A stretch of DNA of 64,000 nucleotides from a virus, in the IMG/VR virus record IMGVR_UViG_3300030098_003955, one strand, 5' to 3'. Below, one piece after another: positions 1 to 64,000 of the stretch. The position numbers and the translations under genes were made by a program. Positions within the stretch are counted from its first letter, which is position 1. Every line of letters begins with the position of its first letter. The notes under the pieces are model-generated. The model ran no database searches and was not told where the DNA came from. It saw only the letters and a list, made by a program, of their open reading frames with translations.

Positions 1-2
1 CA

Positions 3-344
3 ACAGACGAACACAACAAAGCCGTTATTAAAGGCATGAATGAAGTTGGTGGTTTAGTGGTCAATCTATCAGCCGACACAATGGAACAAGCCGATGAATA
101 TTCCGAGTTAGGCATTGCCCCTGTCACTGTCATACTACCAGAAAATGCCCCAGATATGGGAAACAAAACCCCTAATGGCTTACCTATTGTAGTATGTCCC
201 GCACAAACTCAGGAAGATATGGCTTGCAATCGCTGTAAGTTATGCCAAGTGCAAGACAGAAAATCAATCGTAGGCTTTAAGGCTCACGGGTCACGCCGGA
301 AAAAACTTTCGGCCAAGTTGCTTGACGAGTCAGTGACCGTATGA
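3..344 (+). CDS. 5'-truncated conserved phage protein with Cys-rich C-terminus (CPAQ..CxxCxxC..IVGFKAHG)
   Basis: Frame is open from the window start; Cys cluster motif of a widespread phage family. Confidence 0.6.
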   Translation, partial: TDEHNKAVIKGMNEVGGLVVNLSADTMEQADEYSELGIAPVTVILPENAPDMGNKTPNGLPIVVCPAQTQEDMACNRCKLCQVQDRKSIVGFKAHGSRRKKLSAKLLDESVTV

Positions 345-383
345 TATGCTGTACACATCAGGAATTTAATTGGAGGACATACC

Positions 384-959
384 ATGTCGAAGAAACACAC
401 CTTTGAAGACAATCAAGCGTTAGTATTTTATGCCCTTAATCTAGTTGGCTACCGTTGGCAAGATATTTGGACTCGTGAAGAGATGCAGTCTATCGCACTG
501 TTTGCCGGATGGAAAGCTATCGAGGACTACAACGCAAAAGACTACAAGCACGCATTGAGTACGCATGTAGTGAACCACGTTAAGTGGGCGTTGCTCAACG
601 AGTACAACCGTGGTGACCAAGCCAAAGTCCGAGCTATGGGACTTCACATCACAAGCGTCGAGTTCGACAACATCGACACCAAGCATACAAAACATGTGAT
701 TTACGATTCAGAGTCTAGACGTGACGACGACGAGCTAACATCAAAGCTCATTGTAGAGAATGAGAGAGTAAACGGTCGTCCAGTGTTTGACGGCCAAACA
801 ACCGCATCCGAGCTATTGCTACAACGCTACAATGGCCGGACGCTTCAAGACTTGGGTAATGAGTACGGCGTGAGTAGGGAGCGAGTCAGGCAGATAGTCG
901 CCAAAGCTGAACGTCGGCTAGAGCAAGCAATGAGACACACTAAACGGAGGTACGCATAA
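384..959 (+). CDS. sigma-70-like factor (divergent region 2, region-4 HTH)
   Basis: C-terminal RTLQDLGNEYGVSRERVRQIVAKA is a sigma region 4.2 motif; WKAIEDYN..LSTHVVNHVKWAL resembles region 2; GGAGG SD. Confidence 0.7.
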   Translation: MSKKHTFEDNQALVFYALNLVGYRWQDIWTREEMQSIALFAGWKAIEDYNAKDYKHALSTHVVNHVKWALLNEYNRGDQAKVRAMGLHITSVEFDNIDTKHTKHVIYDSESRRDDDELTSKLIVENERVNGRPVFDGQTTASELLLQRYNGRTLQDLGNEYGVSRERVRQIVAKAERRLEQAMRHTKRRYA

Positions 960-1369
960 TGAAGACCGCAACAAGGGAGAACCGAGAAATTGAAACCGAT
1001 AAACGAGTCCAAGTCTATTTTAACTTGCATCGCAAAGTATGGTCAGTCAGGCAAAATGGTTTGGTGGTTGCTCATGTCGATAGCATTGCCTTGAAAGACC
1101 CCAAGTATATCGTCGGTGCCGCAGGCAATAAGCGAGTCAGGAGCGAGAAGCGAAAGAACGTCCACGCCTACATCAGCGGCTATGTGCATGACCCGAAGAA
1201 GCTCAGCATATTCCCCGAGGACATCAAGCTGGTCACCTACAACCCGTACAAGCACGATTCGTTCGTCATTGAGGGTAGTGAGGAGCCGATCTATAGTTCC
1301 GAGTTCGTCCAGATGGACGTATTCAAGCAGAAGACGCACGTCGAAGCCTTGTGGTACTCAGTACCATAG
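959..1369 (+). CDS. conserved phage hypothetical protein
   Basis: VYFNLHRK..WSVR, RVRSEKRKNVHA, VTYNPYK motifs; TAATG coupling to upstream gene. Confidence 0.7.
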   Translation: MKTATRENREIETDKRVQVYFNLHRKVWSVRQNGLVVAHVDSIALKDPKYIVGAAGNKRVRSEKRKNVHAYISGYVHDPKKLSIFPEDIKLVTYNPYKHDSFVIEGSEEPIYSSEFVQMDVFKQKTHVEALWYSVP

Positions 1370-1571
1370 GGTAAGACGAGCGGCCTTGTGCGCCACGCTT
1401 GTATTACTACAACAAGGCCGCTTGCGGTGGGCGAGGGAGTGAGTCAGCAACCACTGACCGAGAGAAAAAAAGATTGGATTTTTCCTCAAGACCGCTATAC
1501 AGCCATGTCGATATAGAGTATATTAAGAGAGTTGCAAGTCGCAACGGTACACACTTTTTTAGGAGAATGAG

Positions 1572-2792
1572 ATGGACGGTTTAACGCCTATCGAAAACCA
1601 ACGGCGTGATGGTGACTTTGTTCACGCCACACAAACTATGGCTTCCAACGATGGATACCGTAATGTTTCAAAGTCATGGTTTGACAAGACCATTTCTTAT
1701 GACGAGGGATTCGAGTTGCTTGAGAATGATGTCGAGCAGCGCGAGGACTACCTAGTCGAAATGCGTGAGCTTCGGTTTGCCTCCGAGGATGGTAAGTTTG
1801 AAGTTGACTACAATGGCCGGAAGTTCACACCGACCGACCATGCTATCAGCCAAATGGCCGCTAACCTGTTAGACGGTCAAGGCACTGCCTTTATTCGTTA
1901 CCTGTCGAACGATTATGAAAAGGGCAACAAGAACATCACTCGTGATGGTCAGGACGCTGATGTTCTGCGACATATCCTACAGAATGGGAAACGTCGGATT
2001 GACCCGACCAAGAAAATGAAACTGCGGACGTACTCCGATGGTACTCTGCGGGCTTGGTTGTCTGACTCCTATTCTGAGGTTGATAACCGCTGGTATCTTG
2101 AGCAGGTCAAGAATATCATTCCAGTAGGTCGCCTATCTCACTGGCGAGGTGATGCCGATACGATTTGGGGTAACGTCCTCATTTCCGACACTATCCGCGA
2201 GGAGTTCGACTCCGAGTACGGTGGCATGGTATCTGTCTCAAATTGTGAGATTGGTAAACGTGCGTTGGGTTCATTGCCTAGCCTGTTCCGTGCAATCTGT
2301 ATGAATGGTTGTATCTGGGGTCAGGCATATGGCGAGAAAATCAAGGTAGTTCACCGAGGTGAAATCGACCTTGACCAACTCAAACTCAAACTGCGTGACA
2401 ATATTGAGAAGCAGATCAAGTTGATCCCTGACGGTATTGAGCGTATGTTGGGTATTCGCGCTATGGGTACGGATGGTGTTGCGATGAAGAATATCATTGC
2501 CGCCACTGCACAGAAAGAACGTATTGACCGTTCGGGTGCTTCCGCTATCCTTCAGGCTTGGGTTAAGGATGAATCCAAGATTGCTCCGGTTGAGCGTAGC
2601 TTGTTTGATGTTGTGAACAGCGTAACCCGCGCTGGTCAGACATTAACCAACCAACGCTGGGTGGACTTTGACAAATTGGGTGGTCGTATGTTAGAATACA
2701 CCGATGCCCAATGGGATTCTATCAAGACGGTTGCTAGCAACCTGACTGACAAGGATTTGAAGAAAGTCTACTCTAGCCAACTGGTCGCCTAA
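1572..2792 (+). CDS. DUF932-like phage/plasmid protein
   Basis: RAWLSDSY, VSNCEIGKRAL, LFRAICMNG, HRG motifs; AGGAG SD. Confidence 0.6.
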   Translation: MDGLTPIENQRRDGDFVHATQTMASNDGYRNVSKSWFDKTISYDEGFELLENDVEQREDYLVEMRELRFASEDGKFEVDYNGRKFTPTDHAISQMAANLLDGQGTAFIRYLSNDYEKGNKNITRDGQDADVLRHILQNGKRRIDPTKKMKLRTYSDGTLRAWLSDSYSEVDNRWYLEQVKNIIPVGRLSHWRGDADTIWGNVLISDTIREEFDSEYGGMVSVSNCEIGKRALGSLPSLFRAICMNGCIWGQAYGEKIKVVHRGEIDLDQLKLKLRDNIEKQIKLIPDGIERMLGIRAMGTDGVAMKNIIAATAQKERIDRSGASAILQAWVKDESKIAPVERSLFDVVNSVTRAGQTLTNQRWVDFDKLGGRMLEYTDAQWDSIKTVASNLTDKDLKKVYSSQLVA

Positions 2793-2923
2793 TGGAATGT
2801 ATTTACAGCCTGCTAAGCCTGTCAGTGCTGTTATTGTTCGTGAGCGGATTCCTCAAGGAGTTGGGTAAAATCAACTCTGAGGAGTCCACCTCACGGACAC
2901 TCCGGCGAAAGCGTTGGGGCTAG
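2792..2923 (+). CDS. small (43 aa) hydrophobic peptide with basic tail
   Basis: TAATG-coupled ORF MECIYSLLSLSVLLLFVSGFLKELG...RRKRWG; below ORF-track cutoff. Confidence 0.35.
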   Translation: MECIYSLLSLSVLLLFVSGFLKELGKINSEESTSRTLRRKRWG

Positions 2924-2930
2924 TACTGAG

Positions 2931-2957
2931 AAAGCCGTCCGAAAGGGCGGCTTTTTT
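2931..2957 (+). terminator. intrinsic terminator
   Basis: AAAGCCGTCC-GAAA-GGGCGGCTTT hairpin followed by a T-run. Confidence 0.85.
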
Positions 2958-3104
2958 CATGGAATAAGCCGAATAGGGGTTGACAAAGCGTAAGGTTCGC
3001 GTAGAACGGGCTGCGTATGCTTTGTCTCCGCCAAATCACGCAGCTCCGAGCAGGATGTCAAGTGACCGAGTGAAAGTTTAATGGGGAATTAGCGGCCTAT
3101 TTAC

Positions 3105-3126
3105 TTGACAGGATTTTTATAATGAG
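3105..3126 (+). promoter_or_regulatory. TTGACA-N7-TATA(A/C)TGA motif, copy 1
   Basis: ttgaca ggatttt tataatga; same spacing at 4921, 5334, 22054. Confidence 0.5.
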
Positions 3127-3130
3127 TATA

Positions 3131-4570
3131 CGGGAACACGGTGGAGATGGGTATCAGGGTCTGCTTGGTTCCGGCAGTACACTCTGGGTATCACACGAGT
3201 CGTTGGCCGTATTGTAGAGAATAAGCATGTTCGTCTGGGTTTCATTTAATAACGGCTTATTATGTGTATTGAGGCAGCAGGTCGTATTCGGGTTTCACTA
3301 TCTCGTTGGCTGCGAGTAGGTATAGGTAAGACGGAGCGCCGACTAGCAACGATGTCCGAGTGAGTTAGTGAGTTAGCAAACTGACCTTGGGTAGCATTTA
3401 TAACGTGGCTAATCACTAATTCTTTGTAATAAGCAAGACTTTATGGGCGTCACGCATTTTACGGCTTTTATCTTGCGTTTAAGGCACCGACATGCTGGGT
3501 ATCAGGGGTTCGATGGCCTATTGTGTAAGTTAAGGCAGCGTATTCATGGGTCTCATTTCACATATGGCCTATTATGTACGATTAGGTAATCCGAGCTACT
3601 GGCTAGCATTTGCCGCTAGTGAGTCAGTGAGTTATTAAAATAAAGGCAACAGGGGTCTGGTTATCATTCGAGTCTCTGGCCTGTTATGTATTGGGAGGGC
3701 AGTACAAATCTGGGTAACACCGCATTGATGGCCTTTGGGTATTAGGGACAGGCAAGCTTGGCTCGGGTGTCATCTTTAAGGCGGCCTGTTGTGTATTGGG
3801 AGGGCACGGAAAAGGTGGATAGCATTTAATAAATGGCCTCTCCTATTAAGAGCAATTACAGGACGGATAACAATCTGTAAGTGGCTCTCTTATTGTATGT
3901 AATAAAGACAGCAGTTAAACCCGGTTTACATTCGCAGTCGGCTGTCTTGTTGTATTGGTAGGCAGATGATGTATGGGTATCACATTACGGACGGCCTATG
4001 CTGTATTGTGAGCTGCATTTGTATGCCGGTCTTCATTTGCCAAGTGGCAACTCATTGTATGTAAAGCACATCGTCAAGCAGATCGACGGGTATCATCACC
4101 TCTGAGGACGATGCGCTTATTGTATGTAATAAGCATAGAGTGTCTGGGTAGCAACGACTTGATGGCTCATTAATTGTATGTGATAAGCATAATGATCTGG
4201 GTTCCATACACGATGGCGGCTTATCGTATGTATTAAGCGGGGCACGTTTACATCGGTACACACATGTAGCATGACCCCGCAAGGTTAATGGTAAGCGTTA
4301 AAAACGGTTAGTTGTACTCCAGATTTCAGTGCTTACACCAACCTAAGTTTATTTATTGACCAGCACGTTCTAGTTGGATTTCACTGAATCTACGGCTGGT
4401 TCTTGTTGTTTCGATCAGGCACTTTCCGATGGGTTCCAAATGTGAGCGGCCTATACATCGTTATAAAGCTGGTAAGTACAAAGTGCAATACCCTAAATGA
4501 AGTTTTTTTATATTATCATAAGATGAATCAGAATTCTCTGGGCTTCACTATGATGTGGACTCATCTTATG
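3131..4570 (-). ncRNA. TIGR-like stem-loop guide-RNA array, about 23 dual-spacer units
   Basis: Repeating + strand grammar stem-GCA-N8-10-YGGGTATCA-like-N8-10-YGGC-stem', i.e. - strand GCCR-spacerA-TGATACCCR-spacerB-TGC; each unit is closed by its own variable stem; A-C mismatches on + become G-U pairs on -. Confidence 0.88.
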
Positions 4571-4920
4571 GAATAAGCATTGTACAAGTGATTGGCTTTT
4601 GTTTACTACACTCAATAACATCAACTCCCTAATCCCCTTATTATAATATCACTGAGTTAAGACAAGATATTAGACGCTCGCGTCTGTCTCCCTGCCGCCC
4701 AGCCCAGCCTAGCATAGAATTTATTGCCGCACAAGCACTAAAAACAAAAAATGTGCTGAATATTTCTGCCCATTACATAGCATATGGATCAATACGAATC
4801 GTACTTACACGGCTTTTGGGTCGTAATCCCACTTATTTACAGCAATAACGCAGTGTTTTGGGCGTATATTCCGAGAATTGTGTACGCACCACTTTCATTT
4901 TCAGATAGATAAATAACCTA

Positions 4921-4942
4921 TTGACACGCTTTATATACTGAT
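4921..4942 (+). promoter_or_regulatory. TTGACA-N7-TATACTGAT motif, copy 2
   Basis: Intergenic, upstream of ORF 4976. Confidence 0.55.
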
Positions 4943-4975
4943 GGTGTCTGTATATGGTTTATATATAGATGTTTA

Positions 4976-5329
4976 TTGTATGTATTTGTACATATGGATT
5001 TATTGATTGCTTATATTGGGAGATGTGTTTTGAATACTCCAAGTAGTATGATTGACAAGAAAAAGATAGAAACCGAGAGAAAAACGTATAATTGTTACCT
5101 TTTCTATAATCACATGGATCATCACTACATAATTGAGGTTTTTGACAACACATGGGTGGATGAAAACACGCAATTAGACGATCTTATTAGTGTGGATAGG
5201 TATCCCAGTAATGCCAGTGAGGAAGCAGCGAGTGTCTTTGAATGTATGGAAAGGTACTTGATGGAGCAGACTCCAGAGGTTACAGATGAGGATATGGATA
5301 CAGAAGATATGGACTGGTTGGAAGACTAG
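4976..5329 (+). CDS. hypothetical protein, acidic C-terminus (true start may be ATG 5048)
   Basis: ORF track. Confidence 0.5.
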   Translation: MYVFVHMDLLIAYIGRCVLNTPSSMIDKKKIETERKTYNCYLFYNHMDHHYIIEVFDNTWVDENTQLDDLISVDRYPSNASEEAASVFECMERYLMEQTPEVTDEDMDTEDMDWLED

Positions 5330-5333
5330 GGTC

Positions 5334-5355
5334 TTGACAAGGTTTGTATACTGAT
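5334..5355 (+). promoter_or_regulatory. TTGACA-N7-TATACTGAT motif, copy 3
   Basis: Intergenic, upstream of glycosylase-like gene. Confidence 0.55.
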
Positions 5356-5409
5356 ATGACGACTGCCATATAAAAATTGAAGCCCAGTACCCCTATGCAG
5401 GAGAATCAG

Positions 5410-5910
5410 TTGAATATCTTTGTTTTAGACAATGACCCGAAAGTCGCAGCACAGTTACATGCGGATAAGCATGTAGTCAAGATGGTATTGGAACTCTATC
5501 AACAGATGGGTTCAGCAATGCGGAGACATGGTGCGACAGATAAAGACATGCCGTTGACGGCCAAAGGCACGCCTCTCAAAGGCGGGTATCATAATCACCC
5601 ATGTACAAGATGGGTGGGTGATACTAGAGCAAACTTTGAATGGGCAGCGGAACACGCTATTGCCCTATGTGAGGAATACACATACAGGTACGGGAAAACA
5701 CATTCCTGTGAAGACGGGATAAGATATATGGCAAGGTGCCATTGGATTATTCCAGAGGGTGAACTAACACCATTTGCTCAGGCTATGCCAGATGAGTGCA
5801 AAATGGAAGATGCCGTGTTTGCCTACCGTAATTACTACAATAAAGGGAAGGCACATCTACACAGTTGGAAGAAAAGACCAGTGCCTTTATGGATATGCAA
5901 TGCCGAATAA
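5410..5910 (+). CDS. pyrimidine-dimer DNA glycosylase / endonuclease V-related protein
   Basis: (M)NIFVLD..AAQ.H.DKHVVKM..E, NHPCTRW, EYTYRYGKTH, FAQAMPD, AYRNYY motifs; AGGAG before TTG 5410. Confidence 0.7.
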   Translation: MNIFVLDNDPKVAAQLHADKHVVKMVLELYQQMGSAMRRHGATDKDMPLTAKGTPLKGGYHNHPCTRWVGDTRANFEWAAEHAIALCEEYTYRYGKTHSCEDGIRYMARCHWIIPEGELTPFAQAMPDECKMEDAVFAYRNYYNKGKAHLHSWKKRPVPLWICNAE

Positions 5911-6235
5911 GATTTGCCCAGATTGTACTAAGTCAGTACATGTAAGAGTTCGCCAATGTGAATGTGGCTTTGTTTTTCCCAAAAAGGAGAAAAAGAAGTC
6001 AAGGCGGGAGATTAATCCTGCCGATGCACAATATACCTTCAATGGATGGAAGAAAGTACCTGCACGAACTAGGAAAGCTAAGTGTGGTACTTGTAGTCGT
6101 AAGATGAAGGGCGGGATGCTAGGATGGCACTCGTCTTACGACGATGGTGAAAAGTATTGGTGGTGTGAGAACTGCTTAAAGGAATTCAAGGATGAAGAGT
6201 ATAATAAACTTAGCGAAAAATGTGGACAGGCTTAA
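5900..6235 (+). CDS. zinc-finger protein
   Basis: CPDC, CEC, CGTC, CENC. Confidence 0.55.
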   Translation: MPNKICPDCTKSVHVRVRQCECGFVFPKKEKKKSRREINPADAQYTFNGWKKVPARTRKAKCGTCSRKMKGGMLGWHSSYDDGEKYWWCENCLKEFKDEEYNKLSEKCGQA

Positions 6236-6272
6236 CAAGAGACTTGTTTATTTTATTATTGGAGAACGCAAC

Positions 6273-6446
6273 ATGGCTAGTTTCTGTTATGAATGTACTG
6301 CTAAGCTATTCGGCGAAGAAAAAGCAGAGAATAACGATCTGGCCGGTATTGTCAGGCATGACGAGAAATATTACACACTATGCGAAGGCTGTGGATGGAT
6401 TACTGTAGATAAGCACGGTAAAAAGGTAGAGGAAGAAGAATCCTAA
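6273..6446 (+). CDS. small Zn-ribbon protein
   Basis: FCYEC...LCEGCG; GGAG SD. Confidence 0.6.
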   Translation: MASFCYECTAKLFGEEKAENNDLAGIVRHDEKYYTLCEGCGWITVDKHGKKVEEEES

Positions 6447-6465
6447 AGTTTTTTTATTTAGGTAC

Positions 6466-6494
6466 TTGCAAAAACCTTTTCCCAATCTTATAAA
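6466..6494 (+). promoter_or_regulatory. sigma70-like promoter TTGCAA-N17-TATAAA
   Basis: Near-duplicate context at 9572-9600 (TATTTAGG..TTGCAAA..AATCTTATAA..ATGTATA). Confidence 0.65.
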
Positions 6495-6525
6495 GATGTA
6501 TACACAACACACAAAGGAGATTTAA

Positions 6526-8646
6526 GTGAAGTTACACAACGAAAACAACGACGTAGTACGCTCATCACAGTTTGAGCAATCAGATTTTACCATTGAGTCA
6601 TCCGCTAAGGCATTTCAGATATTGTCCAGTGGCTTGTACTCAGACAAGATTCTGGCAGTCATTCGTGAGTTATCTACAAATGCTTACGATTCACATGTGG
6701 ACATTGCCAATGAGGCTAAGCCATTTGAAGTCCACATGCCCACCAAGTTGGATACAAAGTTTTCAATACGGGACTTTGGCACTGGGCTTTCTCATGACGA
6801 CTGTATGAACTTGTACACCACATACTTTGGTAGTACCAAGACAGATAGCAATGAGGTTGTTGGTTGTCTGGGTCTAGGTAGTAAGTCACCATTCGCATAC
6901 ACAGATGCCTTCAATGTTTCTTCATTCCACAATGGCAAGCTCCGTGTTTACACAGCATACAAGAATGAGGACAATACACCAGCATTTGCATTAATCAGTG
7001 AGTCAGATACTGATGAGCCAAATGGTATGCTTATTACCCTAAACGTAGAGAGTCAGGATGTTGGTGAGTTCAAGGAAAAAGCTGAGAAGGTTTACAAATA
7101 CTTCAAGGTCAAGCCAATATTCAATATCGACATGGACATTGAGCAGGACTCATATGCTGTTGTAGGTAGCTCTTGGGGTGTTCCTACTGTAAACAGAGTT
7201 AATAGGATCTCTCGTAGGAGAGAACCAGTAGCTGTAATGGGTCAGTTGTCCTATCCTATTAATTCAGAGCATTTTGATGGCAAGTACGAAGACATGCTAT
7301 GTTCAGATATAGTCTTGCACTTTGACATCGGTGAGTTAGCTATGGATGCTAGTCGTGAGAAGCTAGAGTACACCAAGCAAACCAAGCAGGCTATTCAGCA
7401 ATCTCTGGATTTCGTGAAAGAAGAATTGCATGAACAGCTAGATACAATGTTTGACCATTGTGATTCTCTATACGAAGCCAGAGTAAAGTTTCATCGTATG
7501 AAGGGTGGCTCTAATTTCTACCATAACTTTGGTATTCAAGATTCAACGCCGAAGTGGAAAGGGCAAGACCTTTTTGAAGATGGGTTCCAGTCGCTAGAAG
7601 TAGTTCAAGGAAGTATGGTGGTAGACCTATTCCGTAAGGACAGATGGGCGCGTGGGATTAGTCGAACCGGAACATCAAGAATAAACTTTGACCCTCAACG
7701 AGATACACAAATTGTATACGATGACCTGAAGCGTGGAGGGGTTGGTAGAACCAAGAACTTCTTTGCTAGCAATGTGCCAGAAGACAGGTATCAAGATTCT
7801 CGTTTTGCGACATATCTATTTCGATCATGTGAGTTACAGGAAGTCATTGATTTTCTAGGATGTAATCCAGAGGATATAATCCTTACTTCGAGCCTACCCA
7901 AAGTGGCATCGGCGAGTGGAAGCTCTGTATCAGGCTCCTCCAGAACGAACACTTGCTACTGGGAAAAGAGCGATTGGGTTGATACCTCTGTAGATATGTC
8001 TCAAGGTGGTTATTACGTTGAGATAAACAGATACGAAGTTTGCAGTGATCGTGGAGGCCAGATGGGTTTTCACAACAATGTCGATAAGTTGTTGGATGCA
8101 CTTAAAGAAGTAGGATTTGAGTTACCAGAAGGACAAAAAGTCTACGGTTTCAAAACTTCTAAACTGAAGCAGAAGAGATTCAACAAGGATGGTAACTGGA
8201 CAAATCTAGTTGACATCATCAAGGATGTTGTCGAGTCATGCGAGTGGTATCAAGAGTCATACGCATTTTCAAAAGCTGTTAGCAACATGGGAGGATATGC
8301 TAATGCCTCTGAGTTTGCAAGCCTGATTAAACTTGCTCAACAATCAGATGTTCCTCAAGATTATCAGAAGTTTGCTGATGAGATACTGACAGCACAACCA
8401 GAGGACAAGATACGAGCCATCAGGGTCTTACAATCATTTGCCAAAAAATGGGCAATGACTTTAGATCACGATGACGATATAGAGCTTTACTTTGAATGGA
8501 TCAAAGACCAGAAAGACTCTTTGATTGAGAAGTACCCACTTCTTGATTGTGTGACATTCCCAAGAGATTTTTGGGAAAAAGAAGAGAGACAGGCAAGGTA
8601 TGATTCCATTGCAGAATACTTACGACTTATAGACAGTAGCAAATAG
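6526..8646 (+). CDS. rIIA: rIIA-like protein (N-terminal GHKL/HSP90-like ATPase)
   Basis: LSSGLYSDK..IRELSTNAYDSH, RDFGTG, STK..SN..GCLGLGSKSPFAY motifs; adjacent rIIB. Confidence 0.85.
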   Translation: MKLHNENNDVVRSSQFEQSDFTIESSAKAFQILSSGLYSDKILAVIRELSTNAYDSHVDIANEAKPFEVHMPTKLDTKFSIRDFGTGLSHDDCMNLYTTYFGSTKTDSNEVVGCLGLGSKSPFAYTDAFNVSSFHNGKLRVYTAYKNEDNTPAFALISESDTDEPNGMLITLNVESQDVGEFKEKAEKVYKYFKVKPIFNIDMDIEQDSYAVVGSSWGVPTVNRVNRISRRREPVAVMGQLSYPINSEHFDGKYEDMLCSDIVLHFDIGELAMDASREKLEYTKQTKQAIQQSLDFVKEELHEQLDTMFDHCDSLYEARVKFHRMKGGSNFYHNFGIQDSTPKWKGQDLFEDGFQSLEVVQGSMVVDLFRKDRWARGISRTGTSRINFDPQRDTQIVYDDLKRGGVGRTKNFFASNVPEDRYQDSRFATYLFRSCELQEVIDFLGCNPEDIILTSSLPKVASASGSSVSGSSRTNTCYWEKSDWVDTSVDMSQGGYYVEINRYEVCSDRGGQMGFHNNVDKLLDALKEVGFELPEGQKVYGFKTSKLKQKRFNKDGNWTNLVDIIKDVVESCEWYQESYAFSKAVSNMGGYANASEFASLIKLAQQSDVPQDYQKFADEILTAQPEDKIRAIRVLQSFAKKWAMTLDHDDDIELYFEWIKDQKDSLIEKYPLLDCVTFPRDFWEKEERQARYDSIAEYLRLIDSSK

Positions 8647-8649
8647 GAG

Positions 8650-17292: not shown

Positions 17293-17321
17293 ACTTTGGA
17301 TTACACGCAGATCAGGCGTTT
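17282..17321 (-). ncRNA. single TIGR-like unit overlapping the tasR stop codon
   Basis: + strand AAACGCA-gtagactt-TGGATTACA-cgcagatc-AGGCGTTT; 6-bp closing stem. Confidence 0.7.
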
Positions 17322-17348
17322 CAAAACATTTTACAAGGACGTATAACA

Positions 17349-17558
17349 ATGTCAAACCCAAATATTGAATGGGACAGTGGCAAAGAGATGTTTATCGCTT
17401 GGGACGAAGCGTGTATGCCGATTGGCTACTATGACACGAGAGAAGAGGCAGAGCGTGAGTTTGAGGAATACTGCGCTCACCTCTTTCCTCCGTCAGAATA
17501 TCCAGAAATGCACAAGGGAAAATCAGATGTACGGAATGATAGCGATAGGTCTGACTAG
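17349..17558 (+). CDS. hypothetical protein
   Basis: AAGGA SD; WDE...G.YDTREEAE motif. Confidence 0.55.
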   Translation: MSNPNIEWDSGKEMFIAWDEACMPIGYYDTREEAEREFEEYCAHLFPPSEYPEMHKGKSDVRNDSDRSD

Positions 17559-17694
17559 CTTTTTGTACTTAATTGCATGTTGTTCATGCTTAAAGCAGAA
17601 AGACTACCCACACGCATTGATGTGGCTTTCGTACTCCACAGCCAACTTAGGCTTACTTTGGTTTGAATATAATAAGGTGAATGGTACTCAATGA
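17527..17694 (+). CDS. small membrane protein
   Basis: Two hydrophobic segments, W.SY..AN.GL. Confidence 0.55.
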   Translation: MYGMIAIGLTSFLYLIACCSCLKQKDYPHALMWLSYSTANLGLLWFEYNKVNGTQ

Positions 17695-18131
17695 GAGTTG
17701 CGGCAATATCAGGGTTCTTTAACCCACTACACATAGGCCATATAGACTACATATCTTCAGCCAGAAACATCGCAGACTACCTCATTGTAATAGTCAATAG
17801 CGACCGACAGGTTGAGATTAAAGGCTCAGTGCCTTTCATGAACCAAGATGAGCGACTAAAGATAGTAAGCAACATCAAAGGTGTCAGTAGAGCCGTCATC
17901 TCAATAGATGAAGACGGGACTGTATGCGAAACGCTAAGGCAAGAGTTTAAGAGACTTGAAAATGACCCATTCTTTGAAGAGATGGTGTTTTGTAATGGTG
18001 GCGACAGGAAAGAAGGAGGAGTCCCTGAAGACGTGTTGACCAGTGAGCTAGGTATGCGTATGGTTTACAATGTAGGTGGTGGCAAAACACAATCCTCAAG
18101 TTCGCTAATACAAAAGGCCGCAAACAAATGA
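17691..18131 (+). CDS. cytidylyltransferase-like (HIGH) protein
   Basis: SGFFNPLHIGH, NGGDR, GGGKTQSSS. Confidence 0.85.
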   Translation: MRVAAISGFFNPLHIGHIDYISSARNIADYLIVIVNSDRQVEIKGSVPFMNQDERLKIVSNIKGVSRAVISIDEDGTVCETLRQEFKRLENDPFFEEMVFCNGGDRKEGGVPEDVLTSELGMRMVYNVGGGKTQSSSSLIQKAANK

Positions 18132-18248
18132 ACGCTATCTATGCCGGACTAACCGCATGGGCAATCGAGCTAGGAATAGCTTTAACTATTTTGATGGTAC
18201 TTAGATCGGAAGAACAAAAGGTCTACCGAAGGAGACAGAAGAAAAAAC

Positions 18249-18650
18249 TTGAAGATGAAGAATTACGTGGCGATATTCAATGACGGCAACCTTACTCTTA
18301 AAGACTTCAAGCTAGAGTGCCGTGATGAGGGATGGTTGCCAATATGTGCATCCAGAAGTCTTCATGACAACTCGATTTCAATACCAGTATTCTCCTCAGA
18401 AGAAACCGCTCACAAATTCCTTTGCAGAAATTTTGATACAAAAAAATACGTTTGTGGCTTGATAAAATTATCAGATGATGATATTTTAGAAATGTCAAAC
18501 AGGGGTGTCTCTATCGAACGACTAAGTTTTGCTAAAAAGATCAGAGGACACAAAGACTTCGAGTTAGACGTATTTGTTTTTGAAGTGGATGAAAAACCAG
18601 AGTTAGATTCATATGGGAAAATTTTTGATGAACGTACAAGAGCATTTTAA
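18249..18650 (+). CDS. hypothetical protein
   Basis: ORF track. Confidence 0.55.
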   Translation: MKMKNYVAIFNDGNLTLKDFKLECRDEGWLPICASRSLHDNSISIPVFSSEETAHKFLCRNFDTKKYVCGLIKLSDDDILEMSNRGVSIERLSFAKKIRGHKDFELDVFVFEVDEKPELDSYGKIFDERTRAF

Positions 18651-18750
18651 GAAGATGTTAGTCACGATTGGTTGGTTTTCTACAGGAGCTTTGATTGCTA
18701 CAATCTCTTGCTGTCTGTATGAGTTTTTGATCGACGTGCTGGCTGGTTAA

Positions 18751-19059
18751 ATGAATTACACATACAAAGCAAAGTTAGTTCGTTGCGTTGATGGCGACAC
18801 GATGGATGTAGACGTTGATCTAGGGTTTCACTTAACTGCTAGAATCAGATGCAGGCTTCTTGGAGTCAATACTCCAGAACGAGGTAGACCAGACTTTGCA
18901 AGAGCTACACTCATGTTAGAAAATCTATTGCAGTCACAAGCAGACGAAGAAGGATTCTTCGTGATGAGGACAGGCAAGACTGGCAAGTTTGGAAGATGGC
19001 TTGCTGAAGTGAATGGAGTCAATTCAGTTTTGAAAGAACGGTGGCCTTATGAAAATTAA
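18751..19059 (+). CDS. SNase/thermonuclease-like protein
   Basis: RCVDGDT.DV.VDLGF, RLLGVNTPE, GKFGRWL. Confidence 0.8.
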   Translation: MNYTYKAKLVRCVDGDTMDVDVDLGFHLTARIRCRLLGVNTPERGRPDFARATLMLENLLQSQADEEGFFVMRTGKTGKFGRWLAEVNGVNSVLKERWPYEN

Positions 19060-19615
19060 AATTAACAGAGCTGCGAACAATGTATTGGAAGGTTGCAAGA
19101 TCATACTTAGGCAAATCATACTTGATGAGCCATGCCCAGATCGTGTTTGTATAAAACTACACAACATACTCTGTGAGCTTGATATGCTCAGACCAGACAT
19201 CAAAGAGTACGTAGATGACTATGACACAATGAATATAGATAAGATCAGGTCAACCGTCTCAAAAGCAAGGAAGTCGCCACACAAGAAAAGAAAAATACAC
19301 CGACTTCCAGACAAGCTAGTAGGCATCAGAAAAAAAGTAACAAAAGAACAAGACACATATATTATGTCTGTATGGGTCAACAAAGAGCTATTCCGAATGT
19401 TCTTCTGTGAAAGAAAGAACAAACTTGAAACTGTGTTTAGAAACTATAAAGAAGCCCTTCAGCAAGATGATTTAATTAAACAGGGAAAATCTAAAGTTTT
19501 ATTACCGACGGCCTTGAAATTAAAATCTATTTGTGAGACAATCGACGACAGACCAGCGGTTGCTTCACCATCATTAATTTCGGAAACAAGTAATGGAATA
19601 CTACGAAAACCATGA
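19049..19615 (+). CDS. hypothetical protein
   Basis: ORF track. Confidence 0.55.
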   Translation: MKIKINRAANNVLEGCKIILRQIILDEPCPDRVCIKLHNILCELDMLRPDIKEYVDDYDTMNIDKIRSTVSKARKSPHKKRKIHRLPDKLVGIRKKVTKEQDTYIMSVWVNKELFRMFFCERKNKLETVFRNYKEALQQDDLIKQGKSKVLLPTALKLKSICETIDDRPAVASPSLISETSNGILRKP

Positions 19616-19985
19616 TTTTCATGTGTCCGACATGGACTCATACTATTCGCCTAAGAGAATCAGGCCAAGAAGACTAAACTGTCAAAGGACACAAGACTTC
19701 ATGGAGGCGAGGATAAGAGTATTATCCAACCTGTATGCCGAGCTTATGCCTAGCTTCAAGACTGCAAGATATGAGTCTTTAGAAGGTGCGGGAGCTAGAA
19801 AGCAGACCAAAAACATAGATGTTCAAGAAAGCATATCGCCTTTTGATCTAGAATGTTTTGAAGATATAATGCCATCCCTTGAGGATTTTGGATTATTACC
19901 CGAAGAAGACCCGAAGATGACTTTGGAGGAAAGCCTGCGAATGTTATCAGAGGCTCAAAAAGATTACAAAGATTCCGAAGACTGA
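19593..19985 (+). CDS. hypothetical protein
   Basis: ORF track. Confidence 0.55.
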   Translation: MEYYENHDFHVSDMDSYYSPKRIRPRRLNCQRTQDFMEARIRVLSNLYAELMPSFKTARYESLEGAGARKQTKNIDVQESISPFDLECFEDIMPSLEDFGLLPEEDPKMTLEESLRMLSEAQKDYKDSED

Positions 19986-20154
19986 TACAGGAGTAAAAAA
20001 ATGTCTTTGTCAAAAGATGATCTAGCCAAAGGCTACCGTGAGACTGTGGTTCAAAAAATAACTGAAGTCGAGCAACAATTAGAAGCATTGAAACAACATT
20101 TATCCGAGTGCGACGCAGCACTCGAAAGTAACACTAACCAAGAAGAGGTTGAAA

Positions 20155-20556
20155 ATGATTAACAGTTTTGTTGGAACTGGCAGACTTACACAAGACCCAG
20201 ACTTTAAGGAAATCAAGGATACGCAGGTGTGTTCATTCACATACGCTATCAATGATCCTTACGACAAGGAAAACAAGTACACCTTGTTTATGCCTGTTGT
20301 GGTCTTTGGAAAGCAGGCAATTAATTGTTCCAAGTATCTGTCAAAGGGTTCTGAGGTTTCTATTCAGGGCAGGCTCCGCACAGAAAAGTGGCAGGCCAAA
20401 GATGGAAGCAATAGAACATCCATTAAACTAAAGGCTGATTTAGTTCAGTTTGGAGCAAAGCCTAGTGGTGAAGCGACTGCTTCCACTGCTAAGGTTAAAG
20501 AAGTTCCTACTGAAGTGAATTCAGATAACACTAGCGAATCTGAGATTCCATTCTAA
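20155..20556 (+). CDS. ssb: single-stranded DNA-binding protein
   Basis: GRLTQDP, YLSKGS.V.IQGRL.T..W...DG..R, acidic EIPF tail. Confidence 0.9.
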   Translation: MINSFVGTGRLTQDPDFKEIKDTQVCSFTYAINDPYDKENKYTLFMPVVVFGKQAINCSKYLSKGSEVSIQGRLRTEKWQAKDGSNRTSIKLKADLVQFGAKPSGEATASTAKVKEVPTEVNSDNTSESEIPF

Positions 20557-20569
20557 TAAGGAAAATGAA

Positions 20570-21121
20570 ATGAGTAAGGACAAACTCGTAATTAGTTTGT
20601 TGTTCTTCACAATGTTGAATTTATTGATTTTTCAACAGTGGAGACACTCATCCCTCGAAGAGAGGTATGAGATTGAAAAGATGCGTTCTGAAGTAAACAA
20701 TGAGTTCCTAGACGAGCTTGTTTGGATGCGACTCAACGACATCGAAAACTTGAGCAAGGATCATCTTGTTTCTCAGGGTCGGCTGGAAGGGCTAGTGAGC
20801 TACCTTTCCGAAGAGCCTAATGAACGCGATGCTATCAATCAACTGTGGCATGAAGGCTACATGAGAGGACTTGCTCAAACTGAGTGGGAACACGATGTAA
20901 TTTCTGAAACCCACTACAACAAAGGCTATCGTGAAGCTATTGAAAAGGCTTTTCCAGATGGTAATTATCCGACCTATGTGAACTATCCCCCAAAGGATGT
21001 TGACGGGTCAGCCATCGGTAAGCCGGAGTTTGACTCCTCGAAAGCAGGAGAAAAGCTCAATGGCAACAAGGAAGTCATCGACGCTCTGAACAAGAAAATT
21101 GATGAAATCCGCAGCGAGTAG
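20570..21121 (+). CDS. hypothetical protein with N-terminal TM/signal segment
   Basis: ORF track. Confidence 0.6.
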   Translation: MSKDKLVISLLFFTMLNLLIFQQWRHSSLEERYEIEKMRSEVNNEFLDELVWMRLNDIENLSKDHLVSQGRLEGLVSYLSEEPNERDAINQLWHEGYMRGLAQTEWEHDVISETHYNKGYREAIEKAFPDGNYPTYVNYPPKDVDGSAIGKPEFDSSKAGEKLNGNKEVIDALNKKIDEIRSE

Positions 21122-21129
21122 TCTGTAAG

Positions 21130-21162
21130 CAGGATGCCTCGCAAGGGGCATCCTGTTTTTTT
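21130..21162 (+). terminator. intrinsic terminator
   Basis: CAGGATGCCTC-GCAA-GGGGCATCCTG followed by T7. Confidence 0.85.
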
Positions 21163-21380
21163 ATGCCAAAACAAAATGAAGCCCATTAGCGTAGTTGCAT
21201 TCATGTCTTCTTATAATAAAAAAGATCGCAAGAAAAAGAAAAAAGAACTTCTCAGGCGAGAGAAAGCGGCTAGAAAAAGCCGATATACAAAGAGGATGAA
21301 TAGAGAAGAGAAGTTCTACGAAAAAGTACAACACATGAGCAGGCAGAGAGTCACGCCTATCAGAAAAGAGCAGGAAGAAG

Positions 21381-21620
21381 ATGGCTAAATACTATATTGA
21401 AAGCAAAGAAGTTAAGCAGGTTGTAGATTGCGACGATAAGAAAAAGGCCTGCATGAAAGCTATCAACATGACGGTCGAACAGACCGGTAAAAACCCAAAG
21501 ATAGGAATGATTTTCTTTATCAGTGAATATGGTTTTATTTCTGACAGAGAGGGCGAGGATAGGACGATTCACGATAGTGACTATATACTCGCAACCCAGA
21601 GGTTTTTAGGTCAACTGTAA
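21381..21620 (+). CDS. hypothetical protein
   Basis: ORF track. Confidence 0.55.
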   Translation: MAKYYIESKEVKQVVDCDDKKKACMKAINMTVEQTGKNPKIGMIFFISEYGFISDREGEDRTIHDSDYILATQRFLGQL

Positions 21621-21626
21621 TCATTT

Positions 21627-21698
21627 GGCCTGATAGTTAAACGGATATAACAACGGTCTTCTAAACCGTAGTTCGAGGTTCGATTCCTCGTCGGGCTA
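21627..21698 (+). tRNA. tRNA-Arg (TCT)
   Basis: GGCCTGA/TCGGGCT acceptor, ACGGT-CTTCTAA-ACCGT anticodon arm, GTTCGATTC T-loop. Confidence 0.92.
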
Positions 21699-21701
21699 CT
21701 T

Positions 21702-21809
21702 TAAGTTCGTGCTACACTAAAAATGATACCCACTCGAATAGTGCGCGGCTTATGTATATAATGATTACTGCCATACGGAACGTGAAAACCATTAACCTCC
21801 TTGCAGTAA
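21702..21809 (+). ncRNA. two TIGR-like units directly downstream of tRNA-Arg
   Basis: GCTA-cactaaaaa-TGATACCCA-ctcgaatag-TGC and TTACTGCCA-tacggaacg-TGAAAACCA-ttaacctcct-TGCAGTAA, each with a closing stem. Confidence 0.85.
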
Positions 21810-21816
21810 AGTTATC

Positions 21817-22038
21817 ATGAGTTATCAACAAAGTGCCATTGATTATCTTTGGCAAAAAGCTAGATCAGAACAAGCTAAGTCATTAGCTTCGCTCAAACTT
21901 CTTTTGGATCATCCAGCAGGCATCGGAGATCATTCAACAGAAGACTTGTATGCCAACCTAGACGAAGCTCTCAGTAATTTAGCTGATGCGGAAGACAGAC
22001 TGGAGACTCTCAGTAAATACTTCTCTCCAGACACATAA
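21817..22038 (+). CDS. conserved phage protein (P.GIGDH motif)
   Basis: ORF track. Confidence 0.65.
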   Translation: MSYQQSAIDYLWQKARSEQAKSLASLKLLLDHPAGIGDHSTEDLYANLDEALSNLADAEDRLETLSKYFSPDT

Positions 22039-22053
22039 GAGTACTTGTAGCAC

Positions 22054-22075
22054 TTGACACGCTCGTTATACTGAT
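22054..22075 (+). promoter_or_regulatory. TTGACA-N7-TATACTGAT motif, copy 4
   Basis: Intergenic. Confidence 0.55.
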
Positions 22076-22097
22076 ATGTGAAACTTTAGAATAAGGG

Positions 22098-22628
22098 GTG
22101 GTTATGTTTTGTGTTATATATTACGGAGAAGAGCCTAGCAGCGCTGAGTATCTCATGTGGGGGATAATCACGATATGTTCTCTGTACGGCTTCTTCGTCG
22201 GGTTTTATAAGTTCTTTTTTGCGTGCTTCTTTGAAGTAGACGAGGAGCAAGAATCAATCCCCGTGAATGTCCCTGTGACTACTTCAACGATAACCCCTCC
22301 TCCAGTCATAAAGCAGCCACCCAAACGAAAGCCAGTAGTCACGAAGCAAGACTGGGATGAGATTGTCCTGACGGCAATAGAGCAAGCCAAGAATGGGAAC
22401 GCCTCTGCAAGGAGCTTTCTGTTAAAGAATAATCTACTGCCTTCATCTCCAGCGCCAACCCAAGCTAAGAACAAAACGCCTAGCTCTGTGGTTAAAGATA
22501 CGGTAAATGGCTTGGTTAGCTTAGGCTATAGCAAAAGTGAAGCTACTTCTATGGTAACAAACGCCTGTAAGTCTAAGGTCTATAGCTCTGCCAGTGAACT
22601 GATTTCCGACATAATTAAATCACCGTAG
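22098..22628 (+). CDS. membrane-anchored protein with RuvA C-terminal-like domain
   Basis: N-terminal TM; C-terminal GLVSLGYSKSEA...ELISDII. Confidence 0.5.
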   Translation: MVMFCVIYYGEEPSSAEYLMWGIITICSLYGFFVGFYKFFFACFFEVDEEQESIPVNVPVTTSTITPPPVIKQPPKRKPVVTKQDWDEIVLTAIEQAKNGNASARSFLLKNNLLPSSPAPTQAKNKTPSSVVKDTVNGLVSLGYSKSEATSMVTNACKSKVYSSASELISDIIKSP

Positions 22629-22638
22629 GTGTATAATA
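22628..22638 (+). promoter_or_regulatory. GGTGTATAATA motif (putative phage middle/late promoter)
   Basis: Identical 11-mer at 30150, 31392, 39225, all upstream of gene starts. Confidence 0.6.
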
Positions 22639-22678
22639 ACTTGACAGCACGTCAATTTTATGTGAATTGGAGATAGAA

Positions 22679-23518
22679 ATGCCCTCACCGAGAAAAGGCG
22701 AGACAAAAAAAGACTTTGTTTCTAGGTGCATGAGTAGTGATAAAAGCGTAAAGAGCTTCCCAAATAGCCTCCAAAGAGTTGCTTTTTGTCATAGCCAGTT
22801 TGAGTCTAAAGGCAAGCACATCTTCAACAAGGCTGAGAGCGCTCATGATATTGACAGCATTAGGTATGAAGGCAATCCAAACTTCAAACAGCTTGACGAG
22901 ATGAAGGCGGCAATCCCAATGATTACTATTGATTGGGAAGACATACTGCCAGAACCTCCTGAGAATAGCAGTTCTGAAACAAAGAGAGACCTCAAATATC
23001 TGCAAGATAAAACCAGATCACTTTCGGAAAAAGAAGTTGACCTAGTAATGGACGTGGACGAGACTCCTGAAAACCTGTTTAAGGATTATTGTCAGCAAAA
23101 AGGTCTTACCTATCCAAGTGAGATGATTGAGGAGATTTTAGATCAGGCAGACACTGTGGTAACAACGCTGAAGTACAAACACAGAAGAGCAAGGCCAGAA
23201 CAAATAGCTCATAAGATGGGATATGTGGTTTCTGTAATCAGGACAAGGAGCCATCAAACGCCAGCGTATCCTTCAGGGCATCAAATGCACGGAACTATAA
23301 CTGGATTGGTTTTATCTGACATATACCCAGAACACACAAGAGCATTTGAGAGAATTGAAGACTTGTCTGGGTTAGCTAGAATTTTGCAGGGTGTACATTT
23401 CAAAGGAGATAATGACGCATCCAAAGCTCTCGGAAGAGAATTGTGGAAGAACATGAAGGAAAATATTTTGATTAGCAAATATGATCCTTTCACGAAATGG
23501 TTTGATAATGAACAGTAA
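22679..23518 (+). CDS. PAP2-superfamily phosphatase/haloperoxidase-like protein
   Basis: K....R.RP, PAYPSGH, ARILQGVHF..D motifs. Confidence 0.75.
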   Translation: MPSPRKGETKKDFVSRCMSSDKSVKSFPNSLQRVAFCHSQFESKGKHIFNKAESAHDIDSIRYEGNPNFKQLDEMKAAIPMITIDWEDILPEPPENSSSETKRDLKYLQDKTRSLSEKEVDLVMDVDETPENLFKDYCQQKGLTYPSEMIEEILDQADTVVTTLKYKHRRARPEQIAHKMGYVVSVIRTRSHQTPAYPSGHQMHGTITGLVLSDIYPEHTRAFERIEDLSGLARILQGVHFKGDNDASKALGRELWKNMKENILISKYDPFTKWFDNEQ

Positions 23519-23816
23519 CACATACCTTCCGCTTTGTTTATGCGCACTTTTGTTTTCCGCAGTCGTTGGTTTTGAAAACCAAAAACTAAAAAAGAAAGTA
23601 GCAACCCTTGAGTCTGAAGCAATCAACACCCAAGTCTACCTCAGCGATACAGCGATGAAACTTGAGATGTTTTTAAGCATGATAGAGGACGAGATGCACT
23701 CGTCAATTAGAAGGATAGCTAGACCCATAGCACGAGAAGAAGTGGTTAAAGGGCTGGAGATTTTGTCGGAAAATCTAGGAGAAATAAAGATCAATGGAGA
23801 GAAGTCGGGCGAATGA
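23481..23816 (+). CDS. membrane-anchored coiled-coil protein
   Basis: ORF track. Confidence 0.5.
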   Translation: MILSRNGLIMNSNTYLPLCLCALLFSAVVGFENQKLKKKVATLESEAINTQVYLSDTAMKLEMFLSMIEDEMHSSIRRIARPIAREEVVKGLEILSENLGEIKINGEKSGE

Positions 23817-24705
23817 CTGGATAGATTCTAGATTTCCTGAATCCTTATTCCAACCAGCAGAAAACCAGAGAGCCTCTTACAACAAGAGGCTCATATCTGG
23901 CTTCAAGACCGCAGAAAGATCTAATGTCATAATTTGCGGCATGTGTAGAGATATAGAAGATACTGCACATAAAACAATAGCTAGAATTGAAAGACTCTCT
24001 TCTTTCTTCAAATCATCATATGTAGTTATCTACGAAAATGATTCTACCGACAAAACGCCAGAAATCTTGAAGGATTGGCAAGAATCTAACAACTCAGTCA
24101 CTGTGTTTAGCGAGGTAATTGGAACAAAGAGACTTGAAGGCACTTCTGTCGAGAGGTGTCACACGATGATGGAGGCAAGAAACAAGCTACAAAGTGAAGT
24201 CAAAATACTTGAATCCTCGCTCTATTTAGACATAGACTTTGTAATCTTGGTAGATATGGATTTAGTGGGAGGTTGGAGCTATGAAGGCATACTGAATTCA
24301 CTGTCTTATACTCATTGGGATTTTATTGGTTCTAATGGACTACATTATGGAACAGTAAACAAAGAAGGCTTATTGACTAACAACTTACAAGAGATAGTTA
24401 GGATAGATAGAATTTTCTTTGACACATTTGCTTATAAAGATGTAGGAGAGACTGCTCAAGTCAGAAAGTCTAGCTCAGAAAAGAACAAAATAAGATTAGG
24501 AAGAGGAGAGGAGCCTTATAGAGTTGAATCATGTTTTGGAGGTTTAGGAATATACAGATGGAACGCCTATAAAATTGGTCGATATGATATGTACGCATGT
24601 GATCATGTATGTTTTAATGAAAGCATAGCAAGAGAAGGCTTTAACAGCATCTACATAAATCCAAGCATGATAACCCTATACACAGAGACTCCATATACAA
24701 AATGA
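23794..24705 (+). CDS. GT-A glycosyltransferase (CAP59-like)
   Basis: YENDSTDKT, RN, VDMD, V.SCFGGLGIY, CDHV. Confidence 0.7.
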   Translation: MERSRANDWIDSRFPESLFQPAENQRASYNKRLISGFKTAERSNVIICGMCRDIEDTAHKTIARIERLSSFFKSSYVVIYENDSTDKTPEILKDWQESNNSVTVFSEVIGTKRLEGTSVERCHTMMEARNKLQSEVKILESSLYLDIDFVILVDMDLVGGWSYEGILNSLSYTHWDFIGSNGLHYGTVNKEGLLTNNLQEIVRIDRIFFDTFAYKDVGETAQVRKSSSEKNKIRLGRGEEPYRVESCFGGLGIYRWNAYKIGRYDMYACDHVCFNESIAREGFNSIYINPSMITLYTETPYTK

Positions 24706-26177
24706 CAAGATGGTCAGAAATAGCTAAGAACAAATCCATTGATGATATTAAAGAGTGTATCTACTCTGGGTATAAATCAGGCAGGCCTTTTGAGGCAGAA
24801 AAGATTCACTTCATTAAGCCAAACAACAACTTGCAGGTCTTAGACTTTGGGTGCGGGCTAGGTAGAAATTTTAGAACTATTGGTGAGTTTGGAGAAATAG
24901 ATGCTTATGACTTACCAGAAATGATACAGAGACTGAATGAAACTGTATCTGCTAAAGTAGCAAGGTCGGTGTACAGCGACTTTGACAAACTAAAGCAAAA
25001 TAAGTATGACATAGGCTTTTGTATATTGTCATTACAGCAGTTTGAAGATGCAGAAGAATTAAAACAAAAGATCATAGACATCTCTAATATATGTTCATAC
25101 ATCTACATTGTTACCAGATCGTATATGGATAACCATCTCAAAAGCAATGTTATTAAAATAATAGATGATGCAGATGCCTTTGATCTAGTAATGTCAAACT
25201 TAAATCATTATGACTTCAAGAATAAGAAAGACGAGACTCACGGCCTTTTTATATATAAGTCAAAGAACTGTGAGGGTAGGCTAGACATTATTCCACCAAC
25301 TCTTGAAAATATAAAATCCAGTCATGGTGATTTTGTTTATGTGAGCTACGCCAGAGCAATACAAGATATAAAATATTTTTGTCAGAGCCTTAAAGACATA
25401 TCAGCCGTAGCAGGAATACCTAGAAGCGGGTGCTTTATCGCTTCTGTAATAGCGCACACCTTGAACATACCACTACTTTCACTTGAAGGACTTAGGTTTG
25501 GCTCTTCTTCGAGACCAAATGGTAGTAGACCTATAAATATAAAGTCTGGCAAAATTCTGATAGTTGACGACACATCGTCTTCAGGATCGTGCATGAAGTC
25601 CGTAAAAAAAATATTTGGAAATGATTTTTTATATGGCGCTTTGTATTGTTTAGAAGAACAAGTCAAAAACCTAGACAGATACTACTCAATAATTCCAACT
25701 GGCAACCATACTTTTGAGTGGAACTTTATGCGGGACATTTTGACAGCTCATTCAATGACAGATATGGATGGTGTTATTTGCGAAGACTGGATAGGTGTTC
25801 CCGAAGAATCCGGCGGAATTGTAAGAGAGGACTATCTACATTTTCTAGAAAACACGCAGCCCTTGTATTTACCAAAGTACCCTGTCTACAAGATAGTCAC
25901 AGCAAGACTAGAAAAGTTTAGGCGAGAGACCGAAGAGTGGCTTCGTAAACACAATGTACAGTATACTGAGTTAGTAATGAGTCCTTACGACACTGCCGAG
26001 GAAAGAATGGCTAATAACGGCTTTGGTGACTGGAAATCTTCTGTTTATAAATCTGACGATCATGCTAAAATATTTTATGAGAGTGAACACAATCAGGCTT
26101 TGTCTATATACTCTAATTCTGGCAAGCCTGTTTTTTGCACTGACACTCTGACTGCTTTTGGGGCTATGGAATTTTAA
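24702..26177 (+). CDS. multidomain SAM-methyltransferase / phosphoribosyltransferase / HAD-like protein
   Basis: LDFGCGLGR; GIPRSG and ILIVDDTSSSG (PRT loop); DMDGVIC..TAR (HAD). Confidence 0.7.
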   Translation: MTRWSEIAKNKSIDDIKECIYSGYKSGRPFEAEKIHFIKPNNNLQVLDFGCGLGRNFRTIGEFGEIDAYDLPEMIQRLNETVSAKVARSVYSDFDKLKQNKYDIGFCILSLQQFEDAEELKQKIIDISNICSYIYIVTRSYMDNHLKSNVIKIIDDADAFDLVMSNLNHYDFKNKKDETHGLFIYKSKNCEGRLDIIPPTLENIKSSHGDFVYVSYARAIQDIKYFCQSLKDISAVAGIPRSGCFIASVIAHTLNIPLLSLEGLRFGSSSRPNGSRPINIKSGKILIVDDTSSSGSCMKSVKKIFGNDFLYGALYCLEEQVKNLDRYYSIIPTGNHTFEWNFMRDILTAHSMTDMDGVICEDWIGVPEESGGIVREDYLHFLENTQPLYLPKYPVYKIVTARLEKFRRETEEWLRKHNVQYTELVMSPYDTAEERMANNGFGDWKSSVYKSDDHAKIFYESEHNQALSIYSNSGKPVFCTDTLTAFGAMEF

Positions 26178-27157
26178 TGAACATATCGGAAGAAGATATT
26201 ATCCACGTTAAGTCTTGGATGCAACTAGGCTATCCTAATTACGAGGTAGACTACCTAGAGCCTGACAAGATACCTGAATCAGGGATAATCTATTGCAATA
26301 TAGAGCATATTGGAGACTTCTTTGAAAAATGTAAGAAGACTGACAATGAGTATGTTGTGATAAGTGGCTTTAGTGACTACGGCTTTGCTATTCAAGACGA
26401 ACATCCTGTATGGTACGACATGTACAAGTGGCTAACATATGTTAAGTCTTATCTCTCTCCAGATTTGGAGTATCAAGATTTAGTAGTCCCTTCCAGAAGA
26501 GAAAAAGAAAAAACTGATATAAGTCACACGTACTCTGTTAAGTGTGATTCATACACTCTTTATACAGTTGAAGATATTCCTAAGAATGTAAAGACTTGGT
26601 TTTTGGCTAACCCTATGTGTATGCACGAAAAGATTGTAGGCATACCGTTCGGCATCTCCGACAATGTTGATAGGTCTATATTTAGTAAAATAGAACATAA
26701 GAAGATGTCGGATAAAACGAAGTATTGCTATCTAAACTGGAGCGACTATACGTCCGATAGAGCAGATGCGAGAAATTTTTTCAAAAACAAACAGTATAAT
26801 TGGCTCACAATACAAGAACAGACAAAGCCACAAATTGAATTTTATCAAGACATTTCTGAACACGCATTTATTTTATGCCCTCAAGGCAATGGTGTTGACA
26901 CTTACAGATTTTTAGAGACAATATACTGTGGCTCTATACCTATAGTGCAGGCAAATGTCTTAGCCAATTATTTAGATGGCTTACCTATGGTGGCGGTTCA
27001 AAACATGAGAGACTTAGATTTTTCGATACTTAGGAAAATACTAAGCGAAGTCGCACAACAAACGACCGAGAGCCTAATCAAGACTCCAAAACATAAACTA
27101 TCATACTGGAAAGAACTTATAACGGAAGCAGGAAATGGGATTTCTACAATCAACTAG
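26177..27157 (+). CDS. exostosin/GT47-like glycosyltransferase
   Basis: FILCPQGNGVDTYR..E..YCGSIPIV. Confidence 0.7.
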   Translation: MNISEEDIIHVKSWMQLGYPNYEVDYLEPDKIPESGIIYCNIEHIGDFFEKCKKTDNEYVVISGFSDYGFAIQDEHPVWYDMYKWLTYVKSYLSPDLEYQDLVVPSRREKEKTDISHTYSVKCDSYTLYTVEDIPKNVKTWFLANPMCMHEKIVGIPFGISDNVDRSIFSKIEHKKMSDKTKYCYLNWSDYTSDRADARNFFKNKQYNWLTIQEQTKPQIEFYQDISEHAFILCPQGNGVDTYRFLETIYCGSIPIVQANVLANYLDGLPMVAVQNMRDLDFSILRKILSEVAQQTTESLIKTPKHKLSYWKELITEAGNGISTIN

Positions 27158-28226
27158 AGACTTAAATATCATAGCACCAGTTAACCAACTTGGTTACGGA
27201 GTCACCGGAATAAATTTTGTCAAAGGCGTAACAGAGTTAGGACACAGTCCCTCGCTTACCGTCTTGGGAAATCCCGACGTTCCTGAAGAAGACGTAAAGG
27301 TCATACAAGAAGCGGTCAACAACTCTAAAACTCCAAACTGGGAATCTCCTTGCGTGAGAATATGGCATCAGCATGACATGTCTATGTTTGTAGGTAGGGG
27401 AACCAAGATTGGGATGCCTATCTTTGAACTCAACAGGTTTGTTGATCTAGAAAAACATCATCTCAATTTCCCAGACAAATTGTTTGTATGTTCTGACTGG
27501 GCTAAGCAAGTAATCCTCAATAACTTTCCGCACAGAGAAGGTCAGGTAGAGGTTGTACCTCTTGGAGTTGATACAAAGCTATTCAGAGTTAATGTGTCAT
27601 CTAGAGATGAAACAATATTTTTCAACTGTGGAAAATGGGAAGTCAGAAAAGGCCATGACGTGCTGATTGAAGCATTTAATCAGGCTTTCGATGAGTCTGA
27701 CAAAGTTGAGCTTTGGATGATGTGCGACAATCCTTTCTACAGTAAAGAAGAAAACTTTGAGTGGGAAAGATTATATAAGTCTTCCAAGCTAGGTAGTAAG
27801 GTCAGAATGATTCCAAGACAGCCGACGCAAAAAGAAGTCTACGAAATCATGATGCAAGCTGACTGTGGTGTATTTCCAGCTAGAGCAGAAGGTTGGAATC
27901 TGGAGCTACTAGAAATGATGAGCTGTGGAAAGCAAGTCATAGCTACAAATTACTCAGGACATACTGAATTTTGCAACTCAGATAATTGCAGATTAGTTGA
28001 GACTACTGAACTAGAGTCGGCTGTAGACAATAAGTGGTTTAGAGGTCAGGGTGAATGGGCTAAAGTTTCTGAAGATCAAGTCAAGCAGATTGCAGATCAC
28101 ATGAGGGCAGTTCACGAAGCGAAAAAAGAAGATAGCCTCAAGATAAATCAAGAAGGTATTGATACTGCTAAAAAGTACAGCTGGAAAAATTCTTCGCAAA
28201 CATTGATAGACAAGGCTTTTGAATGA
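27135..28226 (+). CDS. GT4 glycosyltransferase
   Basis: GKWEVRKG.D, EGWNLELLEMMSCG. Confidence 0.85.
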   Translation: MGFLQSTRDLNIIAPVNQLGYGVTGINFVKGVTELGHSPSLTVLGNPDVPEEDVKVIQEAVNNSKTPNWESPCVRIWHQHDMSMFVGRGTKIGMPIFELNRFVDLEKHHLNFPDKLFVCSDWAKQVILNNFPHREGQVEVVPLGVDTKLFRVNVSSRDETIFFNCGKWEVRKGHDVLIEAFNQAFDESDKVELWMMCDNPFYSKEENFEWERLYKSSKLGSKVRMIPRQPTQKEVYEIMMQADCGVFPARAEGWNLELLEMMSCGKQVIATNYSGHTEFCNSDNCRLVETTELESAVDNKWFRGQGEWAKVSEDQVKQIADHMRAVHEAKKEDSLKINQEGIDTAKKYSWKNSSQTLIDKAFE

Positions 28227-28849
28227 CCATGAAAATTGGACACGAAGAAAACAGCGATGTAATTGCACTAATATCAAGCACGGCTTTGGCTGAAGTATTT
28301 ACGCCAATCGCTAACTCAATGAAAGATGGAATGTGCTTTGTTGAAGTTGGAGTATTTATTGGTGGTAGCTTTTGTTTCTTTGGACATGAGACAAAAAAGC
28401 AAAACAAAAATATTAAAATGCACGCCGTAGATACTTTTGAGTTTGGCAATATATCCGTGGAGTCTGTGAGATACATTGAGAACGCTACGGGTCAGAAGTT
28501 TACTTACGAAAGAGACAAGATTCAGGAACAACTCAAAGATCTGTTTATTTCCAATGTAGAAAAGTGCGGTCTGACAGAGCAAACCCTCATTCATAAGTCG
28601 GACTCAATACGAGCCTCAAATAGATTTGATGACAATAGTATCGACTTTATTCACTTCGACGGAGATCATGACATCGACTATGTTCGTACAGAGATTTCGG
28701 CTTGGCTACCAAAGATGAAAGAGAACTCAGTGATAGCTGGTCATGATTGGCCTAGCGTAGCAGGTGTTATTAGAGAATTTTTTGAAGACATTGAAGTCTT
28801 TAACAACGAATCTTATGTAGTGAAGCTAGGTAAGGGTATTGATAATTGA
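28223..28849 (+). CDS. class I SAM methyltransferase (Methyltransf_24-like)
   Basis: VEVGVF.GGS, DFIHFDGDH, AGHDW. Confidence 0.8.
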   Translation: MTMKIGHEENSDVIALISSTALAEVFTPIANSMKDGMCFVEVGVFIGGSFCFFGHETKKQNKNIKMHAVDTFEFGNISVESVRYIENATGQKFTYERDKIQEQLKDLFISNVEKCGLTEQTLIHKSDSIRASNRFDDNSIDFIHFDGDHDIDYVRTEISAWLPKMKENSVIAGHDWPSVAGVIREFFEDIEVFNNESYVVKLGKGIDN

Positions 28850-29706
28850 TAAACGCACTCATACTATCTAAAGACAGAGCCTGTCAGCTTAGATTATTGT
28901 TTGACAGCATTAAAAAGTATGCACCTAAGCTATTTAATCAAATCACAGTAATATACACTGGGTCTGATGACAGATTTACACAGGGGTACGACAAGCTAAT
29001 ATCACAAGAAGTCTTACCAAATTTAGTTTGGCAAAAAGAAAAAGACTTCGTTCAAGACTTTGTTAACTTCTTTGAGCAGTGTGACTCTGAGTTTTCCTGC
29101 GGGATTGTAGATGATTGTGTCTTTTATAAGACAGTTCCATCGGATGCAGAGTTGGTCGAAGCAGCATTTGACGATGATGTTTTTTGTTTTTCTCTTAGGC
29201 TTGGCTCAAATACAACCATGCAGTATTACATGAGGCCAGAAGAGAGGCATCACCTTCAAAATCACATGGTCAGTTCTCATTTTGTAAAGTGGGACTGGAA
29301 AGAATGGGACTCAAGACTGAACTATGGCTACCCAATATCTCTTGACGGTCATATATTTAGGACAAAAGAGCTTGCAGAACTCAATAGAAAACACGAGTTT
29401 CAATATCTGAGGCAATGGGAAGGAGTACTTGCTGGAAATTCAAGAAAAGATGTCGATAGAAATATGATGGTATCATATAGGCAGAGTGTCTTGTTCAGCA
29501 TACCTGCCAACTGCGTTCAAGATCCGCCATTGGTAAGTGGTCAAATACATAGCTTTTCAGAAGACGTATTGAATGACTCTTATCTTGGTGGGAATATAAT
29601 AGACTTAGACAAACTAGAAGTTGGCTTCCAGAACGTACAATGGTGTCATAATGAAGTTCCCTTTGTTTTCAAGGTTGATGACCTTATTCAGCAAGAGCAA
29701 GAATGA
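28846..29706 (+). CDS. putative GT-A-like glycosyltransferase (paralog of 37384)
   Basis: SKDR..QL.LL..S, VDD, YPISLDGHIFR. Confidence 0.6.
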   Translation: MINALILSKDRACQLRLLFDSIKKYAPKLFNQITVIYTGSDDRFTQGYDKLISQEVLPNLVWQKEKDFVQDFVNFFEQCDSEFSCGIVDDCVFYKTVPSDAELVEAAFDDDVFCFSLRLGSNTTMQYYMRPEERHHLQNHMVSSHFVKWDWKEWDSRLNYGYPISLDGHIFRTKELAELNRKHEFQYLRQWEGVLAGNSRKDVDRNMMVSYRQSVLFSIPANCVQDPPLVSGQIHSFSEDVLNDSYLGGNIIDLDKLEVGFQNVQWCHNEVPFVFKVDDLIQQEQE

Positions 29707-30109
29707 AGCTCCTGAAGAAAAAGCCGAAGAAGAATCTATAGCTGAAGAAGACAGGATTTGCCAAATAAGTTATACATGCGATAAGGATGGTATTGTATGG
29801 ATAGACATAAATTGGAAGCCAAATAGACATGCTGAGTTCGCCGACCTTCTCTATATGGTTTCATCAGGACAGATGCTCTCTGAGACTCTTGAGTTTATAG
29901 AAGGTGAAGCGCTTCCAGAGGAATACGAACACATCATTAAATCAGTGCTTGACTCTTCAAGTGCAAAAATGAAAGATGTCAAAAGCGAGTTCCAAAAAAT
30001 TATGTCTTTGTTCTCAGAGGATGAACATGAAAAAGAGGAAGATGATGTCGTTTCTCCTTCTGATCTTTTCAACGCCATAAAGGGACAGCTTTCTGATAAA
30101 AAAAGGTAA
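29621..30109 (+). CDS. hypothetical protein
   Basis: ORF track; start probably later. Confidence 0.5.
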   Translation: MASRTYNGVIMKFPLFSRLMTLFSKSKNEAPEEKAEEESIAEEDRICQISYTCDKDGIVWIDINWKPNRHAEFADLLYMVSSGQMLSETLEFIEGEALPEEYEHIIKSVLDSSSAKMKDVKSEFQKIMSLFSEDEHEKEEDDVVSPSDLFNAIKGQLSDKKR

Positions 30110-30149
30110 TCCGCAATAGCAGCCCCTCAAACCAATCAAAATGGCAAAA

Positions 30150-30160
30150 GGTGTATAATA
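30150..30160 (+). promoter_or_regulatory. GGTGTATAATA motif
   Basis: Intergenic copy. Confidence 0.6.
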
Positions 30161-30193
30161 TTATGGAAATCCCTTACTTTCGGGAGCGATAAA

Positions 30194-30838
30194 ATGCCTA
30201 AAAAACTAATCAACTGGGAATGTTGGGACGAATATAATTTAGAATCGGAAATGTATGACGAGATACTTGCCGAGCTGGAAGAAGATAGTTTAGAAGACCT
30301 TCCAGAAGAACAACTAATCTTGATGTCCAAAATACCTAAGCTAGTTACAACGCCTATGGGTATGTTTCAACTTCACGACAAGATGAGTCCATTGACTCAG
30401 TTTGATTGCTGGACTGCTCATACAAATTTTAGCCTGACTAAATCTATATCTAAGCAGATTGAAAAAGTCGCTGGTGTAGAACTTTTCTCTATACAAAGTA
30501 GATATAGATTTTTCGTCGGTATCGGTAAGATGTTTAGTTTTCCGCAAGTAAGAAAAGAGATAGAGACTGTCCTTAATGTAAGATCGCCAATACTTACATC
30601 TCTTGAAGATATTGAAGACGAAGAAGAGACAGAAACGGCGATTGAAGTTCTCAAAGAGGTACTGAACAAGGACAAGCACTGGGCAATCTACGTATCTCCA
30701 GACGGGATAATTGACTACATCAGCACAAATGCAAATGATGATGAAAAATTCTTAGGAACTGTTATTAAATATGAGTTTATGCTTGCAGAGCATGGAGGTT
30801 CCCTACACCAAAATGAACAAGAAAATAGAAAGTCCTAA
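30194..30838 (+). CDS. hypothetical protein
   Basis: ORF track, GGAG SD. Confidence 0.65.
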   Translation: MPKKLINWECWDEYNLESEMYDEILAELEEDSLEDLPEEQLILMSKIPKLVTTPMGMFQLHDKMSPLTQFDCWTAHTNFSLTKSISKQIEKVAGVELFSIQSRYRFFVGIGKMFSFPQVRKEIETVLNVRSPILTSLEDIEDEEETETAIEVLKEVLNKDKHWAIYVSPDGIIDYISTNANDDEKFLGTVIKYEFMLAEHGGSLHQNEQENRKS

Positions 30839-31400
30839 CGACTGCTTTTTGCTTGATTCTGGAAAGATATTTCTGTGGGGAGATATAGAAGAAGAGACTG
30901 CTAGGAATTTTGTCAGGTCAATCAGATACATAGCAAAGAAAAACATAAAAGAAATCAACATTTACATTCACTCATCTGGAGGCGATGTAGATGCTGCTTG
31001 TGCGATAATTGATGAGATTATTGGCTTCTCCACTCTTGGCTTCACAATAAATACCATAGCTATTGGAAAGTGCTACTCTGCTGCGGCTTATATACTTAGC
31101 TTTGGAACAAATAGGTACGCAACTGAAAATAGCACCATCATGCTACACCCAATATTATTTGATCTAGATATAGATTACATAGATGCCCAGAGATCTTACA
31201 CCGAATTCACTAATAGGAAATACAAAGAAATAATCTCCAGAGTAGCCAAAAACTGCGGCCATAGAAGCAAAAGATCTATCGAAAGTTTTATGTCTATTAT
31301 AAAAGACGGCTTGTGGATGTCTCCCTCAGATTCTATAGAATTTGGTCTAGTAGATGACCTTTGGGAATATTCAATAGATGAAACAAATAACGGTGTATAA
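30813..31400 (+). CDS. clpP: ClpP-like serine protease
   Basis: IYIHSSGGDV, G.CYSAA (catalytic Ser), IMLHP, EFGLVD. Confidence 0.8.
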   Translation: MNKKIESPNDCFLLDSGKIFLWGDIEEETARNFVRSIRYIAKKNIKEINIYIHSSGGDVDAACAIIDEIIGFSTLGFTINTIAIGKCYSAAAYILSFGTNRYATENSTIMLHPILFDLDIDYIDAQRSYTEFTNRKYKEIISRVAKNCGHRSKRSIESFMSIIKDGLWMSPSDSIEFGLVDDLWEYSIDETNNGV

Positions 31401-31402
31401 TA
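31392..31402 (+). promoter_or_regulatory. GGTGTATAATA motif
   Basis: Upstream of the Gly/Ser/Thr-rich gene. Confidence 0.55.
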
Positions 31403-31475
31403 TAGTGGGAATGGACTTTTATCATTGGAAAAAAATGGACTTATGGCGTAGCTAATAACATATAAGGTAAATAAA

Positions 31476-32147
31476 ATGACTGTTAGCACCCATACACAAA
31501 CAGCTACCGGATCAGGTCAAGAAGACATTGATGGTGGAGTAATCGCCAACGGTGGTAATATCGCAGGATCTAGATTTACTGCGAAGAAACCTTCTGAACT
31601 CGTAAGTGAAAGATCTGATCTTTACGGATCGAAGGTTCTTGCTAATACTGGTTCAGCATATGAAGCTGGTATTGCATTGGCTAGAAGCGGTGGTACTCTT
31701 GCTTACAATCCAAGTTCTCCCACTTCTTCTGACAACGGAGTTATCGGTGTTGGATTTAACTCTCTTCTAAATGGTATTGCAGGCACTACAGACATCATTA
31801 GAGGTCTTCGTGGTGGCGATCAGAATAGAAGAGGTGGAAACATCCATCCTAAGACTAAGTACTATCAAAGAGGTACTTGGGCTACAGCTATCTTCAATAT
31901 CTTCAGAAACCCAACATCCGAATCTACAAACAACCACGGCTTGTTGCAATCTGACGGTACTGCGAAGGCTGGCATTACCAACTACGGTAGTGCTGTCACT
32001 CTCGCTGTTGACGATGCTGTTACTAACTGGACAAAATCTGGTGAGTTTGTCATTCTTCAAGGCTTTGTTGACTTCACTTCTAGTTCTACTAGTGGTGACG
32101 GAACTGCTTCTGAAAACTTGATGGACTACAGTGATATCACTGGTTAG
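31476..32147 (+). CDS. Gly/Ser/Thr-rich, probably virion-associated protein
   Basis: Composition and biased codons; has its own promoter motif and terminator. Confidence 0.5.
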   Translation: MTVSTHTQTATGSGQEDIDGGVIANGGNIAGSRFTAKKPSELVSERSDLYGSKVLANTGSAYEAGIALARSGGTLAYNPSSPTSSDNGVIGVGFNSLLNGIAGTTDIIRGLRGGDQNRRGGNIHPKTKYYQRGTWATAIFNIFRNPTSESTNNHGLLQSDGTAKAGITNYGSAVTLAVDDAVTNWTKSGEFVILQGFVDFTSSSTSGDGTASENLMDYSDITG

Positions 32148-32159
32148 TTTTAACTAATT

Positions 32160-32194
32160 GCTAGGGGCGTGCATTGCGCGCTCCTAGCTTTTTT
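32160..32194 (+). terminator. intrinsic terminator
   Basis: GCTAGGGGCGTGC-ATT-GCGCGCTCCTAGC followed by a T-run. Confidence 0.8.
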
Positions 32195-32208
32195 ATGGAG
32201 TAGAACCG

Positions 32209-32559
32209 ATGAAACCCCTGTTAGCACTTTTTCCTCCTCTTCTAGTTGCTGTTGGAGACATAATTCCAGCCAACTTTGATTGGGGTACAGTGTCTGCTAC
32301 AGGATTGCTTGGATGGTATTTGTGGTACACCACTAAAATAATTTTTCCCGCACATCAAAAACAAGTTTCTGAGATGCAGGAATCTTTTAGTGAAGACTTT
32401 AAGTCGCAAAGAAACCACTATGAAAGAATATTAGAAGACGTACAAGTTAGATATGATAGACAACACGAGGCAGACAAAGTACGAGTTGAGAAGCTATCAT
32501 CCACTTTAGAAAAAATAAACCAAACCTTATCGGAAATGAACAACAATGAAAACTCTTAA
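32209..32559 (+). CDS. membrane protein with coiled coil (holin-like?)
   Basis: Hydrophobic N-terminus, GLLGWYLWY. Confidence 0.45.
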   Translation: MKPLLALFPPLLVAVGDIIPANFDWGTVSATGLLGWYLWYTTKIIFPAHQKQVSEMQESFSEDFKSQRNHYERILEDVQVRYDRQHEADKVRVEKLSSTLEKINQTLSEMNNNENS

Positions 32560-32785
32560 AAACAAAAAAACGATTGCAGGCATAGTCTCCGTATTAATAG
32601 CTTTGCTTGTTGCTATTTATCAGAACGGCGGGCTAGATGGAATTATTGTAAATGTTCCGGGATCTGATCCTATAGAGATTGAAGTCCCAGAAGCCTGCGA
32701 AGAATGCGAAGAAGATTGCGAGTGCGACATTGAAGAAGGTGTTGCTGCTTGTGATGTTGGCTGTTCTTGTCCTGCTTGTGTCTAG
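32546..32785 (+). CDS. small membrane protein with Cys-rich acidic tail
   Basis: TM followed by CEECEEDCEC...CDVGCSCPAC. Confidence 0.55.
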   Translation: MKTLKNKKTIAGIVSVLIALLVAIYQNGGLDGIIVNVPGSDPIEIEVPEACEECEEDCECDIEEGVAACDVGCSCPACV

Positions 32786-32800
32786 CTAGAGGTAAAAAAA

Positions 32801-33193
32801 ATGAAATATCCAAAAATCAAAGCCGAATGGCGACCAATAGAAAATCCTGATATAAATGTCACAAGCCAAGAGTTAAAAATTTATGTCAACGGCTCGTTGA
32901 GAGAAAAAAGAGTCTTTGATCGCTGGGCAAGTGAACATGAATTCTTTGTTCCAGCTTGGGATCAAAAAGGAAATCTTTTAGAAGACAGTACGAGAATTTA
33001 TTACACTGTCGAAGCCAAGACTGATAATTTTTCTTCTGAAGTTGTAGCATCTAACATAGTACAACTAGAAAGTATTTCTGTGACAGAAAAGCCAACGGAC
33101 TTGAAGGTGTCCGTCATGCCCTTTCCAGAATTTTATCAAGAGTTTAATCCGCAAGTTCCAAGAGACTATATTGTGGGTAGTGGAGTTTTTTAA
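32801..33193 (+). CDS. hypothetical protein (Fn3-like?)
   Basis: ORF track. Confidence 0.5.
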   Translation: MKYPKIKAEWRPIENPDINVTSQELKIYVNGSLREKRVFDRWASEHEFFVPAWDQKGNLLEDSTRIYYTVEAKTDNFSSEVVASNIVQLESISVTEKPTDLKVSVMPFPEFYQEFNPQVPRDYIVGSGVF

Positions 33194-34444
33194 ATGACTT
33201 GGCAGGACTTGCATGAACAGTCAATAATATTCGACTGGCACAATCATGGAACTCTTAAGAACTTTCTATTTGATCGCTCTTTAGACGGCAAAAACTCTAG
33301 ATTCTTATCTACTCTTTTTAAGAGAAGCTTTTGGCCTCTGAGTGAAAGAAACACCTTACCTAAAATGAAAGAGGGAGGACTAGATGTAGTCCTCTCTACT
33401 TCATACATTCCAGAAATAGAATGGATAGATGACCAGTGGCTAATAAAGTTGCTGAAGTATATATACCCATCGGTCAACAAAAGAGTGTTTCAGCCTACCT
33501 ATTTCGATGCAACAAACGCCATGATGGATCGAATGGAGAAAGAAGTAGAAAACTATAATAAAATTTCTTTGATGTTAAGTTCTGACCACAAATTCAAATT
33601 TGTTAAAAACGTCAAAGAGTTAGAAGAAGCCATTGTAAATGGCGACACTGCCATGATCCATGCAATTGAAGGTGGTCACTCCCTCAACGGCGAGCTTGCT
33701 AAAAAAAGAGTTGACGAATCGACGGCTATGAAACCTTTTGTTAGAGAAGAAATACACTCTAACCTAGAACATTTTTATAATAGGGGAGTAGCATACCTGA
33801 CTTTAGCCCATTTCTACCCTAACCATCTAGTCAGTCCAGTATTCCCTTATCCAGAGTATGGCATTAAGAAGAGTAACTGGAAGAAACTAATGGCTGGTTG
33901 GGATATGAATAAAGGACTCACGCCTACAGGCAAAAGCGTAGTTGGAGCCATGAAAGAAATGGGGATGATAATAGACATTAGCCACTGTACCCCAAAGGCA
34001 AGGCAGGAAGTGTATGACATTGTAGGAAATGACAAGTCAAAAGTCATTGCAAGCCATGTTGGTTCCTTCTCAATAAATCCAGACCCCTATAATTTGGAAG
34101 ACTGGGAAATAAGATGGCTAGCAGAGCATGAATGTTTAATTGGATTGATACTAATGAACTACTGGATCAGTCCGATTGACTCAGCGTTAGGCTTAAAACA
34201 CATAGAAAGAACAATAGACCATATAATAAATATAGCTGGTGATGAAGTCTTAGCTATTGGTACAGACTTCGATGGGTTTACAGACCCTCCAGATGAGATA
34301 ACAGACATATCTGAACTACCTAGACTGACTAGATACCTATCTTCTTTCATGTCTGGCATATCAGAAAGAAAATACTCAGACCAAACAATCGCAAACTTAC
34401 TTGGAAGAAATTCCCTTAAATTCATATTAGAGGCTTGGAAATAA
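33194..34444 (+). CDS. membrane dipeptidase, peptidase family M19
   Basis: DWHNH, AIEGGH, YLTLAH, IIDISH, IASH, IGTDFDG, N.LG.N. Confidence 0.85.
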   Translation: MTWQDLHEQSIIFDWHNHGTLKNFLFDRSLDGKNSRFLSTLFKRSFWPLSERNTLPKMKEGGLDVVLSTSYIPEIEWIDDQWLIKLLKYIYPSVNKRVFQPTYFDATNAMMDRMEKEVENYNKISLMLSSDHKFKFVKNVKELEEAIVNGDTAMIHAIEGGHSLNGELAKKRVDESTAMKPFVREEIHSNLEHFYNRGVAYLTLAHFYPNHLVSPVFPYPEYGIKKSNWKKLMAGWDMNKGLTPTGKSVVGAMKEMGMIIDISHCTPKARQEVYDIVGNDKSKVIASHVGSFSINPDPYNLEDWEIRWLAEHECLIGLILMNYWISPIDSALGLKHIERTIDHIINIAGDEVLAIGTDFDGFTDPPDEITDISELPRLTRYLSSFMSGISERKYSDQTIANLLGRNSLKFILEAWK

Positions 34445-35502
34445 TGTTTTTTAAAGATAATGAATACACTAAGGCTTTGAGTGATTATATTGCTTTAGGC
34501 TTTGAAGAAGAAATTACAGAAGACAACTTCGTAATCCCAACAGAAGCAGATTATGTTGACTTTGGGGAAGAAACCGAAGACTGGGATATTGCTCAGGCAA
34601 AGCCCGGCCTTTGGGAAAATATCCGAAGAAAGAAAGAGAGAGAAGGCAAAAACTACAAGCCTGCTAAGACCGAAAAAGAAGGCAGGCCAAGTCAAGAAGA
34701 GCTGAAGAAAGCTCAATCTGACAAGCCTTCTAAAAATGACCCTCGTAGGACTCCCGCTCCAAAAAAAGACCAGAAGAAAGGGTCTAAGAAAAACAAACCA
34801 GACAGCGCAAAGAACCCAAGCGGCAAAATAACTTTTAGCAAAGAAGTCACTAAGCAGTTGTCAAACAAAGTCAGAGAACACAATTCAAAAAGCAAAGGTT
34901 CTAAGGCTACGCTCGGTATGCTTAAAGCTGTTTATCGCAGAGGTGCTGGTGCGTACTCGACTAGTCACGCCCCTAAAATGAGTCGCCATGGTTGGGCTAT
35001 TGCTAGAGTAAATGCTTTTTTAACTTTACTTAGAACTGGCAAACCTTCTAACTCTGCTTATACTCAAGACAATGACCTTTTACCAAAAGGCCATCCAAGA
35101 AAGTCTAAAGCTAGCATTATTGAAAGAGTTACAGATGGTTATGCGGCTACTCAAAGTGGCATGAGTGACAAGCAAAAGAAGACACTTGATAAAAACAAAG
35201 ATGGTAAAGTTACGAAAGAAGACTTTGAACTTCTTCGCAAGAAGAAAGAGTCAGAAGGCTCTGAATATCAGGGAAGAAAAGTTAAACTTAACAAGCCATT
35301 CAGAACTCCCGACGGCCCAAAGAAGTTTTCCGTTTATGTTAAGAACGAAAAAGGGAATGTCGTTAAGGTAAACTTTGGTGATCCAAATATGGAGATTAAG
35401 CGAGACGATCCTGCCAGAAGGAAGAGTTTTAGAGCTAGACATAAGTGCGCAACTCCCGGCCCAAAATGGAAGGCAAGATATTGGTCTTGTAAAAAGTGGT
35501 AA
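34444..35502 (+). CDS. basic multidomain phage protein with EF-hand-like motif
   Basis: GLWENIRRK; LKAVYRRGAGAY; DKNKDGKVTKEDF; KKFSVYVK..VNFGD..RRKSFRARH.C. Confidence 0.6.
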   Translation: MFFKDNEYTKALSDYIALGFEEEITEDNFVIPTEADYVDFGEETEDWDIAQAKPGLWENIRRKKEREGKNYKPAKTEKEGRPSQEELKKAQSDKPSKNDPRRTPAPKKDQKKGSKKNKPDSAKNPSGKITFSKEVTKQLSNKVREHNSKSKGSKATLGMLKAVYRRGAGAYSTSHAPKMSRHGWAIARVNAFLTLLRTGKPSNSAYTQDNDLLPKGHPRKSKASIIERVTDGYAATQSGMSDKQKKTLDKNKDGKVTKEDFELLRKKKESEGSEYQGRKVKLNKPFRTPDGPKKFSVYVKNEKGNVVKVNFGDPNMEIKRDDPARRKSFRARHKCATPGPKWKARYWSCKKW

Positions 35503-35503
35503 T

Positions 35504-35788
35504 ATGTCCAATAATAGACTACAGAAGATTATCGAAAAGCGTCGTCAAAGACATCAGCAAAAGATGGATAAGAAGGACGCAAAAGAAGAAAAGAAAGAAA
35601 ACAGAAGAAACTTTGTCATAGAGCGAATACACTCGGTCAAAGAAAAGTTTTATGCTGTTGCGGCCAAAAGGAAGTGGTTGTTTCTTATTATTGTTGCAGC
35701 TATAATTGCATACTTAGTTATCTTTAAGGGTGGGTTTAGTCTCGGAGGAGGCGGCGGCGTACTCGAAAAGATAAAAACATTTTTTTGA
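35504..35788 (+). CDS. membrane protein
   Basis: Basic N-terminus plus one TM. Confidence 0.55.
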   Translation: MSNNRLQKIIEKRRQRHQQKMDKKDAKEEKKENRRNFVIERIHSVKEKFYAVAAKRKWLFLIIVAAIIAYLVIFKGGFSLGGGGGVLEKIKTFF

Positions 35789-35802
35789 TTTAGGAGATTA
35801 AA

Positions 35803-35985
35803 ATGGAAAAGCTAAAAGCTTTATGGAAAAGTCGCCGCTTTTGGACTGCCGTAGGCGGTGTTGTTGTAGTGGCACTTCAGGACACTATCGGAATTGACCC
35901 AGAAGCAACCAACAGAATCGTTGCTTTGGCCGTAGCTTGGATTGTTGGAGACTCACTTAGAGTCACTGACTCTGGCGGCGAATAG
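35803..35985 (+). CDS. small holin-like membrane protein
   Basis: KSRRFW followed by two TMs; AGGAG SD. Confidence 0.5.
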   Translation: MEKLKALWKSRRFWTAVGGVVVVALQDTIGIDPEATNRIVALAVAWIVGDSLRVTDSGGE

Positions 35986-36102
35986 AAATACAATAGGCGA
36001 AAAAAGTTTTACATGTATTGCCTGCCCCACATGTAAAATTGTGCAACTCTTTCACTACCCCAACCTTTTGCGCCGCCTATTATTTTTTACTAAGGATTGG
36101 AA

Positions 36103-36396
36103 ATGAAGAAGAAAGACTATCAAGTAGTAGTATTTGTTGCAGATTGGTGTCCTCATTGTAAAAACATGAAGAACAATCAGTGGGTACAGGAAGATGTCTT
36201 AGAAGAGGTTAAGCCATATCATGGTGGCAAGCCTGTATTCGTTTCTTGCAACAAACCTCAAAATCAACATCTCTCACAAGAGTTCAGCATTGAATCTTAC
36301 CCAACCGTTGTGATTATGGACGAAGATCACAATGTAAAAAAAAGGGGTAATAACATGAGTGCTGATAAACTTATTGAGTTCTTAAAGGATTTCTAA
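36103..36396 (+). CDS. thioredoxin-like protein
   Basis: F.ADWCPHC, YPT. Confidence 0.85.
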   Translation: MKKKDYQVVVFVADWCPHCKNMKNNQWVQEDVLEEVKPYHGGKPVFVSCNKPQNQHLSQEFSIESYPTVVIMDEDHNVKKRGNNMSADKLIEFLKDF

Positions 36397-37415
36397 TGTC
36401 CTCACCAAAAGTTCTAATAACAGGAGCTTCTGGTTTTATAGGCAGGCATCTTTACGAAAAACTATCTTCCCAAAGAGAAAATATAGTTGGGGTTGGTGGC
36501 TTCAGAGATGGCGTTGACCTTGTTCTAGAAGCTAATGTCGGATATATATTTGACCAGCACAAGCCGGATGTGGTTATTCATTTAGCGGGAAGATGGAGAG
36601 GTATAGAAATGTATCTCAAAAATCCTGCCGGACTGATATATGACAACATGTGGATGTCTATGCGTATTATGGAAGAGGCTAGACAATCAGGTTGCTCTAG
36701 ATTTATCACCATAGGAGACATAAGTTGCTATCCAGAAAATTGTCCTCTGCCATTCTCAGAAAAAGATCTATGGAACGGAAGGCCTACAGAGGTTGAGTCT
36801 TCTTATGCTATTTATAAAAGAGTATTGATGGAGCTAAATGACTGCTTTGAAAAACAGTTTGAAGGCTTTAGTTCTACGAATGTTATTTTGTCTAATGTTT
36901 ATGGCGGAGGTGATGAAAGACAATTCAATCCTAAGTTTAGCAAAATAGTCCCAATGCTCATCTCGAACATACAACTGGCTAAAGACAAAGGATATTCTCA
37001 GATAGAATTTGGGGGCGATGAAGATGCAACGCATGATCTCCTATACATAGATGATGCAGTTGATGGAATAATCTCTGTTCTAGATTCTGAGTTAGACTTA
37101 GGGACAATCAACATAGGTAGTGGATCTGAAGTATCGCACAAAGATCTTATAGAAATCATATCTGATATTTGCGGATATGATGGGGATGTTGTTTGGTCGA
37201 AAAAGCAAATCATACAAAGAAAAAGAAATCAGCTAGACATAAGCAAGGCGCAAGACCTTTTGAAATTCATGCCAAGAGTGGGTATAAACCAAGGCTTGCA
37301 AGAAACATATGACTGGTCTATCAAAAAATTTACGTACAAGCCTCGTAAGTATGAGGACGTTCCTCCTATAGGTGTCGCATTAGATGATCCAAACATTCGT
37401 CCTGTCCAAAAATAG
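36396..37415 (+). CDS. NAD-dependent epimerase / GDP-fucose synthase-like
   Basis: ITGASGFIG, VIHLAG, YAIYK, NVYG. Confidence 0.8.
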   Translation: MSSPKVLITGASGFIGRHLYEKLSSQRENIVGVGGFRDGVDLVLEANVGYIFDQHKPDVVIHLAGRWRGIEMYLKNPAGLIYDNMWMSMRIMEEARQSGCSRFITIGDISCYPENCPLPFSEKDLWNGRPTEVESSYAIYKRVLMELNDCFEKQFEGFSSTNVILSNVYGGGDERQFNPKFSKIVPMLISNIQLAKDKGYSQIEFGGDEDATHDLLYIDDAVDGIISVLDSELDLGTINIGSGSEVSHKDLIEIISDICGYDGDVVWSKKQIIQRKRNQLDISKAQDLLKFMPRVGINQGLQETYDWSIKKFTYKPRKYEDVPPIGVALDDPNIRPVQK

Positions 37416-38244
37416 ACCGGCACAACTACATCTATTGCTTGAAAGCATCTATAAGAATTCGGGCAACCAGTTCAAGGTAAATGTAATCTATAGCTCGTCA
37501 ACGAACGAGATAGACTCAGGATATACATTACTTCAAGAAAGATTCTTTAACAAAAACCACAATTCGCTAAGGTCGCCAATATCTTGGACAGTTTCTAAAA
37601 ACACAAAAGAAAGCCTGCTAGAAGCGATTGATTCTAATCATGAGTTCTGCTGCTTCTTTGTTGACGACAATATTGTCTTTAACACACTCCCAACATACAA
37701 AGAAGTTTCAAAGCTGTTTTCTGACGACCAACTGTTTTCTATATCAACAAAGATAGGAAACAACACGGTAATACAAGATCCATATTCGTTTTATAGATCT
37801 GAATATTTTGTAGACATACCATCCTCTGGTGAGTTTTTGTTGGACAAATATTTAGTCTGGGATGCAACTCAAGTAAAACCATACACACTTTTCTCGCTAC
37901 CATTGTCTTTTGACGGTCATATATACAGAACTAAGACAATAAAGAAAATAATTGAAGAAGTTGACTTTGTTGATCCTTCGGGATTTGAAGAAAACTCACA
38001 GACAATGCTTTACAACTCTTCATTTTCATTTGCACCTCCTGTGAAGATGGCGTGCCCAGAATACAGCGCAGCAATAAAAAACACCATAGATAAAATTACA
38101 GACCATCCTCCAACTAACTTTGATTGCTTTGAAGATGGTATAAATTCCAGATATATAACCGGATATAAAATAGACTACAGCTACTACGATTTTGGCTCTA
38201 TATCTATGCCATACGAAAGATTCTTAACAAGGTTTGTTAAATGA
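37384..38244 (+). CDS. putative GT-A-like protein (paralog of 28846)
   Basis: SKNRPAQLHLLLES, VDD, LSFDGHIYR. Confidence 0.6.
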   Translation: MIQTFVLSKNRPAQLHLLLESIYKNSGNQFKVNVIYSSSTNEIDSGYTLLQERFFNKNHNSLRSPISWTVSKNTKESLLEAIDSNHEFCCFFVDDNIVFNTLPTYKEVSKLFSDDQLFSISTKIGNNTVIQDPYSFYRSEYFVDIPSSGEFLLDKYLVWDATQVKPYTLFSLPLSFDGHIYRTKTIKKIIEEVDFVDPSGFEENSQTMLYNSSFSFAPPVKMACPEYSAAIKNTIDKITDHPPTNFDCFEDGINSRYITGYKIDYSYYDFGSISMPYERFLTRFVK

Positions 38245-39182
38245 AGGTAGTTTGCACAACAGTTATAAGATCGGTAAGCCCTGAAGAAACTCATGGTGGC
38301 ATCTATATAGTTGATATGGATGATGGAAGGATACTTGAGTACAGACCATATCAAGGTGATATAAGAAACGACAATGAGAGAGGCGGCGAAAGAGGACTAA
38401 GAGGAATACAAGTTCTTGATGATAGTATCATAGTAGCTGATTCATCTGGACTAAGCAGATTTTCAAAAGACCTACAGCTTATAGAAAAGGTCACAAACAG
38501 AGATGTATTCCATTCAATACATGAGATATGTTTATTTGATGGAGACCTGTGGGTAACTTCTACAAGATATGACTCTATCGTTAGGGTTGGGCTAGACTTT
38601 TCTATAAAAGATTTTTATTCAATACAAGGTCATCCAATTAGTGATGGTAAAGTCCTTACTGGAAAGACGAGCATCGAGCATGGGACTGCCGACGACTCTG
38701 ATGAATATCATATAAACTCTATATCCGCAAACAATGGAAGATTAGTAATCAGCGGACTCACGACTGGGCTATACGACCTTTCAAATTTTGAGATGGTGGC
38801 CGATATGCCTTGGGTTCCTGTAGATCATAATGGGCAGAAGATGAGGACAAGGAGTTTTCTGCATAACTATTACGAGTACGAAGATATAAATGTGGTAAAC
38901 CTAACTCACTTTTCTTCTGTTATGATCTTTGATAAAAAAGAAAATTCTGCTGGATTTGCTCAACTACCCCCTGTTCAAAACATTAAGCATGACGATAATG
39001 ACAATATCGCAAAGGCGGGCTGGAACAGAGGCATGACAAGAAATGGCAATTTTCTTTTAGTGGGTAGTTCACCAGCCAGCATTTATGTGCTAGACTTGGG
39101 GTCTAAAACTTTTCATAAGCAGGTTTCTCTAGAGATGGATACAAGACACGCCATACACGGCTTAGAGATATTAGAAAAATAG
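38241..39182 (+). CDS. beta-propeller protein (DUF4915-like)
   Basis: HEI, HINSI, H, RGM repeats. Confidence 0.5.
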   Translation: MKVVCTTVIRSVSPEETHGGIYIVDMDDGRILEYRPYQGDIRNDNERGGERGLRGIQVLDDSIIVADSSGLSRFSKDLQLIEKVTNRDVFHSIHEICLFDGDLWVTSTRYDSIVRVGLDFSIKDFYSIQGHPISDGKVLTGKTSIEHGTADDSDEYHINSISANNGRLVISGLTTGLYDLSNFEMVADMPWVPVDHNGQKMRTRSFLHNYYEYEDINVVNLTHFSSVMIFDKKENSAGFAQLPPVQNIKHDDNDNIAKAGWNRGMTRNGNFLLVGSSPASIYVLDLGSKTFHKQVSLEMDTRHAIHGLEILEK

Positions 39183-39224
39183 CTCGGTCTTACCTATCCT
39201 AAAAAAATATACAGAGTAAATATG

Positions 39225-39235
39225 GGTGTATAATA
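39225..39235 (+). promoter_or_regulatory. GGTGTATAATA motif upstream of nrdA leader
   Basis: Intergenic copy. Confidence 0.6.
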
Positions 39236-39386
39236 TGGTGTCGGACAGTTTGAGCCTCTTTCAAAAAGCGGCTGGAGCGACACAAGTTCGACAAGCTACC
39301 ATGCACCAAGTGAAAAGTTTAACATCTTGTGTTTTGTAAATATATTACTTGGTTTTGAAGTGTCGCTCTTTTTTTGAAAGTTAAGA

Positions 39387-41828
39387 ATGAGTTCAGATAT
39401 TAAAGTTAAGAAGAGAAATGGCAGGCTTGAAGATGTCAATCTCGACAAGATAAATAAGTGTGTTGAAAGAGCCTGCGAAGGGCTAGATTCTGTAAACCCA
39501 AGCGAAGTCGTGCTTGACGCAAGCCTTCAGCTATATAACAAGATAACAACGTCAGACATAGACAAAGCGCTGATTATGTCTGCTCGCTCAAAAATAGAGC
39601 AAGAGCCTAACTATAGCTACGTTGCCTCTAGACTTTTGCTCAACAGCCTCTACAAAGAAACATTCGGCAAGAGCGTTAACGGTGATTTCGATCCAGAGTA
39701 TAGAAGTCATTTCATTAAGACCATCAAGCATCTTGTAAAAACAGAGAAGCTTTCGGAAAGATTGCTTGAATACGATCTACAGCTTCTGGCCGACAAGCTT
39801 GTCCCAGAGCGAGACGATTTGTTTAAGTACCTTGGCATACAGACTCTTTACGATCGCTACTTCATTCATGAAGAAGGTAGAAGGATGGAGAACCCTCAAT
39901 CTTTCTACATGAGAGTTGCGATGGGTCTTTGCTTGGAAGAAGAGGACAAAGAAGAAAGAGCTGTTGAAATCTACAACATGATGTCTGAGTTTAGATACTC
40001 TCCATCTACTCCAACGCTTTTTAACAGTGGAACCATTCACTCACAGTTGTCGTCTTGCTATCTGAGTACTGTACATGACTCAATAGACGGTATCTTTGGG
40101 ACAATACACAACCAAGCAAGACTTTCTAAATACGCTGGCGGTCTTGGCGTGGACTGGACTCCAACACGATCTACAGGTTCTTATATTAAAGGAACTAATG
40201 GCCAGTCTTCAGGGCTTATACCTTGGCTTAAAATATTTAATGATACGCTTGTAGGTGTGAATCAAGGAGGTAAACGAAAAGGCGCAGGATGTGCCTACCT
40301 AGAAGTATGGCATCTCGATGTAGAAGACTTTCTAGACCTGAGAAAAAATACTGGAGATGATCGCAGGCGATGTCATGATATGAACACAGCCCTTTGGATT
40401 TGCGACGACTTCATGAAGGCCGCGCAGAAAGATAAAGATTGGTACTTATTTGACCCATCAGAGTTTCCACTACTGCACGAAACCTATGGAAACCAGTTTT
40501 CAAAAGAGTACAGAAAAGCCGTAAGGCTTGCTGAATCAGGGAGTGTTAAGAACTTTCGTGTAGTTTCTGCAAAAGACCTATGGAAAAAGATGCTCAAGTC
40601 GTTGTATGAAACAGGGCATCCTTGGGTAACTTTTAAAGATCCTTCCAACATCAGATACAGTAATAGGCATGAGGGCGTAGTTCATTCGTCAAACCTTTGT
40701 ACTGAGATATTGCTACACACCAAGCCTACAACTTATAAAGATGGCGAAGTCGAAGAAGTTGGAGAGACAGCGGTTTGCAACTTGGCTAGTATCAATCTAG
40801 AGAACCACGTTAAGGTTCGCTCGATTGACTGGAAAAAATTACAGCAAACAATAGAAGTAGCAGTCCGTGGTCTGGACAATGTTATTGACATAAATTTCTA
40901 CCCAACCAAAGAAGCCCAAAACTCAAACTTGAGAAACAGACCTGTTGGCCTCGGAGTAATGGGAACTCATGGCCTACTGCACAAACTCAAGATCAATTAC
41001 GATTCGCAAGAAGCAATTGATATGTGCAACAAAATTCAAGAGTTTGTTTCTTATCATGCAATATTAACCTCGTCCAAGCTAGCAAAGGAAAGAGGTCATT
41101 ATGAAAGCTATATGCACTCATCGTGGAGTTACAATAATCTGCCAATAGATACGTATTGTACACTCATGAACTCTAGAAAGAGTACTGACTCATATAAGCC
41201 AAAGGACTTCGAGACTCTTGAATGGGACAAGGTAAGAGACCATATAGCAGAGCATGGGATGAGAAATTCAAATGTGATGGCTATAGCTCCTACGGCTACC
41301 ATATCTTACATTCAGGGGTGCTCTCAATCTATTGAGCCAGACTATTCAGTGCTGTTCGTTTATTCGACCCTTAGCGGCGAGTTTACAATGATAAATGAGC
41401 ACTTTGTAGACATGGCTAAGAAGAAAGGCATTTGGTGCAAGGAACTTGTGGAAGCTCTTAAAGCCGCTGACGGAGATGTTATGGCTATAGACTTGCCAGA
41501 AGAAATACAGAACCAGTTCAAAACTGCGTTTGATGTCAGTGCGGAGGTGCTGATTGAAGCAGCTGCGGCTAGGCAGAGATGGATTGACATGGGACAATCT
41601 TTCAATCTTTACAACAAAGGTACTAGCCTTAAATATCTAAATGATATATACATGAAGTGTTATGAAGACGGTCTTAAGACTACCTACTACCTAAGAAGCA
41701 AGGCGGCAACTAGACTAGAAAAGTCTACAGTTAGCTCCACTAGTGAGGAGTCTCAAGAAGTGCCAGAAGACTTGAGTCAAGTTAAGGCTTGCTCTATTAA
41801 TGATCCAGATTGTGAGAGTTGTCAGTAA
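39387..41828 (+). CDS. nrdA: ribonucleotide reductase class Ia alpha subunit with ATP cone
   Basis: VKKRNG ATP cone, TPTLFN, SSCY, SNLCTEI, APTATIS, C-terminal CESCQ. Confidence 0.95.
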   Translation: MSSDIKVKKRNGRLEDVNLDKINKCVERACEGLDSVNPSEVVLDASLQLYNKITTSDIDKALIMSARSKIEQEPNYSYVASRLLLNSLYKETFGKSVNGDFDPEYRSHFIKTIKHLVKTEKLSERLLEYDLQLLADKLVPERDDLFKYLGIQTLYDRYFIHEEGRRMENPQSFYMRVAMGLCLEEEDKEERAVEIYNMMSEFRYSPSTPTLFNSGTIHSQLSSCYLSTVHDSIDGIFGTIHNQARLSKYAGGLGVDWTPTRSTGSYIKGTNGQSSGLIPWLKIFNDTLVGVNQGGKRKGAGCAYLEVWHLDVEDFLDLRKNTGDDRRRCHDMNTALWICDDFMKAAQKDKDWYLFDPSEFPLLHETYGNQFSKEYRKAVRLAESGSVKNFRVVSAKDLWKKMLKSLYETGHPWVTFKDPSNIRYSNRHEGVVHSSNLCTEILLHTKPTTYKDGEVEEVGETAVCNLASINLENHVKVRSIDWKKLQQTIEVAVRGLDNVIDINFYPTKEAQNSNLRNRPVGLGVMGTHGLLHKLKINYDSQEAIDMCNKIQEFVSYHAILTSSKLAKERGHYESYMHSSWSYNNLPIDTYCTLMNSRKSTDSYKPKDFETLEWDKVRDHIAEHGMRNSNVMAIAPTATISYIQGCSQSIEPDYSVLFVYSTLSGEFTMINEHFVDMAKKKGIWCKELVEALKAADGDVMAIDLPEEIQNQFKTAFDVSAEVLIEAAAARQRWIDMGQSFNLYNKGTSLKYLNDIYMKCYEDGLKTTYYLRSKAATRLEKSTVSSTSEESQEVPEDLSQVKACSINDPDCESCQ

Positions 41829-42835
41829 TGAGTAAAAGTAAAGAAATAATTTCAGACAAGGTTGCTGTTGTAAATCAAATCCTCCCCCATACAAATAAAT
41901 GGGCATGGGATTTGTTCATCGACGGAGCCGCGAATAACTGGATGCCTACAGAAATATCTATGGCTAAAGACATAGAGCAGTGGAGATCTAGTTCTTTAAC
42001 AGAAGATGAGAAGCTGGTAGTTAAAAGATCATTAGGCTTCTTCGCTGGTTCGGAATCTCTCGTAGCTAACAATCTACTGCTAAGCATCTTCAAGTACGTC
42101 ACAGACGCAGAGTGCAGGCAGTACATTCTCAGACAGGCCTACGAAGAAAGCCTTCACAACCTGACTGTGGTTTACGTATGTGACTCACTGAACTTAGATA
42201 TAGATGAAGTCTACCAAGCATATAACTCGATCCCTAGCATCAAGTCTAAGGATGAGTTCCTGATGAACATCACCAGCGATATTAACAGACCAGACTTCAA
42301 CATCAATACGATTGAAGGCAAGAGAGAATTTCTGAGGAATATCATCACATATTATATAATCTGTGAAGGGATATTTTTCTTCTCTGGATTTGCTATGCTA
42401 CTTTCTTTCAACAGACAAAACAAACTGCCGGGAATTGGCGAGCAAATCCAATACACTCTTAGGGACGAAAGCCTACATATCAAATTTGGGACGACTCTTA
42501 TCAACAGACTAAGAGAAGACAATCCAAAGATTTGGACTAAGGCTATGGAAAAAGAAACGATCGAGCATATAGACACTGCTATGGAGCTTGAACTAGCTTA
42601 CGCTAGGGACGTTCTTCCAAACGGTATCTTAGGACTAAATGCAGACATGTTTATTGACTATGTTCAGTTCATAGCTGACAGAAGGCTTACAAACCTGAAT
42701 CTTCCATCACCATACGGCGATGCAAAAAATCCTTTTCCTTGGATGAGTGAAATCATTGACTTGGAAAAGTGTAAGAACTTCTTTGAAACTCGTGTCACTG
42801 AGTATTCTGTAGGGAACATAGAGGATGATTTTTAA
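41828..42835 (+). CDS. nrdB: ribonucleotide reductase beta subunit
   Basis: EESLH, EGIFFFSGF, RDESLH, NFFETRV. Confidence 0.95.
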   Translation: MSKSKEIISDKVAVVNQILPHTNKWAWDLFIDGAANNWMPTEISMAKDIEQWRSSSLTEDEKLVVKRSLGFFAGSESLVANNLLLSIFKYVTDAECRQYILRQAYEESLHNLTVVYVCDSLNLDIDEVYQAYNSIPSIKSKDEFLMNITSDINRPDFNINTIEGKREFLRNIITYYIICEGIFFFSGFAMLLSFNRQNKLPGIGEQIQYTLRDESLHIKFGTTLINRLREDNPKIWTKAMEKETIEHIDTAMELELAYARDVLPNGILGLNADMFIDYVQFIADRRLTNLNLPSPYGDAKNPFPWMSEIIDLEKCKNFFETRVTEYSVGNIEDDF

Positions 42836-43266
42836 TGAGTAACTACAATTTTTTTGAAACCAAACTACTTCACGAATCAGCTAAACATCCAAGCAAAGGT
42901 CACATCAACGATGCTGGATGGGATTTATACTCCTCTGAAACGGTGAGCATACCCGCAGGAGCTACGGTGTTAGTATCAACTGGCGTAGCTATGGCCATCC
43001 CTAAAGGCTATGCAGGCTTAATCTGGGACAGGTCTTCTATGGGCGTAAAAGGCATTCATAGGCACGCAGGTGTTATAGACTCTGGATACAGAGGCGAAGT
43101 AAAAGTATGCTTACACAACACAACTCAGGAAACTTATCACGTAGAAAGAGGAGATAGAATAGCTCAACTCTTGATACAAGAGTGTCCTACGTTTATACAA
43201 CACGCAGTAAGCGAACTAGACTCTACGAGCAGAGGTGATGGAGGCTTTGGTTCTACAGGTAAATAA
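42835..43266 (+). CDS. dut: dUTPase
   Basis: AGWDL, RSS, GVIDSGYRGE, RIAQ, RG.GGFGSTG. Confidence 0.95.
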   Translation: MSNYNFFETKLLHESAKHPSKGHINDAGWDLYSSETVSIPAGATVLVSTGVAMAIPKGYAGLIWDRSSMGVKGIHRHAGVIDSGYRGEVKVCLHNTTQETYHVERGDRIAQLLIQECPTFIQHAVSELDSTSRGDGGFGSTGK

Positions 43267-43935
43267 ATGACCAGAAGACGAAGCAAAAAAAAAGAAAACA
43301 GAACTTATTCATTTGTAACACTAGAGCCTAAATCGTATAACCAGAATCTTTACGTTAGCTCTATAGAAAAGAACGACATTACATTTTGTACTGGGCCATC
43401 TGGCACGGGTAAAAGCTTTATATGTGCTGGCGTATCTGCGAAAAAACTAGTCCAACAAGAAGTCAGACAAATAATTATTACAAGACCTCTTGTCGCTACA
43501 GGTAAAGAAATAGGTTCACTTCCCGGCGACGTCTCAGAAAAAATACTTCCTTACCTAAAACCTATGGAAGAAAACTTAAAATTCTTCTTAAAGGACTACT
43601 ATTCAGACTCTTTAAATTACGGTAGAATTAGATATGAGCCTCTAGAATTAATGAGAGGCGCTACCTTTCATGACTCAATCATGATACTTGACGAGGCTCA
43701 AAACTGCACCTCAGAGCAAATAAAGATGTTCATCACTAGAATGGGTGAAAATTCCAAGGTCATAATAAACGGTGATGTCATGCAAACAGACTTGAATAAA
43801 AAGTCTGGCTTAAACTACTGTATTAATAGGCTTAGAAACATCGACGGAGTTGGTATTATTAAATTTAATTATGAAGATATTCAAAGAAATGGTATCATAG
43901 GAAAAGTATTAGAGGCTTTAGAACGAGATGCCTGA
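43267..43935 (+). CDS. phoH: PhoH-like ATPase
   Basis: GPSGTGKS, MRGATF, LDEAQN, TRMG, GD..QTD. Confidence 0.92.
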   Translation: MTRRRSKKKENRTYSFVTLEPKSYNQNLYVSSIEKNDITFCTGPSGTGKSFICAGVSAKKLVQQEVRQIIITRPLVATGKEIGSLPGDVSEKILPYLKPMEENLKFFLKDYYSDSLNYGRIRYEPLELMRGATFHDSIMILDEAQNCTSEQIKMFITRMGENSKVIINGDVMQTDLNKKSGLNYCINRLRNIDGVGIIKFNYEDIQRNGIIGKVLEALERDA

Positions 43936-44308
43936 CTACACGTTTGCTTGCGATGACTGCAACATAGGTTGGATTGTTTCTTGCGACAGATCTGAATACA
44001 CAAGCGATCAGGAATGTCCTAAGTGCAATGGAAAAAATACATATCGGGACTTTGCGGAAGATGAAGTCCATGCTCAGGTTTACAACGTGACCACGGTTGG
44101 ACAGCTGGCAGAAAGAAACTCAAAAAAGATTGGCAAGACAAAAGTCCAAGAAAAGGACGCCATCAACAAAGAGAAGTTCAAAGAACATATGGGCAAGGCC
44201 AAACCTACTGAGTCTTGGTGGAACAAGCAGGGAACTGCTAGCCGTTCTGAAATAAACAAGATGACACCTCAGCAACAAAAGAACTACATCATGAAGGGCA
44301 AAAAGTAA
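43928..44308 (+). CDS. FmdB-like Zn-ribbon protein
   Basis: MP.Y.F.C..C...CPKC. Confidence 0.65.
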   Translation: MPDYTFACDDCNIGWIVSCDRSEYTSDQECPKCNGKNTYRDFAEDEVHAQVYNVTTVGQLAERNSKKIGKTKVQEKDAINKEKFKEHMGKAKPTESWWNKQGTASRSEINKMTPQQQKNYIMKGKK

Positions 44309-44559
44309 TGCACTATGATCGTAGAACCATAACGTGTGCTGACTGCGGAAAGAATCTAATCACATTAGTTGAGTATGCTGATGGAGATACCCCTGACAGG
44401 TCTCACCTCATAGTGCTGTGTGACATTGAAGGAGAGGCTAGCTGGAAAGTTAACATCATTGGAAAACCTTTTTATGCACCATGCGATGGACTTAAAATAG
44501 CCTCCGTAGACTACGATGAAAAAGAAAAACTAACCACCATACAGATGGGAAAAGCATAA
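44308..44559 (+). CDS. hypothetical protein
   Basis: Translationally coupled ORF. Confidence 0.55.
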   Translation: MHYDRRTITCADCGKNLITLVEYADGDTPDRSHLIVLCDIEGEASWKVNIIGKPFYAPCDGLKIASVDYDEKEKLTTIQMGKA

Positions 44560-44879
44560 TGGATGCGGATGAGTTTATCCAAGAGGACACTTATGAAAGC
44601 TTCTACTTTAATGCAAAAGGCGAGGTTGGCGAATCATTAGAAACTAAAACAGTGTGCTACAGGACTAACAATGTAGAGAAAGGAAGCTCTGCATTTTTTA
44701 TCAAAGTCTACAATGGTTCTTTGTTTGACCCATTTGGTATGGATGCAAACAAGATAAATGCAGAAGGAATAAAGTTTAAGAAGGTTAAATTAGAAGTCTT
44801 CAACTTGTATCACAAGTATTTAATAAGAAGAGTATCTGGAGATTTCTACAAAGCACAGAGAGTATTTAACAATGCCTAG
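44559..44879 (+). CDS. hypothetical protein
   Basis: Translationally coupled ORF. Confidence 0.6.
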   Translation: MDADEFIQEDTYESFYFNAKGEVGESLETKTVCYRTNNVEKGSSAFFIKVYNGSLFDPFGMDANKINAEGIKFKKVKLEVFNLYHKYLIRRVSGDFYKAQRVFNNA

Positions 44880-45195
44880 AAAAACAGGAAAACTGAGCAA
44901 AGTAGAAGAGTTCTATATTGCGAACAATACACATCTTGGTCTGAAGCAAATAGCTGAGGACTTGAACAGAACGCAAGAAGCCATCAAAAGCGTTTACCAT
45001 GACAACGCAGAAGAAGAGCCTCAGAAAAAAGAAAAGTCTGTTGGAGATATCACAGACAAGTTTGCAAGGCGAGAAGGTAGAGGCGTTACAATGATGACCC
45101 CAACAGCATCCGACGCTGCCGATAGCTCTAGAAAGAGTAGGCTTAATAAAGGCAATAGATATAGCGATTCAATTCATATCATCAAACCGGAGTAG
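44872..45195 (+). CDS. HTH-like hypothetical protein
   Basis: LKQIAEDLNRT. Confidence 0.55.
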   Translation: MPRKTGKLSKVEEFYIANNTHLGLKQIAEDLNRTQEAIKSVYHDNAEEEPQKKEKSVGDITDKFARREGRGVTMMTPTASDAADSSRKSRLNKGNRYSDSIHIIKPE

Positions 45196-45197
45196 TC

Positions 45198-45659
45198 ATG
45201 TCTTTTGTTTCTAAGTCCATTGACACATACGTAAATGTATACGGCGATAGTCATCCTATGTGGATCGCCAAACTTTCAAACGGCGAAACAATTTATCAAG
45301 ATGACGGTAGGCCAGAAGTAGAACCCGCAAGTGCTTGGTTAAGACTCAAGGACTATTGCGATCAAGAAAAAATTCATGTAAAATCTCTACTTCTCAAGAA
45401 CAAGTCCAATCAAATTGTAGCTGTTGAAGACGATGATAATGATGGAATCTTTTTGACGAAGGCGGCTGGAGCATTTTTATTTGGCGATGAGACATTGCAA
45501 TTTTTTAACGTTGGGGTTATAAAAGACGGCAAAGCTTATCTGACAAAGTGGAAGATGCCAGATATGACGAAAGATGTGCAAGAACAGAGAGAGCCAAAGG
45601 ATTACGTAGAAGTTTCTATTTTAAGGGCAGGCAACTTTGGAAAAGAATTACAAACATAA
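45198..45659 (+). CDS. hypothetical protein
   Basis: ORF track. Confidence 0.6.
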   Translation: MSFVSKSIDTYVNVYGDSHPMWIAKLSNGETIYQDDGRPEVEPASAWLRLKDYCDQEKIHVKSLLLKNKSNQIVAVEDDDNDGIFLTKAAGAFLFGDETLQFFNVGVIKDGKAYLTKWKMPDMTKDVQEQREPKDYVEVSILRAGNFGKELQT

Positions 45660-46074
45660 GATAAATGGAAAGCCATGCAATGCGGCTCAGTACATTGCAG
45701 AGATGGTATGTTTAAGAAAAGCTGAGAAAGAAAGAACTGGCCGACAAGGTGACGACTTTTGGAATACTCCAAAATGGAAGAAAGAGTTCCAAAGTCAGGT
45801 CACGAAAGCTTACGGCCTTCTAAAAAAATATAGCGACAAAGCTATAATTGCGGCATTGAATTCTTATGCTGGGAAGAGTATATTCTCTCTCAGGGTAAAG
45901 AGTCTCGACAAGCTTATTAAGAAAGAACAGTTCAAGCTAGATAAGCAGGCTGAAAAACCAGTGAAGCCCGTAGAGGTTGAAGACAATACGTCCTCAAAAC
46001 CAAGAAAGCCGTTTGGCAACAAGTCACAACTATCGCTACTAAGAGGTTTAGAAAATGGCAAAGAAGAAGACTAA
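45637..46074 (+). CDS. hypothetical protein
   Basis: ORF track. Confidence 0.6.
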   Translation: MEKNYKHKINGKPCNAAQYIAEMVCLRKAEKERTGRQGDDFWNTPKWKKEFQSQVTKAYGLLKKYSDKAIIAALNSYAGKSIFSLRVKSLDKLIKKEQFKLDKQAEKPVKPVEVEDNTSSKPRKPFGNKSQLSLLRGLENGKEED

Positions 46075-47164
46075 AGCAGACATTGCATTTAGCAGCGAAG
46101 CTGTAGTAGGCGTGCTACAAAAGAAATACGGTAAAGACTATGGAAACATAGTTAAGTCAGGCAATGAGGTATTTGACGATCTCAAAGACCTTGCCTCGAT
46201 ACCAGTCAGCCCTTCTTTGGATCTGATCCTTGGCGGCGGCTTTAGAGAAGGTAGTTGGGTTCAACTAATCGGCGAGCCTAAGTGTGGAAAAACAACAACC
46301 GCACTACAATTTGCATCTAACGCACAGAAGGAAGAGCATGGAGGAAGACATATATACTACGTGGATGTTGAAGGCCGTATGAGCCTCAAAAACATCGAAG
46401 GTATTAATGGGCTTAACCTTGACAAGATTTCTAGAATAAGTGCAGAAAACGGCATTATGTGTGCCGAGGACTATCTTGATATCATCATACAACTAATCAA
46501 AGACCATCCTCAGTGCGTAATTATTCTAGACTCGGTATCTTCACTGATCGCAAGTCGCGACCTTGAAAAGAAGGTAGATGGAGCTTATAGGCCCGGACTT
46601 CCTAGAATACTTTCCGACTTTACTAAGAAGCTCACAACGATTGTTCCAAAGCAGAAAGTAACTGTGATATTAATCACTCACTATATTGCAGACCTTTCAA
46701 ATAGCCGAAGGACAAAGACTGCTGATGGCGGTATAAAAATCCAATATCAAGCAGACACTTCTATGGAAGTTAAGTACGTCCAAGGATGGGAAGAAAAGAG
46801 CAAGCAGATTGGGCAACTGATTCACTGGAACCTCAAGACCTCAGCTCTAGGTGGATTTCCCGGATCGTCCGCTGTTGGATATTTGAGATATGGATTTGGG
46901 TTGGATCACATTCAAGAGCTTTTCAACATGGCAAATGAAGTTGATTTGATATCAGCCGCTGGTGCTTGGTACACTTTTGAATACTTGTTCGATCATGTTG
47001 AAGAGATCAGAGCTTCGCTTGAAGAAAAGGGTTACGACTTATCCGATGATAAGATAAGCTCTACCCTCAAGTTTCAAGGAGCTGGAGCTTGTAGGGAGTT
47101 CATGGTTCAAAATCCAATCGTGGTTGACATACTAAGAAAAGAACTGACTTTCGATGAAAGTTAG
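46055..47164 (+). CDS. recA: RecA/UvsX-like recombinase
   Basis: LD..LGGG..G, GEPKCGKTT, VDVE, LDSVSSL, GAWY. Confidence 0.85.
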   Translation: MAKKKTKADIAFSSEAVVGVLQKKYGKDYGNIVKSGNEVFDDLKDLASIPVSPSLDLILGGGFREGSWVQLIGEPKCGKTTTALQFASNAQKEEHGGRHIYYVDVEGRMSLKNIEGINGLNLDKISRISAENGIMCAEDYLDIIIQLIKDHPQCVIILDSVSSLIASRDLEKKVDGAYRPGLPRILSDFTKKLTTIVPKQKVTVILITHYIADLSNSRRTKTADGGIKIQYQADTSMEVKYVQGWEEKSKQIGQLIHWNLKTSALGGFPGSSAVGYLRYGFGLDHIQELFNMANEVDLISAAGAWYTFEYLFDHVEEIRASLEEKGYDLSDDKISSTLKFQGAGACREFMVQNPIVVDILRKELTFDES

Positions 47165-47582
47165 AGGCTTTGATGGTAGGGACAGGAACTGGAGGCTTGA
47201 TAAGTACAAGGTCTACGGCGACGATAGTAAGAGAAGATCTTCTTATCATATAAGGGCAAGAGGTATCTTGTGCTCACTGTTACCTCACGATAGAATACTT
47301 GAGGAAGTTAAACTTCCCGGATCTAACAAACTATCGAGAGGCCTGCTAATAGCCGATTTTTACGTGCCAAGCAGGATGCTGATGGTTGAGGTTCATGGTA
47401 GGCAGCACTATGAATATGTATCTCATTTTCATGGTAATAGGTTTGAGTTTCTCAGGGCAAAGGCGAGAGACAGAGACAAAGTAAAATGGTGCGAACTGAA
47501 CGAGATAAATATTGTGGAGTTGAAATACGATGAATCAGACCAACAATGGGAAGACAGAATTAGATCAGTATTACAACTATGA
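47154..47582 (+). CDS. PD-(D/E)XK endonuclease (Vsr/DUF559-like)
   Basis: ADFY....VEVHG.QH...RD..K..WC. Confidence 0.7.
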   Translation: MKVRGFDGRDRNWRLDKYKVYGDDSKRRSSYHIRARGILCSLLPHDRILEEVKLPGSNKLSRGLLIADFYVPSRMLMVEVHGRQHYEYVSHFHGNRFEFLRAKARDRDKVKWCELNEINIVELKYDESDQQWEDRIRSVLQL

Positions 47583-48027
47583 ACCAATTGAAGAATTAAT
47601 TACCAAGCTGGACAATTACCTTTTGTCAGAAGGTGTTGTGGTTAATGAAAAGAATGAAGAGGCTGAGGAGACGCTAAAGCTCGGATATGAAAAAATATTA
47701 CTACTCTCTCCAAAAGAATGTTTGGCTAAAGCGTATGTACTGTTTTCCTACTGCAACCACCTCCAGCTCATTTACAACAAACATAAAATCAGGCTCGACT
47801 GGTGTGACGACGTTCTCAATAGAACTGTCAGCAGACAGGCAGACCAGTTCGACAAGTATACAAAATGGGAACAAAAGTATCACTTAGTTATAGCTCAGGA
47901 CGCTTTTGCCGAGAAGGTTTGGAACGTCAGGAGATTAGCAAACTCAAGGGTTGTCTGGTTCGACAACCTAATAAGAGATACAAGAAGAATGGCAGATACC
48001 CTTTTAGAACTAGGTAAAAAATTATGA
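47530..48027 (+). CDS. helical hypothetical protein (UvsY-like position)
   Basis: ORF track; context only. Confidence 0.5.
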   Translation: MNQTNNGKTELDQYYNYEPIEELITKLDNYLLSEGVVVNEKNEEAEETLKLGYEKILLLSPKECLAKAYVLFSYCNHLQLIYNKHKIRLDWCDDVLNRTVSRQADQFDKYTKWEQKYHLVIAQDAFAEKVWNVRRLANSRVVWFDNLIRDTRRMADTLLELGKKL

Positions 48028-48518
48028 ATTTGATACAAGGCCTATCGCTGATTAAGGAAGGAATACTTTCAGATGATATTGAAAAAATTAAAGCAGGTTA
48101 TGAACTACTTTCGGGAGAAAGGTTGCCAGAAGAAGTGCGAGAAGATGGGCCAGCAGATGTCGAAGATGACACCTCCGCTGCCTCCAGTCCCGCCACTACC
48201 ACCGCTGCCGAAAAAGAAGTGTTGCGGAGGCAGGTGCAAGATGAAGACTTCTCAACAAACCACAACAAAAACAAATCAGTAGGTGGAAAGTACGGAAGAA
48301 GAGAATCAATTCAGGTTAGAGAGAACCAGTTTGTTGACGATGGAACAGAGGCTAAAGACAAGGCGAATATAACTCCCGATGTCGATCCCGTTCCTAGAAA
48401 TAGAAAGCCAGCTAAGTTTATTAACTTGGAGTGTCATGCTTGCGGTAAGTCTTTTGAGGTAAGCGCAAGTATAGCAAGAGCTGGGGAGTATTATAGATGT
48501 GATAGGTGTGTAGGTTAA
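48024..48518 (+). CDS. hypothetical protein with C-terminal Zn ribbon
   Basis: CHACG...CDRC. Confidence 0.6.
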   Translation: MNLIQGLSLIKEGILSDDIEKIKAGYELLSGERLPEEVREDGPADVEDDTSAASSPATTTAAEKEVLRRQVQDEDFSTNHNKNKSVGGKYGRRESIQVRENQFVDDGTEAKDKANITPDVDPVPRNRKPAKFINLECHACGKSFEVSASIARAGEYYRCDRCVG

Positions 48519-48521
48519 TTC

Positions 48522-50009
48522 ATGGAAGAACAACAAAATTTAGCTTCAGAGAGAGCCGTACTTGCTGGCTTAATGCAGTACGGGGCAGATGCTTTTGACG
48601 AGATCGAAGAGATAGTCGGAAACGACTCATTTACACTTGAAGAAAATCAAGTAGTGTTTGCTTGTATTAAGAGATGCTTAAAGAACGATCAAGAGGTTGA
48701 TATAACTTCAATCTTGAGCGCTGGCGAAAGTCTTGGTTACTCAGAGTACCTGACTAGAAAAATACCAGAGAATCACTACAGGTCTCTCGCAAACTTGGAC
48801 ATTAGTATTAAGGCAACACAAGACCACGCCCTACTTCTGAGGAAGCTCTGCATCAGACGACGAGCTGTTAGGGATTTACTAAGAACGGTTGAGAGGCTAC
48901 AAAACTTAGATGACTCAACTTCAATAGACAACGTAATCTCGACCGCTGAAGAACCAATATTCACATTGTCGGACTCTTTGAATCAGGAGATGGACAACAA
49001 GCCAGTGCTTTTAGGAGAGGGCGTAAGAGAACACATGAAGAATGTATTCGACAATCCATGTAAACAAATCGGCATCAGTAGTGGCTTTCCAAGATACGAC
49101 AAAGCAATCGGCGGAGGCTTCAGAAGAAAATGCGTAGATGTCATAGGCGCTAGGCCAAAGACTGGTAAAAGCATGTTTGCAGACGCTGTAGCAATACACG
49201 CAGCCGTCGAACTAGACATCCCAGTCCTAATACTCGACACAGAAATGTCTGAACAAGACCACTGGCACAGGATACTTGCTAGATTTAGTGGCTATGACAT
49301 AAACGACATCGCTACTGGCAATGCCGCCGAACAAGCTGGCGGCAGAGAAAGTGTACTCAAGGCAATAGATAAATTTGAGAAATCCAAAATACACTACAAA
49401 AGTGTGGCTGGCAGACCCTTCGATGAGACCCTTTCTATTATAAGAAGATGGGTCAAGAAAGAAGTTGGTTCTGATGAAAATGGAAATACTAATGACTGTC
49501 TTGTAATTTACGACTACTTGAAGATAATGAGTGCTTCTGAAACTGCTGATAGGCAGGAGTATGAGGTACTTGGCCAGCAGATGATTGACTTGCACAATCT
49601 AGCAAAGAATAATGACTTTGCTTGTCTTACGTTTGTTCAACTGAATAGAGATGGGATAAGCAGGGAATCTACGGATGCTGTAGCTGGCTCCGATAGAATT
49701 ATTTGGAACTGTACTAGCTTCTCAATATTCAAGCTGAAATCTGATGAAGAGATAGCTGAAGACAAAGGTGAAAGCGGTAATCGGAAATTAATTCCAATTG
49801 TTGTTAGGCACGGAGCAGGACTCGAAAACATAGGTGATTATATTAACCTAAAGATGAAGGGTTCTACTGCCGAAATTGAAGAAACAGGCACCAAGGTCGA
49901 GCTCCAAGAGCTTGGTAGGTTTAAGAAAGAGGGTTTTGACAATGAGGTTCCAGACAAACAAGAGTTTAGACTCGATGAATCAGAAGCAGAAGAAGACCCG
50001 TTCGCCTAA
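48522..50009 (+). CDS. dnaB: replicative DNA helicase
   Basis: SERAVL, GARPKTGKS, TEM, YDYL, QLNR, RHG. Confidence 0.92.
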   Translation: MEEQQNLASERAVLAGLMQYGADAFDEIEEIVGNDSFTLEENQVVFACIKRCLKNDQEVDITSILSAGESLGYSEYLTRKIPENHYRSLANLDISIKATQDHALLLRKLCIRRRAVRDLLRTVERLQNLDDSTSIDNVISTAEEPIFTLSDSLNQEMDNKPVLLGEGVREHMKNVFDNPCKQIGISSGFPRYDKAIGGGFRRKCVDVIGARPKTGKSMFADAVAIHAAVELDIPVLILDTEMSEQDHWHRILARFSGYDINDIATGNAAEQAGGRESVLKAIDKFEKSKIHYKSVAGRPFDETLSIIRRWVKKEVGSDENGNTNDCLVIYDYLKIMSASETADRQEYEVLGQQMIDLHNLAKNNDFACLTFVQLNRDGISRESTDAVAGSDRIIWNCTSFSIFKLKSDEEIAEDKGESGNRKLIPIVVRHGAGLENIGDYINLKMKGSTAEIEETGTKVELQELGRFKKEGFDNEVPDKQEFRLDESEAEEDPFA

Positions 50010-51054
50010 TTTTCTCAGTCAAGAAGAGCTCGCAGAACTTTGCATCTTAATTGCTGGCAAGATGAGGGAGTTGCTAGACCACTTTGAGCTTGAGTACGAA
50101 GACTTGGGCGACATGATAAGAATGGTATGTCCAATCCATGAAGGCGCTGATAACCCTCATGGATGCACCATCCGCTTGAATCCTGAGAAGGAATTCTATG
50201 GCTGTTGGAAATGCTGGACTAACCAATGCGAGAAAGAGTTCTTTACGACACCAATTGGATTTATTAGAGCTTTATTGTCACGAGACAGAGAAGAGAACGC
50301 AACATTTAAAGAGGCGGTTACCTTCGCTCTTAAGTTCACAAATCCAAAGTCCTTGGATAATGATTTTGACTTTGTTGAAAGAAACTTCCAAAGGATAATA
50401 AACGCAGTAAATAGTAAACCTGAGAAGAAGACCTCTGGCATAAGCAGGCAGGACGTTAGGAAAGCATTAGTGATGCCTCCTCAGTACTACATAAAAAGAG
50501 GTTACTCAAAAGAAGTATTAGACAAGTTTGATATAGGGCTGTCTATTAAAGAAGGCTCCCCAATGAAAAACAGAGTCGTCGTACCTGTGTACGATGATGA
50601 CCATGAGTTTGTGGTAGCCCACCTTGGAAGACAAACCACAGAACAAGACAATGGGTACAAGTGGATAAACTCCAAAAACTTTAAGAAGTCAAACTACCTA
50701 TATGGATATTGGTTTGCAAAAGACAAGATCAGAGAGCTGCGCAGTGTCATACTTGTCGAAGGTCAGGGTGATGTATGGAGACTCCATGAGTCAGGAATAG
50801 AGAATGTAGTCGGAATGTTTGGAGCTAGTCTGAGCGATGCTCAATCTAGAATTATCGAGACATCTGGAGCATTTAATGTTATCATACTAACAGACAACGA
50901 CAATGCTGGAGAAAAGGCTAAGCAGACAATCAGAGAGAGGTTGGGTAGAATCTGCAAAATAATCGAGCCGCAGATACCAGCAAAAGACGTAGGCGAAATG
51001 ACCGTCGAAGAGATAAAACAAATGATCGTGCCCCAAATACAGAAGTGGATCTAA
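49975..51054 (+). CDS. dnaG: DNA primase (CHC2 Zn finger + TOPRIM)
   Basis: CPIH...CW..C, VEGQGDV, DNDNAG, KDVGE. Confidence 0.9.
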   Translation: MNQKQKKTRSPNFLSQEELAELCILIAGKMRELLDHFELEYEDLGDMIRMVCPIHEGADNPHGCTIRLNPEKEFYGCWKCWTNQCEKEFFTTPIGFIRALLSRDREENATFKEAVTFALKFTNPKSLDNDFDFVERNFQRIINAVNSKPEKKTSGISRQDVRKALVMPPQYYIKRGYSKEVLDKFDIGLSIKEGSPMKNRVVVPVYDDDHEFVVAHLGRQTTEQDNGYKWINSKNFKKSNYLYGYWFAKDKIRELRSVILVEGQGDVWRLHESGIENVVGMFGASLSDAQSRIIETSGAFNVIILTDNDNAGEKAKQTIRERLGRICKIIEPQIPAKDVGEMTVEEIKQMIVPQIQKWI

Positions 51055-51055
51055 C

Positions 51056-51841
51056 ATGAAGATAATAGGAATATCTGGAGCAAAGCAGGCTGGCAAAAAT
51101 ACATGTGCCAACTTTCTACATGGTTATCAACTGAGATATTACGAAGTTATTAGTAAATTCATGATGAACGAGTCTGGAGATTTACTAGTGAATACCACAA
51201 CCCTAGACGAGAATGGTCAGGAAAAGGAAGGGGTTGGCAAGCTTGAAATTGAAAGAATGGATGAAGAGTTCGCCGCCTTTGCGTCTCGATCTATATGGCC
51301 TTTTGTTAGGCTCTTCAGTTTCGCTGATGCTCTTAAATTTTTAGCCGTAGAAATATTTGGATTAGAACCAGAGCAATGCTATGGCACCAACGAAGAAAAG
51401 GACACGCCGACTAAACTGCTTTGGGAGAACATGCCCGGCTATACAGGCTCTGCAACTGGCCCAATGACAGGTAGGGAGTTCTTGCAATACTTTGGAACCG
51501 ATATATGCAGAAAAATGTATGACAACATTTGGATTGATAGCTGCATCAAAAGAATAGCCTCATCAAACACAGAGCTTGCAATCATAGCCGATGTTAGATT
51601 TCCTAACGAAGTCAAGGCCATACAAGAGGCAGGCGGAAAAGTCATCAGACTTACGAGACGGGCATTCTCTGAAGATCAACACTCTAGTGAAAGCGCTCTT
51701 TCAGATTATGAAGGTTTCGACGCTGTAATTGACAACTCAGAATCAACTATTGACGAAACAAATAGAGCCATACTCAAACAGCTACTTGATTGGGGATGGT
51801 TGCAATCAAAGACATCAGACTTCAGGATCAAAAATGACTAA
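51056..51841 (+). CDS. deoxynucleoside monophosphate kinase
   Basis: GISGAKQAGK, FADALK, REFLQYFGT, DVRFPNE, HSSE. Confidence 0.85.
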   Translation: MKIIGISGAKQAGKNTCANFLHGYQLRYYEVISKFMMNESGDLLVNTTTLDENGQEKEGVGKLEIERMDEEFAAFASRSIWPFVRLFSFADALKFLAVEIFGLEPEQCYGTNEEKDTPTKLLWENMPGYTGSATGPMTGREFLQYFGTDICRKMYDNIWIDSCIKRIASSNTELAIIADVRFPNEVKAIQEAGGKVIRLTRRAFSEDQHSSESALSDYEGFDAVIDNSESTIDETNRAILKQLLDWGWLQSKTSDFRIKND

Positions 51842-52421
51842 TATCTTAGAGATACCGTTTGACCAACAGATGGTACGGAGAGCTTACGAGAAGTCTCTCG
51901 CCTTGGGATCAATCAACAACTCCATACTTAATGGCAAAGGAAACACGGCTGGATACCTTGGCGAAGAGGCTGTAGCTGCCTACATACAGGCGGTCATCAT
52001 GAGTAGCGACGAGGGCAGCGACAAGTACAACCATGACTTGATTGTTGACAATCACAAGTACAAAAAAATAGAAGTCAAAACAAAACGCAGAAAATATGAC
52101 CCAAGGCCGGACTGGCAAGTGTCAATTGCCAAGACCAGCAAGCACCAAAATCCTGACCTTTACATCTTTACAAGCATTACCTTTGGAAGGCATATAGGAG
52201 AAGGAAGAGACAGAATTTATTACGAACCTAAATCCATATGGATCACTGGACAAATGCAACCAAAAGAATATTTTGCTAAAGCTCGTCTGTGTCAAAAAGG
52301 CAAACCAGACCCTGACAGGCGAGGCAGGACTAATGACTTTGAGACCCATGTGGAAATGTACAATATGAACATAGAAGATTTGGAACCACTAGATGTTAGT
52401 TTGTTACCACAGAAGCAGTAG
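51834..52421 (+). CDS. putative PD-(D/E)XK nuclease
   Basis: G.LGE, D...IEVKT. Confidence 0.55.
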   Translation: MTNILEIPFDQQMVRRAYEKSLALGSINNSILNGKGNTAGYLGEEAVAAYIQAVIMSSDEGSDKYNHDLIVDNHKYKKIEVKTKRRKYDPRPDWQVSIAKTSKHQNPDLYIFTSITFGRHIGEGRDRIYYEPKSIWITGQMQPKEYFAKARLCQKGKPDPDRRGRTNDFETHVEMYNMNIEDLEPLDVSLLPQKQ

Positions 52422-53418
52422 CTTAGGCACGCTGGAATTTTGCCAGCAGAAATACTTTCTTCAATACAACCTGTCCTTCAAGGACAAGACAAATAAGAAG
52501 GCCTTGATGGGTACTATCACTCACAAGGTAATGCAAACTCTGGGCGATAAGAAGGTCGCCATGAACAAAGGTCTTGACATCGTTGATGACGACGAGACCG
52601 GAAGGCAGTTGACGCTGGCAGAGTGCGATGACATAAAGCTTTTGAATGACATTGCGTTTGACTACTACACTAGTGCGTTCCCCGAAGTGAATATTACCGA
52701 AGCTGATAGGAGGACTTGCTTAAGATGGGCGGAGAAAGCTCTTGCGTACAATCACGGAGACCTAGACCCAAGAAATCAAGACGTATATGCAACCGAGCTT
52801 TTCTTTGACATTGAGATCAAGAAACCTTGGGCAAAATACAAATATGAAGTTGGTGATGAAGTCCTTGAGGGTTATCTTTCAATAAAAGGGACTGTTGACC
52901 TCATCGTTACTAGGGGTGAAAACTACTTTGAAATTCTAGATTACAAGACGGGCAAGAGACTTAATTGGGCAACTGGAGAAGAAAAAACTATCGAGTGCCT
53001 TGAAAAAGATACTCAACTTCTCTTATACTATTACGCACTCAGAAGTATGTATCCTGACTATGAGTTTTTTGTCAGCATCTACTACATAAATGACGGAGGC
53101 TTATTCTCCATGTGTTTTGACGATGACGATTTTCAAAAGGCAGAAGACATACTGAGGAAAAAGTTTGAGCAGATAAAGTCTTGTCAGTATCCAAGACTTT
53201 TGTCAAACCAGAACTCGCACTGGAAGTGCCAGAAGCTTTGTAAGTTTAGCGAACCTTCTGAGCAAGATCCAAACAGAAGTGTGTGTCAGTTCATTAGAGA
53301 TGAGATTAGAACCAAAGGCATTACGGAAGTAGTGCAGGAATATGGAAATGTTTCCAAAATTGCCAAATACGGCGACGGCGGAGGCAGACTTGCAGAGGAC
53401 GAAGAAGACAAGAAATGA
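52393..53418 (+). CDS. RecB/Cas4-like PD-(D/E)XK exonuclease
   Basis: GT..H, G.VDL, DYKTG, QL..Y, C..C..C. Confidence 0.8.
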   Translation: MLVCYHRSSSLGTLEFCQQKYFLQYNLSFKDKTNKKALMGTITHKVMQTLGDKKVAMNKGLDIVDDDETGRQLTLAECDDIKLLNDIAFDYYTSAFPEVNITEADRRTCLRWAEKALAYNHGDLDPRNQDVYATELFFDIEIKKPWAKYKYEVGDEVLEGYLSIKGTVDLIVTRGENYFEILDYKTGKRLNWATGEEKTIECLEKDTQLLLYYYALRSMYPDYEFFVSIYYINDGGLFSMCFDDDDFQKAEDILRKKFEQIKSCQYPRLLSNQNSHWKCQKLCKFSEPSEQDPNRSVCQFIRDEIRTKGITEVVQEYGNVSKIAKYGDGGGRLAEDEEDKK

Positions 53419-55316
53419 GTTGGACTCCACTCCATTTACACACGCACTATAGTTTACTAGATGGACTCAGCAAGCCAGAACAAGTGGCTGATAGATGTGA
53501 GAAGTTGGGTTACACATCTTGCGCTATTACAGATCATGGAAACATATCTGGAGCTGTGGCTTTTGTTCAGGCGATGAAAAAGAAAAACATCAAGCCAATA
53601 TTAGGTTGTGAGTTTTATCTTTGTAAACAGTCCCCTTCAGTGCAGACTGCTGAAAATAGAGACCTAAGCCATTTGTGTGTTATTTCTAAAAACAAAACCG
53701 GATGGGACAACCTAGTTAAAGCAGTCTCTCGCAGCAATGACGAAGATTGTTTCTACTACAAGCCAAGGCTTGATTTAGACACACTTGCTAATTATTCGGA
53801 AGGACTGATTGCATTCAGCGGACATCCCAATAGCGATATAGCTAATGCGATGTTCTCTGATCCAAAAGCTGCTTACTCAGCAGAAACAGAAGAGGCTGTT
53901 AAGTCTTATATTGCTGATGACTGGAATGAAAAAGTGATGGAGAAAGTGCGTCAGTACCAATCCATCTTTGGTGAAGAAAACTTCTTCATTGAAATACAAG
54001 CAATCGACCAAGAAAACTCTGCGGCGGTCAGGATGATTGTCAAAGGTTTAAGGTGGTTGTGCAAAAAATACAAACTACATTCGATAGCAACAGCAGACTC
54101 TCACTACCCAGAGAAGCAAGACTCTATTGACCATACGCTATTGCTATGCTCTTTGATGAACACCACGATGAAGAAGTTGAAGAAGAAGATAGAGGAAAAC
54201 CAAGATGTGTCTTTTGGATGTTTTCTAAGATCGAACAACTTTCACATACCGTCACTAGAAGAAATCAAAGAAGTAAATCTAGAGCATGAAATACAAAACG
54301 CCAAGCTCATAGCTGACATGTGTGAAGAATACGACATACTCGATCAGCCAAAACTTCCTAAGTTTGAATGTCCTGACGGACTTTCTGAAATTGAATACCT
54401 AAGACAACTGTGTCGTGAAGGATGGGCAAACATACTGATAAAGCAAGGCAAGGTAGGTACGGAAGAAGCTATAGAAGAGTATAGGGCTAGGATTGAAAAA
54501 GAACTAAAGGTCATTAATGATGCAGATCTGGCTGGATACTTTTTGATAGTCAGGGATATTGTCAATTATGTTAACAACCTCGGCTTGCTTGCTGGGCCGG
54601 GCAGAGGATCTGCGGCTGGATGCTTAGTCTCGTACCTAGTTGGTATAACTTTAGTCGACCCGATCGAGCATGGGCTCATCTTCGAGAGGTTCTATAACTC
54701 TGGTAGAAACACAGCAGATCACGTATCCTTGCCAGATATAGATATTGATGTCCCTGCACTTAGTAGAGATGATGTTATTGATTATATTAAATCGAAGTAC
54801 GGCAAAGACAACGTTAGCCAGATGATCACATATATATGCCTTCAAGGAAGAAGTGCGCTTAGCGAAGTTCTACGCCTGCATGAGGCGTGCTCTTACGACG
54901 AGATAAAGAAGATAACAAGTTGTCTTCCACAGGAAAGCCAAATATCAGACCAGCTTGCTGAGATGGATAATCCGTCGCTAATCACTTGGGCGCTGATGAA
55001 TCAGCCTGACGAACTGTATGACTATTGCAGGATAGACGAGGACGGGAACTTGTCTGGAGATCACTCTAAGTTTTTTGAGCAGGCGATAAGAATTGAGGGA
55101 ACGTTCAAGTCTCAAGGGAAGCACGCAGCTGGAGTCGTGATATCCTCCCAAAATTTGAACCACGTTTGCCCAATGCTGTCTGACAAGAAATCTTCCGAGA
55201 AGATAGCTGGAATGGAAATGAATGACTTAGAAGCTATGGGGCATGTTAAATTCGACATACTAGGAATATCGCTATTAGATAAGGTTATGGGCGTGACTCA
55301 TGAACAAAACTCATAA
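53415..55316 (+). CDS. dnaE: DNA polymerase III alpha, N-terminal part (PHP + palm)
   Basis: LHLHTHYSLLDG, TDHG, GRGSAAG, PDIDID, HAAG, KFDILG. Confidence 0.92.
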   Translation: MSWTPLHLHTHYSLLDGLSKPEQVADRCEKLGYTSCAITDHGNISGAVAFVQAMKKKNIKPILGCEFYLCKQSPSVQTAENRDLSHLCVISKNKTGWDNLVKAVSRSNDEDCFYYKPRLDLDTLANYSEGLIAFSGHPNSDIANAMFSDPKAAYSAETEEAVKSYIADDWNEKVMEKVRQYQSIFGEENFFIEIQAIDQENSAAVRMIVKGLRWLCKKYKLHSIATADSHYPEKQDSIDHTLLLCSLMNTTMKKLKKKIEENQDVSFGCFLRSNNFHIPSLEEIKEVNLEHEIQNAKLIADMCEEYDILDQPKLPKFECPDGLSEIEYLRQLCREGWANILIKQGKVGTEEAIEEYRARIEKELKVINDADLAGYFLIVRDIVNYVNNLGLLAGPGRGSAAGCLVSYLVGITLVDPIEHGLIFERFYNSGRNTADHVSLPDIDIDVPALSRDDVIDYIKSKYGKDNVSQMITYICLQGRSALSEVLRLHEACSYDEIKKITSCLPQESQISDQLAEMDNPSLITWALMNQPDELYDYCRIDEDGNLSGDHSKFFEQAIRIEGTFKSQGKHAAGVVISSQNLNHVCPMLSDKKSSEKIAGMEMNDLEAMGHVKFDILGISLLDKVMGVTHEQNS

Positions 55317-55545
55317 AGAAAAAATCATAGAGAGGCTTGAAACTAGAGGCTTTTCAGAGTACAAAAGAAAGTTGTCCCTGTGTGACTTGAGTAAATGCAA
55401 CATTCAAGGGATGGTTAATCGCACTGGCTTTCAAGTGTGGTATGAAAACGGCGCAAAAATAGAAACAAACATTTTTTATAATTTGGAAGAAGCGCTAGAT
55501 GCCTTCTTCAAAACCAAGAAGAAAGTTGACAGATCGTATGAATAG
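55300..55545 (+). CDS. hypothetical protein
   Basis: ORF between the dnaE halves. Confidence 0.5.
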   Translation: MNKTHKEKIIERLETRGFSEYKRKLSLCDLSKCNIQGMVNRTGFQVWYENGAKIETNIFYNLEEALDAFFKTKKKVDRSYE

Positions 55546-56221
55546 AAAAGACATAATTGTTTTTGACTTTGAAACAGGGTCAAGAGACCCACATAAAACG
55601 CAAGCTATTCAGATTGCGGCAGTGGCGATTCACGGCAGGAACTTGACCGTACAGCCTGACGGTTATTTTGAGAGCCTGATTAGGCCAGAATTAGATGACG
55701 ATAAGGCAATTGAGATGGGTGTAGACCCAATAGAAGATGGAGCCTTAGCCGTCAATAAAAAGACCAGAGAGGAGCTAAAAGACGCTCCCTTGCCAAAGGT
55801 TGTATGGGAGAAGTTTACTGAGTTCGTAAACAGATACAACTGGAAAGGCACACCGTACTATGCGCCTATCGCTGCGGGCTACAACATCAACGGGTTTGAT
55901 ATGCCGATTGTTGAAAGACTATGCCAACAATACGGGCCTATAAACAAGAAAACTGGCAAGCAATGCTTATTTGACAAGATTCATAGGTTAGACCTCATGG
56001 ATACTGTTTGGATGTGGATGGAAAATAATCCCGATGTCAATAGGATCGGTATGGACTCTATGCGAGAACTCATGGGTATGGACACAACCAATGCTCATGA
56101 CGCATTGCAGGATGTCAAAGACACCGCTAATATGATGATTGGATTTATGAAGTTGCACAGACGCTTCGCTCCTCAGATCCGTTTTGAAAAGGCATTTGCT
56201 GATGGAAAAACACACCTCTAA
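55538..56221 (+). CDS. DEDDh 3'-5' exonuclease (DnaQ-like)
   Basis: FDFETG, GYN..GFD, AHDALQD. Confidence 0.85.
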   Translation: MNRKDIIVFDFETGSRDPHKTQAIQIAAVAIHGRNLTVQPDGYFESLIRPELDDDKAIEMGVDPIEDGALAVNKKTREELKDAPLPKVVWEKFTEFVNRYNWKGTPYYAPIAAGYNINGFDMPIVERLCQQYGPINKKTGKQCLFDKIHRLDLMDTVWMWMENNPDVNRIGMDSMRELMGMDTTNAHDALQDVKDTANMMIGFMKLHRRFAPQIRFEKAFADGKTHL

Positions 56222-57803
56222 TAACTCAAATATCGACATAAGAAACGTAGGTTTCAATGACAAAGATACTTGGGACTTGATTTGCTCTGGGCAAACCAAA
56301 GGTGTGTTTCAGCTTGAAAGCAGTCTTGGTAGATCTTGGGCAAAAAAAGTAAAACCAAGAAATCTAGAAGAGCTATCTGCACTTCTTTCGATCATTAGGC
56401 CGGGAACTCTTAAGGCGATTGTCGATGGTAAGTCGATGACGCAGCACTATGTCGATAGAAAAGACGGCGATGAAGAGATAGAGTACCTCCATGAATCACT
56501 AGAGCCAATCTTGAAGTCGACTCAGGGCGTGCTTGTATATCAAGAGCAATCAATGCAGATAGCCCAAAAACTAGCTGGCTTCTCTCTTGAGGAAGCGGAC
56601 AACTTGAGAAAGGCGATCGGCAAGAAAAAGGCATCTCTCATGGCGGAAGTTAAAAAAGACTTCATCAAGGGAGCCAAGAAGGTAGGTATCATAAAAAAGG
56701 ATGTGGCTGAGGAGATATTTAGCTGGATCGAAAAGTCTAGCCGTTATGCCTTCAACAAGTCTCATGCTGTTAGTTATGCAATATGCGGTTACTGGAGTGC
56801 GTATTGCAAGGCTCATTTTCCTAAAAAATTCTACGCAAGCTGGCTGTCTCACGCTCATGCCAAGCCAAACCCTCAAGAAGAGGTTAGAGAGCTTATAAGT
56901 GACGCTAGACTCTCTGACATATATGTATTTCCGCCGTCCTTGAACTTTATCAAGCCTCACACCAGCCTTTGCGACGATAAGATCAGGTTTGGATTCTTGG
57001 ACGTTAAGTCTGTCGGCAAAAGTCATCTAGATAAAATACGCGATGTAGTCGATTTTTCTAACAGCTACACCAATAAAAACGTAGAAGAACTAAATTGGTT
57101 TCAAGCCTTGTGTTTGGTACTAGGAAGGCTTCCACAAAGGCCTGTCACTGCAATGATACATGCGGGAGTCTTTATGTTCACAGGCATAGCAAGAAACAAA
57201 ATGCTTGCAGACCTGTCTGTTTTTAATGCGCTGACCAATAAAGAGAAAGAGTGGGCGCAAGAGAGGTGGGAACAACATGAAAGCCTAGAATCTTTACTAG
57301 AAGCCTTATGGCCTACCAAGAAGCAAGGCGGTGGCACGTCTACTAAGAAGAGATCTGAGTTTGTGAAGAGCCAGTTAGACTCAATCAAGAACCCAATGAT
57401 GAGCATGGAAGACGACCCTATTATGATAATACGTCATGAAGAGGAGTATCTTGGTACGTCTATAAGCTATTCAAAGGTTCGTTCCTCAGAAAACTACTCA
57501 ATCGCCAACACCTCTTGCAAGGACATAGTAAATGGCAAAAAGGGCAATGTGACCCTAGCCGTTAACCTTTCTGAGATCAGAAAGTACACATCAAAGAAGG
57601 GAAAGAACGTAGGAAGGGACATGGCTTTCCTAAAAGTCGAGGATTCTTCTGGCACTATTGATAATGTTGTTGTTTTTCATGACGCTTATGAGGAACATAA
57701 ACATATAATGTATGAAGGCAACAACCTCTTGCTAGTTGGCAAAGTTGATACAAACAACAAACAAGACTCGGTAGTCGTTGACAGCGTGAAGGAGCTAGAT
57801 TAG
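56202..57803 (+). CDS. dnaE: DNA polymerase III alpha, C-terminal part (fingers, HhH, OB)
   Basis: GVFQLES, RPG, YQEQ.M, LRKAIGKK, YAFNKSH..Y, MAFL..ED. Confidence 0.92.
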   Translation: MEKHTSNNSNIDIRNVGFNDKDTWDLICSGQTKGVFQLESSLGRSWAKKVKPRNLEELSALLSIIRPGTLKAIVDGKSMTQHYVDRKDGDEEIEYLHESLEPILKSTQGVLVYQEQSMQIAQKLAGFSLEEADNLRKAIGKKKASLMAEVKKDFIKGAKKVGIIKKDVAEEIFSWIEKSSRYAFNKSHAVSYAICGYWSAYCKAHFPKKFYASWLSHAHAKPNPQEEVRELISDARLSDIYVFPPSLNFIKPHTSLCDDKIRFGFLDVKSVGKSHLDKIRDVVDFSNSYTNKNVEELNWFQALCLVLGRLPQRPVTAMIHAGVFMFTGIARNKMLADLSVFNALTNKEKEWAQERWEQHESLESLLEALWPTKKQGGGTSTKKRSEFVKSQLDSIKNPMMSMEDDPIMIIRHEEEYLGTSISYSKVRSSENYSIANTSCKDIVNGKKGNVTLAVNLSEIRKYTSKKGKNVGRDMAFLKVEDSSGTIDNVVVFHDAYEEHKHIMYEGNNLLLVGKVDTNNKQDSVVVDSVKELD

Positions 57804-58162
57804 TGCAGACTATTTCAAACTATTGCAGATTTATCGGAAGGCTGACTTCAGACCCAAAGATGATTGACTTCGATTCTGGAGCTAGGCTGACGACTTTTAG
57901 ACTGGCTATAACTGAACACAGGAAAGTAAAAGACGGAGATACTCAGGAGTTCGTTAATTTCTTTGATTTTGAGGCTTGGGACACTGGCGGTGAAGTCATT
58001 TTCTCAAAGTGTAAGAAGGGTGATAAAATCGAAGTTGTAGCTTGTGCTAGGAACAACAACTGGAGCAGTAAGAAGACTGGTAAAATGCACCAAACGACAA
58101 GATTCAGAGTTAATGAATTTGAAATACTGAGCAACAAAAAGAAAGTTCATGAAGTCGCTTAG
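57803..58162 (+). CDS. second SSB-like OB-fold protein (no acidic tail)
   Basis: GRLTSDP, F.LA, FDFEAW, KGD. Confidence 0.75.
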   Translation: MQTISNYCRFIGRLTSDPKMIDFDSGARLTTFRLAITEHRKVKDGDTQEFVNFFDFEAWDTGGEVIFSKCKKGDKIEVVACARNNNWSSKKTGKMHQTTRFRVNEFEILSNKKKVHEVA

Positions 58163-58613
58163 CGAAGATGAAATCATTAAGGAGAATTATGGACTTGTTG
58201 TAGCCGAAGCAATGAGCTTCTTGTCCGACCCGTCAGAAAGCATTGATGACTTTATACAAGTTGGACTCATTGGGCTGTTGTATGCAGTGAGAAACCATGA
58301 CGAAAAAAAGTCCAAGTTCTCAAAGTTTGCTAGGATCTGCATTAGAAATCACATTGCTAGGCTTACGAAAAAACCAAGAACAGAACACCTTGACACAGAT
58401 CTTCTAGACAACAATCCACTGTCTTTTTCAGAGTACATACCTGACTCGTTATCAGACATACAAAAGCTTGTTTTAGAAATGAAACGACAAGGATATACTT
58501 ACTTTGAAATTTCCGAACTATTGCTTGGGAGCCATTACGAATCCCTCAACAAACCTGAAGTAAAAAAGTTCGTCAAGGAAATAATTGAGATACTAAGAGA
58601 CTCCAACAAATGA
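58149..58613 (+). CDS. sigma-70-family factor (regions 2 and 4)
   Basis: DDFIQVGLIGLL.AV..HD....FSKFA..CIRN; GYTY.EISE. Confidence 0.75.
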   Translation: MKSLSEDEIIKENYGLVVAEAMSFLSDPSESIDDFIQVGLIGLLYAVRNHDEKKSKFSKFARICIRNHIARLTKKPRTEHLDTDLLDNNPLSFSEYIPDSLSDIQKLVLEMKRQGYTYFEISELLLGSHYESLNKPEVKKFVKEIIEILRDSNK

Positions 58614-60244
58614 AGAAAAAAATACTCTTCTGTTCAGAAGCTTCCTACTTGAACACAGGATATGCAACTTACAGTCGTGAAATCCTTAGAAGGCTACACG
58701 CTAGCGGTAAATATGAAATCGCTGAGTTCGCGTCATATGGCAAAGATGGCGATCCTAGAATCGCATCAATCCCTTGGAGATTTTATCCAAACACTCCTGC
58801 TGATGACGATAGGGAAGGTCATAGAATTTATGGAGAAGAGCCGGTAAACCAGTTTGGCGCTTGGAGATTTGATGCAGTAGCATTAGATTTCAAGCCCGAC
58901 ATTGTATGTGATATTAGAGATTTTTGGATGATCGAGCATCAGCAAAAGTCTACCTTTAGAGATTTCTTCAGTTGGGTCATTATGCCGACTGTAGATGCCG
59001 CTCCACAAAACGAACAGTGGATTGATACATTCGCCAGTGCTGATTACGTCCTAAATTATTCAGACTGGGGATATGAAACCTTAGTCAAAGAATCCAACAA
59101 TAGAATAAACTGCGTTGGCAGCGCTTGTCCTTCTGCGGATATGGCTTATCAGCCAATAGAAGATAAGCAAAAACATAGAGAGTCTCTAGGCTTTAGTTCT
59201 GATATTAAAATAATTGGAACAGTCATGAGAAACCAAAGGAGGAAGCTATTTCCTGACTTGTTTGAGGCTTTCGCTAAGTTTTTAGAAAAGCCTAACTCAG
59301 AAAAAACATATCTATATTGTCATACCAGTTTCCCAGATTTAGGATGGGATCTACCTAAGATAATAAATAGATATGGCCTTTCTTCTAAAGTGCTAATGAC
59401 TTACGTCTGCCCTAGATGTAAACACGCATTTCCAAGCTTTTTCCAAGACGCATTTGCAAAGTGTACACATTGTGGATTCAATGACGCAGTGCCTGCAAAT
59501 GTGCAGCATGGAGTTAGCTATGAATTTCTGTCTTCAATCATGAATACATTTGATTTGTACGTCCAGTATGCAAATAGCGAAGGTTTTGGTCTTCCGCAGG
59601 TCGAGGCTGCTGGATGCGGAATTCCTGTGGCGAGTATAGATTACTCTGCTATGTCTAGTGTTGTCAGAAAATTGCAAGGCTACCCAATACCTCTGAAATC
59701 AACATATATAGAACTAGAAACCGGATGTGAAAGAGCTGTTCCTGATAATGATGCTGCTGCTCAAATATTCTCTGACTTCTTTGGGATGTCAAGCGAGGAA
59801 AGAGACGCCAAGTCTAAGAAAACAAGAGACTTGTTTGAGAAGCACTATCAGTGGGACAAAACCTGCAAGAAATGGGAATCAGTATTTGATGCAATAGAAG
59901 CTAAACCACATAGTACGACTTGGGAATCTGCGTCTAGAATTTTTCACCCATTAGACAGAGTCCCTGCAAACATGAGCAATAGAGAATATGCTAGATGGCT
60001 AATCATAAATGTTTTAGGAATGCCTTCTAAGCTCGACTCCTACATGGAATCCAGATTGATTAGGGATCTGAATTATGGAGTTTATATAGAAGGTACTGGA
60101 AATGAATACTTTAACGAAGATTCTTGGAAATCAGTCAAGCCGCAGTATGCTGAATTTGACAGAAATACAGCTTATCAAATGCTGTACGAGATGAGAGAAA
60201 AGTTCAACCAATGGGAATCTAGGAGGCTCCAAAATGTCAGATAA
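58610..60244 (+). CDS. GT4 glycosyltransferase
   Basis: RNQRRK, EGFGLPQVEAAGCG. Confidence 0.85.
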   Translation: MKKKILFCSEASYLNTGYATYSREILRRLHASGKYEIAEFASYGKDGDPRIASIPWRFYPNTPADDDREGHRIYGEEPVNQFGAWRFDAVALDFKPDIVCDIRDFWMIEHQQKSTFRDFFSWVIMPTVDAAPQNEQWIDTFASADYVLNYSDWGYETLVKESNNRINCVGSACPSADMAYQPIEDKQKHRESLGFSSDIKIIGTVMRNQRRKLFPDLFEAFAKFLEKPNSEKTYLYCHTSFPDLGWDLPKIINRYGLSSKVLMTYVCPRCKHAFPSFFQDAFAKCTHCGFNDAVPANVQHGVSYEFLSSIMNTFDLYVQYANSEGFGLPQVEAAGCGIPVASIDYSAMSSVVRKLQGYPIPLKSTYIELETGCERAVPDNDAAAQIFSDFFGMSSEERDAKSKKTRDLFEKHYQWDKTCKKWESVFDAIEAKPHSTTWESASRIFHPLDRVPANMSNREYARWLIINVLGMPSKLDSYMESRLIRDLNYGVYIEGTGNEYFNEDSWKSVKPQYAEFDRNTAYQMLYEMREKFNQWESRRLQNVR

Positions 60245-60929
60245 AAAATATGAAGCATGGCCTCTAGGTAGGCTGCCTAAAAAATGGCAGCGGAATGAAT
60301 TAGAAGATGTTAAATCTATTGGCTATGAATGGAACGACCCAAGAGACGTTGTGGATGCTTTTGAAGAAGAGGTAGCCAAACTTACTGGAAGCAAGTATGC
60401 AGTAGCTGTAGATTGTTGTTCTCACGGCCTGTTCTTAGCTATGAAATATCTAGGATGCGAAGGTGACATAACGATCCCTAGCAGAACATGGGTTTCAGTG
60501 CCAATGCAAATTAAACACGCTGGATGCAATCCTGTGTTTGACGACCTTGAATGGAGTGGTGCCTATCAACTAAAGCCATATCCAATATGGGACGCTGCTG
60601 TTAGGTTCACTAAAGGCATGTATAAGCCTAATACACTTATGGTACTATCTTTTCAAATCAAAAAGATTTTGCCAATAGGTAGGGGCGGCATGATTCTTAC
60701 AGATAGCAAAGAAGCCTATGATTGGCTGAGAAAAGCCAGAATAGACGGTAGAAATACTACAGCTACCTATGATGAAGATAATGTTGATATGGTTGGCTGG
60801 CATTTTTACATGACTCCAGAAGACGCAGCTAGAGGATTGCTTATATTAAACGATTTGCCAGACATTAACGCTGACAGTTGCTCGCATAGAAATTACATTG
60901 ATGTCTCGAAGTTTGAAGTGTTTAAGTAG
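60234..60929 (+). CDS. DegT/DnrJ-type PLP aminotransferase (short form)
   Basis: AVAVDCCS, DAA, SFQ.KK.LPIG.GG. Confidence 0.8.
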   Translation: MSDKKYEAWPLGRLPKKWQRNELEDVKSIGYEWNDPRDVVDAFEEEVAKLTGSKYAVAVDCCSHGLFLAMKYLGCEGDITIPSRTWVSVPMQIKHAGCNPVFDDLEWSGAYQLKPYPIWDAAVRFTKGMYKPNTLMVLSFQIKKILPIGRGGMILTDSKEAYDWLRKARIDGRNTTATYDEDNVDMVGWHFYMTPEDAARGLLILNDLPDINADSCSHRNYIDVSKFEVFK

Positions 60930-61540
60930 TGAAAATATTATTTGCTTCACATGGCTGTGATTGTTCTAAGAAGGCTCTTGATATAATTGAGTCTTGCTCT
61001 CCTGTAATTAACCACAGCCTTAAACAAAAAATATCTAAATTTCCTGAGTACGATATTGGCATTAGCTTTTTATATACTTACAAAATACCCGCTGAACAAC
61101 TTGACAAGACTTGGATAAACTTTCATCCAGCACCTTTACCTGAATACGGTGGTAGAAACGTGGCTTACCATGCCATAATGAATGAATCAGAAAACTTTGG
61201 CGCGACCATGCACTATATGAATGAAGAGTTCGATCGCGGGGATATAATAGAGTGCCAAAGATTTGCTATAGAAAAGACAGACACGGCAGGAGACTTAGTA
61301 CACAAGTCATACGAAACCTTACTGACTATATTAAGAAAGCACGCTCGTAATATTTGTGACGGGAAACTGCCAGAATCCTTCGCTCAAGACGAAACTACAT
61401 ATTATAAGAAAGAACCTATAAACGATTTTGTTGAGATTGACGAGACTACAAAAATAAAGATAAGGTCTTTGACCGTACATCCTAATTACTATGCTAAAAT
61501 CAACATCGACGGAAAAATTTATAATATCACGCCAGAATAA
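60929..61540 (+). CDS. N-formyltransferase
   Basis: INFHPAPLPEYGG, HYM..EFDRGDII. Confidence 0.85.
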   Translation: MKILFASHGCDCSKKALDIIESCSPVINHSLKQKISKFPEYDIGISFLYTYKIPAEQLDKTWINFHPAPLPEYGGRNVAYHAIMNESENFGATMHYMNEEFDRGDIIECQRFAIEKTDTAGDLVHKSYETLLTILRKHARNICDGKLPESFAQDETTYYKKEPINDFVEIDETTKIKIRSLTVHPNYYAKINIDGKIYNITPE

Positions 61541-61959
61541 TGAATGATTTTGAATTGACAACTTTGTCTGAACATCACCTTGAGGGCGCTCTTGACCTTT
61601 TAGACCAGCTTAGTGATTGTCCATACAAAATATCGCCTGAAGATTCTTGGGAATTGTATGTAGACGATCTGACGCAAATGATAGTTGTCGCCGAATATAA
61701 AGGCACAGTTATCGGCACGGGTAAAGTAATCATTGAGCAAAAACTAAGAGGCGACTGCGTTGCACATATAGAAGATGTAGTTGTAGAAAAAAAGTATCGT
61801 GGGCTAGGCATAGGAAGACAAATAGTTGATTATCTATGTGAATTAGCTGTAGATTCTGATTGTTCTAAGGTCATGCTACACTGCTCTGAAGAGAACGTAG
61901 ATTTTTATGAAAACTGCGGATTTACACAAGAAAACGGCATGAGAAAAGATTTGGTATGA
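61540..61959 (+). CDS. GNAT acetyltransferase (glucosamine-6-P N-acetyltransferase-like)
   Basis: HIEDVVV...RGLGIG, K..L.C....FYE.CGF. Confidence 0.85.
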   Translation: MNDFELTTLSEHHLEGALDLLDQLSDCPYKISPEDSWELYVDDLTQMIVVAEYKGTVIGTGKVIIEQKLRGDCVAHIEDVVVEKKYRGLGIGRQIVDYLCELAVDSDCSKVMLHCSEENVDFYENCGFTQENGMRKDLV

Positions 61960-63074
61960 AAGTTTTATATATTGCACACTATAGAGAAGGCACTGGCTGG
62001 GCCAAGGCGGCAATTGACTATATATTGTCAATGGACAAAGCAGGCATAGACGTAGTACCAAGATGTGTGAAGCTAAATAACAACAACCCAGAGCTGCCTC
62101 AGAGACTTCTTGAACTTGAAAAGAAAGATTCTTCTGGATGCGATTACTGCATACAACATGTATTGCCGCATTACATGGACTATAGCGACAGCTTTAAGAA
62201 AAATATAGCAATATATGCAACAGAGACTAGCCATTTTTCAAATACAATATGGGCTAGAAAAATCAATCTAATGGATGAAGCTTGGGTCATAAACCAAGAC
62301 ATGGTTGCCGCCTCTAAAAAAAGCGGAGTCAATATACCGATAAGAGTTGTTCCTCACGCCACTGAGTTTGAAAAGTTTGAAAAAAGCTATAAGCCTATAC
62401 AACTACCTTGTCCAGAAGATGATTTTATTTTTTACTTCGTTGGCGAACTAAACCCAAGAAAAAATGTACAAGCACTAATAAGAGCTTTCCATCTAGAATT
62501 TCATAAAAATGAACCAACATCTTTGGTTCTAAAAGTTAATGGAGGAAACCCAGAATCTGTAGCAAACTCTGTCAGAGAAATGTGTTACTCAATAAAGTCT
62601 TCGATGAAAATATATCAAGACCCAAATCAATACAAAGAAGACTACATAATATCTGATTACTTACAAGAAGAAGATCTGTATAGACTGCATAGTACTTGCG
62701 ACTGCTTTGTCATGCCTAGCCATGGAGAGGCTTGGTCTATACCTGCTTTTGACGCTATGGGTTTTGGAAAAACTCCAATATGCTCAAACTATGGCGGTAT
62801 GAGAGATTTTATAGAGGATTCTGGACTGCTCGTAGAGGGCATAATGCAACCAGTTGATGGAATGAAGAACTCATTCAATGATCTATATGTAGGAAATGAA
62901 GATTGGTTCTGTATTGATATAAACAAACTTAGGAAGTCTATGAGAGCTATATATGAGATGAGAGATTCTTCTCCATCAAATTACGAGCAGATGAAGAACA
63001 AAGGCAAAGCAAATGCTCATAAGTATTCATACGAAATCATAGGAAGCATGATGAAGAGTTTTTTGAATGAATAA
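61956..63074 (+). CDS. GT4 glycosyltransferase
   Basis: RKN, SHGEAWSIPAFDAMGFG. Confidence 0.85.
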   Translation: MKVLYIAHYREGTGWAKAAIDYILSMDKAGIDVVPRCVKLNNNNPELPQRLLELEKKDSSGCDYCIQHVLPHYMDYSDSFKKNIAIYATETSHFSNTIWARKINLMDEAWVINQDMVAASKKSGVNIPIRVVPHATEFEKFEKSYKPIQLPCPEDDFIFYFVGELNPRKNVQALIRAFHLEFHKNEPTSLVLKVNGGNPESVANSVREMCYSIKSSMKIYQDPNQYKEDYIISDYLQEEDLYRLHSTCDCFVMPSHGEAWSIPAFDAMGFGKTPICSNYGGMRDFIEDSGLLVEGIMQPVDGMKNSFNDLYVGNEDWFCIDINKLRKSMRAIYEMRDSSPSNYEQMKNKGKANAHKYSYEIIGSMMKSFLNE

Positions 63075-64000
63075 TCCTGTACAAAATATAATCAGAGCCT
63101 CCACCAGAACAATTGGAGAGCCACTAAACATACTGACTTTTCCTACTCACGAAAGGTATGAAACGATGCTCTGCAAGACGGGGCATAATTTCTATGCTTT
63201 TAGAGCGGACGGAATTAAACACTGGAATGAGTCCTATGCAAAGCTTCCTCCTAACTATGTTATACTGGATGAGAGTTTAGGGGATTTGCAAATTCCAAAC
63301 TATGTTGACTTTGACCTTGTTCTTTCACAGAACAAATTTGGACAATTTCAAATAGCGTCCCAGCTCGCTAAAAAGATGCATCTTCCGATGATAAGTTTAG
63401 AGCATACCCTGCCTGTTCCAAACTGGCCTCAAGAAGTCAAAGAGCAAACTAGACTTATGAGAGGAGATATAAATTTATTTATATCTGAATACAGCATAGG
63501 AGAATGGAGATGGGAAGTTGGAAATGATACAGATGTCATCACTCATGGAGTTGATACAGAACTATTTAAACCATTAAAGTGTGATAAAGACAATCACTCT
63601 TTATCTGTTGTCAATGACTGGATAAACAGAGACTGGTGTTGTGGATTTGGCATATGGCAGCGTGTTATTGAAGGTTTGCCGCACAGGGTAATTGGCGACA
63701 CTAAAGGTTTGTCAAAGCCATCCTCCTCTATAGAGGAATTAGTGTCAGCCTACCAAACAAGCAGAATATTTTTGAACACATCTACAATATCGCCAATACC
63801 AACAGCATTACTGGAAGCAATGTCTTGTGGTTGTGCTGTAGTAAGCACGGCGACATGCATGATACCAGAGATCATAGAACATGGCGTTGATGGATTCATT
63901 ACCAACGACGAAAAAGAAATGCGAGAATATCTTGAGTTGCTCAGTAACGATGAAGAAATGGCGTTAGAAATGGGCAAAAAAGCAAGACAAAAAATAGTTG
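63067..64000 (+). CDS. GT4 glycosyltransferase, 3'-truncated (not in ORF track)
   Basis: MNNPVQ..THERYE; HGVD.ELF; NTST.SPIPT.LLEAMSCG; open to the window end. Confidence 0.8.
   Translation, partial: MNNPVQNIIRASTRTIGEPLNILTFPTHERYETMLCKTGHNFYAFRADGIKHWNESYAKLPPNYVILDESLGDLQIPNYVDFDLVLSQNKFGQFQIASQLAKKMHLPMISLEHTLPVPNWPQEVKEQTRLMRGDINLFISEYSIGEWRWEVGNDTDVITHGVDTELFKPLKCDKDNHSLSVVNDWINRDWCCGFGIWQRVIEGLPHRVIGDTKGLSKPSSSIEELVSAYQTSRIFLNTSTISPIPTALLEAMSCGCAVVSTATCMIPEIIEHGVDGFITNDEKEMREYLELLSNDEEMALEMGKKARQKIV

What the first reader, a model, noticed from the sequence alone, without database searches (positions are those of the whole stretch)
3131..4570. About 23-unit stem-loop dual-spacer (TIGR-like) guide RNA array on the antisense strand
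SEEN: the ORF-free region parses into about 23 units. On + each reads stem-GCA-[8-10 nt variable]-YGGNNNNCA (most often TGGGTATCA)-[8-10 nt variable]-YGGC-stem'. Examples: 3274 GCAGCA ggtcgtatt CGGGTTTCA ctatctcgt TGGCTGC; 3482 AGGCA ccgacatgc TGGGTATCA ggggttcga TGGCCT; 3748 ACAGGCA agcttggct CGGGTGTCA tctttaagg CGGCCTGT; 3959 TAGGCA gatgatgta TGGGTATCA cattacgga CGGCCTA; 4359 ACCAGCA cgttctagt TGGATTTCA ctgaatcta CGGCTGGT. The flanking stems differ between units but keep base pairing, so structure rather than sequence is conserved. KNOWN: on - this reads CCA-N9-TGATACCCA-N9-TG, the box C/D-like grammar of tigRNAs in TIGR-Tas systems, where two ~9-nt spacers recognise opposite DNA strands. 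INFERENCE: a large phage guide repertoire, probably aimed at competing phages, mobile elements or the host, which CRISPR finders would miss.
Basis: partly seen in the sequence, partly recalled or inferred. Interest (0 to 1): 0.96.

Follow-up and report, generated by a model that had tools for sequence, protein, structure and literature searches.

The report
Phage TIGR guide-RNA array, remote TasR
A marine phage carries 23 tandem two-part guide RNAs of the TIGR-Tas family described in 2025, encoded 12 kb from their nuclease gene and on the opposite strand; the kind of system is known, but related phage strains show the guide segments being rewritten while their scaffolds stay fixed.

Summary
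Between 3133 and 4570 the minus strand carries 23 tandem units (22 canonical, 1 degenerate). Each reads stem, CCR, 8-10 nt, UGNNNNCCR, 8-10 nt, UG, stem'. The stems differ between units but covary.

The interpretation also holds. This is a stem-loop TIGR array (Faure 2025; Xu 2026). The ORF at 16321-17292 is a TasR: E 8e-38 to TaTasR (PDB 9MTY), TM 0.74/0.81. Its four RuvC acidic residues are intact and it has no C-terminal tail.

Four lines support minus-strand RNA: motif polarity, a relative (L004) with a co-oriented promoter-driven array beside tasR, G·U against A·C wobbles (9:1), and a leader promoter conserved across lineages. Transcription itself is not shown.

Likely extra units lie on the plus strand at 5360-5403, 21706-21749 and 21765-21809.

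The array is 11.7 kb from tasR. Six other tasR lineages have no unit within the 1-6.6 kb of flank their contigs hold.

Against a sister strain, spacers are 73% identical. Neutral fourfold sites are 85% and stems plus linkers 94%. Changes are bimodal, and other lineages show the same.

No targets were found. This scan has noted TIGR arrays 53 times on other DNA. Verdict: new member of a known kind, with moderately interesting extras.

The parts
3133..4570 (-). Main stem-loop TIGR array of 23 units. Plus-strand coordinates of the units: 4517-4570, 4416-4453, 4359-4400, 4237-4280, 4182-4225, 4127-4172, ~4069-4113 (degenerate: box C reads CCU and one spacer side is a base longer), 4009-4054, 3959-3998, 3905-3948, 3848-3889, 3803-3838, 3748-3789, 3698-3733, 3644-3682, 3533-3570, 3482-3519, 3431-3467, 3373-3412, 3274-3313, 3220-3261, 3172-3209, 3133-3172. 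Short linkers carry a conserved AAUACA(Y)AA motif.
4571..4700 (-). Leader with a candidate promoter (TTGTCT, 14 nt, TATAAT, then GGGGATTAGGGAG). It is homologous to the leader TTGCAA-N14-TGnTATTTT-GGGATGGGAGG found before the first unit in at least 8 other lineages.
   Evidence: The promoter scan tool did not flag it, so this is read by eye and supported by conservation.
16321..17292 (+). tasR, 323 aa: RuvC (D7, E39, D77, D80), coiled coil, then a Nop/IS110-C-like RNA-binding domain. The protein ends 4 residues after the last helix, so it has no C-terminal tail and no room for the Y/H processing loop.
5360..5403 (+). Solitary unit in the 5' UTR of the denV-like gene, between the promoter-like site at 5334 and the RBS. 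It is conserved in L071, and 6 of the 9 differences over 101 nt fall in its spacers and loop.
   Evidence: (23.1 bits, E 0.007)
21706..21809 (+). Two units (21706-21749 and 21765-21809) starting 7 nt after tRNA-Arg (21627-21699). Loops are TGATACCCA and TGAAAACCA. The first has box C CUA and G·U pairs on the plus strand.
   Evidence: (13.9 and 20.3 bits)
21160..21203 (+). Weak possible unit just after a plus-strand terminator.
   Evidence: (12 bits, E 3.3)
17281..17322 (-). Weak possible unit overlapping the tasR stop codon: 6-bp stem, loop TGTAATCCA, box C CCU.
   Evidence: (17.2 bits, E 0.18)
3573..3632 (-). First insert inside the array, starting AACTCACTGACTCACT and holding a loop-like TGCTAGCCA. 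One mismatch against L071. Function unknown.
3318..3378 (-). Second insert of the same type (AACTCACTAACTCACT ... TGCTAGTCG). Nearly identical in L071. Function unknown.
4281..4358 (-). Strong conserved hairpin between units with a non-canonical interior. Either a decayed unit or another element.
   Evidence: (-18.3 kcal/mol, z -3.0)

Best explanation
This is a TIGR-Tas system of the stem-loop class in a large marine phage. The minus strand of 3133-4570 is most likely transcribed from a leader promoter near 4630-4665 into a precursor. Cuts in the conserved AAUACA-type linkers, probably by a host RNase, would release about 40-55-nt hairpin tigRNAs. Each tigRNA has a unit-specific stem closed by the box C/box D C-G pair, two 8-10-nt spacers, and a 9-nt UG-N4-CCR loop. 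A dimer of the TasR encoded at 16321-17292 would bind one tigRNA, one protomer on the stem-side boxes and one on the loop. The two spacers would pair with opposite strands of an 18-bp site reading spacerA + revcomp(spacerB). Because the RuvC acidic tetrad is intact, both strands are probably cut. A few extra guides are made from plus-strand transcripts, behind tRNA-Arg and in one 5' UTR. Shown here: the array anatomy, stem covariation, TasR homology and fold, conservation of the active-site residues, strand polarity by four indirect tests, and fast spacer turnover. Inferred: transcription, processing, binding, cleavage, and the biological aim. I take the aim to be conflict with other mobile elements or attack on host DNA.
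For: Grammar and enrichment: (14 matches against 0.18 expected). Stem covariation: (42 cells changed on both sides against 14.1 +/- 4.0 in shuffles, 0/500). TasR: Pfam PF02371 above its cut-off; PDB 9MTY_A at E 8.1e-38 over residues 17-336 of the 340-aa ORF; AF2 model at pLDDT 89.5 with Foldseek top hit 9MTY, TM 0.74/0.81. D7, E39, D77 and D80 are invariant or nearly so in 19 relatives, and D7 aligns with TaTasR D11, whose D11A mutant is dead. The short C-terminus fits stem-loop-binding Tas proteins. Strand: the U-(G-N4-C)-CA loop and A-rich tetraloop match TaTasR. In relative L004 a 7-unit array in this polarity lies 37 nt upstream of tasR on the same strand, behind TTTACT-16-TATAAT. G·U against A·C inside stems is 9 to 1 over 110 distinct units. 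A sense-strand leader promoter is conserved in at least 8 lineages, and a terminator follows the last unit in L001, L085 and L076. Function under selection: stems plus linkers are 94% identical to strain L071, against 85% at fourfold sites.
Against: The window's own leader has a 14-nt spacing between the -35-like and -10 hexamers and was not flagged by the promoter scan. No clear minus-strand terminator follows the last unit in this lineage. A conserved plus-strand promoter-like site at 3105 points into the array from its 3' end. The array is 11.7 kb from tasR, so the pairing of protein and array rests on motif match and co-occurrence in relatives, not on adjacency. No natural target was found.
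Confidence: 0.85

Rival explanations
1. The system is real, but this TasR works as a guide-directed DNA binder or transcriptional repressor of phage or host genes, like the characterised stem-loop TasRs PateTasR and CsTasR, and does not cut.
For: Both stem-loop TasRs tested so far are catalytically dead repressors (Xu 2026). One unit sits in a 5' UTR and overlaps an RBS.
Against: The dead TasRs have substitutions at the catalytic positions. Here all four acidic residues are kept across the clade, and the closest solved relative is the active nuclease TaTasR. No self-target was found in 64 kb of the phage.
Confidence: 0.15
2. The array is transcribed from the plus strand, driven by the conserved promoter-like TTGACA...TATAATGA at 3105. 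The functional RNA would then read CA-N9-UGG, or the plus-strand transcript is an antisense regulator of the guides.
For: The motif TTGACA-N8-ATA(C/A)TGA at 3105 recurs before plus-strand genes at 4921, 5334 and 22054 and is conserved in L071. Every called gene in the window is on the plus strand.
Against: This polarity does not match the TaTasR box geometry. L004 has the CCA...UG polarity co-directional with tasR and a promoter. The G·U asymmetry is 9:1 for the other strand. The leader promoter and terminator lie on the minus strand in relatives. Plus-strand units elsewhere in the window carry the same CCA...UG polarity. An antisense transcript alongside the guides is not excluded.
Confidence: 0.07
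3. The array is a decaying relic, or a structured RNA unrelated to TasR, and the fast change in the variable segments is only relaxed constraint.
For: Three units are missing or decayed in L071 (3396, 3452, 3719) and two units are extra there; the array also holds degenerate remnants. No targets were found.
Against: Stems, boxes and linkers are more conserved than neutral sites (5.6% against 15% divergence, P 4e-8). Spacers diverge faster than neutral sites (27% against 15%, P 6e-6) and bimodally, which relaxed constraint alone does not produce. The arrays are maintained in many lineages with an intact tasR.
Confidence: 0.04

Closest known systems
Stem-loop TIGR-Tas systems (Faure et al. 2025, Science, PMC12045711, section on stem-loop arrays; Xu et al. 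2026, bioRxiv 10.64898/2026.09.09.750476: PlTasA, PateTasR, CsTasR, BlTasA)
   Same: Tandem units with two 8-12-nt spacers, each preceded by box C and followed by box D. Variable palindromic stems replace the edge repeats. The loop is 9 nt. The Tas protein lacks the C-terminal Y/H processing loop. Guides occur at flexible positions, including inside or beside genes. Mostly viral hosts.
   Different: The characterised stem-loop TasRs are nuclease-dead and use CUU/UG boxes. This one keeps the RuvC tetrad and uses CCR/UG boxes like TaTasR. The main array is 11.7 kb from tasR on the opposite strand, with 23 units. Xu 2026 reports that stem-loop loci typically hold fewer units per system than dual-repeat loci. 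Linkers carry AAUACA, and no CUU boundary motif is evident.
Dual-repeat TIGR-TasR, TaTasR (PDB 9MTY)
   Same: Closest solved protein: 32% identity, TM 0.74/0.81. Same D/E/D/D RuvC residues. Same UG...CCA boxes with a G-C closing pair and an A-rich tetraloop in the 9-nt loop repeat. Spacers of 9 nt.
   Different: There is no conserved edge repeat; each unit has its own 3-13-bp stem plus a linker. Units are about 53 nt, not 36 nt. The roughly 35-residue C-terminal tail of TaTasR is absent. Faure 2025 already described arrays with a conserved loop plus variable stems as a possible intermediate between the two architectures.
IS110-family bridge RNA recombinases (IS621, PDB 8WT6/8WT9)
   Same: RuvC-like domain plus a PF02371 domain. 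The guide RNA has two internal loops that read DNA. These are the next-best structural matches (TM about 0.54).
   Different: The IS110 elements have a single bridge RNA per element, where this locus has an array. Identity is only 14%. No transposon ends or donor/target loop pairs were seen.
CRISPR arrays
   Same: A tandem array of short variable guides processed from one precursor. The variable parts turn over between strains.
   Different: There is no conserved direct repeat and no Cas homologue among the nine window proteins scanned. Each unit has two 9-nt guides that read opposite DNA strands. Change happens in place within old units, whereas CRISPR adds new units at the leader end.

Membership tests
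TIGR-Tas (stem-loop class) | A Tas protein with the Nop-like / IS110-C-terminal RNA-binding domain | tested here: met
   PF02371 at 26.2 bits, cut-off 21.3. Full-length match to TaTasR 9MTY_A, E 8.1e-38. Foldseek top hit 9MTY, TM 0.74/0.81.
TIGR-Tas (stem-loop class) | Tandem units, each with two 8-12-nt spacers preceded by box C and followed by box D | tested here: met
   23 units with CCR-N8-10-UG-N4-CCR-N8-10-UG. The strict form occurs 14 times against 0.18 expected.
TIGR-Tas (stem-loop class) | Variable but consistently palindromic flanks in place of edge repeats | tested here: met
   Seven-pair stem model: 84% of cells paired, 6 of 7 pairs with changes on both sides, 0/500 shuffles reach the observed values, and slid controls give 30-55% pairing.
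TIGR-Tas (stem-loop class) | The Tas protein lacks the C-terminal Y/H tigRNA-processing loop | tested here: met
   The protein ends 4 residues after the final helix. The alignment to TaTasR stops at residue 296 of 331. The rule is stated in Xu 2026.
TIGR-Tas (stem-loop class) | Array next to the tas gene (usual, but described as flexible) | tested here: not met
   The main array is 11,751 bp upstream on the opposite strand. Only one weak unit touches tasR. The feature is met in relative L004, where the array lies 37 nt upstream on the same strand. Six other lineages have no unit within the 1-6.6 kb of flank their contigs hold.
TIGR-Tas (stem-loop class) | Array transcribed and processed into discrete tigRNAs bound by Tas | not testable with these tools
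Only indirect strand evidence is available.
TIGR-Tas (stem-loop class) | The two spacers read opposite strands of one DNA target | not testable with these tools
   No natural target above chance in the window, in 1.17 Mb of related loci, or in two scans of viral contigs.
TasR subfamily with active nuclease | The four conserved acidic RuvC residues, including the equivalent of TaTasR D11 | tested here: met
   D77 and D80 are invariant, and D7 and E39 at least 90% conserved, in 20 sequences. D7 aligns with D11. Activity itself was not tested.
Dual-repeat TIGR arrays | Two alternating conserved repeats (edge and loop) and 36-nt units | tested here: not met
   The loop is conserved (UGNNNNCCR), but there is no edge repeat. 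Stems differ in sequence and length, and the period is about 53 nt.
Box C/D sRNA | RUGAUGA/CUGA boxes forming k-turns, with L7Ae, Nop5 and fibrillarin partners | tested here: not met
   No Rfam family matches the region at E up to 1. The boxes here are CCR/UG. Partner genes were not searched for.
CRISPR | Conserved direct repeats of 25-36 nt with single spacers, plus cas genes | tested here: not met
   Tandem Repeats Finder finds no array. No Cas family appears among the nine window proteins scanned.

The most novel reading that the evidence does not exclude
In this phage family TIGR spacers are rewritten in place. Single 9-nt spacers, or both spacers of a unit, are replaced wholesale inside unchanged stems, boxes and linkers, faster than neutral sites diverge. 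This would point to a dedicated or targeted spacer-renewal process (or very strong diversifying selection combined with recombination at the conserved loop). It would be comparative evidence bearing on the question, called open in Faure 2025 and Xu 2026, of how TIGR arrays obtain new spacers. In addition, arrays that lie kilobases from tasR on the other strand may explain some Tas loci reported as lacking arrays.
Probability: 0.35. Interest if true: 0.85.

Novelty: new member of a known kind. Interest (0 to 1): 0.55.

Why it matters
As a TIGR-Tas locus it is one more example of a system published in 2025. Three features make it more useful than an average example.

1. It pairs TaTasR-like boxes and an apparently intact RuvC nuclease with stem-loop guides. 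The stem-loop TasRs characterised so far are nuclease-dead, so this clade is a candidate for an active stem-loop-guided DNA cutter of 323 aa.

2. The effector and its main array are 11.7 kb apart on opposite strands, with further guides behind a tRNA and in a 5' UTR. Searches confined to tas neighbourhoods would miss arrays like this one. This may explain some loci reported as arrayless.

3. Several near-identical strains are available. They show scaffolds under purifying selection and spacers changing faster than neutral sites, in an all-or-nothing way. This makes the open question of TIGR spacer origin approachable with metagenomic population data.

Tried and rejected
- Rfam scan of 2500-5200 at E up to 1: only a sub-threshold BjrC1505 hit outside the array.
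- Tandem Repeats Finder: only an 18-nt microrepeat.
- Whole genome: none is held. Megablast of 15000-19000 against phages: no match.
- The search for related loci with TasR in viral contigs: no relative found.
- The DUF932 neighbour in viral contigs gave 55 loci, but none carried units, with default filters on all 55 or with filters off on eight of them. The array is therefore not a general companion of that gene.
- Self-targeting: spacerA + rc(spacerB) and rc(A) + B, gaps 0-2, up to 3 mismatches, in the 64-kb window. The counts equal those for shuffled spacers.
- The same search with the window's spacers over 675 kb of loci, and with 101 distinct spacer pairs from all arrays over 1.17 Mb: no enrichment.
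- Exact scans of IMG/VR for the predicted targets of two strain-conserved units. One gave 16 hits; 10 of them belong to a single GC-rich (58-61% GC) homologous family at a gene start, unlike this phage's AT-richer DNA, and the rest look like chance. The other gave 0 hits. With 18-nt targets, searches of very large databases are uninformative, so the genome-contig scan was not spent.
- T7-like promoter idea for the AACTCACTNACTCACT inserts: the motif occurs only inside the array of this lineage, and no RNA polymerase gene was recognised among the ORFs I examined. Left unexplained.
- The sigma-70 promoter scan did not flag the window's leader or L001's leader and terminator. Those were read by eye and supported by conservation across lineages.

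Full report
**1. The observation**

The region 3131-4570 has no ORF of 60 aa or more except one spurious 76-aa frame. Read on the minus strand, it resolves into tandem units of this form: 5' stem, C-CR, 8-10 nt, UG-NNNN-CCR, 8-10 nt, U-G, 3' stem.

- The strict 9/9 form of the grammar occurs 14 times in the 64-kb window against 0.18 expected. Thirteen of these lie in the array.
- In an alignment of 22 units, the box and loop anchor bases are invariant.
- The seven stem pairs covary. 84% of cells are paired, and 42 cells differ on both sides against 14.1 +/- 4.0 in shuffles (0 of 500). Pairing drops to 30-55% when the 3' partner is slid.
- The units were parsed by choosing the spacer lengths that maximise stem pairing, which favours the structure somewhat. 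The slide control and the later model hits in unrelated loci show the signal is real.

**2. The protein**

The ORF 16270-17292 most likely starts at the ATG at 16321 (MKVYAVDW), giving 323 aa.

- It passes the Pfam cut-off for PF02371.
- It matches the TIGR-TasR of PDB 9MTY over nearly its whole length at E 8.1e-38.
- An AlphaFold model built on 20 relatives has pLDDT 89.5. Its best structural match is 9MTY, with TM 0.74/0.81. IS621 recombinases and TasH follow.
- D7, E39, D77 and D80 are invariant or nearly so across the clade. D7 aligns with TaTasR D11, whose D11A mutant is inactive.
- The protein stops four residues after its last helix, while TaTasR continues for about 35 more residues. 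Xu et al. [quoted passage not shown]

**3. Comparison with the literature**

Faure et al. 2025 define box C as CCA, just 5' of each spacer, and box D as UG, just 3' of it. The G of box D pairs with the first C of box C, and the TasR loop repeat has an A-rich tetraloop.

The minus-strand reading here is exactly U-(G-AUAC-C)-CA for the loop, with the same C-G pair closing each stem.

[quoted passage not shown] This architecture is therefore already described.

**4. Which strand is the RNA**

No RNA data were available. Four indirect tests agree on the minus strand.

- (a) Motif polarity matches TaTasR, as described above.
- (b) In relative L004 (TasR 59% identical), seven units of the same polarity lie between a TTTACT-16-TATAAT promoter and the tasR start codon, on the tasR strand.
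- (c) Over 110 distinct units from the window and its relatives, wobble positions inside stems are G·U on this strand 9 times and A·C once (P 0.02).
- (d) At least eight lineages carry a conserved TTGCAA-N14-TGnTATTTT promoter followed by GGGATGGGAGG just upstream of the first unit on this strand. L001, L085 and L076 have a T-rich terminator hairpin just after the last unit.

The window's own leader is a homologous but less canonical version: TTGTCT, 14 nt, TATAAT, then GGGGATTAGGGAG. It has no obvious terminator before the bidirectional hairpin at 2935-2958.

A conserved plus-strand promoter-like site at 3105 points into the array. Antisense transcription therefore cannot be excluded.

**5. 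More units and locus layout**

I built a covariance model from the 22 units and ran it without filters over the window. It recovered 21 of the 22 training units at E up to 0.0015; the last, the 3' terminal unit, came back only as a partial hit (12.7 bits, E 2.3). It also found:

- a plus-strand unit at 5360-5403 (23 bits);
- plus-strand units at 21765-21809 (20 bits) and 21706-21749 (14 bits), directly behind tRNA-Arg;
- weak candidates at 21160-21203 (plus strand) and 17281-17322 (minus strand, across the tasR stop codon).

The 5' UTR unit is conserved in strain L071. Six of the nine differences over 101 nt fall in its spacers and loop. Relatives also have a plus-strand unit immediately before the RBS of a small gene.

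The main array is 11,751 bp from tasR. In L001 and L007 the array is syntenic, downstream of a DUF932-like gene on the opposite strand, and lies 4-8 kb from tasR. In six further tasR lineages there is no unit within the 1-6.6 kb of flank that their contigs hold. Remote arrays are thus the rule in this clade, and L004-L006 are the exception.

**6. Turnover of the spacers**

A metagenome scan with the neighbouring DUF932-like protein found near-identical strains. L071 is 97% identical in that protein and has a collinear array. Identities to the window, from a global alignment:

| Feature | Identity to L071 |
|---|---|
| Stems | 96% |
| Linkers | 93% |
| Loop | 86% |
| Flanking non-coding DNA | 85% |
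| Fourfold-degenerate sites of seven flanking genes | 85% |
| Spacer B | 73% |
| Spacer A | 72% |

- Spacers diverge faster than fourfold sites (odds ratio 2.1, P 6e-6).
- Stems plus linkers diverge more slowly than fourfold sites (P 4e-8).
- The spread is bimodal. Of 40 spacers, 12 are unchanged and 10 differ at five or more positions. The variance is 0.077 against 0.022 expected, and 0 of 20,000 simulations reach it.
- Strains L070 and L068 add third alleles and A/B mosaics within one unit.
- The same pattern appears in other lineages: L076 against L093, and L087 against L131 and L092. There, 29 nt of flanking context differ at 0-2 positions while spacers differ at 6-9 of 9. Those pairs were chosen for conserved context, so only the shape of their spacer distribution counts as evidence.

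Both TIGR papers state that how spacers are acquired is unknown. These strain comparisons bear on that question. They do not show a mechanism.

**7. Targets**

From the reported cut positions and the 8-nt 3' overhangs, the target should read spacerA + revcomp(spacerB) on one strand. This geometry is my derivation.

I searched both possible arrangements with gaps of 0-2.

- Nothing exceeded the shuffled controls in the window, in 675 kb of related loci, or in 1.17 Mb of loci using 101 spacer pairs.
- Two exact scans of IMG/VR gave chance-level results.

The host is unknown and no whole genome is held.

**8. Verdict**

This is a genuine TIGR-Tas system of the stem-loop class, a kind already published and met 53 times on other DNA in this scan. 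I class it as a new member of a known kind.

Four features stand out: an apparently active TasR paired with stem-loop guides, a large remote antisense array with dispersed extra guides, conserved non-unit inserts inside the array, and in-place spacer hypervariability.

Noticed in passing
window 2975-3050 (plus strand); L001 about 5190-5270; L085: A promoter-like TTGACA-16-TAGAAC is followed by a hairpin, GCTGCGT / 21-nt loop / ACGCAGC. In L001 and L085 the loop (TTTGTCT.CGCCAAATC) is kept and the stem is changed compensatorily to GCGGCCT / AGGCCGC. It may be a small structured RNA or a regulatory site between the DUF932-like gene and the array.
   Followed up: partly
window 3318-3378 and 3573-3632 (minus strand): Two about 60-nt inserts inside the array begin AACTCACT(A/G)ACTCACT and hold a loop-like TGCTAG(C/T)C(A/G) with no stem or boxes. 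They are almost identical in strain L071, more conserved than any unit. The motif occurs nowhere else in the window or in other lineages.
   Followed up: partly
window 4281-4358 (minus strand): A strong 14-bp hairpin (-18.3 kcal/mol, z -3.0) with a 34-nt non-canonical interior lies between two units and is conserved in L071. It is either a decayed unit or a separate element.
   Followed up: partly
window 3105, 4921, 5334, 22054 (plus strand): A recurrent motif TTGACA-N8-ATA(C/A)TGA lies ahead of plus-strand genes, and one copy points into the 3' end of the array. The spacing does not fit a standard -35/-10 pair, so it may be a phage-specific promoter or operator.
   Followed up: no
window 384-2792; L001 1909-5010; L007 1-831 and 9273-9773: A sigma-70 region-4/Mor-like gene, a mycobacteriophage L5 gp82-like gene and a DUF932-like gene sit just upstream of the array. 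The DUF932-like gene keeps this position in more than 20 metagenomic lineages that carry arrays, but relatives without arrays also exist.
   Followed up: partly
L085 about 7567-7640, L087 about 8004, L100 about 4934, L123 about 8007, L128 about 8073 (plus strand): In several relatives a single sense-strand unit lies directly before the RBS and ATG of a small conserved ORF. This mirrors the 5' UTR unit at window 5360-5403, so a guide embedded in an mRNA leader looks like a family trait.
   Followed up: no
L066-L070 contig ends: Several metagenomic contigs of near-identical strains end inside or just before the array. This fits assembly breaks caused by strain-level spacer variation.
   Followed up: no
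L146-L161: The predicted target of the strain-conserved unit at 3848-3889 matches, with a 2-nt gap, the first codons of a gene in ten homologous viral contigs of 58-61% GC. I judged it chance, because it is one family and its GC content is far from this phage's AT-richer DNA.
   Followed up: partly
window 39387-41828 and the rest of the window: The window is a gene-dense, all-plus-strand region of a large phage. It carries class Ia ribonucleotide reductase (48% identical to those of Acinetobacter and Pseudomonas phages), two tRNAs (Glu at 14340, Arg at 21627), a phosphomannomutase-like gene and a denV-like glycosylase.
   Followed up: no

Follow-up and report, generated by a model that had tools for sequence, protein, structure and literature searches.

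The window, by which we mean the whole 64,000-nt stretch of DNA analysed here, is part of a large lytic marine phage in which every real gene lies on the plus strand, and its genes include rIIA, rIIB, a denV-like gene, SSB, sugar-nucleotide enzymes, and two tRNAs. One of these, a tRNA-Arg, belongs to a short block that follows an intrinsic terminator in the order ORF70-ORF79-tRNA-Arg-unit 1-unit 2-ORF73, and the two units, which share a single 196-nt intergenic gap, are the subject of this analysis. The elements of the block are given below, R1 being a covariance model built from the main guide array of the same phage and described in the next section.

21127-21165, plus strand: strong intrinsic terminator (stem of 14 bp and a T-run); the first gene of the tRNA block starts 10 nt further on
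21627-21699, plus strand: tRNA-Arg, anticodon UCU (ARAGORN, tct; Rfam RF00005, 65.9 bits)
21699-21701, plus strand: CUU trinucleotide, from the tRNA-Arg discriminator to the base of the unit 1 stem (from sequence)
21702-21752, plus strand: unit 1 (R1, 17.1 bits; fold)
21702-11, plus strand: unit 1, 5' arm
21712-14, plus strand: unit 1, box D variant CUA
21715-23, plus strand: unit 1, spacer A
21724-32, plus strand: unit 1, loop UG-N4-CCA
21733-41, plus strand: unit 1, spacer B
21742-43, plus strand: unit 1, UG
21744-52, plus strand: unit 1, 3' arm
21753-21764, plus strand: A/U-rich, single-stranded linker of 12 nt, with one variable site across haplotypes (from sequence)
21765-21809, plus strand: unit 2 (R1, 20.8 bits; fold z = -2.0)
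21765-70, plus strand: unit 2, 5' arm
21771-73, plus strand: unit 2, CCA
21774-82, plus strand: unit 2, spacer A
21783-91, plus strand: unit 2, loop
21792-801, plus strand: unit 2, spacer B
21802-03, plus strand: unit 2, UG
21804-09, plus strand: unit 2, 3' arm
21817-22038, plus strand: ORF73, 73 aa, starting 8 nt past unit 2 (from the ORF list)

The discriminator of the tRNA-Arg is A21698 and no CCA is encoded after it. A first-pass annotation of this DNA had placed two guide units at 21702-21809, the first of them 3 nt behind the discriminator; its letters and coordinates are exact to the base, and the 3 nt are the CUU at 21699-21701. The linker between the units holds a TATAAT hexamer (21757-62) which is invariant in all haplotypes and has no usable -35. 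When positions 21550-21900 were searched against Rfam at relaxed E-values, the tRNA was matched and no other RNA family was. The ORF73 family is very widespread in marine phages, with 326 cluster representatives, and in other phages (L036-L045) the gene lies between primase and a DNMK-like kinase, with no tRNA; its place behind the tRNA-Arg is thus itself a rearrangement. A megablast search of phage GenBank records gave no match, and neither the locus nor TasR was matched in the closest genome (G001).

TasR, the main array, and the two tRNA-linked units

The same phage carries an effector gene of the TIGR-TasR type, a large guide array, and one further unit outside that array:

16321-17292, plus strand: tasR (RuvC and Nop; phmmer against PDB 9mty_A), 4.4 kb upstream of the units
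3127-4568, minus strand: main stem-loop TIGR array of at least 22 units (R1 matches of 21-38 bits; covarying stems)
5356-5407, plus strand: third solitary plus-sense unit (R1, 21.4 bits; from sequence)

TasR is a 323-aa Tas protein with an N-terminal RuvC and a Nop-type RNA-binding domain. It matches PDB 9mty_A over residues 4-296 (phmmer, E 8e-38) and the TasH chains weakly (E 0.0095), and we take 9mty_A to be TaTasR because the chain has 331 aa, the length of TaTasR (Faure et al. 2025, PMC12045711). The aspartate aligned to the RuvC catalytic D11 is conserved. The protein stops 4 aa past the region aligned to TaTasR, which continues for another 35 aa, so that the C-terminal extension is absent here. 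Published work places a Y/H self-processing loop in the C-terminal region of Tas, and a TasR without the extension would count for processing by outside enzymes. As a separate observation, the tasR stop codon is overlapped by a weak antisense match to the unit model (17277-17326, minus strand, 13.2 bits, E 1.9); the same match recurs at 1651-1700 (minus strand, 14.8 bits) in L025, a phage with 98% TasR identity, and is too weak to call.

The main array occupies a 1.4-kb ORF-free stretch at a distance of 11.7 kb from tasR. Each unit reads, on the minus strand, as a stem, CC(A/G), about 9 nt, UG-N4-CC(A/G), about 9 nt, UG, and the closing arm of the stem. The stems differ between units yet stay paired: eight of the nine pairs change on both sides, and none of 500 shuffles reached the observed covariation score. 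With its dual-repeat-like loops, this stem-loop TIGR array belongs to the “intermediate” type of Faure et al. (2025), and the genome therefore holds a dual-spacer array of at least 22 units. Near it, between the terminator of a DUF932-like gene and the array, lies a hairpin at 3010-3044 with a counterpart in the related phage L001 (5201-5235); the loop of about 21 nt is conserved between the two phages, and the 7-bp stem differs in sequence and is fully compensated. This hairpin could be an accessory or leader RNA of the main array.

R1 was built from the 22 main-array units in minus-strand sense, its structure being the closing stem plus the box C/D pair, and was run with filters off over both strands of the whole 64-kb window. 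Outside the array, matches of at least 17 bits occur at three places and nowhere else: 5356-5407 (plus, 21.4 bits), 21761-21813 (plus, 20.8 bits), and 21702-21753 (plus, 17.1 bits), the next-best background match in the window scoring 14.2 bits. In a further ~280 kb of phage loci, again with filters off, no match of at least 17 bits lies outside TIGR regions and copies of this locus. A stricter scan of the boxes returned 10 of 10 box positions together with a stem in the main array and unit 2 exclusively. The earlier claim that both units, as written on the plus strand, fit the reverse complement of the main-array grammar is thus confirmed by an explicit model.

In detail, a tigRNA unit opens with the 5' arm of its stem, followed by a CCA-type box D and a first spacer of about 9 nt; the UG-N4-CCA loop separates this from the second spacer, after which UG leads into the closing of the stem. 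In unit 2, all four boxes are present (CCA, UG, CCA, UG), the spacers measure 9 and 10 nt, and the stem has 6 bp. Unit 1 has three of four, CUA replacing the first CCA, with two 9-nt spacers and a 9-bp stem that contains one bulge and two G-U pairs; in the fold, its spacers also pair with each other over 4 bp, extending the hairpin. Both units have the palindromic closing stem that varies from unit to unit. The U of the CUA box stands at a position that is an invariant C in 22 of 22 array units, a point against reading unit 1 as a working guide. In the phage L004, a bona fide unit of the tasR-adjacent array carries CUA too, and by this comparison the variant appears to be tolerated. As for location, the units neither flank nor lie inside tas; they follow tasR at a distance of 4.4 kb, which is filled by about 13 ORFs.

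The third solitary unit differs in setting. It begins right after an exact copy of the motif TTGACA-N7-TATACTGAT (5334-5355), and its 3' arm overlaps the GGAG Shine-Dalgarno sequence of the denV-like gene, for which the TTG at 5410 is the probable start codon. The unit would be a guide at the extreme 5' end of an mRNA.

The strand on which such guides are read needs care, since the grammar is nearly its own reverse complement (UG...CCA versus UGG...CA). Counting wobble pairs was tried as a strand argument and set aside, the array stems holding 13 G-U against 17 A-C, which is not decisive; mid-stem wobbles favouring the minus strand are found in four array units only, and a promoter-like motif points into the main array on the plus strand. 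Moreover, the main array is antisense to all neighbouring genes both here and in the syntenic phages L001 and L017. The relatives in which arrays adjoin tasR are informative in this respect: L004-L006, with TasR 58% identical, have seven units directly upstream of tasR, L051 has an array downstream of it, and L052 has arrays on both sides, all of them co-directional with tasR in the R1 sense. Because the arrays of these relatives are co-directional with tasR in the R1 sense, the tRNA-linked units are of plus sense, like the tRNA. The published definitions, according to which loops are A-rich and both edge and loop elements run from UG to CCA (Faure et al. 2025), agree with the plus-strand orientation first proposed, as do the tasR-adjacent arrays. 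In addition, the full (outer) stem of unit 1 forms on the plus strand only, where the G-U pairs mentioned in the first-pass annotation are found, and a U-G pair that this stem has in the window is replaced by C-G in two other haplotypes.

Haplotypes, relatives, and alternative readings

A pattern scan of metagenome contigs, combined with a look-up of the downstream ORF, recovered the locus from many Tara Oceans and other marine samples; the core pattern of unit 1 was found at four loci in metagenome contigs and was absent from viral contigs. The locus exists as four haplotypes, reaching down to about 85% genome identity: that of the window itself, one differing from it at 2 sites, one differing at 7 sites (L026, L027, and L032, whose genomes are 98% identical to the window), and one differing at 4 sites (L028, whose genome is ~83-87% identical over the whole aligned stretch). 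Nine sites vary within 117 nt, and they are distributed unevenly, with none in the 20 box positions, one in the 37 spacer positions, two in the eight positions of the loop interiors, four in the stems, and two in the linkers; the single variable spacer site sits next to a box. Finding at most one of the nine variable sites in the 57 box and spacer positions has a hypergeometric p of 0.019, which with four haplotypes is a modest test. Both spacers of unit 1 are invariant in all four haplotypes, and unit 2 has invariant boxes, a variable loop interior, and a stem that is 5 bp in two haplotypes. By this modest test, the pattern of substitutions shows the boxes and spacers to be under purifying selection.

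The two more divergent haplotypes show this in different ways. In L026, at 98% genome identity, seven changes fall in the 117-nt region, of which the 57 box and spacer positions take one; this is a higher rate than the average over the genome of this relative, yet the parts essential to a guide are spared. In L028, the units differ from those of the window at 4 of 117 positions, the tRNA at 2 of 50, and ORF73 by about 7%. In this relative of about 85% identity, the unit region is conserved like the tRNA and more than the next ORF.

More distant relatives extend the record of unit 1. Two syntenic phages whose TasR is 59% identical, L001 and L029, both carry a mini-array of three plus-sense units (L001 6379-6676, plus strand) to the right of the minus-strand main array. 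The middle unit (L001 ~6545-6595, +6554) agrees with the spacers of unit 1 at 16 of 18 positions (8 of 9 in each spacer), with a 1-nt register shift. Among the 448 pairs formed by 28 units of the window and 16 of L001, this pair scores 16 and the next best 12. The counterpart has a 9-bp stem of sequence unrelated to that of unit 1, and the intergenic DNA around it is barely alignable to the window. Its loop UG reads UA and its R1 score is 5.7 bits, for which reasons it may be weakened or decaying. For unit 2 and the unit at 5356, the sampled relatives yielded no counterpart.

Unit 1 is therefore not newly acquired, being the sole guide kept by both lineages, with its place and stem changed. 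The first-pass annotation had suggested that such units are individually mobile or newly acquired. For unit 1 the second suggestion is contradicted, because no other guide in the repertoire is conserved as deeply (16 of 18 spacer positions), and the first holds in an evolutionary sense, the counterpart being found at another locus in L001 and L029.

The coupling to the tRNA has a narrower distribution. In L001 and L029, what comes after the orthologous tRNA-Arg is a small, unrelated ORF instead of units, and a search of viral contigs returned ten other phage contigs with the same tRNA-Arg 3' end, none of which has units behind the tRNA. The coupling is absent from L004 as well. A search of viral contigs with TasR as a single protein found no relatives, and one with a TasR alignment found two distant relatives, both with arrays next to tasR and no tRNA. 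Hence, looking in related phages for tRNA-adjacent units, as had been suggested, gave a divided answer: they are present in the close lineage and missing from relatives at 58-59% TasR identity. As a side observation, L001 carries a cluster of tRNA-Glu, tRNA-Asp, and tRNA-Met, a tmRNA (tag AEHSFAMAA), and tRNA-Arg (17556-17783, 18663-19001, and 19956-20028); phage-borne tmRNA is uncommon.

These results bear on the alternatives. One is that the units are relics, moved or copied from an array, no longer used by TasR, and kept in an intergenic gap only by the youth of the lineage. The degenerate first box D of unit 1 would fit a relic, if the same CUA did not also occur in a unit of a tasR-adjacent array; so would the L001 counterpart with its broken loop box and 5.7 bits, were it not that the unit 1 spacers have been retained in phages that replaced all others and whose intergenic DNA is otherwise unalignable. 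The lineage-specific tRNA coupling and the scores of the variant haplotypes of unit 2, just 12.7-16.3 bits, also speak for decay. Against this, boxes and spacers are spared at sites where loop interiors, stems, and linkers vary, most tellingly in L026, where seven changes in 117 nt leave all but one of the 57 box and spacer positions untouched in a genome 98% identical to the window. We consider the relic reading unlikely.

A second alternative is that the hairpins act in cis, as 3'-trailer or processing determinants of the tRNA, as control elements in the 5' UTR of ORF73 (possibly with TasR binding the RNA as the regulator), or through a promoter at the linker TATAAT. Unit 2 does end 8 nt before the start codon of ORF73, the solitary unit at 5356-5407 likewise overlaps the Shine-Dalgarno sequence of the next gene, and the mutual pairing of the unit 1 spacers over 4 bp lengthens the hairpin; a hairpin as such, however, needs neither UG and CCA boxes nor 9-nt spacings that fit the array model, and the L001 counterpart keeps its spacers in another context, without the tRNA or ORF73. 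The TATAAT at 21757-62 is invariant in all haplotypes but has neither a -35 nor a TGn, and a transcript starting from it would truncate the 5' arm of unit 2. A role in cis is accordingly still less probable than decay.

A third candidate, considered and rejected, is that the conservation reflects a hydrophobic peptide of 26 aa encoded on the minus strand (21792 down to 21712) and preceded by AGGAGG, the grammar being incidental. The frame is open in all four haplotypes with conservative replacements only (F/V, I/V, A/S). It is antisense to the tRNA operon in a region where every gene is on the plus strand, its Shine-Dalgarno sequence is just 3 nt from the start codon, one haplotype has a GTG start, and a 1-nt indel in L001 shifts the frame into a stop and keeps the RNA grammar; moreover, it leaves unexplained a match to a covariance model from a different locus, and we regard it as very improbable. 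Chance resemblance to the array grammar, to which the modest individual E-values (0.029 and 0.22 for the whole window) might point, is the least credible reading of all, because two tandem same-strand matches fall in one 196-nt gap, ~280 kb of other phage DNA holds nothing comparable outside TIGR regions, and the conservation pattern and the L001 counterpart would be left to coincidence.

Taken together, units 1 and 2 are very likely genuine tigRNA-type units under selection. A more demanding reading, which we favour with less assurance, is that they are two working stem-loop tigRNA genes of the TIGR-TasR system, located outside the main array and behind a tRNA-Arg.

Transcription, processing, and significance of the tRNA-linked guides

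Neither in the interval from the tRNA to the units nor in that from the units to ORF73 was an intrinsic terminator or a sigma-70-type promoter called; the limits of the block are set by the terminator at 21127-21165 on one side and, on the other, by the next promoter-like motif, at 22054. Co-transcription is for these reasons the simplest reading. It is thus likely, from what can be read in the DNA, that the units are co-transcribed with the tRNA-Arg, and ORF73 is probably on the same transcript as unit 2. One point counts against the working-guide reading: no promoter was recognised after the terminator at 21127-21165, and motifs of the types GTGTATAHT and TTGACA-N7-TATACTGAT are absent between this terminator and 22054. 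With a terminator upstream and no recognisable promoter after it, the tRNA block must need read-through or a promoter of an unrecognised type. Elsewhere in the window, the motif TTGACA-N7-TATACT(GAT) occurs at 3105-3126, 4921-4942, 5334-5355, and 22054-22075 on the plus strand, three copies being exact and one having 2 mismatches. All copies are intergenic and plus-strand, one of them points into the minus-sense main array, and the hexamers are too closely spaced for sigma-70.

Transfer RNAs without an encoded CCA are a substrate class of RNase Z/BN, and the CCA-less tRNAs of phage T4 depend on the host RNase BN/Z. Because it has no encoded CCA, the tRNA-Arg of the window needs endonucleolytic or exonucleolytic 3' maturation, and since the intervening 3 nt are CUU, a cut after the discriminator would at the same time give unit 1 its 5' end. 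A stem-base CUU has been described as a processing boundary of stem-loop tigRNAs (Xu et al. 2026, bioRxiv 10.64898/2026.09.09.750476). In the window, CUU lies directly 5' of the unit 1 stem (21699-701), CUUA lies in the 3' arm of unit 1, and no CUU is found at the stem base of unit 2; in the main array, CUU is present in the 3' arm of 10 of 22 units, compared with about 15% expected. The maturation enzyme of stem-loop tigRNAs is an acknowledged gap in the TIGR-Tas literature. It is conceivable, at somewhat less than an even chance, that the 5' end of unit 1 is set by processing of the tRNA 3' end.

The mechanism that we propose would run as follows. The block from ORF70 through ORF79, the tRNA-Arg, unit 1, and unit 2 to ORF73 would be transcribed as one RNA. 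The 3' end of the tRNA would be matured either by RNase Z/BN cutting after the discriminator or by RNase E together with exonucleases, leaving a 5' end 3 nt before the unit 1 stem, at CUU. Host RNases would then cut or trim the A/U-rich linker and the 8-nt tail before ORF73, the units being shielded by their stems and by bound TasR. Finally, the two 9-10-nt spacers of each unit would guide a TasR dimer to a DNA site of 18-19 bp. Regarding such sites, no convincing self-target was found in the window and relatives when contiguous 18-mers with up to 3 mismatches and half-sites on opposite strands with gaps of -3 to 12 nt were searched, and a search of 185,579 species genomes for host targets, as exact 18-mers in one target geometry, returned five scattered matches, which is the level of chance.

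In their composition, these guides resemble described TIGR arrays, which have two spacers of 8-12 nt with box C (UG) and box D (CCA) (Faure et al. 2025, Xu et al. 2026). In particular, they share with the stem-loop and intermediate arrays the variable palindromic closing stem and the conserved 9-nt UG-N4-CCA loop, and with the systems of that type a TasR effector, the absence of the C-terminal processing-loop region, and a location in a phage genome. Their arrangement is different. Described arrays lie upstream of, downstream of, or inside tas, with sub-arrays a few hundred nt apart, whereas in this phage 11.7 kb separates tasR from a main array that runs antisense to all genes, and the gene-sense strand has three dispersed units, one solitary and two forming a pair that starts 3 nt after a tRNA. 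The mini-array of L001 and L029 (L001 6379-6676) is a close parallel, since it belongs to the same TasR clade and likewise has plus-sense units outside a minus-sense main array; it lies next to that array and upstream of an early gene, however, not behind a tRNA, whereas the locus described here is tRNA-fused. A link between tRNAs and TIGR guides is absent from both published accounts (Faure et al. 2025, Xu et al. 2026), and the units would probably be made by riding on the transcription and processing of a tRNA, an arrangement undescribed for TIGR-Tas.

Outside TIGR systems lie the two nearest parallels, both of which had been drawn when the units were first noticed. Plants reportedly have dicistronic tRNA-snoRNA genes processed by RNase Z, as Kruszka and colleagues are said to have described in 2003. 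There, too, a box C/D-type guide of a Nop-domain protein lies directly behind a tRNA, and tRNA 3' processing could release the 5' end of the guide. The plant genes differ in that they encode eukaryotic RNA-methylation guides with K-turns and use the Pol III promoter of the tRNA, whereas the locus in the window is in a bacteriophage, its guides are predicted to serve a DNA-targeting RuvC-Nop protein, and its tRNA lies inside an mRNA operon. These dicistrons are cited by Faure et al. (2025) only as examples of clustered snoRNAs.

The second parallel is synthetic. The engineered polycistronic tRNA-gRNA (PTG) arrays for CRISPR multiplexing reportedly go back to Xie, Minkenberg and Yang in 2015, and in them tRNA processing by RNase P and RNase Z cuts guides from a longer transcript. 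In PTG arrays, tRNAs flank each guide; the arrangement in the phage is natural and has a 5' tRNA only, so that the 3' ends need another RNase.

The maturation of stem-loop tigRNAs is the first open question on which this locus bears, as it offers a natural substrate composed of a CCA-less tRNA, CUU, and two guide units. If the proposed mechanism is true, the locus is a natural tRNA-guide fusion in which host RNases mature stem-loop tigRNAs, and this natural design may serve multiplexed TIGR tools.

Another open question, raised in both TIGR-Tas papers, is where a TasR without a detectable nearby array obtains its guides. The window indicates that guides can be solitary, on either strand, and kilobases away from tas, and that tRNA trailers and 5' UTRs can harbour them. 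The published TIGRFinder survey covered up to 10 kb of flank on each side of tas, and since the main array of this phage lies 11.7 kb from tasR, arrays like it could be scored as missing. Dispersed guides could, if the reading given here is true, explain the TasR genes reported without a detectable array.

Finally, unit 1 points to a conserved target, because it is the sole guide conserved when the other spacers have all been replaced, and it is thereby a rare handle on the natural targets of TIGR systems. We suggest, as a tentative idea in which we place somewhat less trust than in the processing of unit 1 at the tRNA end, that the phage keeps an ancient core guide, unit 1, apart from a fast-turning main array, and that tigRNA units are self-contained movable cassettes, of which unit 1 may have become wired to a tRNA and would be made constitutively by the tRNA-processing enzymes of the host.
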